Assembly (NCBI RefSeq): GCF_963921235.1
Contig: NC_086108.1
Span: 63,490,001-63,554,000, forward strand
Length of the DNA: 64,000 bases
Reading direction: 5' to 3'
DNA from: Mobula hypostoma
Lineage: Eukaryota
The position numbers were made by a program, and so were the translations under genes. The notes under the pieces were generated by a model. It ran no database searches, was not told the origin of the DNA, and saw only the letters and a program-made list of their open reading frames with translations. Position 1 is the stretch's first letter. Each line of letters opens with the position of its first letter. Shown in pieces: positions 1 to 64,000 of the stretch.

Positions 1-52
1 TTTGCGGGAACAGCAGCATTTCCAGTTTTTGATGATATTGTCAAGGGACACG
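1..52 (+). CDS. CYP2-family P450, exon 2 (3' part only)
   Basis: Reads FAGTAAFPVFDDIVKGHG, then GTAAGT donor at 53; phase 1, joins exon 3 to give ...KGHGIQFSNG, as at the CYP2 exon 2/3 junction. Confidence 0.85.
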
Positions 53-1490
53 GTAAGTAATATGTTTAATTGTTTTATTTCTTTGCTCAGAACTGGATAA
101 TTGTAGGACCTTCTAATTTATGAAATATGTTATCTGTTATAGAATGATGTAAGCAGGATTTTCACCAAAACGTAAAATGAAAATCTTTATACTTGAGGAG
201 TATTCTAGTTCTTCAGTGTGCATATTTTTAACACAGCAATGAAACCATTAGAGACAGGAAAGTATGTGTTCACATCTCCAAGAGCAGTACTGAGTTGCAA
301 ATAATGTTTGGCTGCTTTGACTTGTTTTAGGCATCAGAGTTGTTCCTTTCAGTTTTTGACATTGTACTACGAGATTCAATTTCTATTTTATCGAAATTCA
401 CTAAGTACTGTGGTCAAATATCAAGACTGTCTCAAAGAAGAAACGAAGGGATGAAATAGAAAATCAGTTGATTCTTAAGACTCTTTCACAAAGATGTCAA
501 CAAAAAAATACTTGCAATTTTAAAGGAACATATGTTGCATATAAGTTAATTGGTCTCCTTGGCGATACAGGGGAGTGAAAAGAATGCTTGTGTGTGAATC
601 TAAAAGCACACAACAAAGGTTTCAATTGCAAACATTATTTTCTGGTATAAACAAGAAAGTGGAATAATTCAAAAATGCTAAAAACAACAGATGCTTGAAA
701 TCTGACATAAGAATGGACAATGTTGGCACTATACCGCATGCTAGACAACATCTGTGCAGAGAGAAAGGACTGTGATGAATCATGTTGAAGACCTGTTATC
801 AGAACTCAGAAATGATGCAAGTTGAACAAGTTTGAGTCGCACATAAACAGGAGTGATGGAGACATGGAAAAGATTGCCGAGAAAAGGGTGAAAATTGGGG
901 AAATAAACAATGAACAATCTCTCTTGCTCTTATCCCTTTGTTCACTCTGCTCATTCTTCTCCTCTGCAACCCAAAACATGTTCAACTTATGGTATTTTCT
1001 AATTCTGTTGTTTAGGTCTACAAAGTAAAATGTTAATGCCATTTTTTCCCAGAAATATTGCATAATTCCCATGTTTTCTGGTTTTTACTTACAGTGAGTA
1101 GAATTATTCCACATGAAGTTGAAATGAGTGTGGTATATATACTTTCTCTATGCTGGGATATGCAGATAATTCCTTATGCTTTTCAGAACTCACTGAGCAA
1201 ATGAAGATTTTTGAAGCAAGTTTCTACAGAGCCCATAAAATCCACTGTTTTTTCATAATATTTTAATATGTTATGAAGTTGAACAGCAAATTGAAGATAA
1301 GAAATTTCGTCCATCACAGGATTGTAAATCTCTGCAGTTTTCTCCCCAAGAAGCAGTAGACGCAAAGTTACGAAGTATATTCCAGAAAAAGATTAATAGA
1401 TATTTGCAGGCAAAGGGAATCAAAAATATAAGACTTCAATGAAGGAAGGAGACACTGGTTCTCGAACAAGGGCCCATTGTTTAGAAATAA

Positions 1491-2009
1491 GATCTTGAAA
1501 ATCGATCGAGAAGACAAAACTTACGTCTTATTGGTCTACCCGAGGATGTTGAGGATGGAGACCCTTTGATATTCTTTGCTCAACGTTTAAAGGATACGTT
1601 CAGTTCAGTTTTTCCCAACGAGCCTCCATTACTTGACCGTGCGCACCGTATACCGCGGCCAAAGTCAGCATCGGCTGTATCCAAACCGAGACCAATTATT
1701 CTTCGTTTCCATTATGTTAATGTTAAAGAACAGCTTCTCCAGATTGCTCCTCGGCAAGGGATGATCAATTATCGCCAACATTCCTTCAGGATAGTTCAAG
1801 ATTACAGTCCCGAAGTGATGAAAGAGCGACTGACTTTTAAACCTCTGATGTCGGAATGTTATCAAAAAAATCTCAAACCGGCATTATTGTACCCTGCATG
1901 TCCAAGAATTTCTCTTCCTGATGGATCTCGTCGCATTTTCCATTCCATAACCGCCGCTCGAGGGTTTTTGGAAGATAACTACCCATCTGATACGGACACC
2001 GCCCTTTAA
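1491..2009 (+). pseudogene. L1 ORF1 remnant (RRM/CTD part)
   Basis: DLENRSRRQNLRLIGLPE, DRAHRIP, PRPIILRF, LLYPA motifs; N-terminus missing. Confidence 0.85.
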
Positions 2010-5000
2010 CTAATGTTCTGTGCTCTCAGTATCAGCTTCTTTTTCTGGTGTTTTTTTTAAAAAAAATAAACCTTCTTCTACCGTACGATGAAGGTTTTTA
2101 ATAAGCTCAAGATTTTTGTTTTGTGCTTACTACCATAGTTATTACTTTACAACTTATATAAAATAGTTATTTCTTGTGAATAACGTTACTTTCTTTTAGT
2201 TAATTTTTCCTTAACTTTTTGTTTTCCAATATTATTACTAACGATTTGATCTGACGATCATTTTCCGTTATATGTTCTTTATTTTTGTTTCTGTCAACTA
2301 AAATGGCGATTTGTTTTTTTTGCATAATCTCCTTTGTTCTTTTTGGGACGCCATGTTCTTATGTTTCTTCTTCCCATAATCCCCTTTTTTTGGAAGCAAT
2401 ATTTTATTTACTCTCATTTATAATTAACTAATCGTACATATTGATGCTAACTTTTCCTTATTTATGTATCTTAGTAATTATACTATGTAGATTATTTTAG
2501 TACAGTGTTTAATTTTTTTTATATATATCAGTTTCCAGGACGTCATCTATATAACATATATCTTTGGAGTTGCCTCCTGCAGAAATGGGGTTAGATTTAG
2601 TATTAGTTAGTTCTTTCTTCAGTCTTTTCTGGCTTAGTTCGGGGTTCTTGGGAATGGAGGGTGGGGTAGTCTTTTTCTTTTCTAATTTTTTCTATTGGCC
2701 TGATTTAGTACTACAAAGATGTCTGCCATGTCGGGATTTCCGGTTCCTCTCTGATCATGTATTCCTCTTCCAATTTCATGAGCTCACATTATGGTTAACC
2801 CTTTACTCACCAAAGGGTTAATCCTAAATTATGGCTGACATTATTAATTTTGTCTCTTGGAATACAAATGGTTTAAACCATCCAATAAAACGGAAAAAGA
2901 TTTTCAAAGTATTCCAAAGACTAAATGCTCATATTATTTTTGCACAAGAAACTCATGTAAGGAAAGAGGATAATCAACATTTCTTTAAGTTATGGAAAGA
3001 AACATACCACTCAAACTCCCAAGCCAAAGTTAAAGGTGTTTCAATTTTTATAGATCCCTCAATTACATTTATTCATCAAGACATTATCTCAGATCCTAAT
3101 GGTAGATTCTTGTTAATCACTGGGTTACTTTTTAATAAAAAGGTTGCTATGTTTAATGTTTATGCTCCGAATGTGGATTATCCTGAATGTTTTAAACACA
3201 TATTCACTTCCTTTCCTAACTTAAATGAGTATATGTTGATAATGGGCGGTGACTTTCATTTATGTTTGAATCCCATGTTGGACAGATCCATAGGTAGTCC
3301 GGCTTTACCGAATAAGTCGGATACTCTTATTAACTCTTTTATGTTTGATTCTGGGATTTCAGAAATTTGGAGATTTCTGCACCCAAAGGATAAAGAATTC
3401 TCACTCTTTTCACATGTTGATCGTTCTGATTCTCGAATTGACTATTTTTTTATTGACTCTCGATTAATCCCATCTGTAATTGATTGTAATTATGACATTA
3501 TCGCCATTTCAGATCATGCTCCAATGAAACTTTCTATCAAGTTAATGGATACTTCTTGTACTAATAGACAATGGCGATTTAACCCTATTTTGCTTCAAAA
3601 CTTGGACTTTGTCAAGTTTATAAAGGGACAGATTGATTTCTTTTTTTCAATTAATACTACGGAAGAAGTTTCCAATGGAATAGTTCGAGACGCTTTTAAA
3701 GCTTATATCCGTGGTCAGATTATTTCCTATTCAGCAAGCTTGAAAAAATGTGCTTAGAATGAAATACTCTCGTTGGTTGATGAAATTAAAGAAATTGATT
3801 AAAAAATACGCTATTTCTCCCAGTAAGGAGCTGTACAAACACAGAGTTGAACTTCAATTGGAACATAGTCTACTATTAACGTCCTCGATTGAAAATCAAT
3901 TAATGAGAACTGAAAGTGATTTTTATATTCATAGTGATAAATCGGGTAAATTATTGGATAATCAATTGAAATTTGCTTCGGTTAAACATCAACTTACTAA
4001 GATTCGCAAATAGGATGATACTTTGACAGATGATCGTGACGGGATAAACAAAACCTTTCAAGAATTTTATACCTCTTTATATCATTCTGATTTTCCTCAT
4101 GATTTTAATACCATGCATGATTTTTTAAGTAAACTGAATTTTCCGAAATTATCACCCGAAGATTGCTTATCATTAGAAACTCCTATTGCAGAGGAAGAAA
4201 TAATAACTGCAATCTCATCATTGAATTCTGGTAAAGCTCCCGGTCCGGACGGGTTTACAGTGGAATTCTTAAAATCCTTTTCCTCTATTCTCTCTCCGTG
4301 GTTGTCTAGAATATTCATAGAAGCAATCAGTTTAGGTAAATTACCACAATCATTTTATGAAGCCTCTATTTCCTTAATTATTAAAAAGAATAAAGATCCT
4401 GCTGATTGTGCATCATACAGACCGATATCTCTTTTGAATGTAGATTCAAAAATTTTTTCGAAAATTTTAGCAACTAGGTTTGAGAAGGTATTACCTCAAA
4501 TTATATCTATGGACCAAACTGGATTTATTAAAAATCGTTATTCATCCTTTAATATTAGGAGGTTAATGAATATTGTTTACAATCCTTCACTTATTACCCC
4601 GGAATGTATTATCTCATTAGATGCTGAGAAAGCCTTTGACAGAGTTGAATGGCCTTATTTATTTAGTGAGCTTGAGAAATTTAATTTTAGTTTGATATTT
4701 ATATCTTGGATTAAATTGTTATATTATTCCCCGGTAGCTTCGGTTTGTACTAATAATCAAAGATCTCCCTTTTTTCGTCTATTTCGTGGTACTAGGCAAG
4801 GATCTTAGTCCTTTACTATTTAATATCGCCCTTGAACCTTTAGCAATTGCTATCCGTGACTCGCCCAATATTTTTGGTATTATCCATGGAAACAAAATAC
4901 ATAAATTATCATTATATGCAGATGATTTGTTATTATATATCTCTAATCCGGAGAAGTCAATTCCTGCTATTCCAGCTTTGTTGGCCCAATTTAGTAATTT

Positions 5001-7007
5001 TTCTGGCTACAAATTAAATCTTAATAAGAGTGAATTATTTACCCTAAAAAAGCAGGTACCTATTTATGGATGTTTACCATTTAAATTGGTTACTGACTCA
5101 TTTATATATTTAGGGATTATAATTACAAAAAAGTATAAAGATTTATTTAAAGCTAATTTTTTACCTTTAATTGATCAGATTAAACTTTTGTTTACTATAT
5201 GGTCACCAATACCTTTGTCTTTGATTGGTCGGATTAATGCTATTAAGATGATTATTTTGCAAAAATTTCTATATGTATTTCAATCAGTTCCAATTTTTAT
5301 CCCAAAATCTTTTTTCGATAATGTTGATTCAAAAATTTCCTCATATATATGGCAGGACAAAAATCCTAGGCTAGGTAAAAGATATTTACAGAAATCTAAA
5401 AAAGAGGAGGGGCTCGCCCTCCCGAATTTTAGATTTTATTATTGGGCAATTAATATTCGATACTTAAAATTTTGGTTACGAGATTTGGATGTATCTTTAA
5501 ATCCACACTGGGTAAATCTTGAATGTAATTTATTACAAGGGTCTTCTTTGGGTTTGGTTTTAGGAAGCTTCCTTTTATTTCTTCTCAATTGTATAAACAA
5601 ATGAATAATCCAATAGTTAAGCATGCTTTACGTATATGGTTTCAATTCCGAAGATTTTTTGGGTTTAATCAATTTATTTTAGCAAATCCTATTATATCTA
5701 ATTTCCTTTTTCAACCTTCCACTACGGATCAAGCTTACTTTGATTGGAAAACAAAGGTATAGTACGTTTTCATGATTTATTTTTCGATAATTGTCTCATG
5801 TCTTTTGATCAACTTTCTAATTAAAATAATTTACCCAGATCTCACTTTTTTAGATACCTACAGATTAGAAACTTTTTAATTACTGCTTCTCCTAATTTTC
5901 CACACTCATATCCAATGGATACGTTGGAAAATATTTTAGATCTAAATCTCTCTCAGAAAAGTGTTGTAGCAATTATTTATAACATGATTATGAATTTATG
6001 TCCTGATGTTTCCAATAAAATTAAAACTGATTGGGAAAGAGAATTTAAGATTATTATGCCGATCGAAAAATGGGAAAAAATTCTTCAATTGGTTAATTCA
6101 TCCTCTAAATGTGCTAAACATGTGTTGATACAGTTTAAAGTAGTGCACAGGGCTCATATGTCCAAAGATAAACTATCTCGTTATTATTCTTATATTAATC
6201 CTATATGTGATAGATGTCATTCCGAGATAGCCTCTTTAACTCACATGTTTTGGTCATGTCCTTTGTTGGAAAAATATTGGAAAGATATTTTTGATATTAT
6301 TTCAATGGTTTTGAATACAGACTTACAACCTCACCCAGTTACTGCTATTTTTGGATTACCAATGATAGACTCAAATCATTTAACCTCTTCAGCTCGTTGG
6401 ATGATTGCATTTCATACTTTAATGGCTAGAAGATCCTTTTTGCTGAATGGGAAAGAGATTAACCCTCCTACTGTATTCCACTGGTTTTCACAAGCTATGT
6501 TGTGTTTAAATTTGGAAAAAAATTATAAGTGTGGTTTATGACCCTTCCATTAAATTTGAAAAAACTTGGTGGCCATTTATTCAGCATTTTCATATGATGT
6601 AATTTGACCATTTCCAAACTTATTTTACTTCTCTGTAGTGTTGGCTGAGAGGAATGGAGTCGTTGACACTAAGGTTTTCTTTTCTTCCATTTTTACGTTG
6701 TTAAAATTGCCCAAGTCTTTTTCGTTTAGTTGACTAATTCTGTTTAGATTAGTTTTTTTTGGGGGTGGAGTTTGTTTTTTTTTAAATTCTTTTTTTCTTT
6801 TTCATGATTTTTCTCCAGTTTTTTTTTGTTCTGTATTATTCATTGTTACCCTACATGATAGGGAGTTTTGTCAATTTATACTATTTGGTTTTTATAATTA
6901 CTCATCTTAAGTATAACAATGTATTTCCAACAATTTTGTATTATTGCTATGTTATGTTTATATTTTATGAAACTAATAAAAAGATTGAAAAAGAAAGAAA
7001 GAAAGAA
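1494..7007 (+). mobile_element. L1-clade LINE, 5'-truncated, in CYP intron 2
   Basis: ORF1 C-terminal half, spacer, ORF2, 3' UTR, AATAAA at 6975, (GAAA)n tail; TSD AGAAATAAGAT at 1483-1493 and 7008-7018. Confidence 0.93.
2831..6602 (+). pseudogene. L1 ORF2 (APE endonuclease, RT, CCHC), disrupted
   Basis: SWNTNGL, QETH, GGDF, SRIDY, SDH; GKAPGPDG, YRPISLLN, SLDAEKAFD, YADD; CDRC..HMFWSC. Frameshifts near 3755, 4802 and 5570 and a stop at 4011. Confidence 0.93.
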
Positions 7008-7420
7008 AGAAATAAGATGTTCACCCATTTAAGATGGGCAAAATTTTCTCTATTAGAGTCATGAGTGCTTAGACATCTTTTTCTCAAAGCAGAGTGAAAG
7101 CAGGATCATTGAATGAACAGACACCTGATGAGTAACGGAATAGAATATTGAAGTTTTAATCAGCACAGCATTGATCTTAATATATATCAAGAGTGGACGA
7201 GGGGCAGGGTGGCCTTCTGGTTTTAATTTCACACTTACAGTATATGATCAAAGAACCTGTACTCCTACATAATCTAGACATATCAGTCAATGTACTTCTA
7301 AAACTAGTCATTGTTCTCAATAATAGATGCATTGTCAAATCTTTACAATGTCAACTGAATCAACCTCACTCGTCTCCAAAACAAACAGGTTTATCCCATC
7401 AGTTCATACTTCTTTATAAA

Positions 7421-9030
7421 ATATAGGAGCAGAATTAGGTTCATCAAGTCTGCTCCACCATTCAATCATAGATGATTTATTATTCCTCCTCAATCTCATT
7501 CTTTTACCTTCTCCCCATAACCTGTGATATCCTTGCTAACTACGTACCTATCAACCTCCTCTTCAATGACGTGGACTTCACAGCCATCTGTGGCAATGAA
7601 TTCTATAGATGCACCACTCTCTTGCTAAAGAAATTACTTCTCATCACTGCTCAAAAGAGATGTCCTTCTGTACTGCCCTCTCTTCATAAACTCTTCCACA
7701 ATTGGAAAAATCCCTGCCACGTCCACCTTATCTAGGCTTTCGAATACTCAGTGAGATTCTCCCTTCATTCTTCTAAACTTCAGTGAGTACAGGCCCAGAA
7801 CCATTAAATGCTCCTCATACAATAGCCCTTTCATTCCTGGGATTATTCCCATCAACCTCCTCTGAGCTCTCTCCAATGCCAACATATCCTTTCAAAATAT
7901 GCGGTCTAAAACTGCTCAAAGTACTCCAAGTGTGGTCTGATCAAAGCCTCGTAAGGCCTCAGTGTTACACTTCTTCCTTATATTCTAGTCCTCTAGAAAT
8001 GAATACTAACATTTTATTTGCCTTCCTTACTGCTGATTCTATCTGCATTTTAACCTTCAGGGATTTCACAGATTCACCACTCTCTGGTTAAAAACAGTTC
8101 CTCCTCATCTCCATTCTAAAAAGACACCACTCTGTTCTGAGGCTGTGTCCTTTGGTCTTAGACTCTCCCACCACAGGAAACATCCTCTCCGCATCCACTC
8201 TATCAAGACCATTCACTATTTGATAGGTTTCAATGAGGCCACCCCTCATTCTTCTGAATTCTGATGAATACAGCCCCAGAGCCATCAAATGCTCTTCATA
8301 TGACAAGCCATTCAATCCTGGAATCATTTTTGTGAACCTCTTTTGAACCCTCTCCAGTTTAAAGATAAAGGGCCCAAAACTGATCACAATACTCCAAGGG
8401 AGTCCCCACCAGTGCTTTTTAAGCCTCAACATTATATCCTTGCTTTTATATTCTATATTTCCTCTTGAAATGAATTCTAACATCATATTCGCCTTCCTCA
8501 CCACAAACTCAACCTGCAACTTAACCTTTGGGAATCCTACACAAGGACTCCAAAGTCCTTTTGCACCTCAGGTTTTTATATTTTCTCTCCATTTAAAAAA
8601 TAGTCTACCCATTTACTTCTTCCACCAAAGTACACAACTCAAACTTCACAACATTGTATTTCATCTGCCACTTCTTCGCCCATTCTTCTAATCTGTCCAA
8701 GTTCTTCTGTAGCCTCTCTGTTTCCTGAAAACTACTTGCCCCCCCCACCTATGTTTGTATTGTCTGAAAACTTTGCAACAAAGCTATCAATCCCATCATC
8801 CAAATCATTGGCATTTCATCCAAACCATATGCATGCAAAGTAATGGACCCAACACCTACACCTGTGGAACACTGTAAGTCATTGGAAATCAACCTGAAAA
8901 GGCTTCCTTTTTTCCCGGTCTTTGTCTTCTGCCAGTCAGCTGATCTTATGTCCGTAGTTCTACCTTTCCTGTCATACCATGTGGTCGCGGCTTAATTAGC
9001 AACTTCATATTGGGCCCTTTTTCATTGGTT
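7421..9030 (-). mobile_element. Two CR1 (HER1-like) LINE 3' fragments
   Basis: Minus-strand KLERVQKRFTKMIPGL...RRMRGGLIETY; two overlapping-homology pieces (about 7421-8030 and 8068-9030); boundaries approximate. Confidence 0.8.
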
Positions 9031-9495
9031 TGATAACTGTTTTAGTGAACACCTATGTTTGCCTGAGGAATCCTCTATGAATGGTATCTACCCTCTATGA
9101 TGGTAGAGCATGGCATGTGCCAGCAGGTAAGGTTTAAAATGTGTTAGGATATTTTTTGGCATGATTTTTTGTGTCCTAAAGACAATGTCGTATACAGACG
9201 TTTGGTTCCAATGGTGGCAGACACTGTTTGTGCTGATCCCAGATATGAGCGTAACAATGAATGAGTTTTGAAGCCAACAATTAGTTGTCACCAGGAAAAT
9301 CAGAACAGAGCCAAGAAAACACAGCACTCAGCTGGGTTATTTATAATCAAATATAAGATATCTTTACCCACTAGGTTGTAGGGAAAGTTTACTATCCATA
9401 TCAATTTCTTTACAAAGAATTCTCTTATTTTTCCATCCAGGCTACATAGACCACTCATAAATCATTACAAATGCCACCTGTATTTCACTGCACAG

Positions 9496-9645
9496 GTATA
9501 CAGTTCTCGAATGGAAACGTATGGAAAGAGCAACGGAAGTTTGCACAAATGACATTAAGAAGATTTGGTGTTGGGCAAAAGTCTTTGGAAGCGCAAATTC
9601 TTGAGAAAATTAAAGATCTTCAAGATGCATTCAAACGAGAGAAGG
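9496..9645 (+). CDS. CYP2-family P450, exon 3
   Basis: cacag acceptor, 150 bp, GIQFSNGNVWKEQRKFAQMTLRRFGVGQKSLE (helix C WxxxR), gtaag donor. Confidence 0.95.
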
Positions 9646-11793
9646 GTAAGTTTATTCTACTTTTTGTTTTGGATATAATGCCATTGGACTGGATTTTGTG
9701 TAATGATGCAAAATAATTTTTTGATATCAGTGGTAAAAACAGACAGCAATTTCTATAAGATATGTGTTGCCATTTGAATATTGCATTCCTGTAGACTTGT
9801 AAGCTCTTCAAATAAACATCCATTTACTATGCAAAACTGATGAGCGTTTCCACCCTAACAAAAGTGTCAGGTAGTACATTACAGATTCCTATTACTCTCT
9901 GGTTAAATAAATTTTCCTCGTATCCCCTCTATTCATTTTACCTTTGAATTTAAATCCATGCTCATTTCTGACTCTGGTACTACATGAAATATATCCTTGT
10001 TATTTAGTCTATCTGAGTTTGCAATTTCAGACAACTCAGTCAATTGTCCCAAACGGAAGAGCAGGAGCATAATAATTTTTGCTCATAGGTGCATATTCTA
10101 GCTTTATTAACTCCTTCATGGGTTACCAGATATCCTCTCGAATGGATACTTTTTGTAGTTAATACTGGTGTGATGGAAAACACCCAGCACAGATCATTAT
10201 GTTTTTAAGGGCAGCAAATATTGATATAACTTTTTGGTTGCAGACCAACTTCTTAATATTAAACACACAGCGTATATTTTCCTTGCCTGAATATAGTGAT
10301 GTCAATTATAAGTCACTTATAAGTCAATAGCATCATAACATTTTAAGTAACGTTTGGATATTAAACACACAGCGCATATTTTCCCTGTATGAACATATAA
10401 AATCATTGCAACACATCAATATCACTGAATCAGTGGGAGCCCTGGGCTTGCTTCCCTGCAACAAGACAGTCCTATCGAGGGGTGATGGGAGACAGCGATA
10501 CTCGAAGGGGGTTCCTTATGTCCAGTCTATTCCGCAATTTAGTTTTCGTTGCATTCATTGCAGAAAACACCGCTTCGCAGAGATATGATGTTGGAAATGG
10601 AAGCAACGTTTTCAGTGCTTTCGTGGCTATCTCAGGATATTCAGCCTTGACTTTGCTCCAGCATACCATCAGAGATGTTATGTCAAATATACTTTTCAGC
10701 CCACTGTCATCTGCAAGCTCGAGGAATTGATCTTCTTCCTGCGCTGACATGGATGATTCACCAGGGACATTCACAAATGGGTCACGGACCCATTCCTTTG
10801 CACGTCTTGGGTCATTTGTCGTTGGGAAGTAACGCTCGAATTCTGTCGACAGCGAGTATAGGTAATCGCGCACCAGCTGTGAGAAGGATGGTGCAGCCTC
10901 AGTCTCTCCCAAAATCCCAGCTAATGTTGGGAACAAGTCAAATATGCCCCTGTCCACTTGCCGTCCCCACAGTTCCAGTTGGTCTTTGAAAGCAGACACT
11001 TTATCTACCAACTTGAAGACAGTTGTCTTTCTCCCCTGAAGTGACAAATTGAGTTCATTGAGCAGGTTGAAGATGTCACACAGACAAGCAAGTGTTGCTA
11101 CCCACTCCTCATCACTGAAGTGTGCTGCCAGTGGTGACTTTTTTTCCTGAAAGAAATCTCTGCAGCTGCTCTCTTAACTCAAAAATCCTTGCCAGGACTC
11201 TTCTCCTTGATAGCCACCTGACCTCAGTGTGCCAGAGAAGGTGTTTGTGCTCTGCATCCATTTCCTCGCAAAACTGCTCAAACAGATGTGAGTTAAGGGC
11301 TTTTGCTTTGATGTGATTGATAACTTCAACAACATCACTCAATATGCTGTGAAGATCAGGTGACATTTTCCGGCTACCCAGCATTTCCCTGTGTATGACA
11401 CAGTGTGTGGACTAGCATTCAAGAGCAACCTCTTTGACTCAGGTAGTGAAACCAGACAGCCGTCCAGTCATAGCTTCAGCCCGTCTGTGCATATTCCAAC
11501 ACAGAATGACCAGCCCAGTTTGCCTGACATGTAGTCATTCAAAGATTTGAATTGCTCTGCGCCAGTTGTGTTAGTTGGCAGCCGCAGTGCACACAACATA
11601 TCCTTGTGCATATTGCCTTGAAATATATATCGCACATAAACCAGCAGTATTGCCTTGTTGTCGACATCGGTAGACTCGTCAAACTGGATAGCATACCATG
11701 GTGACAGTTCCAACAGTTGTGCTTTGATGTCCTCTGCTACGTCATTGATTCTCATTGAAACTTTGGTAGCTGAAATAGAAACTTGTGCCATCT

Positions 11794-13471
11794 AATTCTG
11801 CCTAGCGGAATTAGTCCTTACTCTTAATAATTTCACCTTTGGCTCCTCTCACTTCCTCCAATCTAAAGGTGTAGCCATGGGCACCTGTATGGGTCAGAGC
11901 TATGCCTGCCTTTTTGTTGGCTTTGTGGAACAATCTATGTTCCAAACCTATTCTGGTATCTTTCCCCCACTTTTCCTTCGCTACATCGACGACTGCATTG
12001 GCGCTGCTTCCTACACGCATGCTGAGCTCATTGACTTCATTAACTTTGCCTCCAACTTTCACCCTGCCCTCAAGTTTACCTGGTCCATTTCTGACACCTC
12101 CCTCCCCTTTCTAGATCTTTCTGTCTCTATCTCTGGAGACAGTTTATCTACTGATGTCTACTATAAGCCTACGGACTCTCACAGCTATCTGGACTATTCC
12201 TCTTCTCACCCTGTCTCTTGCAAAAGTGTCATCCCCTTCTCGCAATTCCTCCGTCTCTGCTGCATCTGCTCTCAGAATGAGGCTTTTCATTCCAGGACGA
12301 AGGAGATGTCCTCCTTTTTTAAAGAAAGGGGCTACCCTTCCTCCACCATCAACTCTGCTCTCAAACACATCTCCCCCATTTCACGCACATCTGCTCTCAC
12401 TCCACCCCACTAGGAATAGGGCTCCCCTTGTCCTCACTTACCACCCCACCAGCCTCCGGGTCCAACATCTAATTCTCCGTAACTTCCACCACCTCCAACA
12501 GGATCCCACCACTAAGCAGATTTTTTCATTCCCCCCGACCCACTTTCTGCAGGGATCGCTCCCTACGTGACTCCCTTGTCCATTCGCACCCCCCCCCATC
12601 CCTCCCCACCGATCTCCCTCCTGGCACTTATCCTTGCAAGAAGGACAAGTGCTACACATGCCCTTACACTTCCTCCCTTACCACCATTCAGGGCCCCAGA
12701 CCGTCCTTCCAGGTGAGGTGAGACTTCACCTCTGAGTTGGCTGGGGTGATATACTGTGCCCAGTGCTCCCGATGCGGCCTTCTATATATTGGTGAGACCC
12801 AACGCAGACTGGGAGATCATTTCGCTGAACACCTACGCTCTGTCTGCCAGAGAAAGCAGGATCTCCCAGTGGCCACATATTTTAATTCCACGTCCCATTC
12901 CCATTCTGGTATATTTATCTACGGAATCCTCTACTGTAAAGATGAAGCCACACTCAGGTTGGAGGAACAACAGCTTATATTCTGTCTGGGTAGCCTCCAA
13001 CCTGATGGCATGAACATTGACTTCTCAAAGTTCCGCTAATGCCCCACCTCCCCCTCGTACCCCATCCGTTATTTATTTATTTATATACACACATTCATTT
13101 CTCTCTCTCCTTTTTCTCCCTTTGGCCCTCTCACGAAACCCCTTGCCCATCCTCTGTGCTTCCCCCGCCCCCCGCCCTTTCTTTCTCCCTAGGCCTCCTG
13201 TCCCATGATCCTCTCATATCCCTTTTGCCAATCAACTGTCCAGCTCTCGGCTCCATCCCTCCCCCTCCTGTCTTCTCCTATCATTTTGGATCTCCCCCTC
13301 CCCCTCCCACTTTCAAATCTCTTACTAGCTCTTCCTTCAGTTAGTCCTGACGAAGGGACTAGGCCTGAAACGTCGACTGTACCTCTTCCTAGAGATGCTG
13401 CCTGGTCCACTGCGTCACCAGTAACTTTTATGTGTGTTGCTTGAAATTCCAGCATCTGCAGGTCTCCTCGT
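11794..13471 (+). mobile_element. Penelope-like element, 5'-truncated (RT, GIY-YIG, pLTR with hammerhead)
   Basis: GVAMGT...YACLFVG...RYIDD RT; VIYCAQCSRCGLLYIGET endonuclease; TSD ACTTGTGCCATCT (11781-11793) / ACCTGTGCCATCT (13472-13484). Confidence 0.92.
13343..13378 (+). ncRNA. Minimal type I hammerhead ribozyme motif
   Basis: AGTC-CTGACGA-AGG..CCT-GAAAC-GTC-GACT: stem I AGTC/GACT, intact core, stem II AGG/CCT, GUC cleavage triplet. Confidence 0.8.
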
Positions 13472-15429
13472 ACCTGTGCCATCTTGTTAGCTGCAGCTTC
13501 TCCCAACAGTTCATGGCACATGTCCTTGGCAGCAGGCAGAATCAATTCTTCACCAACAGTGAAAGGCTTCTTAGCCTTAGCAATACGACTAGCCACTCAG
13601 TACGACGCTCTCAGAGCAGCAGCATTTGTGGAGGTGGTGACTCTCAGTACTTGCTTCTGTCCCGCTTGCTCACATTTTTTCCGCTCAAAAGACTCATCGG
13701 GTTTGTCTTTAAGTGCAGGGTGCTTGGACTCAAGGAGCCGAAGCAGTTTTGAGGGCATCATTGCCGCATTAAACAGCTTGTCTCCACATATCACACACAG
13801 GGTGCTTGCGAGTCACGGGTCACATTAAAGCCATATTTTATGTACGACTTGTCGTATTTTCTGTTGGAGGAAGTTTTCTTTTTATTTTGCAGTCTCGGCC
13901 TCAGCTGCCTCTGCGTTATCATCATCGTTAGGCCACTTTCCCATACCTCCTCTTCCAAAGATAATCTCAAGCGACGTTTGTTTTTAATGACCGACCGATA
14001 ACCTCACGGGGATAATGACCTCGCATGTGTTCAAGTTCAACAGTGAACGTAACAGAGAATGAGGAAGGGTGCAACTGACTCATATCATTTCATACCGCCA
14101 AATCAAATCCTTTCCTCATGGCCCGGTAGCTCATGCTTTGCGGCCCAGTGATTGGGGACCACTGATTTATGGAGTCTGAGATCCAGATACCAGGAATCAA
14201 TTTATTTATATAATTTAGCAACTAAAAGTTCCTAGCTGATTTTCTGGGGCCTTCCTCACTCACAACTCTTCACTGCTTTGTTATGTTCAATCTCCTATCA
14301 ACACTTCATACTTCGTTAAAGATTTTAATATATGCCCTGTTAATGCACATAAACTCGCAAATTGAAAAGTGAAGCAATAATCTGAACTATAATCTCGACA
14401 TCAAAACAAATAATTTCGAAACATTCAGCAGTTTTCAGGTTGGGAAAAAGAAACAGCTAATGCTTGAAGACCTTTAGTCAGCAAATAGAAATCCGGTCCT
14501 TGACCTCAATTATTAACTGTGATTTCTTTTCACTGCCAGATTTCCTGAGTACTTCAGCAATATCTGCTTCTGTTTCAGTTTTCAAGAATCTGCAGTTTTT
14601 TATTAGTAGTGTGATCACTCAAGTAAAGTACGATGATCTATAAAAGTTCCCTTTTGGTGGATCCTCAGGTGGCTGTCAGAGGACTGTGGTTCAGTCTGAA
14701 ACGTCGACTGTCCATTTCCCTCCATAGATGCTGTTTGACCCAATGAGTTTACCAAGTTTTTTTTTTGTGTTGCTTCTGCTACAGAACTCCAGGGTCTTAA
14801 CTTACAAAACAGCTCACTTGCCGTGAACATGTGAAAACTCCGTATGGATTCAGGATTGGCAATTCCTCCTCCAGTGAAAGAAAAATCATGTGACGACAAT
14901 TGCAAGGGTAAATGACACAGAAAGCATGTGTCTGGAGCATGGTTAAAGCAAAAAAAAAATCTAATAACCTTTAGAACCTTTCGTAGCAACATGACAGGGA
15001 ACACAAGGAACGACCTTGCCAGTATTAATCAGAATAAACCACAGCAGATCCCCATAGTAAGAAGAATTATACTAAGCAACATGAAGAATGTGCACTGAGT
15101 AGTTGTTGCTGCCATCTGGTGCCTACTTGAGTGATGTCTGAATCACAAACAATTTTAAAGAATGAAGTTTCTTATTCAAACAGTGAATGGGGGAAAACAA
15201 TCAGTGGAATCAGCAGCAATCTACACATCTGTGCAGCATTAGAGGTTTGCTTACATCTGTTTTTGGTCTTTCAAGTGGTAGTTGCTGCGTGTTCAGAAAG
15301 CAAGCTTAGGAAACATAAGATCTCCTGCCCAGGACAATGAATATCCATCACAGCATATAAATATTTTGAAAAAGGCATAAAACTTCTCCGAGGGGCTGCT
15401 TTGTTCAGGTTCTGATGTCACTGTTTCAG

Positions 15430-17080
15430 TGGTGTTTTTCCAGGGAAACCCCTCCCCCTTCCCCATCCCTATTCTCAGAATCTGGAAGCAAAAACTGAAA
15501 GCCTCAAAGCAAGAATGCAGTGCCAGCAGGACATCAGGAACTGTTCTGCACTCTGGTTCAGAGACATGGCTCACCCTCAGCATTTCGGACAGAGCACTCC
15601 AACCTCAGGGCTTCACCTTCCACCACATGGAATGGACAGCAGATTCAGGCAAATGCAGAGGTGGTGGTATTTGCTTCATGATTAAAGTATCATATTGCAC
15701 AGGGATGGCATTTCTGCCTCATTCCTGCTCCCCTGACCTGGAACACGCAGCTGTCAAACATCATCCATTCCATCAGCCAAAGGAGTTCTTTCACCATCAT
15801 CTTGTTTTCTGAGTACATTCCACCACTGTCAAACATAAAGATAACACAGGAGGAGCTAAGCACCATTATTAGAAGCCACAGATAGTGCACCCTGATGCCT
15901 TCCTGTTGTTCGTTTCTTAATCCTTCAGGGGATCAAATGTTATGGCAGGAAGGCAGGTGAATGGGATTGAGTGGGATCTGGAATCAGTCATGAATGATCA
16001 TGGGCTCAACGGTCTGAATGGCTTAATTCTGCTCCTATGTCTTATGGTTTTAAATTACAGCCTCAGTATTAATCAACGGACTTCAAAACCTTGGCCTCCA
16101 TATGTCCCTCTGCAATATTATCCTTGACTTCCTCTTCAGGAGAGCACATTCAGTGCAAATCAGTATTAACCACTTCCTCCTCGCTGACCATTAACACTGG
16201 CACACCTCAAGAATGCATGCCTAGCTCGCTGTTCTACTCTCAGCACACTCATGATTGTCTAGCTAGGCACATCTATAAATTTGCCGATGTTGTTGGTAGA
16301 ATCTCTGGTGGTGACAAGGAGGCATACAGGAGTGAGACAGATTGGTTCACTGAGTGGTGTCACAGCAACCTTGCACTCAATGTCAGCTAGATCGAGGAAC
16401 AGATTGTGGACATCAGGAAGGGGAACTTAGGAGAGCACACACCAGTCCTCATTGAGGGGTCAACAGTGGAAAGGGTGAACAGCTTTAAGGACTTAGGTGT
16501 CAACATCCCGGAGGATTTACCTTGGCACTAACTCATTGATGTGATGATGAAGAAGGCACACTGTCAGCTATACTTCGTTAGGAGTTTGAGGAGATTTAGT
16601 ATGTCACCAAAGACTCTAGTGAATTTCTACAGATATAACACGGAGAGCATTCTGACTAATTTCATCACAGCCTATTTCCAGAATTCAAAGAAGCTGTAGA
16701 GGGTCGTGGACTTAGCTAACTCCATCATAGGCACAACCCAGATATCTTCAACACTCACAACCCAGATATCTTCAACAGGGGGGTCCTCAAGAAGGTAGCA
16801 TCTGTCATTAAGGATATCGGGGACAAGTCTTCTTCTCATTACTATCTTTAGGGAGAAGGTCCAAGAGCCTGAAGAACCACACTTAATGTTTTAGGAACAG
16901 TTTCTTCCCCTCTGCCATCAGATTTCTCAATGGTCTATGAAAACTGCATCATTATTCTTCTTTTATTCTATATATTTATGTAATATCATAGCTTATAATA
17001 ATGTTATGTCTTGCGCTGTACTGCTGCATCAAAACAACAAGTATCATGACATATCAATAATTATAAGCCAGATTCTGATC
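15430..17080 (+). mobile_element. Rex1/Babar-like LINE, decayed
   Basis: SETWL, DSGKCRGGGICF (APE); TGTPQ...HTHDC...YKFAD (RT); small CR1 3' piece at about 15925-16050; boundaries approximate. Confidence 0.7.
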
Positions 17081-17581
17081 CTTCCCTTGATTTTAGCTTG
17101 CTGTTTCTGTCCTTGTGGTCCACATTGCCAGTGCAATCAAAGTGACATTCTACCCATCTCCATTATGCTTGAAAACTATCCTGTTTCCCTGTGAATTCGT
17201 GAAGCAAAGATTCTGGCTAACTATCACTTCCACTGCAATTTATGGAAGAGCTTGCTTTCGTTAATTTAGAGGCTTTGCACAGAGTACTTGACCCCAGAGC
17301 GCAGTATATTCACCACAAAATCATGCATTGATATCACATCTTTAATGTAAACTAATGTTTCAAGGGGCTTCAGAGAGACAAAACAAATCCTCCAGTCAGA
17401 GGGAGAAACTTGAGGAGAGAAACCGTGCTCAAGGAGGTGAGTTTTGAGGGAAGTCTTCAAAAAGGTGGTGGCAAAGGAACGATTCAGAAACCTTACAGAG
17501 AGAATGACAGCAGAAAGCAAATAGATCAAAATGAAAATAAGAAATAAAATATGAAATAAAAACAGAAAATTCTTGAAATCC

Positions 17582-18160
17582 GAGAGGTAACGGTGCAGCT
17601 ATATAGGACCCTGGTCAGACCTCACTTAGAGAGTACTGTGCTCATTTCTGGTCTCCTCACTACAGGAATGTGGAAACCATAGAAAGGGTGCAGAGGAGAT
17701 TTACAAAGATGTTGCCTGGATTGGGGAGCATGTCCTATGAGAATAGGTCGAGTGAACTTGGCCTCTTCTCCTTGGAGTGACGGAGGATGAGAGGTGACCT
17801 GATAGAGGTGTACAAGATGATGAGAGGCATTGATCATGTGGACAGTCAGAGGCTTTTTTCCGGGGCTGAAATGGCTAACATGAAAGGGCACAGTCTTAAG
17901 GTGCTTGGAAGTAGATACAGAGAAGATGTCACGGGTAAGTTTTTACACACAGAGTGGTGAGTGCGTGGAATGGGCTGCCAGCGACGGTGGTGGAGCTGGA
18001 TACGATAGGGTCTTTTAAGAGACTCCTGGATAGGTACATGGAGCTTAGAAAATTGGAGTGCTGTGGGTAACCCTAGGTAATTTCTAAAGTAAGTACATGT
18101 TGGGCACAGCGTTGTGGGCTGAAGGGCCTGTACTGTGCTGTAGGTTTTCTATGTTTTCTA
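17582..18160 (+). mobile_element. CR1 LINE 3' fragment
   Basis: Encodes LVRPHL..IERVQRRFT; same family as 58030-58600; TTTCTATG tail. Confidence 0.85.
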
Positions 18161-18872
18161 TCCTCAACAGGTTGGGTAATATCTGTGGAGAATTTGATAA
18201 TTGGTTTATTATTCTCAAGTGCACTGAAATACAGTGAAAGAATTCTGTTTGTGTGCCACCCTGGCAGATCATGCCAGACATGCTGAAAGTACAATGAGAC
18301 AGTAAAGAAAAAGCAGAATGCAGAATATAGTGTCTTCAGAGCAGGTGCACTGTCAGTAAATTAAATGAAAGGTCCTGGGGTAAATTGGGAAAATGTTAAT
18401 GTTTCAGAATTGGACAGGACAAAGTTGAGCAGAAGTCTAAATGTAAGGATGAGAGCCATAAATATGAGGCATTGGTAACAGGAAGCCAATCAAAATTTTA
18501 TCAGGATTTAGTGAGAAGTAGGAAATTGGAAACAGGGCTGTGTATGGATGAAAGAGTATGAGGTTGCCCGAGAAATGTAGGATATTCTAGCTAAATGTTA
18601 TGAAGAACTGTATATATTGCTACCTCCAACATGTCCTAAATCCACCTGTTGGAGCATGCAGGAACAACTGGTTCTTACTGTTTTTGAAGACTGCCTGAAT
18701 CAAGTAAATGTAATGTAATATCCTACTTATTCAACTTTAATTATTAGTTAGCTTTGAACATAAATTGCAAAGTATGTAAATCATGTTTAAAAAGTATGTA
18801 CTACATTCATACATTGTCAAATGAATAGGCTATTAAGAATAACTTTTAATATTCAACGTGTTCTGCTTTCAG

Positions 18873-19039
18873 GACAACCATTCAATCCTCAAACCAAGAT
18901 ACATATATCAATTTTAAACATAATCTGTTCAATTGTTCTCGGAGAACAGTATGACTGTGATGGTACCCATGCTGATATACAAGAAATCCGTCTTTTGCTT
19001 GACAAATTTGCAAATCTTTTGAAGAGTATTTGGGTTCAG
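18873..19039 (+). CDS. CYP2-family P450, exon 4
   Basis: tttcag acceptor, 167 bp, QPFNPQ...NIICSIVLG...SIWVQ, gtatgg donor; phase 1 to 0. Confidence 0.92.
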
Positions 19040-19239
19040 GTATGGTTATATTTGGGAGTAATATTTTTAAATATTGAATTTTGGAAAAGGAAAAATATTT
19101 GACTGAAATTAAAATCTTTTAATTTGAAAAGAGTGTACGCTACCATCACTAATCAGGCACAATCTACAGAAATTCATGAAATACATTTATGTTAACAATT
19201 TATAAGTCTAATTTCAAACTCTATTTTCAAATTGTAGTG

Positions 19240-22200
19240 CAGGATGATAAACTTATGGTACACGTGCCCAAGATGGCACATGCAAAATTTTTGTTAGCAT
19301 GTGACATTCAGTGCCATTCCTCTATCCTTTAAACCCCACCCATTATAAAAAGATACATAATGATTATCTTTACTGCCAAATGAAGTAGCAAATTATTTTT
19401 TACAACCAAAGAGAAACCATAGAAACACTACAGAACAGAAACAGGCATTTTGGCCCTTCTTGGCTGTGCCGAACTATTTTTTGCCTAGTCCCACTGACCT
19501 GCACACGGATCATATCCCTCCATACACCTCCCATCCATGTATCTGCCCAATTTATTCTTAAATGTTAAAAAAGAACCCACACTTACCACCTCGTCTGGCA
19601 GCACATTCCATACTCCTACCATTCTCTGTGTGAAGAACCCCCCCCTATGTTCCCTTTAAACTTTTCCCCCCTCACCCTCAACCCATGTCCTCTGTTTTTT
19701 TTCTCCCCTTTTCTCAGTGGACAAAGCCTGCTTGCATTCTCTCTATCTATACCCATCATAATTTTATATACCTCTATCAAATTTCCCCTCATTCGTCTAT
19801 GCTCCAGGGGATAAAGTCCTAACCTATTCAACCTTTCTCTGTAACTGTGTTTCTCAAGTCCCGGCAACATCCTTGTAAACCTTCTCTGCACTCTTTCAAC
19901 CTTATTAATATTCTTCCTGTAATTTGGTGACCAAAACTGAACACAATACTCCAGATTCGGCCTCACCAATGCCTTATACAACCTCATCATAACATTCCAG
20001 CTCTTATACTCAAAACAGTGATTAATAAAGGCCAATCTACCAAAAGCTCTCTTTACGACCCTATCTACCTGTGACGCCACTTTTAGGGAATTTTGTATCT
20101 GTATTCCCAGATCCCTCTGTTCCACTGCACTCCTCAGTGCCTTATCCTGTATGTTCTACCTTGGTTTATCTTTCCAAAGTGCAACACCTCACACTCGTCT
20201 GTATTAAGCTCCATCTGCCATTTTTCAGCCCATTTTTCCAGCTGGTTCAAGTCCCTCTGCAGGCTCTGAAAACCTTCCTCACTGTCCACTACACCTCCAA
20301 TCTTTGTATCATCAGCAAATTTGCTGATCTAATTTACCATATTATCATCCAGATCATTGATATAGATGAGAAATAACAATGGACGCAGCACTGATCCCTG
20401 TGGCACACCACTAGTCACAGGCCTCCACTCTGAGAAGCAATTCTCTACTACCACTCTTTGGCTTCATCCATTGAGTCAATGTCTAATCCAATTTACCACC
20501 TCTCCATGTATACCTTGCGACTGAATTTTCCTAACTAACCTCCCATTCGGGACCTTGTCAAAGGCCTTACTGAAGTTCATGTAGACAACATCCACTGCCT
20601 TCCCTTCATCCACTTTCCCGGTAACTTCCTCGAAAAACTCCAAGAGATTGGTCAAACATGACCTACCACGCACAAAGTCATGTTGACTTTCCCTAATAAG
20701 TCCCCGTCTATCCAAATGCTTGTAGATTCTGTCTCTTAGTACTCCCTCCAATAACTTACCCACTACTGACGTCAAACTTACCCGTCTATAATTTCCGGGA
20801 TTACTTTTCGATCCCTTTTTAAACAACGGAAGAACATGAGCTACTCTCCAATCCTCCAGCACCTCACCCATAGACACCGACATTTTAAATATATCTGCTA
20901 GGGCCCCTGCAATTTCAACACTAGTCTCCTTCAATGTCCGCGGGAATACCCTGTCAGGTCCTGGGGATTTATCCACTTTAATTTGCCTCAAGATAGCAAG
21001 CACTTCCTCCTTTTCAATCTGTACAGTTTCCATGATCTCACTACTTGTTTCCCTTAATTCCATAGACTTCATGCCAGTTTCCTTAGTAAATACAGACGAA
21101 AAAAAAACCACTTAAGATCTCCCCCACTTCTTTTGGTTCCGCACATAGCCGACCACTCTGATCTTCAAGAGGACCAATTTTATCCCTTACAATCCTTTTA
21201 CCGTTAATATATCTGTAAAAGCTCTTTGGATTATCCTTCACTTTGACTGCCAAGGCAACCTCATGTCTTCTTCTAGCCGTCCTGATTTCTTTCTTAAGTA
21301 TTTTCTTGCACTTTTTATACTCCTCAAGCACCTTATTTACTCCCTGTTTCCTATACATGTCATACAACTCTCTTCCTCTTTATCAGAGTTGCAATATCCC
21401 TTGAGAACCAAGGTTCCTTATTCCGATTCACTTTGCCTTTAATGCTGACAGGAACATACAAGCTCTGCACTCTCAAAATTTCTCCTTTGAAGGCTTCCCA
21501 CTTACAGATCACATCCTTGCCAGAGAACAAGATCCTTCCTCATTTCTTCAAAGTTGGCCTTCTTCCAGTTCAGAACCTCAACCCGAGGACCAGATCTATC
21601 CTTGTCCATGATCAAGTTGAAACTAATGGTGTTATGATCACTGGAACCAAAGTGCTCCCCTACACACACTTCCGTCACCTGTCCTAACTTGTTTCCTAAC
21701 AAGAGATCCAACATTGCATCCCCTCTAGTTGGTACCTCTATATATTGATTTAGAAAACCTTCCTGAACACATTTTACAAACTCTAAACCATCTAGATCCC
21801 TAAAAGTATGGGAGTCCCAATCAATATATGGAAATTAAAATCCCCTACCACGACAACTTTATGTTTCCTGCAGTTGCCTGCTATTTCTCTGCAGATTTGC
21901 TCCTCCATTTCTCGCTGACTATTGGGTGGTCTATAATACAACCCCACTAATGTGGCCGTACCTTTCCTGTTTCTGAGCTCCACCCATATGGACTCAGTAG
22001 ACAAGCTCTCTAATCTGTCCTGCCTGAGCACTGCTGTTACATTTTCCCTGACAAGCAATGCTACTCCCCCACCTTTCATTCCTCTGCCTCTATCACATCT
22101 GAAACATCGGAACCCTGGAATATTAAGCTGCCAGTCCTGCCCCTCCTGTAGCCAAGTTTCACTAATTGCTATAACGTCATAATTCCACGTGTCAATCCAC

Positions 22201-23299
22201 GCCCTCAACTCGTCTGCCTTCCCCGCAATACTCCTGGCATTGAAATAGATACACCTCAGAAGATTTTTACCACCACTCACAATCTTTTGCGGCTTTGCTT
22301 GAACTTTTAACATCATTTATTTTCACCCCAGCGACACTGTCAGCTCTGGCACTCTGGTTCCTATCCCCCAGCAAATCTAGTTTAAAGCCTCCCCAAGAGC
22401 ACTAACAAACCTCCCTGAAAGGATATTCGTCCCCTTGTAGTTCAAGTGTAACCTGTCTCTCTTGTACAGGTCGCACTTGCCCCAGAAGAGGTCCCAATGA
22501 ACCTGAAATCTGAAACCCTGCCACCTACACCAGTTCCTCAGCCATTTGTTCATCCTCCAGAGCATCCTATTCTTACCCTCACTGGCACCTAGCACAGGTA
22601 GCAATCCTGAGATTACCACCCTCGAGGTCCTGCTTTTCAACTTCCTACCAAGCTCTCTATACTCACGTGGAAGTGAGATGTTTTCACAGGGAATGCCTGA
22701 TTTCACACTGGTTGCAAGAGCAGGTAACATTGAATGGTAGGTTTTGAAATACCTACAAATCGGGTGGACACACCAGTGTTCAATTAGTAAATGATTGGAC
22801 CAATTGGCATAGGTTCTGGTTTGCTTATAGTTTTTCTTCTGTCACTTGTGAGTGAACACTGGATATTTGGTGATAATAATGGTAAATACTGCATGAGATT
22901 TAGTGACTCCATGAATATTTGTTTTATCAGAATAACATATTTACATTAGTAAAACTATGCTATTTAAGTTTATTGATGAAATATTTTTAAATTGTGCTTA
23001 CTCTTCTTGACATGTTCAGAACGTCAGATACACCAGCAAAGAAAGTAAAACATTCAAACGATGAGAGAGGCAGCAGAGATTTTCAAGAGTGGTAGAGTGA
23101 AGGATTTGGCATGATTAAAAATGGTGATAAAGCACATAAATATGCCACAAGACTCATCCTTTTCCTTTAAAAAGTTCATAATTATTGTTAGTAATTCAGT
23201 AATCAATGATTATCTCTGCTGAAAATTACCTTGGTTTGCAAGAGAACTTTTTAGATTAGATTAGTGCCAACACAGTCTCTGAAAGGGTTGCCACCCCTA
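19240..23299. mobile_element. Old hAT-like non-autonomous element split by a CR1
   Basis: Degenerate ends CAGGATGATAAAC (19240) and GGTTGCCACCCCTA (to 23299) resemble CAGGGGTGGCAAC TIRs; no TSD seen. Confidence 0.4.
19411..22665 (-). mobile_element. CR1 LINE with ORF1 (esterase-like) remnant and disrupted ORF2
   Basis: SRVVISGLLPV..HWDLFWG..DRLHLN (ORF1); FNARSI, ISETWL, VGDFN (APE); KSPGPD, FSKAFDKV (RT); 3' tail repeats. Confidence 0.9.
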
Positions 23300-23534
23300 A
23301 AGATTTATACAGGACAACATTGCGTTCAGTGTGTCTTGTTGATGACAATCAGGGTGTCTTCATGAGCTAATCCCATTTGTCTGTATTTGACTCATATTTC
23401 TTGAAGTCTTTCCTATCCACATACCTGTCCAAATGTCTTTTGTCCAAATGTCTTTTAACCATTGTAATTATACCTGCATACATCACATCATTGGCTGCTC
23501 ATTCTATATCACCCCTACTTTGCCTCTCAAACCA

Positions 23535-23760
23535 TTAAAACAGTCGACATTTCGGGCCAAGACCCTTCCTCAGGACCGGAGAAAAAAGATGAGGTTATAG
23601 CAAGAAGGTGAGGCGGTGGGTGGGGGGAGTGGAGTGGGTATATGGAAGAAGAGGAAGAAATACAAGGTAGTAGGTGATAGGTGAAACCAGGACAGGAGGA
23701 GGGGAACTCTTTCACCAATCAACTTCCCAGCTCTTTATTTCACCCCTCCCCTTCTCCTGA
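23535..23760 (-). mobile_element. PLE pLTR fragment with hammerhead motif (23542-23577)
   Basis: Reverse complement GGTC-CTGAGGA-AGGGTCTTGGCCC-GAAAT-GTC-GACT. Confidence 0.7.
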
Positions 23761-24270
23761 TAAACATAAAATACAAATAGATACATGTTCACTAATGTTC
23801 TTAAGTGGTATTTGCCAGGTCCAGGTGGAGGTCAAAATAGATCTATTAATTGCCAAGTAATTTGAATGGATCAGGCAAAAAATAGTGACAAATGGTGCAA
23901 AACATACATTCACCACACCTGAAATAAATAGAACAGAAGATTTTCTAAATTATAAAAGCCTTACATGAATGGAAGTGCAGACAGATGCACAGAGATTATT
24001 AGAATCTTATGTATAGGTAAAGAAAGGAATCCAGCAGACTACTGAAATGCTGGATTTTACTTATGAATAATTAGTCACAAGTTTGTGTAAGTAATGGATG
24101 TCCAGACCCTATACCCCTCCACTGTCCATCAGGAGGACTTCAAATAATACAATGTTCATTTCAAAGCATCCTACTACAGCAGGGAAATATTGACCGTGAA
24201 GCAAAGAATGTAGTGTAGATTTATAATGACAATAGCTGAATTCCAAAGTTTAAAACATAAGGAGAGATTA

Positions 24271-24774
24271 GGCTCAGTGGCCAGTTTATCAGATACAGGA
24301 TTAGAACCCAGTGTTGTCTTCTGCTGCTGTAGCCTATCAACTTCAAGATTCAACATGGTTATTTGAGTTACTGCTGCCTTCCTGTCAGCTTGAAACAGTT
24401 GGACATTCTCCTCTGACCTCTCTGATTAACAAGTTGTTTTTACCTACAGAATTGCCAGTCACTGAGTGATTTTTGTTTTGATTTTTGCACCATTCTCTGT
24501 AAATTCTAGAGACTGTTGTGTGTTAAAATCCCAGGCAATCAGCAGTTTCTGAGATACTCAAACCACCCTGTTTGGCACCAACAATCATTCCACGGTTAAA
24601 GTCACTTAGATCATATTTTTTCCGCATTCTGATGTTTGGTCTGAACAACAACTGAATCTCTCGATCATGTACGCATGCTTTTGTGAATTGAGTTGCTGCC
24701 ACATGATTGGCTGATTAAATATTTGTATTATTGAGCAGGTGTATAGCTGCATCTAATAGTGTGGCCGCCTAGTC
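24271..24774. mobile_element. Tc1-like non-autonomous element
   Basis: Degenerate TIRs CTCAGTGGCCAGTTTAT / CTAATAGTGTGGCC..AGT with TA on both flanks. Confidence 0.6.
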
Positions 24775-25071
24775 TATGTTGTATTTATCAAAGTTTTCAC
24801 ATAATAAAGAAATTGTCAGGTGCATGGGAGAGACAATTTCTGCTGTTCGGAGAGCTTTTTGGTTGGAAGAGTAATTTAAAAGTTTGATCTTGAAAACATG
24901 AAGTTAGGAAACACTTCAAAGTGAAAAGTGTAGTGAAAGTGTAAAACTCTCTTGTGATGCTGGGTCAGGTAAGCTCTCCTCACTTTGAATGAAATAAGAT
25001 TTGTTTGCTGCTTAAATCAGTCAAGGCTATAAGGTTGTCCTAATCTTTTCATTTAATGTTCCTTTCTACAG

Positions 25072-25248
25072 CTATATAATTCATTTCCAAAATTAGTGAG
25101 ACATCTGCCAGGCCCACATAATGATCTATTTGCTTCATGGAAAAGTTTAGAGGACCTTTTCCAAAAGAACATCAAGCAGCACCGGGAGAGATGGAACCCA
25201 ACAGAACAAAGGGATTTCATTGACTGCTTCCTATCACAAATGCAAAAG
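25072..25248 (+). CDS. CYP2-family P450, exon 5
   Basis: ctacag acceptor, 177 bp, LYNSFPKLVRHLPGPH...RDFIDCFLSQMQK, gtgaag donor. Confidence 0.95.
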
Positions 25249-26149
25249 GTGAAGTTTTATGTAAACTTAAATTTTGAGATAGGAGGAATAGAAAGGGTGA
25301 ATATTGTTTAAAGAGGGTGAGTAAAGGACACTATTACAGAGGAATTCTGGGTGTTCTCAGATAGGCCACGTAGGTTGTCAGTGAGTAGTTAAGAAGGCAT
25401 TTATAATTCCTATTTTTGTGGCAAAGGTGCTGAAGTACAGAAATTAAGAAGTCTTGCTAGAACTGTACAGGATGTTGGTAAAATCATGTTTCCCATACCC
25501 TTTATTATGTAGGGATATGCTTATATCAAAATAGTTTTAAGAAGTTGAACTGGGTGCATCTCTGGGAGGAAATCTTTTATGTGGAAAGGTTGAAGTACTG
25601 ATGAGACTTCAGGAGAATAAATATGGGGCATCCTTTCTGAATAAGTGTCACCTATTTAAGATTGAGGTGAGGTGGATTTTCTGCTCTGTGAATCAGGAAT
25701 ATTTAGAATATTTACAGCCAAGACAGGATAATATTAGGTTGATAAGGCAGTTGAGGATTATGTGGAATTGGCAGAGCTGGACTCAACATTAGATTGTACC
25801 TAGTTTGTACCCAGTGTCTGGGGGGTTTATATGACCGACTCCTATTGCTCTGTTCTCATGCCCCTATTTCTGACTTTCTTGATTCTGTTATAAAACTTTT
25901 GCTGGCCTTTATCAGGAGTGTCATCCTAACCAGGATGATCACAAAGAGTATACCTATGGCATTGTTTCAGAAATGCGAAAATTAAAAAAAAACAAATGCT
26001 AGAAAGCTGAAGGAAAATCACAGAAGGCGGGAACCTCTCAGCAGGTCAGGCAGTATTTGTAGAAAGAGAAACTGTTAACATTTCAGCCAAAGATCAATCA
26101 TCAGGGTTACGTGGTATTTTGGATTGCGGGGTATAGATATATCTCTATC

Positions 26150-26492
26150 ATACGAGGTGTGAGGTGCCCCTTCCCTCTGCCAACCTGCAGCTCACCTTTG
26201 GGCATGGTGAAACATCTGCTTAGCTCCACAATCAGGGTCACGTGAGGCCATGGAACCAAGTGGTGGATGGTCGTATGAGCAGCTGGTGCATATATCAAGT
26301 CTCAGTTATAGGATTACTGATGCCAGGCAAATAATCTCTGAAGGGTATTGGTAATGGCTGGGGTCACGTTTCTTGTAAAGACGCTGTCCAGAAGGCAATG
26401 GCAAACCACTTCTGTAGAATATGCCAAGAACAATAATGGTCACGGACTATGATCGCCCACATCATGCAACATGGCACATAATAATGATGATG
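26150..26492 (+). mobile_element. RTE-clade derived short element
   Basis: GAAGGCAATGGCAAACCACTTCTG resembles the BovB/Bov-A core; (TAA)/(TGA)n tail. Confidence 0.55.
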
Positions 26493-26640
26493 ACAAGGAA
26501 TTAGAAATAATGACATGACCAATTCTGATCAAGGTCATAGAACTGAGAAGTTTATAGTGTTTCTGTTTTGACAAATTCTGAGTACTTCCAACATTTTTGG
26601 GTTTGTTTTAGAAGCATGTCTTGCAGTGGTGTCTGGCAAA

Positions 26641-26976
26641 GCTATTTCCCATGGTAGGGGATTCTAGGACAAGAGGGCATGACTTCAGCATTGAAGGACG
26701 TCCTTTTAGAAATGAGATGTGGAGAAATTACTTTAGTCAGAGGGTGCTAAATCTGTGGAATTTGTTGCCATGAGCGGCTGTGGAGGCCAAGTCATTGAGT
26801 GTATTTAAGGCAGAGATAGATAGGTTCTTGATTAGCCAGAGCATCAAAGGGTATGGGGAGAAGGCAGGGGAGTGGGGATGATTGGAAGAATTGGATCAGC
26901 CCATGATTGAATGGTGGAGCAGACTCAATGGGCCGAATGGCCTACTTCTACTCCTATATCTTATGGTCTTATGGTC
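26641..26976 (+). mobile_element. CR1 3' end fragment
   Basis: Ends ...GGCCGAATGGCCTACTTC...CTTATGGTCTTATGGTCT. Confidence 0.8.
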
Positions 26977-27827
26977 TAAGCAAAGGGAAAGTTATCACCT
27001 TCTAGTTGTCCTTAAATATTTTGATTTCCTATTGTCCTTTAAAACAAACATACAAGGCTTTCTTTCACAACAAAGCTCCCAGTGTGAATCTTTGTTCAAA
27101 GGTGCTAAAGATTGAGGTTGTGGAAAGGGGAGCAGTAAGTTTAAAAGTACTGATACATCAGATTTTGGAAGCAAAAATCCTCAAAGCATTCTGAGAATTT
27201 TAAGGTAGCTTATTTTTCTAATATTAATCGCACAATGCCCCTAACTTCCTGAAAACCTATTTTTGAGTTAGTTGTAAAATATTCACATTCCCTTGCATCA
27301 AAATGCAGAGAATTTCTGTTTGTTAATAAATCTATTTACAACTAACAAATATTTTGGTTTAATTCCACTACTCTTCAGATTTACTATGTTTTCTGTTAAA
27401 ACAAGCTTAGAATGAGTAATAGTTAATCCACCTATTTACTCCAAGACACCAATTCTAGAACCATATTGACCCAGCAAACTTCCTATTACCAGAGCAGGCA
27501 TCGGTTAAGCTAGTGGCAAACTGATCCAAACACCTTATTAGTCTGCAAGCAGGCACTGGATTCCACTCAAATCAAAAGAATGAGTGGAGCTGTGACTTTG
27601 CACCCTTGTTGATCATTGAGAGAACAGACACACAGGGTGGGTTTGCCATCTTTGCTCAAACAACCAACAGTTTATTATAGCCAGCTGTAATCACCCACTC
27701 TCATTAACTCCTGGTACAACAGGCTCAGTGGGTGAGGTTGCGCCATGTAACCAGGAAAGCTAAAGCTGAAACTCATTACATATCACTTAAATCTGTTGTC
27801 ACTTTAATATATTTCTTGCTGTTTAAG

Positions 27828-27963
27828 GCTGCTCCTAACTCTAGTTTTGATGACCAAAATCTGCTGTATACATCATTGGATCTTTTCTTTGCTGGATCTG
27901 AGACGACAGCTACCACATTACTTTGGGCACTGCTGTACATGGCAGGGTATCCAGACATTCAAG
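27828..27963 (+). CDS. CYP2-family P450, exon 6 (I helix)
   Basis: tttaag acceptor, 136 bp, DLFFAGSETTATTLLWALLYM..YPDIQ, gtgagt donor. Confidence 0.93.
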
Positions 27964-28974
27964 GTGAGTAACTCAGGAGAAATTTAGGAAGTTCTCGATT
28001 TCTGCCTATGATTTCTGAATTTCTGTGATTATACTTAATGAAGCTATGGTCTTCCCAGTGCAACCTCGTCTACATTGGTGAAACCCGACGTGGATTTGGG
28101 GGGACCACTTGACCGAGCACCTTCACTCCACCGGCAACAGGGAAGATTTCCCATTGTCCATCCATTTTAATTCCACTCCTCATTCCCATTCCAACACACT
28201 AGTCCAGGGCCTCCTTTCCTGCCATGATGAGGCCACTCTGAGGTTGGAGTAGTAACACCATTTGGATAGCCACCAACCCTTCGGTATAAACATTGATTTC
28301 TCCCCCCTCCTCCTCTTCCATTCCCAATCCTAGCTCCCCTCTTACTCCTCTTCTTCTCACCTGCCCATCACCTCCCCCTGGTGCCCGTCCTCCTTCCACT
28401 TCTCCCATGGAATCTGTTCTCGTATCAGATTCCTCCTTCTTCAACCCTTCAGCCATTCTGTCTCTCACGTCCAGGCTTCTCATTTGATCTGTCCTCCCTC
28501 TCCACCTACCTTCCCCTCAGCTGGATTTACCTATCATCTGCCCCACCAAAATTATACCTGCATACCCTTGTCCCACCAACATTATATCTGCAGACCTCTG
28601 CCTACTGAAATCATATTTGTATACCTCATCTCTGTTTTATCTCTTCCCCCCAACCCAGTTTAATCTCTTCCTACCTACATCTGTGACACTTCACACACTC
28701 TGGATCTTTTCAACGGCTTCAAGTTCCCTGGCTCTGATCATCTTATTTTCACAATGGATGTCTCGATCCTATACAACCCCACCCCTCATCAAGAGGGCCT
28801 CAAAGCTCTCTAACAACAGACCTAACTTATTGCCTCCTCCATCTGGCAAAAACGGTCCTCTCTCAATAATTTCTCCTTTGGCTCCTCCCACTTCCTTCAA
28901 ACCAAAGGTATAGCCATGAGCGTTCGTATGGGTCCCAGCTATGACCGCCTGTTTGTCCGCTACACGGAACAGTA

Positions 28975-29494
28975 CGAGGGGTGATTGATAAGTTCGTGGC
29001 CTGAGGTAGAAGGAGTCAATTTTAGAAAACCTAGCACATTTATTTCCTACATAGTCCCCTCCTACATTTACACACTTAGTCCAGCAGTTGTGGAGCATAC
29101 GGATCCCTTTGAAGAAGTTGGCGTCTTGGACGTCCAGAAAGTGGTCCACAGTAGGGGTGATTGATAAGTTTATGGCCAATGGTAGAAGGAGATGAGTTAT
29201 ACAGCTCTCCTTATGTGCACGTGCAGTTCAACTCTCTGAGTGATAATGCAGAAAGTTTGAAGTTAATAACTCATCCCCTTCTATCTTAGGCCACAAACTT
29301 ATCAATCACCCCTGCTGTGGACCAGTATCTGGAGGTCCAAGATGCCGACTTCGACAAAGAAGGGATCCGTATGCTCCAGGACCACTGGACTAAGTGTGTA
29401 AATGTAGGAGGGGATTCTGTTGAAAAATAAATATGCCAGGTTTTCTAAAATTGACTCCTTCTACCCTGGGCCACGAACTTATCAATCACCCCTG
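28975..29494. mobile_element. Mariner-derived fold-back MITE
   Basis: TIR GAGGGGTGATTGATAAGTTCGTGGCC at both ends, TA flanks, long inverted arms each encoding a mariner C-terminus (GIRML..WTKCVNVGGD.V.K). Confidence 0.88.
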
Positions 29495-30788
29495 TATGTT
29501 CCAAACCTACACCAATATCACTGCCCAACTTTTCCTATGCTAGATCAATGACTGCATTGGGGCTGCTTCCTGCACCATGCTGAGCTTGTCAACTTCATCA
29601 ACTTTGCCTCCAACTTCCACCCTGCCTTCAAATTTACCTGGTTCATTTCTGACATTTTTCTTCCCCTTCTCGATCTCTCTGTCTCTATCTCAGGAAACAG
29701 TTTCTGTACTGATGTCTTTTATAAATCCACTGATTCTCAAATCTTACTGAACTACTTTATACTTTATTGTCGCCAAACAGTTGATACTAGAACATACAAT
29801 TATCACAGCGATATTTGATTCTGCGCTTCCTGCTCCCTGGATTACAAATCGATAGTAAATATTAAAAATTTAAATTATAAATCATAATTAGAAAATAGAA
29901 GAATGGAAAGTAAGGTAGTGCAAAAAAAACCGAGAGGCAGGTTCGGATATTTGGAGGGTACGGCCCAGATCCGGGTCATGATCCATTCAGTAGTCTTATC
30001 ACAGTTGGAAAGAAGCTGTTCCCAAATCTGGCCATACTGTACCTCTTCCCACCATGTCACTTGTAAAAATGCCATCCACTTCTCTCAGTCCAATTACCAC
30101 TGCATCTGCTCTTAGCTCACGATAAGGTTTTTCATTCCAGGACTAATTAAATGTCCTCCTTCTTCAAAGAAAAGGGCTTTCTTTCCTTCACCATCAATGC
30201 TGCTCTCACCCACGTCTCTTCTATTTTGCGCATATCTGCCACACCACCAGGGATAGAGTCCTCACCTACCACCCCACTAGCTTCTCTGCCCAGCACATAA
30301 TTCTCCGTAACCTCTGCAAGCTCCAATAGGATTCCACCACCAAGCACGTCTTTGCTCTCCCCCAACTTTCTACTTTCCACAGGGATTGTTCCATACGTGA
30401 CTCCCTTGTCCATTTGTCCCTCCACACTGATCTCCTTCATAGTACTTATCTTTGCAAGTGGACAAGTGCCACACCTGCCCCTACACTTCCTTCCTCACTA
30501 CCATTGAGGGTCCCAAGCAGTCCTTCCAGGTGAAGTGACATTTCACCTGTGAGTCTGTTGTGGTCATCTGCTGTATCCGGTGTTCCCAGTGTGGCCGCCT
30601 CTACATCGGTGGGATCCAACATAGATTGGGAGACCGCTTCGCCCAGCACCTGTGCTTCATCTGCCTGAAAAAGCAGGATCTCTCAGTGGCAACCCATTTC
30701 AGTTCACCTTCCCATTCCCATTCTGACATGTCAGTCCATGGCCTTCTCTTCTGCCACGATGAGCCCACACTCAGATTGGAGGAGCAAC

Positions 30789-31036
30789 TCCTTTTAGCCA
30801 GATGGTGATGAACCTGTGGAATTTTTTTCCCATGGGCAGCTGTGGAAGCCAATTCTTTATGTATATTTAAGGCAGAGGTTGATAGATCCTTGATTAGTCA
30901 GGGCATGAAGAGATATGGGGAGGAGGCAGGAGATTTGGCTGAGAGGAAAATTATATCAACCATGATGAAATGGCAGAGCAGACTCGATGGGCCAAATAGC
31001 CTCATTCTGCTCCTATATCTTATCGTCTTATGGTCT
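30789..31036 (+). mobile_element. CR1 3' fragment inserted in the PLE endonuclease region
   Basis: PLE sequence ...LEEQ breaks here and resumes at 31037 with GTCTGGGTAGCCTCCAACC. Confidence 0.75.
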
Positions 31037-32484
31037 TATAGTCTGTCTGGGTAGCCTCCAACCTGATGGTGTGAATTTGCAGGAATTGCACCCACCCTCT
31101 CCTTCACCATTCCCCACTCCTGTTTCTCTCTCTCACCTTTTCTACTTACCTGGCAGTCACCTCCCTCTGGTGCTCCTCCCCTTTCCCTTTCTTCCGTGGT
31201 CTTCTGTCCTCTCCTATCCAATTACCCCTTCTCTAGCGCTTTATCTCTTACACCAATCAACTTCGCAGCTCTTTACTTTGCCCACTCCCCACTGCCAGTT
31301 TCACCTATAACCTACCACCTTGTGCTTCTACCTCCCCCACTTGCTCTGACTTCTCATCTCTTTTTTCCAGTCCTGACGAAGGGTCTCGGCCCAATCATCA
31401 ACTGTTCACCCTTTTCCGTTGATACTGCCTGGCCTATGTGTGTTGCTTGGATTTCCAGCATCAGCAGATTTTCTTGTGTTTTTGGTTTCCGTATCACCTT
31501 CGAGCTTGTACTCCTTCTCCTCACCCCACCGCTTTCCTTTCCAGTTCTGTTGAAGTGCCTCAGCCCCAAAACAGCAGCTCTTTATTCCCCCCCCATAAAT
31601 GCTGCCTGACCTGCTGAGTTCCTTGAGTATTTTGTGTGTGTTACTGTGATCTTGCCTGATTTTAAATTGGTGAACAGTGATGATTTGTACCAAGATACCA
31701 TATGTACTAACATATTGGTGCTGTGAGATATTGATACTTAGAATGATCTAAGAAACATAATTTGGAAAATTAACACTAAAGAAAAATGTTATGAAGAATG
31801 ACCCAATGTTTCAATACTTTTGAGAATAATGAGTGGCCAGATCAATTTGATAGCTATTGTAGTTTCCATTTTGATAATCCTAGCCATCTCATTTACACCA
31901 TGGATATCCAAACTTTCCATATATCCACATGTCCACCTCCTACCAGAACAGACTGCTGACCCTTCACTTCCTGAACGGAGGCAAAACCGGTCCTTATCCT
32001 CCATCATTGCCATTCTCCTGTACCTCATCTTTGTTACACATTGAACAACTCCTCACTATCTCCAAATAAAGGCTGTTGCAATGCAAATCTGAGTAGTTCA
32101 TGAATATAGTTACCTTTTTTGTGGAATACAAGTTTGTTTTTGCTAGCATCTTCCAACCCGTCAGTTTTAACATTCAATGAATCCATTATCTCCTTCATAA
32201 TGCTTCCACTATCCTTTTTATCTTTCCTTTCAAAATTATAATTGTCTCTCTCCCTTCAGGATACCCCAATTCACTTCTCAATCCTTCCTGCTCACAATGC
32301 ATTCACTTCCCACAGCACCTTAATATCCTATTCATTTTATCTCCTTGTTTCCAGCCATTCAGATCTTTTACAAGTGGAATTTTCATTTTCTTGCACTGCA
32401 CTTGCCAGTGTTTTTGTATATATTTTCAATTTAAATGGCTGTGGAGCCTCATTCATTGGGTATATTTAAAGCAGAGGTTGATAG

Positions 32485-33548
32485 AAACCATAAGACTATA
32501 AAATATAGGAGCAGAATTAGGCCATTTGGCCCATCGAGTCTGTTCCGTCATTTCATCATGGCTGATCCAATTTTCCTCTCAGCCTCAATCTCCTGCCTTC
32601 TCTCCATATCTCTTCATGCCCTGACCAGTCAGGAATCTATTAACCTCTGCCTTAAATATATGTAAAGAGTTGACCACAAGTGCTACAGATTCACCACTTT
32701 CTGGCTGAAAGAATTCCTCCTCATCTCCATTCTAAAAGGACGCCCCTCTATCCTGAGCCTATGTCCTCTGGTCCTAGACTCTCCCACCATAGGAAACATA
32801 CTCTCTACATCCATTCTGCACCATTCGAAGGGTTTCAGTGAGGTCACCCCCTCAATCTTCCGAATTCCAATGAATACAGCCCCAGAGCCATCAAACATTC
32901 TTCATATGACAAGCTATTCAATCCTGGAATCATTTTCGTGGAGCTCCTTTGAACCCTCTCCAATTTCAACACATCCTTTCTAAGATAAGGGGCCCAAAAC
33001 TGCTCACAAAATTCCAAGTGAGGTCTCATCAGTGGTTTTATATTCTAGACTCTTGAAATGAATGCTAACATCCCATTTGCCTTCCTCACCACAGTCTCAA
33101 CCTGCAAATTAACCTTTAGGTAATCCTGCACAAGGACTCCCAAATTCCTTTCCACCTCAGTTTTTTGTATTTTCTCTCCATTCAGAAAGTAGTCAACCCT
33201 CTCATTTCTTCTACCAAAGTTCATGACCATACACTTCCCGACACTGTATTCCATCTGCCATTTTTATTGCCCATTCTCCTAATCTGTCTAAGTCCTTCTG
33301 TACCTCTCTACTTCACAAAACAACCTACCCTTTCTCTTATCTTCATATCACCTGCAAACTTTGCAACAAAGCCATCAATTCCACCATCTAAATCATTGAC
33401 ATTTACCATAAAAAGAATCGGTCCCAACACAGAACCCTGTGGACCACCACCAGTCACCGTCAGACAACCAGATAAGGCTTCCTTTATTCCCACTCTTTGC
33501 CACCTGTCAATCAGCCCCTGCCTTATCCATGCTAGAATATTTCCTGTT
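32485..33548 (-). mobile_element. CR1 LINE fragment nested in an older + strand CR1
   Basis: PQGSVLGP..FAGD, RPHLEFC; host ...GAGGTTGATAG resumes at about 33549. Confidence 0.8.
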
Positions 33549-34094
33549 ATAAAGTTCTTGATAAGTAAGGATGTTGAAAGTTGCAGAAGGAAGGCAGGAG
33601 AATAGGGTTGAAAGGGAATAATAGATCAGCCATGATGAAATGGTGGAGTAGACTTGAATGGTCTAATTGTGCTCCTGTGTCTTATATTCTTTTGCCCTAA
33701 AACACATTACCATTAACAAGGTGCTTATGTAGAACTTAACACAATAGCCATTTATGTAGCTGTTGTTAAGGTTTCACAAATCCTCGCCCATGGAAAACTA
33801 AGTAATGACCTAGAAATTCTGCTCTGTGGGATAAGGATCCATGACTGTGTACTCTGTGGCGAGCTCTGCATGCTTTATCTAAATGTTTTCTGTTGTAAAA
33901 TTGTCCTGTGCACAAGGCATTGTATGCAACTTAACTAGTCTTACAAGCTTAATGTAAGAATATTTGTCTGCTCACTTTCTTTTCAAAATGAGTGAAGCAG
34001 GTAGGTATTGGGACAAAGGAGGGAAGAATAGGGAAATGTTCCAGGGAGGAATAGTAAAGTAAAGTTTGTGATGTCAGACGAGCTAAGCCTACTT

Positions 34095-34385
34095 TTTTAA
34101 GATTAGCTTCATTTTATATATATATAAACATCAAAACATTCCCTGAATGTTTTGTTGATGTGTCATTTACACCAACAAACATTGCAGTACAAGAACGTGG
34201 TAGGGGAAGCCTGCAAGTTTTGCCATTTCCTGGCAGCTACATATCATGTCCACAACCTACTAACCCTAATCTTTGGAATGTGGGAGGAAACTGGAGCACC
34301 TGGAAGAAACCCACATGGTCATGGGAAAAACATACAAGCAGCAGGAATTGAACCTGGATTGCTGGTTCACCACGCTACGGTGGTG
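34095..34385 (-). mobile_element. HE1/V-SINE-like fragment
   Basis: TTGGAATGTGGGAGGAAACTGGAGCACCTGGAAGAAACCCAC core; similar copy at about 59370-59680. Confidence 0.6.
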
Positions 34386-35818
34386 TCCAAAGAGAGTTGG
34401 TTGTCTTAGATCAGAATGGGCAAGTGTGTGAAGACAGGTGGAGGGGGAGGATTGGAGGAAACGAGAAGAGATGAGATGGTAAAGTTTATGAGATTGTGAT
34501 TTGTTGGATGTAGGAGTTGGAAGCTTGGAGGTAGTTTTTACCTTAAAGGTACCTCCATACAGATGGTTCCCATGGTTTGGTTCCCTGGGCAGGTTTGCTC
34601 AACTAGGTCCCTCCTGAGCATTGCCGAAGTAGGCTTCATCTTGGCAATCATTCATGAGTTCTAAACTAAATTTATCAAGTGATAAGCTTTCCTATGAAAT
34701 TCTACCACATAGAATACAAATATCTTATCCTACACAATTGTGCCTTCAGAATTCAACATACCGTATGAGGTCATTTAAACTGTAAGATTCCTGCATGAAA
34801 GGTTTGGTGTTGTAGCAGGGCCACATGGCAAGGTAACAGGGCCACTCAGCCCACCACCCCTATGCCAAGTAGATGGGTGTCTCATATGAGAATGGGCATC
34901 TTGCTGTCATGCTCACACTCTGCAACTGGAAATGATTACCATAGTTGTCTTTAATTACAGATCAATATTTCCTTTCACATAATGAGAATCCAAGATAAGA
35001 ATCACAACATGCTGGAGATTTTCAGCAAGTCAGATAACATTTGTGGAAAGGGGAAGTTAATATTTCAGGTTCCCAAGAGCCGAAACGTTGTGTCCCACTC
35101 TCACAGCTGGAATATTGTACACTTGTTTGCAGTTCTAGTCACCACACCATAGGACGGAATAGAATTGGAAGGAATGCAGAAGAAATTCACTAAGAAGTTG
35201 CCTTGGAGCAGAGAAATCTGAGGTGGACGAAAGAGAAACACAAAATCATGAGAAGCAGAGATATGGTAGATAGTAAGACATTTTTCCCCATGGCAGAGGT
35301 GTTTGAGACCATAGGACAAAGGTTTAAGATGAGGTGTAGGATGTTCAGAGGAAATCTGAGGAAAATTTTCATCAATAGGATCATTACAATTTGCAACACT
35401 GGCTGAGAAGGTGACAAAGGCAAATACATTCACAATATCAAAGAAGCATTTGAACAATTACTTCAATCACTGAAGCTGGTAGGCCATGGACAAGCACTGA
35501 TAAAAGGGATTAATATTGATAGGACCTGATGATCAATATGACCTTGCTGGGCCAAGGCCTTCTTCTTTGCTGTATGGCTCTGAGCACATGACCATCAGAT
35601 CTCCCTTTTGTAATGTTAACCCTTCTTTCCACTGAGACTGCCGAATGGACTGAGCGTTGCCTGTCTGTTAAGATACTCTTATATGTTGTATTTTTCCCAT
35701 ATCTACTGGAGCATTGCTTGGGGCACAGTGGCATGTTAAAAGCTTAATTCTTATTGTTTAAAAAGTAGCATTGTGATGGTCATCTGGATCCTTCTGTACC
35801 CTTTCTCTTTCTTTGCAG

Positions 35819-36003
35819 AGAAAGTCCATGATGAGATTGTGAGTGTAATTGGCCAGCAAGATCCTGTGATGGATGATCGAGTCAATCTTCCTTACACCAA
35901 TGCAGTTGTTCATGAAATACAGCGAAAGGGCTTCATAGTCCCATTTACTCTTAACAGGGAAACTACTCGAGATACAACAGTGGGAAAATACTTCATACCA
36001 AAG
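35819..36003 (+). CDS. CYP2-family P450, exon 7 (K helix ExxR)
   Basis: Polypyrimidine tract plus ttgcag, 185 bp, KVHDEI...LPYTNAVVHEIQR...YFIPK, gtaatt donor. Confidence 0.95.
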
Positions 36004-37334
36004 GTAATTGAAACACAGGTTTTCAACATGAAATTGTATTGAACGAACACAGAATATAATATAAATAAGATGAAAGAATCAAGAAAGATGATTATAAGAG
36101 CTGGATGCTGTGAGTATTCACAGTTTGAGAGATTTGCTAAAGCTAGGGTGTGTTTTGATATGAATAATTCATTTCTTGAAGCCCTATTGAGGCATTTCCT
36201 TCCTTTTTACTATTCTGACAAATACTTGTGTTGTGGATTAAATCTACAAATCTATCAAGATATCACGAGAGCCTCGCAGGTAAGGAATACATTCATAATC
36301 AGTCCATCTTAATTTATATGTTTAAACAAATCTCCACTGTTTCCATTGCTCCTGTCAAAATATTTCTTTAATAATTCTCTTTTATATTTGGCTCCATGCA
36401 AACTTTTTGTTATTCACTATGATTAAAAACTGCTTTATGTCTTAGAACTGGCTTTTGTTGACTTGAATCTCTCTCCTTGTTCCATCCTCAAAGTCCACTC
36501 TTTATCCTTAGTTTTCCTCGGAACATGATGTGAAAAATGGATTGACACCACATATCCTTTCAGGAGTAAAACATATGTGCACACAAACAAACTAGGATGT
36601 GATGAAGACCATAAGGACAATTTGTTTGTTATTGCCTTGCATCTTAGAAAAATTGGTTGAGAACAGCCAGGGCTTGCATTTTCAAGCTACAATGACCTCA
36701 TCCAGCTCTGCAGCAGAAGAAGCATACTGATGGGTTTCACATTAACACCTTAATTTACAACTTGGGGGAAGCGAAATACTGCTTCTTCCTACTCCCTACA
36801 TAAACCACTAATTTGCACCATCCACCCCTATACTGACAGCCATAGAAGCATCCTCTCTTGCTCAGCAGCGAGGTTGATTCCAACTTTATAAAACATTGGT
36901 TGTACCTTAGCTGGAGCATTACACACAGTTCTGGTCGCCACACTATATGAAAGATGTGACATTGCTGGAGAGGGTACAGAGGAAATTCACCAGGATGTTC
37001 CCCAGGATGGGATGTTTCAGTAATGAGGAGAGATTGGAGAGTCTGTGTCTGTTCTTTCTGGAACAAAGGAGGTTCAGAAGTGACACGATTGAGATATATA
37101 AAACTATGAAGGGTGTAGATAGGGTAGTCTGCAGGAAACTATTCTCCATATCAGTGATAGACACCCTTAAGTTCATAAATTTAGGAAGTGATCACTGATT
37201 TAGAGGAGATCTGAGAGGGACTTTTTCACATAGTGAATGAGTAGTATCCCTTCACTCAATAAATGATGAAAACATTGCCTGAGAGAGTGCAGGAAGTAGA
37301 GCAATTTAAGTGCTCACCCAGACACTTCTAAAAT

Positions 37335-38320
37335 GTCAAGTCAAGTCAAGTCAGGTCGCTTTTATTGTCATTTCAACCATAACTGCTGGTACAGTACACA
37401 GTAAAAACGAAACAATAATTCTCCAGGACCATGGTGCTACATGAAACAACACAAAACTACACTAGACTATCTGAAACAACACTAAACTACACTAAACTAT
37501 GTGAAACAACACAAAATCAGGCCTACCCGGGACTACATGAAGTGCAAGACAGTACAATAATTAATAAACAAGACAATAGGCACAGTAAATGACAAATTAC
37601 AATATAATAATAAATGATGTAAACGTAAGCAATGTAAACAATGTTTCAGCAGGAATTGAGAAAGAAATGAGCAAAAATTGCAAAGGGAGTGGAGTGGTGT
37701 TCAGTTGTGTGTGTGTGTGTGTGTGTGTTGGTGTCAAACTAGACTCTGGGAATTAAAGATTCTAATGGCTTGGGGGAAGAAACTGTTACACAGTCTGGTC
37801 ATGAGAGCCCGAATGTTTCATTACCTATTTCCAGATGGCAGGAGGGAGAAGAGTTTGTATGAGGGGTGCGTGGGGTCCTTCACAATATTGTTAGCTCTGC
37901 GGATGCAGCATGTGGTGTAAATGTCTGTAATGGCGGGAAGAGAGACCCCGATGATCCCTTCAGCTGACCTCACTACCACTGCAGGCTCTTGCAATCCGAG
38001 ACGGTGCAATTTCCAAACCAGGCAGTAATGCAGCCGCTCAGGATGCTCTTGATAAATACCTTGTAGAATGTGGTGAGGATGTGGGGTGGAAGATGGACTT
38101 TTTTCAGCCTTCGCAGAAAGTAGAGACGCTGCTGGGCTCTCTTGGCTATAGAGCTGGTGTTGAGGGACCAGGTGAGATTCTCCGCCAGGTGAACATCAAG
38201 AAATTTGGTGCTCTTAATGATCTCTACGGAGGAGCAGTCAATGTCAGCGGAGAGTGGTCGCTCGGTGCTCTCCTGAAGCCAACAACCATCTCTTTTGTTT
38301 AGTTCACATTCAGATACAGT
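37335..38320 (-). mobile_element. Rex1/Babar-like LINE 3' portion
   Basis: KFLDVHLAENLTW..KRAQQRLYFLRRL..ITAWFGN; (CAAGT)n tail; 30-bp tandem repeats at 37441-37516 and (TG)n at 37706-37728. Confidence 0.8.
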
Positions 38321-38411
38321 TAAGTGCTGACAGCATTTAAGAAGCATCTGGATGAGCATTGAATTGTTTGGGCATAGGAGAATATTGGTCATGCTGGAGA
38401 ATGGGATTAAG

Positions 38412-40600
38412 GCATAGAAGAAGAATTAGGCCATTCAGCCCACTGAGTCTGCTCCACCATTTCATAAAGGCTGATCCCTTTCCCTCTCAACCCCTATTTT
38501 CCTGCCTTTTCCCCAGAACCTTTCACCTCTCACTAATCAAGAACCTATCAACCTCAACCTTAAATGCACTCAGTGACCTGGCCTCCATAGCCACCTGTAG
38601 CAACAAATTCCACACATTCTCCACCCTCTGGCAAAAGAAATTTCACTTTATCTCTGTTCTAAATGGATATCCCTCTAAGTTGAGGCTATGCTCTCTGGTC
38701 ATTGATGCGCCCTACCAAAGGAAACATCCACTTCATATCCACTCTATCTAGGCCTTTCAGCATTTGATAGGTTTCAATGAGATCCCCTCCCCCTCATTCT
38801 TCAAAACTGCGGTGAGCACTGGCCCAGAACCTTCATTCACTGCTCATATGATGACCTGTTCATTCCTGGAATCATTCTCGTGAGCCTCCTCTGAACCTTC
38901 TCCAATGTCAGCACATCCTTTCTTAAATAAGGGACCAAAACTGCTCCCAATACTCCATGAGGTTTCACCAGTGCCTTATACAGCCCCAGCATTACATCTT
39001 TGCTTTTATATTCTAGTCTTCTTGAAATGAATATTAATATTGCATTTGCCTTCCTCACCACCAATTCAACCTACAGACTAACGTTTAGAGAATCCTGTGT
39101 GAGTACTGCCCAATCTGTTTGCACCTCACATTTTTGAATTTTCTCCCCGTTTAGAAAATAGTCTAATAGAAAAGTGTTTGCCTGATCAAACACTTCCTAA
39201 CACTGTATCCATCTGCCACCTCTTTGCCCATTCTCTTAATCTGTCTAAATCCTTCTCAGCCACTCTTCTTCCTCAACCCTACGTGCCCTTCCACCAGTCT
39301 TAGATTTGTCTGCAAACCTGACCACAAAGCCATCAATTTCATCATCTAAATCGTTGACATATTGTACAATGTAAAAAGAAGCAGCTCAATACATACCCCT
39401 TGGAATGCCTCTAGTCGCTGGCAGCCAATCTGAAAAGGATCCTTTTATTCCCACTCTTTGTCTCCTGCCAATCAGCCAATGCTGTATCCATGCTAGTATT
39501 TTTCCTGTGCTCTTATCTTGTTAAGCAGCCTTGGTGCGGCACCTTATCAAAGGCCTTTTGAAAATCCAAGTACACAACATCCACTGATTTTCCTTTGTCT
39601 GTCCTGCTTGTTATTTATTCAATGAATTCCAATGGATTTGTCAGACAAGGTTTTCCCTCAAGGAAATCATGCTGACTTTGGCTTACTTTGTCATGTACCT
39701 CCAAGTACCCCAAAACCACATCCTTAATAATCAACTTCAACATCTTCCCAACCACTGAGGTCTGGCTAACTTGCCTATAAAGTCCTTTGCAACACACACA
39801 AAATACTGGAGGAACTCAGCAGGCCAGGCAGCATCAATGGAAAAGAGTAAACAGCCGACGTTTCAAGCTGAGACCCTTCATCAGTACTGATTTTGTGTGT
39901 GTGTTTGGATTTCCAGCATCTGCTGATTTTCTTGTGTCTATAAATTCCTTTCTTCTGCCTTCATCACTTCTTGAAAGAGTGTAATGACATTTGCAATTTT
40001 CCAGTCCTCTGGAACCATGCCAGAATCTATTGATTCTTGAAAGATCGTCACTAATGCCTCCACAATCTCTTCAGCTACCTCTTTTAGAACCCTTGGGTGT
40101 AGTCCATCAGGGTCCAGGTGGCTTCTCTATCTTTATCTTTCACCATCTCCCTAGGGATAGCAACTGCACTCACTTCTGTCCCTTGATACTGTGAAACTTC
40201 CAGCATACTACTAGTGAAGATTGATGCAAAATACAAATTCAGTTCGTCTGCCATTGGCTGCCAATTAGTTCATTGGCTAGCTTACTTTCATAGTTCATCT
40301 TCTCTCCACCTCCCCCACCCCCCCCCCCACCACCAATGATTTCTTTAGTTGTCTACTGGTCATTTTTTAAAAATTCCCAATCCTTTAACTTTCTGCTAAT
40401 TTTTACTCTATTATATGCCCTCTCTTTCGCTTTGACTTCCCTTATCAGCAACAGTTGTGTTATCCTGCCTTTAGAATACTTTCTCTTCTTTGAAGTGCAT
40501 CTATTCTGTGCCTTCTGAATTGCTCCCGGAAACTCTAGCCATTAAAATTCTGCCATCATCCCTGCAAGTACCCCTTCCAGTCAAGTTTGGCCAGCTCCTC
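38412..40600 (-). mobile_element. CR1 LINE, decayed
   Basis: LEKVQRRLTRMIPG, TSVVGKML..CLTN; interrupted at 39789-39937. Confidence 0.8.
39789..39937. mobile_element. Short PLE-derived element with a minus-strand hammerhead (39853-39888)
   Basis: TSD CTATAAAGTCCTTT (39775-39788) / CTATAAATTCCTTT (39938-39951); reverse complement CTGATGA-AGGGTCTCAGCTT-GAAACGTC. Confidence 0.8.
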
Positions 40601-40834
40601 TCTCAGAGCCGATACATTTAACTTTAGCTTCTATGTTTCAAATTGTAGGGTAAATTTTATCACAAATTCAGCAACCATATTAAGATGGTTCCTTGGGCTT
40701 CTGTTCAGTTGTATTTTGGTTTTTAATGAGTTGAATACCGATATATCTTCCAGCCTTTCCTCACATCCAAGCTTAGATATAGAAGATTGAAACTTTCTAT
40801 TTCATTTGACATGTATTTCTTGTTTGGTCATTAG

Positions 40835-40976
40835 GGCACACAAGTAATTGCAAACCTCTACTCAGTGTTGATGGACAAATCAGAATGGGAAACACCTGAG
40901 GAATTTAATCCTGAACACTTCCTGGACAAAAATGGGAAATTTGTGAGAAAGGAAGCATTTGTCCCTTTCTCTGGAG
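40835..40976 (+). CDS. CYP2-family P450, exon 8
   Basis: cattag acceptor, 142 bp, [47 protein letters not shown], gtaaat donor; not in the ORF track, translated by hand. Confidence 0.95.
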
Positions 40977-42052
40977 GTAAATAGTTTCATTTATGTCACA
41001 GTATATGGCAGAAATTAGTAATTAGTTGAATATTTTAGGAGTGAATGAAAGAAAGAAAGCAGCTTCCTTGCTATTTATTTGGTTCAAGTTACTCGGATTG
41101 TACTGTATATCATGTCCATTTCTGTCGACCTGACAGATTAACCTTTTACATGTGGGTCCTTCAATAGTTTTGATAGAATGGATACTACAATTTGGAGAAT
41201 CTTTTAAAACAATCAAATGAACAGAAGTTCGTAATCTTTATGGGGAAAGTGACTACAAACTTTTAGCTTCTTCATAATGCTATTTTGTACTAATAAATAA
41301 CACAAAAGAAAATCTTCATATTCACCATCATTATTCTGACATTTTTATTTTATCTAGCCAACTATACAGGCAACTTGCATCTCATTTCTGAATATAGTAT
41401 TTATTTTCTAAGATGAGAGCTTGAAAATATTGAGGGAACAGATTATTTTGAAAAAGGATCTAGTGCTTTCCTGGTGTATGTGACAAATAAACTCTTTTTG
41501 GGTTTCCAGGTACAGTTATTGATAATAACTGATATTTCAATGACAGACTCTGCCATCTTCATCAGGGATGATACCTGGGCTTGTCTTGTCCCGTGGTATT
41601 TATGTTGTTTATTAAATAGATTATTTTTGCTAGATCACTTACCAACTTCTTTGGTTTGTTATGATATTATCCAATTGATATAATCCTTCCATGAAGTGTT
41701 CTACATGAATAGTCTTTGGCCTTCTAAGTACCAGATGGTGTTCCAGAAAGTGGAACCATTTCACTTTCCCCAATACCGTGACTGTAATCTGCCTGCTGTG
41801 CTGTTCAAACCACATACCTCCTTCCAATACACTCTGGATATGGTCAGATATGAGCTGCCATTATATATGAAGCATTTGATCATGCTTATTTATCTGTGTT
41901 GTATTAGTTCCTTCAGGATAATGGATACAAATTAGAATGAATGTGTATTAAAAATTAAGTTAAACCAACTTTCAGCACTTGCAGTAAGATACATCCATTT
42001 ATGTTTTTAAATGGTGTTCATAGTGGAAACCAAGCAAATTATTTCTAGGCTC

Positions 42053-42275
42053 ACATCAAAGTTGCTGGTGAACGCAGCAGGCCAGGCAGCATCTCTAGGA
42101 AGAGGTACAGTCGACGTTTCAGGCCGAGACCCTTCGTCCGGACCCTGAGTCCTGACGAAGGGTCTCGGCCTGAAACGTCGACTGTACCTCTTCCTAGAGA
42201 TGCTGCCTGGCCTGCTGCGTTCACCAGCAACTTTGATGTGTGTTGCTTGAATTTCCAGCATCTGCAGAATTCCTG
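42053..42275. mobile_element. PLE-derived fold-back element with hammerheads in both arms
   Basis: Arms 42052-42143 and 42149-42240 are reverse complements with one mismatch; 35-nt unpaired tail; perfect TSD TTATTTCTAGGCTC at 42039-42052 and 42276-42289. Confidence 0.92.
42148..42183 (+). ncRNA. Minimal type I hammerhead ribozyme motif
   Basis: AGTC-CTGACGA-AGGGTCTCGGCCT-GAAAC-GTC-GACT; predicted cleavage after C42179. Confidence 0.82.
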
Positions 42276-42602
42276 TTATTTCTAGGCTCCATTCCTTTCT
42301 AATCTAAGTAATGTATTCTGACGGAATTGCTGATCCAATTGATTCAAATCCAGACTAAGGTCAGCCAATGAAAGAAACTCTTCCCCATTTGTGAAGATAT
42401 TTTCTGAATCTTATTCAGGAACCACTGATTGCAAAGATTATACTTCAGCCCCAAAAATTATGTTATGATTGAGCAGATAAAGAGAAGATTGTGCTGGGTA
42501 TTTATACTCGGGGTGCTTCAATATTTATTCTCGATGCCGGTGAATAGAAAGATTATTTCACATGCCTGTAATTGTATAACGCATATGTCTATTCATTTGC
42601 AG

Positions 42603-42778
42603 GAAAACGCAACTGCATGGGAGAACCACTGGCTAGAATGCAATTGTTCCTTTTCTTCACTTCTTTAATGCAGAAGTTCAAATTTGTTTTTCCCGTGGGT
42701 GTCAAGCCAAGTTTTGATGCTGTAATGCATCTATTATGCAGCCCTCAGCCATACAAGATATGCGCAGTTCCACGCTGA
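42603..42778 (+). CDS. CYP2-family P450, exon 9 (heme Cys, stop)
   Basis: ttgcag acceptor; completes FSGGKRNCMG heme-thiolate motif; ends PQPYKICAVPR-TGA. Confidence 0.96.
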
Positions 42779-42916
42779 ACCAGGAGAGCAGTAGTATCTA
42801 TTGTATGACACAATACCTTGGCTCTTTGGACCAGTTTTCTATCTTTCCTCTTTGCAACTCTGAATCCTCTTCAACTCAAGATCACTAAGAAATCTCCCTT
42901 TTAAAATCAATGTTTC

Positions 42917-42922
42917 AATAAA
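42917..42922 (+). terminator. Candidate polyadenylation signal of the CYP2 gene
   Basis: AATAAA about 140 nt after the stop, followed by TG/T-rich sequence. Confidence 0.6.
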
Positions 42923-44442
42923 TGTGTTATTCTAATGCTTTGTGGAAACACGAGGAAAGGAAGCATTCAATTGTAAAAAAGATCAGAACATTCCCTCGAT
43001 TTAACACTTCTAAAGTAACTAAGTATTTCTTTCTGGGTCAGCTCTTCCTGCTAATCAAGGCTAAGAACAACCATCTAACTTCTCTTTAGTCTCTCCCCCA
43101 CATCTTTCCATCCAACAACTGTTCATTGACAGTATCATCTGAAGGCATAAGTCAGTTTTCACGTAGAAGCCCATGACACATTACAATATCTCTAAATACT
43201 CATATCTTCTGTATGTCCTGATGAAGGATGTTAGTCCATTAACTCTTTATTCCTCTTCATAGATGCTGCCCGGCCTGCTGAGTTCCTTCAGCATTTTCTG
43301 TGTGTTACTCTGGATTTTCAGCATCTGCAGAATCTCTTGTATTTATTTGTTCCTTCACTACTGTATAAGCAGAAATTTCACAATTTCACAAATCAGTCTT
43401 GCTACAAGTTCTTCAGCCAATGCCAATTCCACTTCCTTCTCTAATGCTTGTCTGAATTAGACCATTTTTTAAACCTTCGAATAGATTACTTAGATGTTCC
43501 TAAGCAAAAATACTTACTTCTCCTGTAGGACAATAATATTGAGGCCAACAGAGAAGATTTCAATAACTCACAATTGACCAGAGTCATTACTAGAATCATA
43601 AACTAACTTGAAGCCATTAGAAGCTAAACATCTCTACCCTGATTCTTGCCCAGAACGGAATCAGGGTAATGTTTTGGGTGTAAACATCTTCAAATGCTTA
43701 ATTCTTAATCATCCTTACATGCAAATTCAAATTGCATTTGCATCCTCTGAGATTAGTGTAGTGTGTATGTGCTTGCATAAACTTGGACAGCATTCAGCCT
43801 TGGGCAGGTATGTAGCATGTTATATTCACAATGCACAAACTTGTGGCTATAAAAATCTACAAGAGAAAGTCTCACCGCTGTTCTTTGACTTTCAACAAAA
43901 TCACTACTGTTAAATCCCCAATTATCAAGATACTTGGAAATACAGATTGGATTGGTTAAAACTTAACTGGATTGGTTAACTAAATACTGTGGTTACAAGA
44001 ATAGATGAAAGGCAGGTTATGTTATGATGCATGACTCCCATTTTGGTTCCCTCAAGACACAACTCAGGGGAGCGATAGCAGGCAAAATTAGTTCACCTCC
44101 TCCATCATTAAGACATTTAAAACCATCCCATATATGCAACTCATTTGCTTGTCACCACATCCCCCACTCTTGTACATTTATTCTCTCCACTATCAGCAAA
44201 TACATCTTGACTATAATGTACATCATTACAAAATCATTATTCTGACTTACAAGGCTTGTTTGTTAACACTTACCATATCCCTAGCTGCTATCTACCTCAA
44301 AGGAGAAAATTAGAGATTTTATAAGAATATCAACACCAAGTAGCTTCCCATCAAGTTTCATGTCATTCTGATTCAGAAAGTTTTTTTTATGTTCCCTGGT
44401 TCGTCAAAATTCTGAACTCCCTACCTGACAGTACAGTTGCTA

Positions 44443-46033
44443 AACACAAGAAATTCTGCAGATGTGGAAAATCCAAAGCAACGTACACAATGCTGGGAGG
44501 AACTCAGTAGGTCGGGCAGCATCAATGGAAATGAACAAACAATCAACATTTTGGGCTGAGACTCTTCTTCAGGACTGGAAAGGAATGAGGAAGATATTGG
44601 TTGGGGCAGTTTGTTTCTAGAGGTTGAGACAGAAATTGAGAAAGGACAAGGAGATATCAGAAATATATCAGGTGAATTTAAGAGTAGGGTGGAAGCTGAA
44701 GACGAAGTTGGTGAACTTGACGAGCTCAGCACGGGCACATGAAGCAGCCCAAAGCAGGTATCAATGTAGTGGAGGAAGAGTTGGGGAATGTTACCAGGGA
44801 AGGCATGGAACATTGACTGTTCTACATAGCCAATTAAAAAGCAGGCAAAGCTGGGGCCCATGTGGGTGCCCATGGTCACGCCACAAGTCTAGAGAAAATG
44901 GAAGGAGCTGAAGGAGAAATTGTTGAAGGCGAAGACAGTTCTGCCTGATGAAGGAGGGTGGTGATAGAGCGAAACTAGTTGGTCCTTTTATTGACAAAGA
45001 AGCAGAAAGTTTTAAGGCCTTCTTGTTGGGGAATAGAAGTGTATAGGGACTGGACAACCATGGTGAAAATAAGGTGGTCAGGGCAAGAGAATTGAAAGTT
45101 ATTGAGGAGAGCGGGAGCATGAGTAATGTCATGGATGTTGGTGGGAAGGGACTGAACCAAGGAGGATAGAATGGTGTTGAGGTATGAGGACATAAGTTCA
45201 GTGGGGCAGGAGCTTGATGAGATCTGTGATGGTCTTGCAGACAGTTTTCTGATGGTTCTGAGTGGAGTCCTCTTCAAGGGGTAGGCATGAGGAGGTGGCT
45301 GAGGATTTTTGCCAGGCTTCATCAAGATAGAGTTCAGTGTGCCACACTGCAGTGTAACCCCTTTCACTGCAGGTTTGATGGCAAGATTAGGACTGGTGTA
45401 TAGAGAGTGGAGAACAGTGTATTCAGAGGGAGTAAGTTTTGAGGAGGAGAGAGGAGTGCTGAGGTTGAGCCGGCTGATATCTTATTGGCAATTAGAGACT
45501 AAAAGATGCAGTGAAGGCAGGGAACCAATGTGGGGAATCCAAGAAGAGGAGGAGCATCGGAGATGGGAGAAGGGATCATCAGTGCGGGGTGGGAAATTCT
45601 TGCCGATAAAGTGGGCTTGGAGATGGAGGTGATGGAAAAACAGCTTGGTGTTGGTGTGAGCAAAGGGGGACAAAGTCAAGGCCTTTGCTGAGGTCATCTC
45701 AGAGAAGGAAATGGTGAAGGCACAGCAGAGATTAGATCTGGCATGAGAATTGGAGGTGTCATTGGAGAAGGGAATTTTGTGTTCAGGGAAGGTAGGGTGG
45801 GACGAAGATGGTGGCTCCGAGGACCCAAGAAGTGACCTTGGATCCTGAGGGACCTGGAATTGGAGGGTGGTGGTGGTGGTGGGGGAAGGGGAGACGGGAG
45901 GCCCAGCAGCAGCGAGGTAGGTTGAGGCTGGAGCAAGATCTAAACACTGCACGTTTTGCAGTCTGATAGCGTCTAGGGTCACAGGAACCAGCATTGGTGA
46001 TGAGAGAATCTGAGGTCTGGATCCCCTTCGATC
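44443..46033 (-). mobile_element. PLE with internal deletions
   Basis: MGTHMGPSFACFLIGYVEQ..HYID and V.SLYTSIP RT motifs; pLTR at left; degenerate TSD CAGTACAGTTGCTA (44429-44442) / CAGTACAATCGGTA (46034-46047). Confidence 0.78.
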
Positions 46034-47539
46034 CAGTACAATCGGTATATTTTTATCACAATTCAATTATGGGTTATGGTTCAAAATCATGCATTACCAT
46101 CACTTTCTCAAACGTCTCTCTGGGGTAAGTATGATATACTGGACCTGCTGTCAATACCCATATCCCATAACTGAATTTTAAAGAAGAATGGCTTCATCAC
46201 TTGCATATTTATCCGCTTTACTTAATGCTGTCCTGCCCCTTCTTTCACCAACTCCAATATGCAATGTGTTGCCATGTGCATCTTGTCTACTTGAGCACTC
46301 AGTCATTGTGATTCAGTCCCAATGATCCACATCAGCTCATGGCATATTGAATAAATAGCCTTAAATCTTCTTGCGCTTTCCCCCTGCCCTGTTCCTGCAT
46401 CCCACTCCACCTGTCTGCCCTTTCCATCCTCTGTTTCTTTAGTTCCCACATTTTATACATCCAGTCCACTCTTGGTATTAGCCATCCAGGCCCAAATATG
46501 TGGAATTTTCTTTCTTAATGCCTACAATTCCTTCGCCAATCTGTTATAAAAATAAATATTGCTGTTCCTCTGTTCTGAGAATTCTTTGGGCACTCGCAAT
46601 CTCTCCTGCAAGAGCATCATATTTTTGATAACAGTCAGTGAAGCAATTCCAGACACTTAACTGGAAACAAATATTATAAGTTTCAGCATATCACCCTTAT
46701 TATGTTATAACATTTAACTAGTCACATGAAGGATCTTTTTTAATTGTTGTGAGTAGATTTTAAAATGTAGCATTCCTAACATAAGGACTACAGTAGAAAC
46801 TTTGAATTTGGGTATGGAAATCATGTTTAATGTATAAGCATACAATTTCTGAGGAGAGCATACATTATTTTCCAAGTATTCACTTCAGTATGCAATGAAT
46901 CCCATGTCTGGCTTCCAGCTGCAATGTGGAATCTGGTTTTGAAAATCCTGACATTTAAAATGTAGCTGATATTGTGTTCTGAAGAATTTATGTTAACAGT
47001 AAGTGCCAATAGAACAGAATACAGCTTATTTTAGATGAATCTTTTTGTCTACATGTTAAATGAGAACAAAAGCAAAGCTAATTCCTGCGCATAGGGTAGC
47101 TATCTATAGAATGGGAAAACATTACTATAAAGAATCAACCATCATAACTGCAGTGTTTCCCATTGCTGTGTGAAAATTGGACAACAGCTTTTGAGCACGA
47201 TATTTGACAATTAAATGCATAAATCAAAAAAATTATGTGTAAGCTCTTCTCAAAACTTGAATCTAGTTCTTCACATACTGTATATTGAATCATGTGAAGT
47301 CGTAGATATTGCCTTGCAGATTGAACGTATTAGTATATTTGGGCCTTCTGTAAGTACCCATATAATATTATTATGAGGTGTCATTTATAAAAGTGAAATA
47401 ATCTCTCTAGCAATGAAAATCAAATTTTTCAGGTTTTAACAATTGTGTGTGATTAAAAAACATCAAAGAAGCAAAAGCCTCAAATTTACATCTTATCAGT
47501 TAATTTTAAATAACTTGTTCTTTCTTTACCACTCTTCAA

Positions 47540-49660
47540 GGGCAAGAGGTAGAAGAAAGGAAACTATAGGCCAGTTAGTCTGACCTCGTTGATGGAGTCA
47601 ATTATTAAGGACGGGGTTTCAGGGTACTTGGAAGCACATCATAAAATAAGCCATAGTCAGCATGGTTTCCTCAAGGGGTAATCTTGCCTGACAAATCTGT
47701 TGGAATTCTTTAAAGAAATAACAAGCAGGAACATCGGTTGATTTTGTATCCTTGAATTTTCAGAAGGCCTTTGACAAGGTGCCACACATGAGGCTGCTTA
47801 ACAGGGAAAGATTCTAGCATGGATAAAGCAGTAGCTGATTGACAGGAGGCAAAGAGCGGAAATAAAGGGAGTCTTTTCTGGCTGACTGCCAGTGACTGGT
47901 GGTGCTCCACAGGGGTCTGTACTGGGACTGATTCATTTATTTTGTATGTCAGTGATTTGGATGATGGAATTGATGACTTTGCTGCAAAGTTTGTAGACGA
48001 TATGAAGGTAGAGTGCCCATAAAAACTATTGCCCCTCCCCCTGGAAGTTTTCATGTCTTATTGTTTTACAACATTGAATCAGTGGATTTAATTTGGCTTT
48101 TTAGACACTGATCAACAGAAAAGATTCTTTTGTGTCAAAATGAAAACAAATTTCTGCAAATTGGTCTAATTATTAAACCCACACTAATTGATTGTATAAT
48201 TACTCAACCCCTTCAAGTCAGTATTTAGTAGATGCACCTTTGGCAGCAATTGCAGCTTTGAGTTTGTGTGGATAGGTTTCTATCTGGACACGTAATTTTT
48301 CCCCATTCTTTACAAAACTGCTCAAGTTCTGTCAGATTGCTTAGGGATCGTGAGTGAACAGCCATTTTCAAGTCCATCCACAAGTTGTCAATTGGATTGA
48401 GGTATGGACTCTGACTTGGCCACTCCAGGACATTAACTTTGTTGTTTTTAAGCAATTCCTGTGTAGCTGTGGCTTTATACTTGGGGTCATTGTCTTGCTG
48501 GAAAACAAATCTCCTCCCAAGTCTCAGTTCGCTTGCAGATTGCATCATGTTTTCCTCCTGATTTCCAGGTATTTTGCTGCATTAATGTTACCCTCTGGTT
48601 TCACAAGTCTTCCTGAGCCTGCTGCTGTGAAGCATCGCCACAGCATGATGCAGCCACCACCTTCCTTCACGGTAGAGATGGTGCATCCTTCTGCAGACTC
48701 ATGCTTCCTCAGAACTACTTGTCCCTCCCCCTATGTTTGTATCATCTGAAAAGATGGCCACACATCATCAATTCTGTCATCCAGATTGTTGACATATAAT
48801 ATGAAAAGTAGCGACCCAACACCAACGACTACAGAAGTCTTCATCAGCAGGCAAACAGAAACGTTCCCTTTATTTACACTCTTTGCATTCTGCCAGGCAG
48901 CCAATTTTGTGTCCATGGTAGTATCTTTGCTGTAGAGAATGGGCAAAGAAATGGCAGATGGAAGACACTGTAAGGTAATGTCTGGCCATGCATTTTGATA
49001 GAAAGAATAAAAGCAGAGGTAATTATCTGAATGGGCAGCGTATTCTGAAATCAGAGGTGCAAAGGGACTTGAGAGACCCAGTACAGGATTACCTAAAGGT
49101 TAACTTGACTTGCAGGTTGAGTCAGTAGTAAGGAAGGCAAATATAATGTTATCATTCACTTCAAGAGGACTAGAATATAAAAACAATGATGTAATGCTGA
49201 GGCTTTATAAGGCATTGGTCAAACCACATATGGAGTATTGTGAGCATGTTTGGGCCCCATTTCTAATACTGGCACTGGAGAGGGTCCAGAGGAGGTTTAT
49301 GAAAACTATCATAGGAATGAAAGGGTTAATGTATGAGACGTATTTAATAGCTGTTGGCCCGTATTCACTGGATTTCAGAAGAATGAGGGGAATCTCTTTT
49401 AAACCTACTGAATACTGAAAGGCCTAAATAGAGTAATGGGAGAGCCGAGGACTGGAAGACACAACATCAGAATATGAGGACATAACTTTACAACAGAGGT
49501 GAGGAGGAATTTCTTTAGCCTGAAGGTTGTGAATCTGTAGAATTTATTGCCACGGACAGCTGTACAGGCCAAGTCATTGAGTATATTTATAATCGCAAGT
49601 CAATAGGTCCTTGATTATTTGGGGGTTTCAAAAGTAATGGGAAGAAGTGAAGAATGGGTT
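47540..49660. mobile_element. Mosaic of CR1 fragments in both orientations
   Basis: NYRPVSLT/KAFDKV piece (+), inverted piece 48683-48932, + piece 48933-49660 that continues at 51859. Confidence 0.7.
48011..48682 (-). mobile_element. Tc1 transposon 3' fragment
   Basis: FQQDNDPKY...LEWPSQSPYLNPIDNLW (degenerate DD34E region); TA then AGTGCCC..AAAACTATT TIR-like end. Confidence 0.85.
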
Positions 49661-49673
49661 GACAGGGAAAATA

Positions 49674-51845
49674 GTACTCGACAAGGCTGTCCTCTTAGTC
49701 CCCTATTATTTGATATTGCATTAGAACCTCTTGCAATTGCTATTCGAGAATCTTCAAATATTACTGGGATAACTCGGGGATTAAAGTCCCATAAATTATC
49801 ACGCTATGCTGATGATTTACTTTTATATATTTCTAATCCTGAGAGATCTATTCCTGCTGTTTTAGAGTTATTAGCACAATTTGGTCTTTTCTCAGGTTAT
49901 AAATTAAATCTTAGTAAGAGTGAACTTTTTCCGATTAATAAACATCTTCCCTTATATTATAAATTTCCATTTAAATTGATTAATAATTACCTTTCATATC
50001 TTGGGATTAAAATTACTTGTAAACATAAAGATTTATTTAAGACTAACTTTTTACTATTAATAGACCATATTACTCAACTTTCATCTAAATGGTTTCCTTT
50101 ATATTTAACTTTGATTGGTCGTATTAATGCAGTTAAGATTTTTTTTTGCCAAAATTTTTATATGTGTTTCAGGCATTACCAATTTTCGTTCCTAAATCTT
50201 TTTTTGATAAAGTCGACTCTAAAATTTCTTCATTTATTTGGCAGAATAAGAATCCGAGACTGGGTAAAATACATTTACAGAAAGCTAAGAGAGATGGAGG
50301 TTTAGCATTACCTAACTTTAGATTTTATTATTGGGCTATTAATATTCGACATATGAAATTTTGGTTACTTGACCGGGATATACTATCTATTCCTAAATGG
50401 GTAGCATTGGAATTACAATCTGTTCAGGGTTATACACTTGGTTCTATTTTAGGTTCATCTCTTCCTTTTGATTCGAAACGCCTTAAGCAGGTCTCTAACC
50501 CGATCGTTAAATATGCTTTGCGTATTTGGTTTCAATTCAGAAAATTTTTTGATCTTAATCAATTCGGGTTAGCGATTCCTATTTTAGGTAACATATTTTT
50601 TCCTCCCTCTTTTACGGATCGCGCTTTTCAAACTTGGAAGACTAAGGGTATTTTACGGTTTTTGGATTTATTTTTAGATGGTTCCCTTATGTCTTTTGAA
50701 CAATTATCTAATAAATATAACCTATCAAGAATACATTTTTTTAGATATTTACAAGTTAGAAATTTTCTAAGTACTATACTTCCTTCCTTTCCAATGCTTC
50801 CTCCTATATATATTTTAGATTCGATAATTAACCTTAATCCATGTCAGAAAGGTGCATCGGCTATGATTTATAATATTATTATGAAACTCAGGAAAGCTCC
50901 ATTTGATAAGATTAGGGTAGATTGGGAACAGGAATTGGGGCTTACCATTTCTGTGGATGATTGGGGGCAGATTTTACAATTAGTTAATACTTCCTCTATT
51001 TGTGCTAAACATTCCCTAATTCAATTTAAAGTGGTGCATAGAGCACATATGTCCAAAGATAAGTTAGCGCGTTTTTACTCGCATATTAATCCTTTCTGTG
51101 ATAGATGTTCGGGGCAGATAGCCTCTTTAACTCATATGTTTTGGTCTTGCCCTACTTTGGAAACTTTTTGGAGAGATATTTTCAATATTATTTCTAAGGT
51201 ATTAAATATAGATATCTCTCCTCACCCTATTACTGCTATCTTTGGACTACCTAAAATTTCTAGTAATCTTTCCCCTTCAGCCCGTAGAATGATTGCATTT
51301 CTTACTTTAATGGCGAAAAGATGTATTTTACAACATTGGAAAGAGCTTAATGCTCCAACTACCTTTTTTTGGTTTTCTCAGACGATTTTATGTTTGAATC
51401 TGGAGAAAATTAGAAGTAACCTTTATGATTCTTCATTTAAATTTGAACAGATTTGGGGACCTTTTATTCGATATTTTCATTTAATGTAATATTTACCCTT
51501 CTTGTTTTTTTTCACTGTTTTAATGGAGGTCGGGATTGAGGACGTGATTTTAAGTTTAACTCTGTTTGGTTTCAAGTTAGCCCATTGCTTTGCTTTGCTT
51601 TTAGTTAGTTGCACGGTGGGTTTTTTTTTGGGGTTTTTTTTTTCTTTTTTTCCATTGATATATATAAAATCTAGTATACTATTATGTTATTTTGGTTTCT
51701 TATGCTTAAATTACATTGTTTGTAGTATTTTCTTTTTGGTATTGTTATCTTTTGGAATTTTATTATACTTTAACATTGTATTAATGTTTATATGGCTTAC
51801 CTTTTTTGTATACTTACTCAATAAAAAGATTTAAAAAGAAAGAAA
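49674..51845 (+). mobile_element. L1-clade LINE, 5'-truncated second copy
   Basis: TRQGCPLSP, YADD, CDRC..HMFWSC; one frameshift in the T-run near 50140; (GAAA) tail; TSD GACAGGGAAAATA at 49661-49673 and 51846-51858. Confidence 0.93.
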
Positions 51846-52833
51846 GACAGGGAAAATAATCCAGCCATAACTGAATGGCAAAGCAGACTTGATGGCCAAA
51901 TGGCCTAAATCTGCTCCTGTATCTTGTGGTTTTATGGTCAATTAGAATAATTCAAAAACACAATTAAAAGAAATCTAGATTAGATTAACTGAATTAAAAC
52001 TGGTGGTTTAGTAGACACTGAAGCGGGTGGTCTAAGATTACAGTGGGATCCAGGCCAACCTAATGAAGTGGGCCTAAGAATGGCAGATGGAATTTAACTT
52101 GGACAAGTGTGAGGTGTTGTACTTCGGTAAGTTAAACCAGTGCAGGATTTGCACAGTAGGTGCCATGGCTCTGAGGAGTATTGTAGAATGAAGAGACAAA
52201 GGGATACAAGTTCATAGATTCTGATCATAACATGCTAATGAATCTGATCTGTTCATTGCAATTATTTTCATTGACGTGGATCTTGCAAGGACACAGAATG
52301 ACAGGGAAGCTGCAGAACTTAGTCATGGAAACATTGTTCATTCAATATTTAAAAAAATTTTTTGAGGATGTGACTAAACCCATTGATGGAGTTAGAGCAG
52401 TAGATGTAGTGTATATGGATTTCAGCAAGACATTTCATAAGGTACACTGTGCAAGGCTGATTGAGAAAGTAAGGAGGCATGGGATCCAAGGGGATATTGC
52501 TTTGTGGATCCAGAATTGGCTTACCACAGAGTGGTTGTACACGGGTCATATTCTGTTTGGAGGTTGGTGCCTCAAGGATCAGTTCTGGAACCCCTACTCT
52601 TCGTAATTTTTATAAATGACCTGGATGAGGAAGCGGATGGATGGGTAAGTAAATTTGCTGATGACACAAAGGTTGTGGGTGTTGTGGGTAGTGTGGAGGG
52701 CTGTCACAGGTTACAGCGGGACAATGATAGGATGCAAAACTGGGCTGAGAAGTGGCAGATGGAGTTCAACCCAGATAAGTGTGAGGTGGTTCATTTTGGT
52801 AGGACAAATATGACAGCAGAATATAGTATTAAT

Positions 52834-55800
52834 AGAAAATAGAACATAGCATAGTACAGCACAGTACAGGCCCTTCGGCCCACAATGTTGTGCTGACCTT
52901 CAAACCCTGCCTGCCATGTAAGCCCCCAACTTAAATCCCTCCATATACCTGTCCAGTAGTCTCTTAAACTTCACTAGTGTATCTGCCTCCACCACTGACT
53001 CAGGCAGTGCATTCCACACACCATAGGACTATAGAACCATAGAAACTACAGCACAGAAACACACCTTTTGGCCCTTCTTGGCTGTGCCGAACCATTTTCT
53101 GCCCAGTCCCACTGACCTGCACATGGACCATATCCCTCCATACACCTCCCAACCATGTATCTGTCCAATTCATTCTTAATGTTAAAAAGGAACGCGCATT
53201 TACCACCTTGTCTGGCAGCCCATTCCATACTCCCACCACTCTCTGTGTGAAGAAGCCCCCCCAATGTTCCTTTTAAACTTTTCCCCCCATGCTTAACCCA
53301 TGTCCTCTGGTTTTTTTCTCCCCTTGCCTCAGTGGAAAAAGCCTGCTTGCATTCACTCTATCAATACCCATCATAATTTTATATACCTCTATCAAATCTC
53401 CCCTCATTCTTCTACTCTCCAGGGAATAAAGTCCTAACCTATTCAACCTTTCTCTGTAACTGAGTTTCTCAAGTCCTGGCAACATCCTTGTAAACCTTCT
53501 CTGCACTCTTTCAACCTTATTTATATCCTTCCTGTAATTTGGTGACCAAAACTGAACACAATACTCCCGATTCGGCCTCACCAATGCCTTATACAACCTC
53601 ATCATAACATTCCAGTTCTTATACTCAATACTTTGATTAATAAAGGCCAATCTACCAAAAAGCTCTCTTTACGACCCTATCTACCTGTGACGCCACTTTT
53701 AGGGAATTTTGTATCTGTATTCCCAGACCCCTCTGTTCCACTGCACTCCTCAGTGCCTTACCATTAACCCTGTATGTTCTACCTTGGTTTGTCCTTCCAA
53801 CATGCAATACCTCACACTTGTCTGTATTAAACTCCATCTGCCATTTCTCAGCCCATTTTTCCAGCTGGTCCAATTCCCTCTGCAGGCTCTGAAAACCCTC
53901 CTCACTGTCTACTACACCTCCAATCTTTGTATCATCAGCAAATTTGCTGATCCAATTTACCACATTATCATCCAGATCATTGATATAGATGACAAATAAC
54001 AATGGACCCAGCACTGATCCCTGTGGCACACCACTAGTCACAGGCCTCCACTCTGAGAAGCAATTCTCTACTACCACTCTTTGGCTTCTTCCATTGAGCC
54101 AATGTCTAATCCAATTTACCACCTCTCCATGTATACCTAGCGACTGAATTTTCCTAACTAACCTCCCATGCCGGATCTTGTCAAAGGCCTTACTGAAGTC
54201 CATGCAGACAATATCCACTGCCTTCCCTTCATCCACTTTCCTGGTAACCTCCTCGAAAAACTCCAATAGATTGGTCAAACATGACCTACCACGCACAAAG
54301 CCATGTTGACTCTCCCTAATAAGTCCCTGTCTATGCAAATGCTTGTAGATTCTGTCTCTTAGTACTCCCTTCAATAACTTACCTACTACTGACGTTAAAC
54401 TTACTGGCCTATAATTTCCCAGTTTACTTTTCGATCTTTTTTAAACAACGGAACAACATGAGCCACTCTCCAATCCTCCGGCACCTCACCTGTAGACAGC
54501 GACATTTTAAATATTTCTGCCAGGGCCCCTGCAATTTCAACATTAGTCTCCTTCAAGGTCCGAGGGAACACCCTGTCAGGTCCTGGGGTTTTACCTACTT
54601 TAATTTTCCTCAAGACAGCAAGGACCTCCTCCTTTTCGATCTGTACAGATCTGCACCAACTGCTCTCTGAGTAAAAATCCTTCCTCTGATATCACCCTTG
54701 AACTTCCCACCCCTTACCTTAAAGCCATGTCCTCTTGTGTTGAGCAGTGGTGCCCTGGGGAAGATACGCTGGCTATCCACTCTATCTATTCCTCTTATTA
54801 TCTTGTACACCTCTATCATGTGTCCTCTCATCCTCCTCTCCCAAGAGTAAAACCCTAGCTCCCTTAATCTCTGATCATAATCCATACTCTCTAAACCAGG
54901 CAGCATCCTGGAAAATCTCCTCTGTATCCTTCCCAATGCTTCCACATCCTTCCTATAGTGACGCGACCAGAACTGGACACAGTACTCCAAGTGTGGCCTA
55001 ACCAGAGTTTTATAGAGCTGCATCATTACATCGAGCTCTTAAACTCTATCCCTCGACTTATGAAAGCTAACACCCCATAAGCTTTCTTAACTACCCTATC
55101 CACCTGTCAGGCAACTTTCAGGGATCTGTGGACATGTACCCCCAGATCCCTCTGCTCCCCACACTAGCAAGTATCATGCCATTTACGTTGTACTCTGCCT
55201 TGGAGTTTGTCCTTCCAAAGTGTACCACCTCACACTTCTCTGGGTTGAACTCAATCTGCCACTTCTCAGCCCACTTCTGCATCCTATCAATGTCTCTCTG
55301 CAATCTTTGACAATCCTCTACATTATCTTCAACACCACCAACCTTTGTGTCATCTGCAAACACGCCAACCCACCCTTCTACCCCGACATCCATGTCGTTA
55401 ATAAAAATCACGAAAAGTAGAGGTCCCAGAACAGATCCTTGTGGGACACCACTGGTCACAATCCTCCAATCTGAATGTACTCCCTCCAGCATGACCCTCT
55501 GTCTTCTGCAGGCAAGCCAATTCTGAATGCACCTGGCCAAACTTCCCTGGATCCCATGCCTTCTGACTTCCTGAATAAGCTTATGGTGTGGAACCTCGTC
55601 AAATGCCTGACTAAAATCCATATAGATCACATCCACTGCACTACTGTCATCTATATGCCTGGTCACCTCCTCAAAGAACTCTATCAGGCTTGTTAGACAC
55701 GATCTGCCATTCACAAAGCTATGCTGACTGTCCCTGATCAGACCATGATTCTCTAAATGCCCATAAATCCTGTCTCTAAGAATCTTTTCCAACAGCTTTC

Positions 55801-57882
55801 CCACCACAGACATAAGGCTTACTGGTCTATAATTACCCGGACTATTCCTACTACCTTTTTTGAACAAGGGGACAACATTCGCCTCCCTCCAATCCTCCGG
55901 TACGATTCCCGTGGACAACGAGGAAATAAAGATCCGAGCCAGAGGCTCAGCAATCTCTTCCCTCGCCTCGTGGAGCAGCCTGGGGAATATTCCGTCAGGC
56001 CCTGGGGACTTACTCGTCCTAATGTATTTTAACAACTCCAACACCTCCTCTCCCTTAATATCAACATGTTCCAGAACATCAACCTCACTCATATTGTCCT
56101 CACCTCCATCAAGTTCCCTCTCATTGGTGAACACCGAAGAGAGGTATTCATTGAGGATCTTGCTCATTTCCACAGCCTCCAGGCACATCTTCCCACCTTT
56201 ATCTCTAATTGGTCCTACTTTCACTCCTGTCATCCTTTATTTCTTCACATAGTTGAAGAATGCCTTGGGGTTTTCCTTTACCCTACTCGCCAAGGCCTTC
56301 TCATGCCCCCTTCTTGCTCTTCTCAGCCCCTTCTTAAGCTCCTTTCTTGCTTCCCTATATTCCTCGATAGACCCATCTGATCCTTGCTCGCTAAACCTCA
56401 TGTATGCTGCCTTCTTCCACCTGACTAGATTTTCCACCTCACTTGTCACCCATGGTTCCTTCACCCTACCATTCTCTATCTTCCTCACCGGGACAAATTG
56501 ATCCCTAACATCCTGCAAGAGATCTCGAAACATCGACCACATGTCCATAGTACATTTCCCTGCAAAAACATCATTCCATTTCACACCTGCAAGTTCTAGT
56601 TTTATAGCCTCATAATTTGCCCTTCCCCAATTAAAAATTTCCTGTCCTCTCTGATTCTATCCTTTTCCATGATAATGCTAAAGGCCAGTGAGCAGTGGTC
56701 GCTGTCCCTCATTTGCTCATCCACTGAGAGATCTTGTGGGTGACCCGGTTCATTACCTAGTACTAGATCTAGTATGGCATTCCCCCTAGTCGGCCTGTCC
56801 ACATACTGTTGCAGGAACCCATCCTGGACACACTTAACAAACTCTGCCTCATCTAAACCCTTGGAACTATTCAGGTGCCAATCAATATTAGGGAAGTTAA
56901 AGTCACCCATGATAACAACCCTGCTATTTTTGCACCTTTCCAAATCTGCCTCCCAATCTGCTCCTCTGTATCTCTGCTGCTACCAGGGGGCCTATAGAAT
57001 ACCCCGAATAGACTAACGGCTCCCTTCCTGTTCCTGACTTCCACCCATATTGACTCAAAAGAGGATCCTGCTACATTACCCACCCTTTCTGCAGCTGTAA
57101 TAGTATCCCTGACCAGTAATGGGATACTATTACCCCTCCTCCCCTTTTTCGGCCCTCTCTATCCCTTTTAAAGCACTGAAATCCAGGAATATTGAGAATC
57201 CATTCCTGCCCTGGTGCCAGCCAAGTCTCTGTAATGGCCACTACATCATAATTCCATGCATGTATCCAAGCTCTCAGTTCATCACCTTTGTTCCTGATGC
57301 TTCTTGCATTGAGGTACACACATTTCAGCCCTTCTACCTTACTGTCTTTACACCGTTTATTCTGCTTCTCTTTCCTCAAAGCCTCTCTATATGTTAGATC
57401 TGGCTTTACTCCATGCACTTCTTTCACTGCTCTATCGCTCTGGGTCCCATTCCCCTTGCAAATTAGTTTAAACCCTCCCGAACCATGCTAGCAAACCAAC
57501 CTGCAAGGATATTGGTCCCCCTCGAGTTCAGGTGCAATCCATCCAATCTGTACAGGTCCCACCTTCCCTAGAAGAGATCCCAATGATCCAAAAATCTGAA
57601 ACCCTGCTCCCTGCACCAACTCCTCAGCCACGCATTCAACTGCCATCTCCTCCAATTCTTACCATCACTGTCACATAGCACTGGCAGCAATCCTGAGAAC
57701 GCCACCCTTAAGGTCCTGTTCTTCAGCCTTCTGCCTAGTTCCCGAAACTCACACTTCAGGACCTCATCCCTCTTCCTGCTTATGTCGTTGGTCCCAACAT
57801 GTATCACGACTTCTGGTTGCTTTCCCTCTCGTACCAGGATGTCGTGCACCCGGTCAGAGACATCCCAGACCCTGGCACCCTC
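52834..57882 (-). mobile_element. Long CR1 LINE (ORF1 remnant, APE, RT), itself interrupted at 53024-54653
   Basis: VIHVGTND (ORF1), LNARSI/ITETWL, 371-aa RT ORF with FADD; 3' end at 52834-53023. Confidence 0.88.
53024..54653 (-). mobile_element. CR1 LINE, innermost insert, same subfamily as 19411-22665
   Basis: Long near-identical stretches shared with 19411-21030; CACCA repeated at 53019-53023 and 54654-54658. Confidence 0.88.
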
Positions 57883-60042
57883 TTAATGGTAAGACTCTCG
57901 GCAGTGTGGAGGATCAGAGGGATCTTGGGGTCTGAGTCCATAGGACACTCAAATCCGCTGCGCAGTTTGATTCTGTGGTTAAGAAGGCATACAGTGCATT
58001 AGCCTTCATCAATCATGGGATTGAGTTTAGGAGCTGAGAGGTAATGTTGCAGCTATATAGGACCCTGGTCAGACCCCACTTGGAGTACTGTGCTCAGTTC
58101 TGGTCACCTCACCACAGGAAGATTGTGGAAACCATAGAACGGGTGCAGAGGAGATTTACAAGGATGTTGCCTAGATTGGGGGGCATCCCTTATGAGAAGA
58201 GGTTGAGTGAACTCGGCCTTGTCTCCTTGGAGCAACAGAGGGTGAGAGGTGGCGTGACAGAATTGCATAAGATAATGAGAAGCATTGATCGTGTGGATAG
58301 TCAGAGGCTTTCTCGCAGGGCGGAAATGGCTAACATGAGAGGGCACAGTTTTAAGGTGCTTGAAAGTGGGTACACCGGAGAGGTCATGGGTAAGTTTTTT
58401 ACGCAGAGAGTGCTGGGCTGCCAGCGATGGTGGTGGAGGTGGACATGATAGGGTATTTTAAGAGACGCCTGGACAGGTAGATGGAGCTGAGAAAAATAGA
58501 GGGCTAGAGGTAGTCCTAGGTAATTTCTAAGGTAAGGCCATATTCGGCACAGTTTTGTGGGCCGAAGGGCCTGTATTGTGCTGTAAGTTTTCTATGTTTT
58601 CTGAGAGTACCTGGTTGTACACTAATTTGGTCATTTCCAGGAGGGTTCCCCATTCTGACCAGGCCCACAATGCCACTAACCCAGTACACAAATGTTAGCT
58701 AGAAAACAGATAGGGAGCATACTCTGATTAGTGATAGTCAGCATGGCTTTGTGAGGGGTAGGCCATTCCTCATGAGCCTTATTGAATTCTTTGAGGAAGT
58801 GACAAGACAAATCGATGAAGTGGTACCTTTGGGATTTTAGGAAGGCATTTGACAAGGTTCCCCATGGTAGGCTCATTCAGAAAGTCAGGAGGAATGGGGT
58901 CCAAGGAAACTTGGCTGTGTGCATTCTGAATTGGTTGCCCACATAAGGCAGAAGGATATAAATGAAGAATATTCTACTTGGAGGTCGGTGACGAGTGATG
59001 TTCCGCAGGGATCTGTTCTTGGATCTTTGTGATTCTTCTAAATGATTTGAATGAGGAAGTGGAAGGATGGGTTAGCAAATTTGCAATCGACACAAAGGTT
59101 AGTGGAATAGGGAATAGTGTAGAAAGTTGTTTTAGGCTGCAGTGGAACCTTGATTAGGAAGCTGGGCTGTGCTGAAAAGTGACAGATGAACTTCAATCTG
59201 GAAAAATTGTGAAGCGATACCCTTTGGAAGTTCAAACTTGAAGGCAAAACAATGTTAATGGCAGAATTCCTGGCACTGTGGAGGAACAGAGGGATCTTGA
59301 GATTCCATAAAACTGCCATGCAAGTTGATAGGGAGTTAAGAATGTGTATGGTGTATTGGCTTTCATAAGCCGTCCAGATGTACCCAGCGAACTGCAGTGC
59401 CCAGCAGCCCACCTAGCCCACACAAGCCTAATCACAGGACTATTTACAATGTCCAATTAACCTATTAACTGGTATGTTTTTGAATTGTGGGAGGAAACCA
59501 GGCAGACTCGCTGGGTCAAATGGCCTAATTCTGCTCCTATATCTTATGATCATCCAAAGGATTCACCCACATGATTCAGAAGGAGAATGTACAACTGCTT
59601 ACAGATGGCACCAGAATTGATCTCCAAACTCTGGAACACTCCAAGCTACAACAACATCACCCTAACCTCTAAGCTACTGTTGTGCCAATTAGGTCCTGCG
59701 CTGTGGTTATAAAAATATAGTTTCATTAACATCAGAAGATATACTTTTAAACTACTGAAGAATTCTTGACGAATAAAATTTCATTGCACATTGATGTAAT
59801 TAGTTGTTGGGAAACAAATTTTCACATCAACCCAAGTAGAAAAATTTGGCACAGAATTAACATTGAGAAAACTAAAATCCTATTTAAAATGTAAAAAATT
59901 GCAGAGCCATAATTTTTTGATTTTTTTTCTTTATATAAGTTCCATAGAATTCTAAAAATCTTTTAATTGTAGTTACGAGGTTGAAACCTTTAACAATTAT
60001 GATCAGTTAGGCAAACAGAGAACCTATATTTACTGACAGGTA

Positions 60043-60262
60043 AACAACAGGAATTCTGCAGATGCTGGAAATTCAAGCAACACAAATCAAAGTTGCTGGT
60101 GAACGCAGCAGGCCAGGCAGCATCTCTTGGAAGAGGTACAGTCGATGTTTCAGGCCGAGACCATTCGTTAGTCCTGACGAAGGGTCTTGGCCTGAAACGT
60201 CGACTGTACCTCTTCCTAGAGATGCTGCCTGGCCTGCTGCGTTCACCAGCAACTTTGATGTG
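60043..60262. mobile_element. PLE-derived fold-back element, opposite orientation to the 42-kb copy
   Basis: Same arms as 42053-42275 with the tail on the left; perfect TSD TTTACTGACAGGTA at 60029-60042 and 60263-60276. Confidence 0.92.
60170..60205 (+). ncRNA. Minimal type I hammerhead ribozyme motif
   Basis: AGTC-CTGACGA-AGGGTCTTGGCCT-GAAAC-GTC-GACT. Confidence 0.8.
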
Positions 60263-60584
60263 TTTACTGACAGGTACCTTCTTTGGTTCAGTTCACGTGC
60301 ACGTAAATTTAGACAACTGAGTACTTATGGGTGTACTCACTTGGTTTCTCTGACCCTCCATGATCAGTTAAAGACGAGAAACGTAATATCTAGGAAAAGA
60401 AGTCTACACTGGTCTTCTTCATCCCAACGTAATCTCCACATTTTCGACTGAGGATCATCCACTTCTGCCATGGTTGCTTTCCACAGAGTTGTTGGTGCCT
60501 GTGCTCCTCAAATCCTCCATTCTTATTCCTTTTCCTCATCAGATCAATCTATTACCTTTCAATTTAATCAGCTCAGGATCATCT

Positions 60585-61560
60585 GAGACAAAATGCTGGA
60601 GGAACTGAGCAGGTCAGGCAGTATGAATGGAAAAGAGTAAACAGTCTACGTTTCAGGCTGAGACTCTTTGTCAGGACTGGAGAAAAAGATGAGAATTCAG
60701 AGTAAGAAGGTGGGAGGGAGGGGAGAAAGAAGCACAAACTGGTAGGTGATAGGTGAAACTGGGAGAGGAGGAGGCGTGAGGTAAAGAGCTGGGAAGTCAA
60801 TTGGTGAAAGAGATAAAGGGCCAGAGAAGGGGGAATCGGATAGGAGAGGGTAGAAGGTCATGAAAGAAAGAGAACAGGGAGGAGCACAAGAGGGAAGTGA
60901 TGGCAGGTAAGAAGATAAGCTGAGAGAGGGAAATGGGAAGGAGGAATGGTGAAGGGGGTGTGGGCATTATGGGAAGTTTGAGAAACCAATGTTCATGCCA
61001 TCAGGTTGGAGGTTACCCAGACGGAATATAAGGTGTTGTTCCTCAACCTGAGTGTGGCCTCATTGCGGCAGTAGAGGAGGCCATGGACTCATGTAGGAAT
61101 GGGAATGGGAATGGGAAGTAGAATTAAAATGGGTGGCTACCGGGAGATCCTGGTTTTTATACTCCAAGTAGGTGCTCGGCAAAGTGGTCTCCCAATTTAT
61201 GTTGGGTCTCACAAGAGGCCCAATACAAGAGGCCTCATTGGGAGCACTAGATACAGTATATGACTCCAAGAGACTCACAGGTGAAATGTCACATCACTTG
61301 GAAGGACAGTTTAAGGCCCTGAATGGTAGTGAGGGAGGAAGTGTAGGGGAAGATGTGGTGCCTGTTCCACTTGTAAGGATACCCCTATTGCTGGTGGGGG
61401 GGCAGATAGATGGGGTAAGGGTAGATGTGTGTGAAATGGAAGAGATATGGGTGAGGGCTGTGCTGATGTTGGAGGATGGAAGTAGAGCCCCTTCCTTTGA
61501 AGAAGGAGGGCATCTCATTCGGTCTGAAATGAAAAGCCTCATCCTGAGAGCATATGTGGC
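60585..61560 (-). mobile_element. PLE 3' fragment with a mutated hammerhead (about 60643-60678)
   Basis: QDLPVATHFNSTSHSH; core reads CTGACAA..GAAACGTA. Confidence 0.78.
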
Positions 61561-61954
61561 GCAGGGCACAGAAAATCGAGACTTTACGTTACTGGTTATG
61601 CCTCAACTGTTTGCCCCTGTGCTATTGGAGCTCGACTTCCAGAGCCACCTGAAAAGCGTGACAATGAAGTATGATGGGCCCCTCCCACCAATTACTGTCG
61701 TAAAGCCCCAGTTTTGTAGAGATATGTCACATGTCCCGCTACTGACCACACACACACATAGAAGAATAATGATCAACAAAAGTCAAAGTAACAAGGGGTT
61801 TAATAGAGAATTTAAAAACTGGCAGTCATACTGAGACAACTTTGAGCTGAAGATTTCTTCACATGTATGAGTGAGAACAAGATATTTTGCTTTTGACTTC
61901 TGCCTGACCATAAATATAATTTTTATTTTCCGATAAATTAGTATCCTCTGACAT

Positions 61955-62543
61955 GAGACCATATGACATAGGAGCAGAATTAAACCATTGGCCTATCGAG
62001 TCTGCTCCATTATTTCATTACGGCTGATCCATTTTTCCTCCTAGTCCCATATCCTGCCTTCTTCCCGTATCCCTTCAATCCCTGATCAATCAAGAACCTA
62101 TCAAACTCTGCCTTAAATATACATACAGTCTTGGCCTCAACAGCTGCCTGTGTAACGCATTCCACAGATTCACCACTCTCTGGCTAAAGAATTCCTCTTC
62201 ATCTCCATTCAAAAAGGATAACCCTCTATTCTGAGGTTGTATCCTCTGGTCTTAAACTCCCCCACCATAGGAAACATCCTCTCCACAAAGCTTTTCAGTA
62301 TTCGATAGGTTTCAATGAGGTCAGCTCTCATTCTTCTGAATTCCAATGAATACAGATCCAGAGCCAACAAACACTCTTCATGTGACAAGCCATTCAAACA
62401 TGGAATCATTTTCGTGAACTTCCTTTGAACCTTGTCCAGTTTCAGCACATGTTATCTAAGATAAGGGCCCAAAACCGCTCACAGCGCTCCAGTGCTTTAT
62501 AAAGTGTCGACACTACGTCCTTGCTTTTATACTCTAGTCCTCG
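61955..62543 (-). mobile_element. CR1 3' fragment
   Basis: KVQRKFTKMIP..RRMRADLIETY. Confidence 0.8.
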
Positions 62544-62544
62544 A

Positions 62545-63985
62545 AATTGAATTGAATGGACTTTATTTCTTGCATCCTTCACATACCTGAGGAGTAAAAA
62601 TCTTTACGTTATCTCTCCAGCTAAATGTATAACATGCAATCATAGTAATTTATAATAATTTATAATAAATTGAACAGTCAATGTAACATAGAGTACACTC
62701 AAATCAGCGTGAGTTCACCAGTCTGATGGCCTGGTAGAAAAAGCTGTCCCAAAGCCTGTTGGACCTGGCTTTTATGTTGCGGTACCGCTTCCTGGATTGT
62801 AGCAGCTGGAATAGATGGTGGTTGGAATGCCTTGGGTCCCCAATGATCCGGCGAACCCTTTTTACACACCTGTCCTTGGAAATGTCCTGAATCATGGTAA
62901 ATTCACAACTACAGATGCGCTGGGCTGTCTGCACCACTCTCTGCAGAGTCCTACGATTAAGGGAAATACAGTTCCCATACCAGGCAGTGATGCAGCCAGT
63001 CAGGATGCTTTCAATTGTGCCCCTGTAGAAGGTTCTTAGGATTTAGGGGCCCATACCAAACTTCCTCATTCGTCTGAGGTGAAAGAGGCACTGTGCCCAT
63101 TTCACCACACAGCTGGTGTGTACAGACCACGTGAGGTCTTCGGTGATGTGGATGCCGAGGAACTTGAAGTTGTTTACCCTCTCAACCACAGATCCATTGA
63201 TGCCAATAGGGGTTAACCTGTCTCCATTCCTCCTGTAATCCACAACCAGCTCCTTTGTTTTTGCAACACTGAGGGAGAGGTTGTTTTCTTGACACCACTG
63301 TGTCAGGGTGATGACTTCTTCCTTGTGGGCCACCTCATTATTGTTTGAGATAAGGCCAATCGATGTATTGTCATCGGCAAATTTAATCAGCAGGCTGGAG
63401 CTGTGGGTGGCGATACAGTCATAGGTATACAGGGAGTAAAGGAGGAGACTCAGTACACAGCCCTGAGGGGCTCCTGTATTGAGAGTCAGAGGGGTGGAGG
63501 TGAGGAAGGCCGCTCTTACAACCTGCCGACAACCTTCCAGGATCTGACAGGAAGTCCAGAATCTAGCTGCACAAGTCAGGGTTAAGGCCGAGGTCTCTAA
63601 GCTTCTTGTCGAGCCTGGATGGAACTATGGTGTTGAATGCTGAACTGTAGTCCAAGAACAGCATTCTCATATAAGCATCCTTCTTCTCCAGATGTGTAAG
63701 GACGGTATGTAGAGCAGTGGCTATTACGTCATCTGTCGATCGGTTGTGTCGGTAGGCGAATTGTATGGGGTCCATTTTGGGTGGTAGCAAACTGCAGATG
63801 TAATCCTTGACCAGCCTCTCAAAACATTTGCTTATTATTGAGGTGAGTGCGACAGGATGCCAGTTGTTCAAGCATGTTACCTTGGTCATTTTTGGTACAG
63901 GGACAATGGTGGATAATTTGAGGCAGGAGGGCACTCTACACTGGGAGAGGGAGAGATTAAAAATGTCTGTAAACACACCTGCCTA
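62545..63985 (-). mobile_element. Rex1/Babar-like LINE RT region
   Basis: [45 protein letters not shown]; (ATTGA)n tail. Confidence 0.85.
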
Positions 63986-64000
63986 AGTACTCACTCTGGG

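Follow-up and report, generated by a model that had tools for sequence, protein, structure and literature searches.

The palindromic insert near 42 kb of the analysed DNA (the 42k hairpin) is probably a single, dead-on-arrival insertion of a Penelope-like element (PLE), in which two ends of the element lie head-to-head between 14-bp TSDs. The two arms consist of pLTR sequence, and a 35-nt tail is attached to just one of them. The hairpin is thus likely to be a one-off product of a known PLE insertion pattern, and not a new self-copying RNA element.

Architecture, origin and age of the insert

A repeat search of the window, i.e., the whole stretch of 64,000 nucleotides that was analysed, found a 223-bp insert at 42053-42275, bounded by a perfect direct repeat (14 of 14 bp). 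The probability of such a 14-bp TSD by chance is about 4e-6, when a 14-mer match is allowed within +/-10 nt at both insert ends. Its host is a cytochrome P450 gene, in whose last intron it lies on the sense strand, 313 nt upstream of the intron acceptor. The features of the locus are as follows:

40835-40976, 42603-42778 and near 27891, + strand: P450 exons, spliced in run X5
40977-42602, + strand: host intron, the last of the P450 gene, with the insert in sense orientation; a spliced X5 contig joins 40976 to 42603
42039-42052, no strand: left TSD, TTATTTCTAGGCTC, 14 bp; its terminal C also pairs with the arm end
42053-42143, - strand: inverted, tail-less pLTR arm; a hammerhead motif with a broken core (CGGACGA) adjoins the turn; no descriptor match
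42144-42147, no strand: junction filler CCTG; the loop is 42144-42148, A42148 already matching the pLTR
42148-42240, + strand: sense pLTR arm, from the alignment to other copies
42148-42183, + strand: minimal type-I hammerhead motif, with stem I 42148-51/42180-83, core CTGACGA, stem II 42160-63/42168-71, and GAAAC-GTC
42241-42275, + strand: PLE tail, 35 nt, on one side only, from the sequence and the copy alignment
42276-42289, no strand: right TSD, TTATTTCTAGGCTC; contig loose ends lie behind 42281

The inverted repeat, 42052-42143 / 42149-42240, is 92 nt long, with a 5-nt loop and a single mismatch between the arms. Because the final base of the left TSD supplies one side of its 92nd pair, the left arm inside the insert is just 91 nt, and the insert is composed of 91 + 5 + 92 + 35 nt. 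At the opposite end, the TT that opens the right TSD is an extension of the family tail, to judge from the alignment with the copy near 60 kb (the 60k copy). Hence, there is microhomology of 1-2 nt at both ends of the insertion. The insert, TSD, inverted repeat with one mismatch and 5-nt loop, and 35-nt tail given by a sequence-only reading of this DNA were all confirmed. Alignment with other copies also shows that the pLTR sequence upstream of the hammerhead is absent from the insert.

In a BLAST search within the window, the right arm and tail matched 13343-13461, with 92.5% identity over 120 nt. This region is the end of a larger element:

11794-13474, + strand: broken, 5'-truncated PLE relic, with an RT part, a CX4CxxC linker, a GIY-YIG/CCHH endonuclease, a pLTR with hammerhead and tail, and a 10-bp TSD

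The sequence-only reading had matched the arm to the 3' end of a coding PLE. The match is borne out, but the element can hardly be called coding, as its endonuclease frame is interrupted by stops and frameshifts. The Pfam GIY-YIG match in the relic has an E-value of 0.0033, below the curated cut-off, and Pfam returned no family for any of the three proteins searched, namely the PLE RT piece, a second PLE piece and a DNA-transposon piece. The RT-like frame presumably encodes RT, to judge by motifs that we recognised. The linker, CKKDKCYTC, fits the CX2-5CxxC motif, which in the RT-EN linker is described as marking the Neptune and Nematis clades of PLEs (PMC8557442). Judged by sequence, the source family is thus a putative Neptune/Nematis-type PLE, and an abundant one; the linker motif alone does not separate the two clades. 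The relic itself is a dead relative of the 42k insert and not its active source.

Several other features surround these relics. The 5' junction of the relic (11793-11813) opens with a small imperfect hairpin, with a stem of ~9 bp and a loop of 3 nt. It departs from other relics in the first 3-4 bases and is possibly a very small fold-back. The PLE insertion at 11794-13474 splits a minus-strand DNA transposon relic, 10410-13960, which we take to be hAT-like and which gave no Pfam match. Inside another PLE relic there is a nested inverted-repeat element of ~520 bp, 28977-29493, with repeated AGGGGTGATTGATAAGTT ends, which resembles a DNA-transposon MITE.

The exon downstream of the host intron encodes the P450 C-terminus (Pfam p450, E 7.5e-12), and from its motifs we assume that the gene is CYP2-like. 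In organisms B and C, a long contig departs exactly at the start of the TSD and continues with 660 and 661 unlike letters, respectively; the insertion site therefore appears to be empty in both. In X1, the flank contig has an overhang of 16 unlike letters, the length that 31-letter words and a 14-bp TSD should produce where an empty and a filled site coexist. The depth of this contig is 32, about 3 times the median, and thus a recent duplicate of the locus is an alternative to an empty allele; either way, a second allele or a duplicate without the insert is probably present in the same organism. With the site seemingly empty in two relatives, and probably so in a second allele or duplicate, the insertion is young. 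The same observations bear on the possibility of an assembly or library artefact, i.e., a fold-back chimera. Palindromic chimeras are a known sequencing artefact, but a chimera would account neither for the perfect 14-bp TSD and the junction filler, nor for three elements with TSDs of their own, nor for orthologous sites that are apparently empty and junctions that are common to different runs and organisms. We regard an artefact as extremely improbable.

The hammerhead motif and its predicted folding

A descriptor of the minimal hammerhead gave five matches in the window (13343+, 42148+, 60170+, 39888- and 23577-), compared with a mean of 0.02 in 50 shuffled sequences. The match at 42148-42183 confirms an intact minimal hammerhead on the + strand of the right arm, whose predicted cut is after C42179. 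More generally, the descriptor matches and the copy alignment support the earlier view that minimal hammerheads are carried by PLE pLTRs and that the insert is an inverted pLTR plus a tail. That the left arm carries the motif on the - strand with one core change is less clear. The variant CGGACGA is indeed seen, but it is located 4 nt from the turn and can be either a substitution or the edge of the junction, i.e., an arm truncated at GACGA followed by filler. An Rfam search with the element gave 12 matches up to E 10, all below the gathering score; hammerhead families were absent from them, and the top matches were generic models of miRNA hairpins.

The whole element is predicted to fold at -199.5 kcal/mol, with a z-score of -27.7 relative to 200 shuffled sequences; the overall fold of the minus strand is -201.0. 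For the 36-nt motif alone, the predicted probability of the hammerhead stems is 0.65-0.96. In the context of the whole element, on the + strand, the predicted value is 0.0, and it is also 0.0 for a prefix that ends at the last base of the motif. Forcing the hammerhead stems to form within the element is predicted to cost 54.5 kcal/mol. Because the layout is head-to-head, the antisense arm is transcribed first in either direction, and thus the ribozyme is predicted to be buried in the hairpin in either polarity, the minus strand being argued by symmetry. The proposal that the element is ribozyme-active in either polarity is therefore not upheld: the + strand stems have a predicted probability of 0.0 in the hairpin, and the antisense arm is made first. 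Any transcript of the insert would form a 92-bp hairpin that hides the ribozyme; the hammerhead motif would thus be a passenger. The ribozyme of a lizard PLE, from Anolis, is reported to require the help of protein (PMC11167929).

Centre junctions in the window and in public contigs

BLAST of the element within the window gave 15 rows, the self-match included, and two of these rows are further fold-backs:

60043-60262, - strand: second fold-back, of the same subfamily, 220 bp; 14-bp TSD at 60029-42 / 60263-76; intact hammerhead on the tail-less arm only
39789-39937, + strand: third fold-back (the 39.8k copy), of an older subfamily; a full inverted arm, then little beyond the tail; TSD 13/14

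The centre junctions of the three fold-backs are all different. At the centre of the 60k copy, the tail-less arm extends 3 nt upstream of stem I and the tail-bearing arm begins 7 nt inside stem I, with 2-nt microhomology. The tail-less arm has the longer 5' reach in the 60k and 39.8k copies, and the tail-bearing arm in the 42k copy; the base at which the tail-less arm stops is identical between the 42k and 60k copies. All three nonetheless share a stop at the hammerhead's 5' edge, ~30 nt short of the cut site, in at least one of their arms. The ribozyme cleavage site was rejected as the turn for these copies, as the turn is ~30 nt upstream of the cut. Pattern scans for copies elsewhere gave no match in viral contigs, one in prokaryote genomes and one in metagenomes; the last two are both one bacterial coding sequence, and were discarded as chance.

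Contigs from 4 of 23 sequencing runs were aligned to 42108-42700, a stretch that runs from the last 36 nt of the left arm through the centre, right arm and tail into the flank. The junctions visible in this way are those in which the inverted arm ends within 36 nt of the 42k centre, and some events go uncounted; the figures given here rest on the best 15 of 142 joints. Among these 15, there are at least 14 further distinct arm-to-arm junctions, whose sense arm begins at +17 to +96 (with stem I as +1). Measured against the median for long single-locus pieces, the 14 junctions have X1 depths of 0.7-11.4 times that value; several recur, at about 3-11 times single-locus depth, and 6 of the 14 were found in both organisms A and B. 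Microhomology at the 14 junctions averages 2.1 nt when counted on the reference, or 1.7 nt by X1 contig column, against 0.73 nt over 960 possible pairs. The enrichment has a P value of 1e-5 by the reference count and 7e-4 by the X1 column, and is biased upward since the joints listed are the best-supported ones.

All three organisms have the family in very high numbers, with a rough lower bound of ~3e4 arms each in X1 and X9, depth not being the same as copy number. One visible form of the junction is far commoner than the others, but its share of arm depth is just ~0.09-0.12% in X1, 0.04-0.07% in X9 and 0.003% in X13. A dominant junction clipped at 42148 could be concealed among the loose ends; the best-supported 5' loose ends in three DNA-like runs are at 42148-42150, with an agreement of only 0.32-0.41, and they combine genuine 5' ends with copies that run on, since the match of the aligned stretch to the pLTR ends at that point. 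The commonest form is recognised by two paired changes, 42147 G>T and 42148 A>C, present in 26-48 X1 contigs. Simulation shows that this pair is expected from a junction that is 13 nt shorter, with GTC microhomology.

These results weigh on the idea of a replicating, non-autonomous fold-back family, in which a master hairpin would be transcribed, possibly processed by the ribozyme, and re-copied in trans by PLE enzymes. The great abundance of arms would suit such a family, as would the resemblance between the 42k and 60k copies in size (223 and 220 bp), arm ends and TSD length, and the mobilisation of cargo in trans by pLTRs alone has been described (PMC3846280). The recurrence of the commonest form, with 42147 G>T and 42148 A>C, could also be read as copying, but this form accounts for only the small fractions of arm depth given above, and its 3-4-nt microhomology would favour independent recurrence. 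Furthermore, no two centres in the window agree, the pLTR sequence upstream of the hammerhead is missing, the ribozyme is predicted to be buried, and there are no tandem units. We therefore consider a replicating family improbable. With three of three window centres different and at least 14 more junctions in the contigs, centres are largely unique, and the replicating, retrozyme-like family of the sequence-only reading is largely contradicted. On the same two counts, we rejected a SINE-like replicating family with one shared centre junction. Limited re-copying of a subset of the recurring junction forms may nevertheless occur. It is likewise doubtful that a subset, e.g., the recurring junction form found in three organisms, is a true palindromic parasite of PLEs, whose dsRNA hairpin is re-copied in trans from the tail start site with no need of the ribozyme. 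Replication of such a subset in hairpin form would make it a non-autonomous retroelement of a new type, although the evidence for this is weak.

Proposed priming and joining, and relation to known elements

Within the class of one-off PLE insertions, we lean towards double priming as the route. The PLE RT/endonuclease would prime two short cDNAs, from both nicks of a target cut staggered by 14 nt. One nick would be primed at the end of the tail and the other at a tail-less site, giving rise to the tail asymmetry. Both cDNAs would stop near the 5' edge of the hammerhead, and their ends would then be joined via microhomology or a few filler bases. Two primings are needed for those copies whose tail-less arm is longer, which a single tail-primed fold-back would not give; the 42k junction by itself fits the snap-back of a single cDNA equally well. 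In support of the individual steps, the protein of a lizard PLE is reported to nick and extend both target strands, to initiate reverse transcription internally, at two RNA positions flanking the tail, and to insert independently of ribozyme cleavage (PMC11167929). The lizard start site is AC-rich in the RNA, however, whereas the sense-strand ends here are GT-rich, and the lizard data are for a Poseidon-clade element in vitro (PMC11167929).

Candidates for what would stop the arms are the 5' end of the RNA, a block resembling a 3' splice site, and stalling of the RT at a folded or protein-bound ribozyme. In longer pLTR copies, a pyrimidine run ending in CAG is found directly upstream of stem I (13320-13346, 31350-31372, and 44575-44595 on the minus strand), i.e., in 3 of the 4 aligned rows that have genomic letters upstream of stem I. 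When set beside the initiator consensus, this run resembles both a 3' splice site and an initiator, a likeness in sequence that coincides with the arm stop. For the Penelope element of D. virilis, an intron end is mapped to the 5' end of helix I (PMC4209133), and the promoter is located in the pLTR (PMC2377424). We also considered whether an additional G that precedes the sense arm, at 42147 and likewise in a single X9 joint, could be a copied RNA cap; other listed joints show C or T, and it is only a lead.

A different route to the same class of product is self-priming, in which one cDNA (or an antisense RNA) folds back and copies itself; it would replace the priming and joining steps, and not the class. 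Self-priming on an antisense template has been proposed for head-to-head palindromic junctions in rotifer PLEs (PMC3846280), and two features of the window accord with it, namely that the furthest 5' reach in the 42k copy belongs to the tail-bearing arm, and that there is a very small, imperfect hairpin where the truncated PLE begins, at its 5' junction near 11794. A tail-less arm could not be the longer one in such products, however, and yet it is so in the 60k and 39.8k copies and in the joint 42132>42243, nor could the tail be copied from a tail-less arm. Moreover, a fixed second priming site would give the common end point of the tail-less arm that is seen in the 42k and 60k copies. Self-priming is thus a possibility to which we assign clearly the lesser weight, and double priming is our preferred reading.

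As to class, insertions of PLEs are described as often bearing an inverted 5'-truncated copy and a one-sided tail of 30-40 bp (Craig et al. 2021, PMC8557442; Arkhipova et al. 2013, PMC3846280), structures whose origin is presented as an open question (PMC8557442). The 42k insert has the features of an insertion by an EN+ PLE: pLTR sequence, an inverted 5'-truncated copy, a 35-nt one-sided tail, a TSD, an apparent empty site and a pLTR hammerhead. From this geometry, we infer that the insertion was made by PLE RT/EN in cells; mobilisation by the PLE machinery, as proposed in the sequence-only reading, is thus supported by the geometry and the TSD. The complex insertion units of EN+ PLEs share with it the head-to-head arrangement of inverted 5'-truncated and sense copies, the one-sided tail, the TSD and the pLTR hammerhead (PMC8557442, PMC3846280), and the inverted terminal repeats of the D. 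virilis PLE also count among the closest known geometries (PMC2377424). In contrast with the published units, whose examples are drawn with ORFs or longer pLTRs, both copies are here cut to ~92 nt and there is no ORF.

The hammerhead is of the kind described for metazoan PLEs, i.e., type-I without helix III, with an extra base before stem II, and dispersed in large numbers (Cervera and De la Pena 2014, PMC4209133); in the parts of this survey considered here, cartilaginous fish are not named. Pairs of minimal hammerheads on opposite strands, 100-700 bp apart, are described in Schistosoma (PMC4209133). By comparison, the pair in the 42k hairpin is closer, one core is broken, and both motifs are locked in a single hairpin. 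The Poseidon element of Anolis carolinensis has in common, in vitro, the nicking and extension of both strands and the two RT starts bounding the tail (Frangieh et al. 2024, PMC11167929). It belongs to another clade, and fold-back products or the joining of two cDNAs do not feature in the parts of that account considered. In the literature outside Repbase and Dfam, we found no account of a family with exactly this minimal structure in cartilaginous fish, although the supplements of PMC4209133 and PMC11167929 may show short forms.

Metazoan non-LTR retrozymes resemble the insert in being non-coding, pLTR-related and on the scale of 150-300 nt, with a type-I hammerhead, but they are described as head-to-tail tandem units that the ribozyme cuts into monomers and circles (PMC7761336; bioRxiv 10.64898/2026.07.22.740005). 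This assignment was rejected, since the unit here is a lone head-to-head one. Boundaries set by retrozyme cleavage were rejected too, as the turn is ~30 nt upstream of the cut at 42179 and the ends are ~60 and 96 nt downstream. A MITE does not fit either: the 35-nt tail is located outside the inverted repeat, and the sequence is that of a retroelement pLTR. In the twin priming of L1, a second priming from the other nick yields an inverted 5' part that is joined by microhomology. The two L1 parts derive from separate regions of the RNA, whereas here a single stretch is copied into both arms, and the product is therefore a palindrome.

Taken as a single insert, the 42k hairpin is ordinary. A genome with tens of thousands of such arms is, on the other hand, a natural record, in which the reach of the arms, their stop points and their joins could separate double priming from self-priming. 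Young, near-perfect intronic hairpins of 92 bp would also be substrates for RNA editing or silencing. Lastly, the TSDs are 14 bp for all three fold-backs of the window (42039-42052, 60029-60042 and 39775-39788), compared with 10 bp in the longer truncated PLE; a fixed 14-bp stagger may accompany double priming (n=3).
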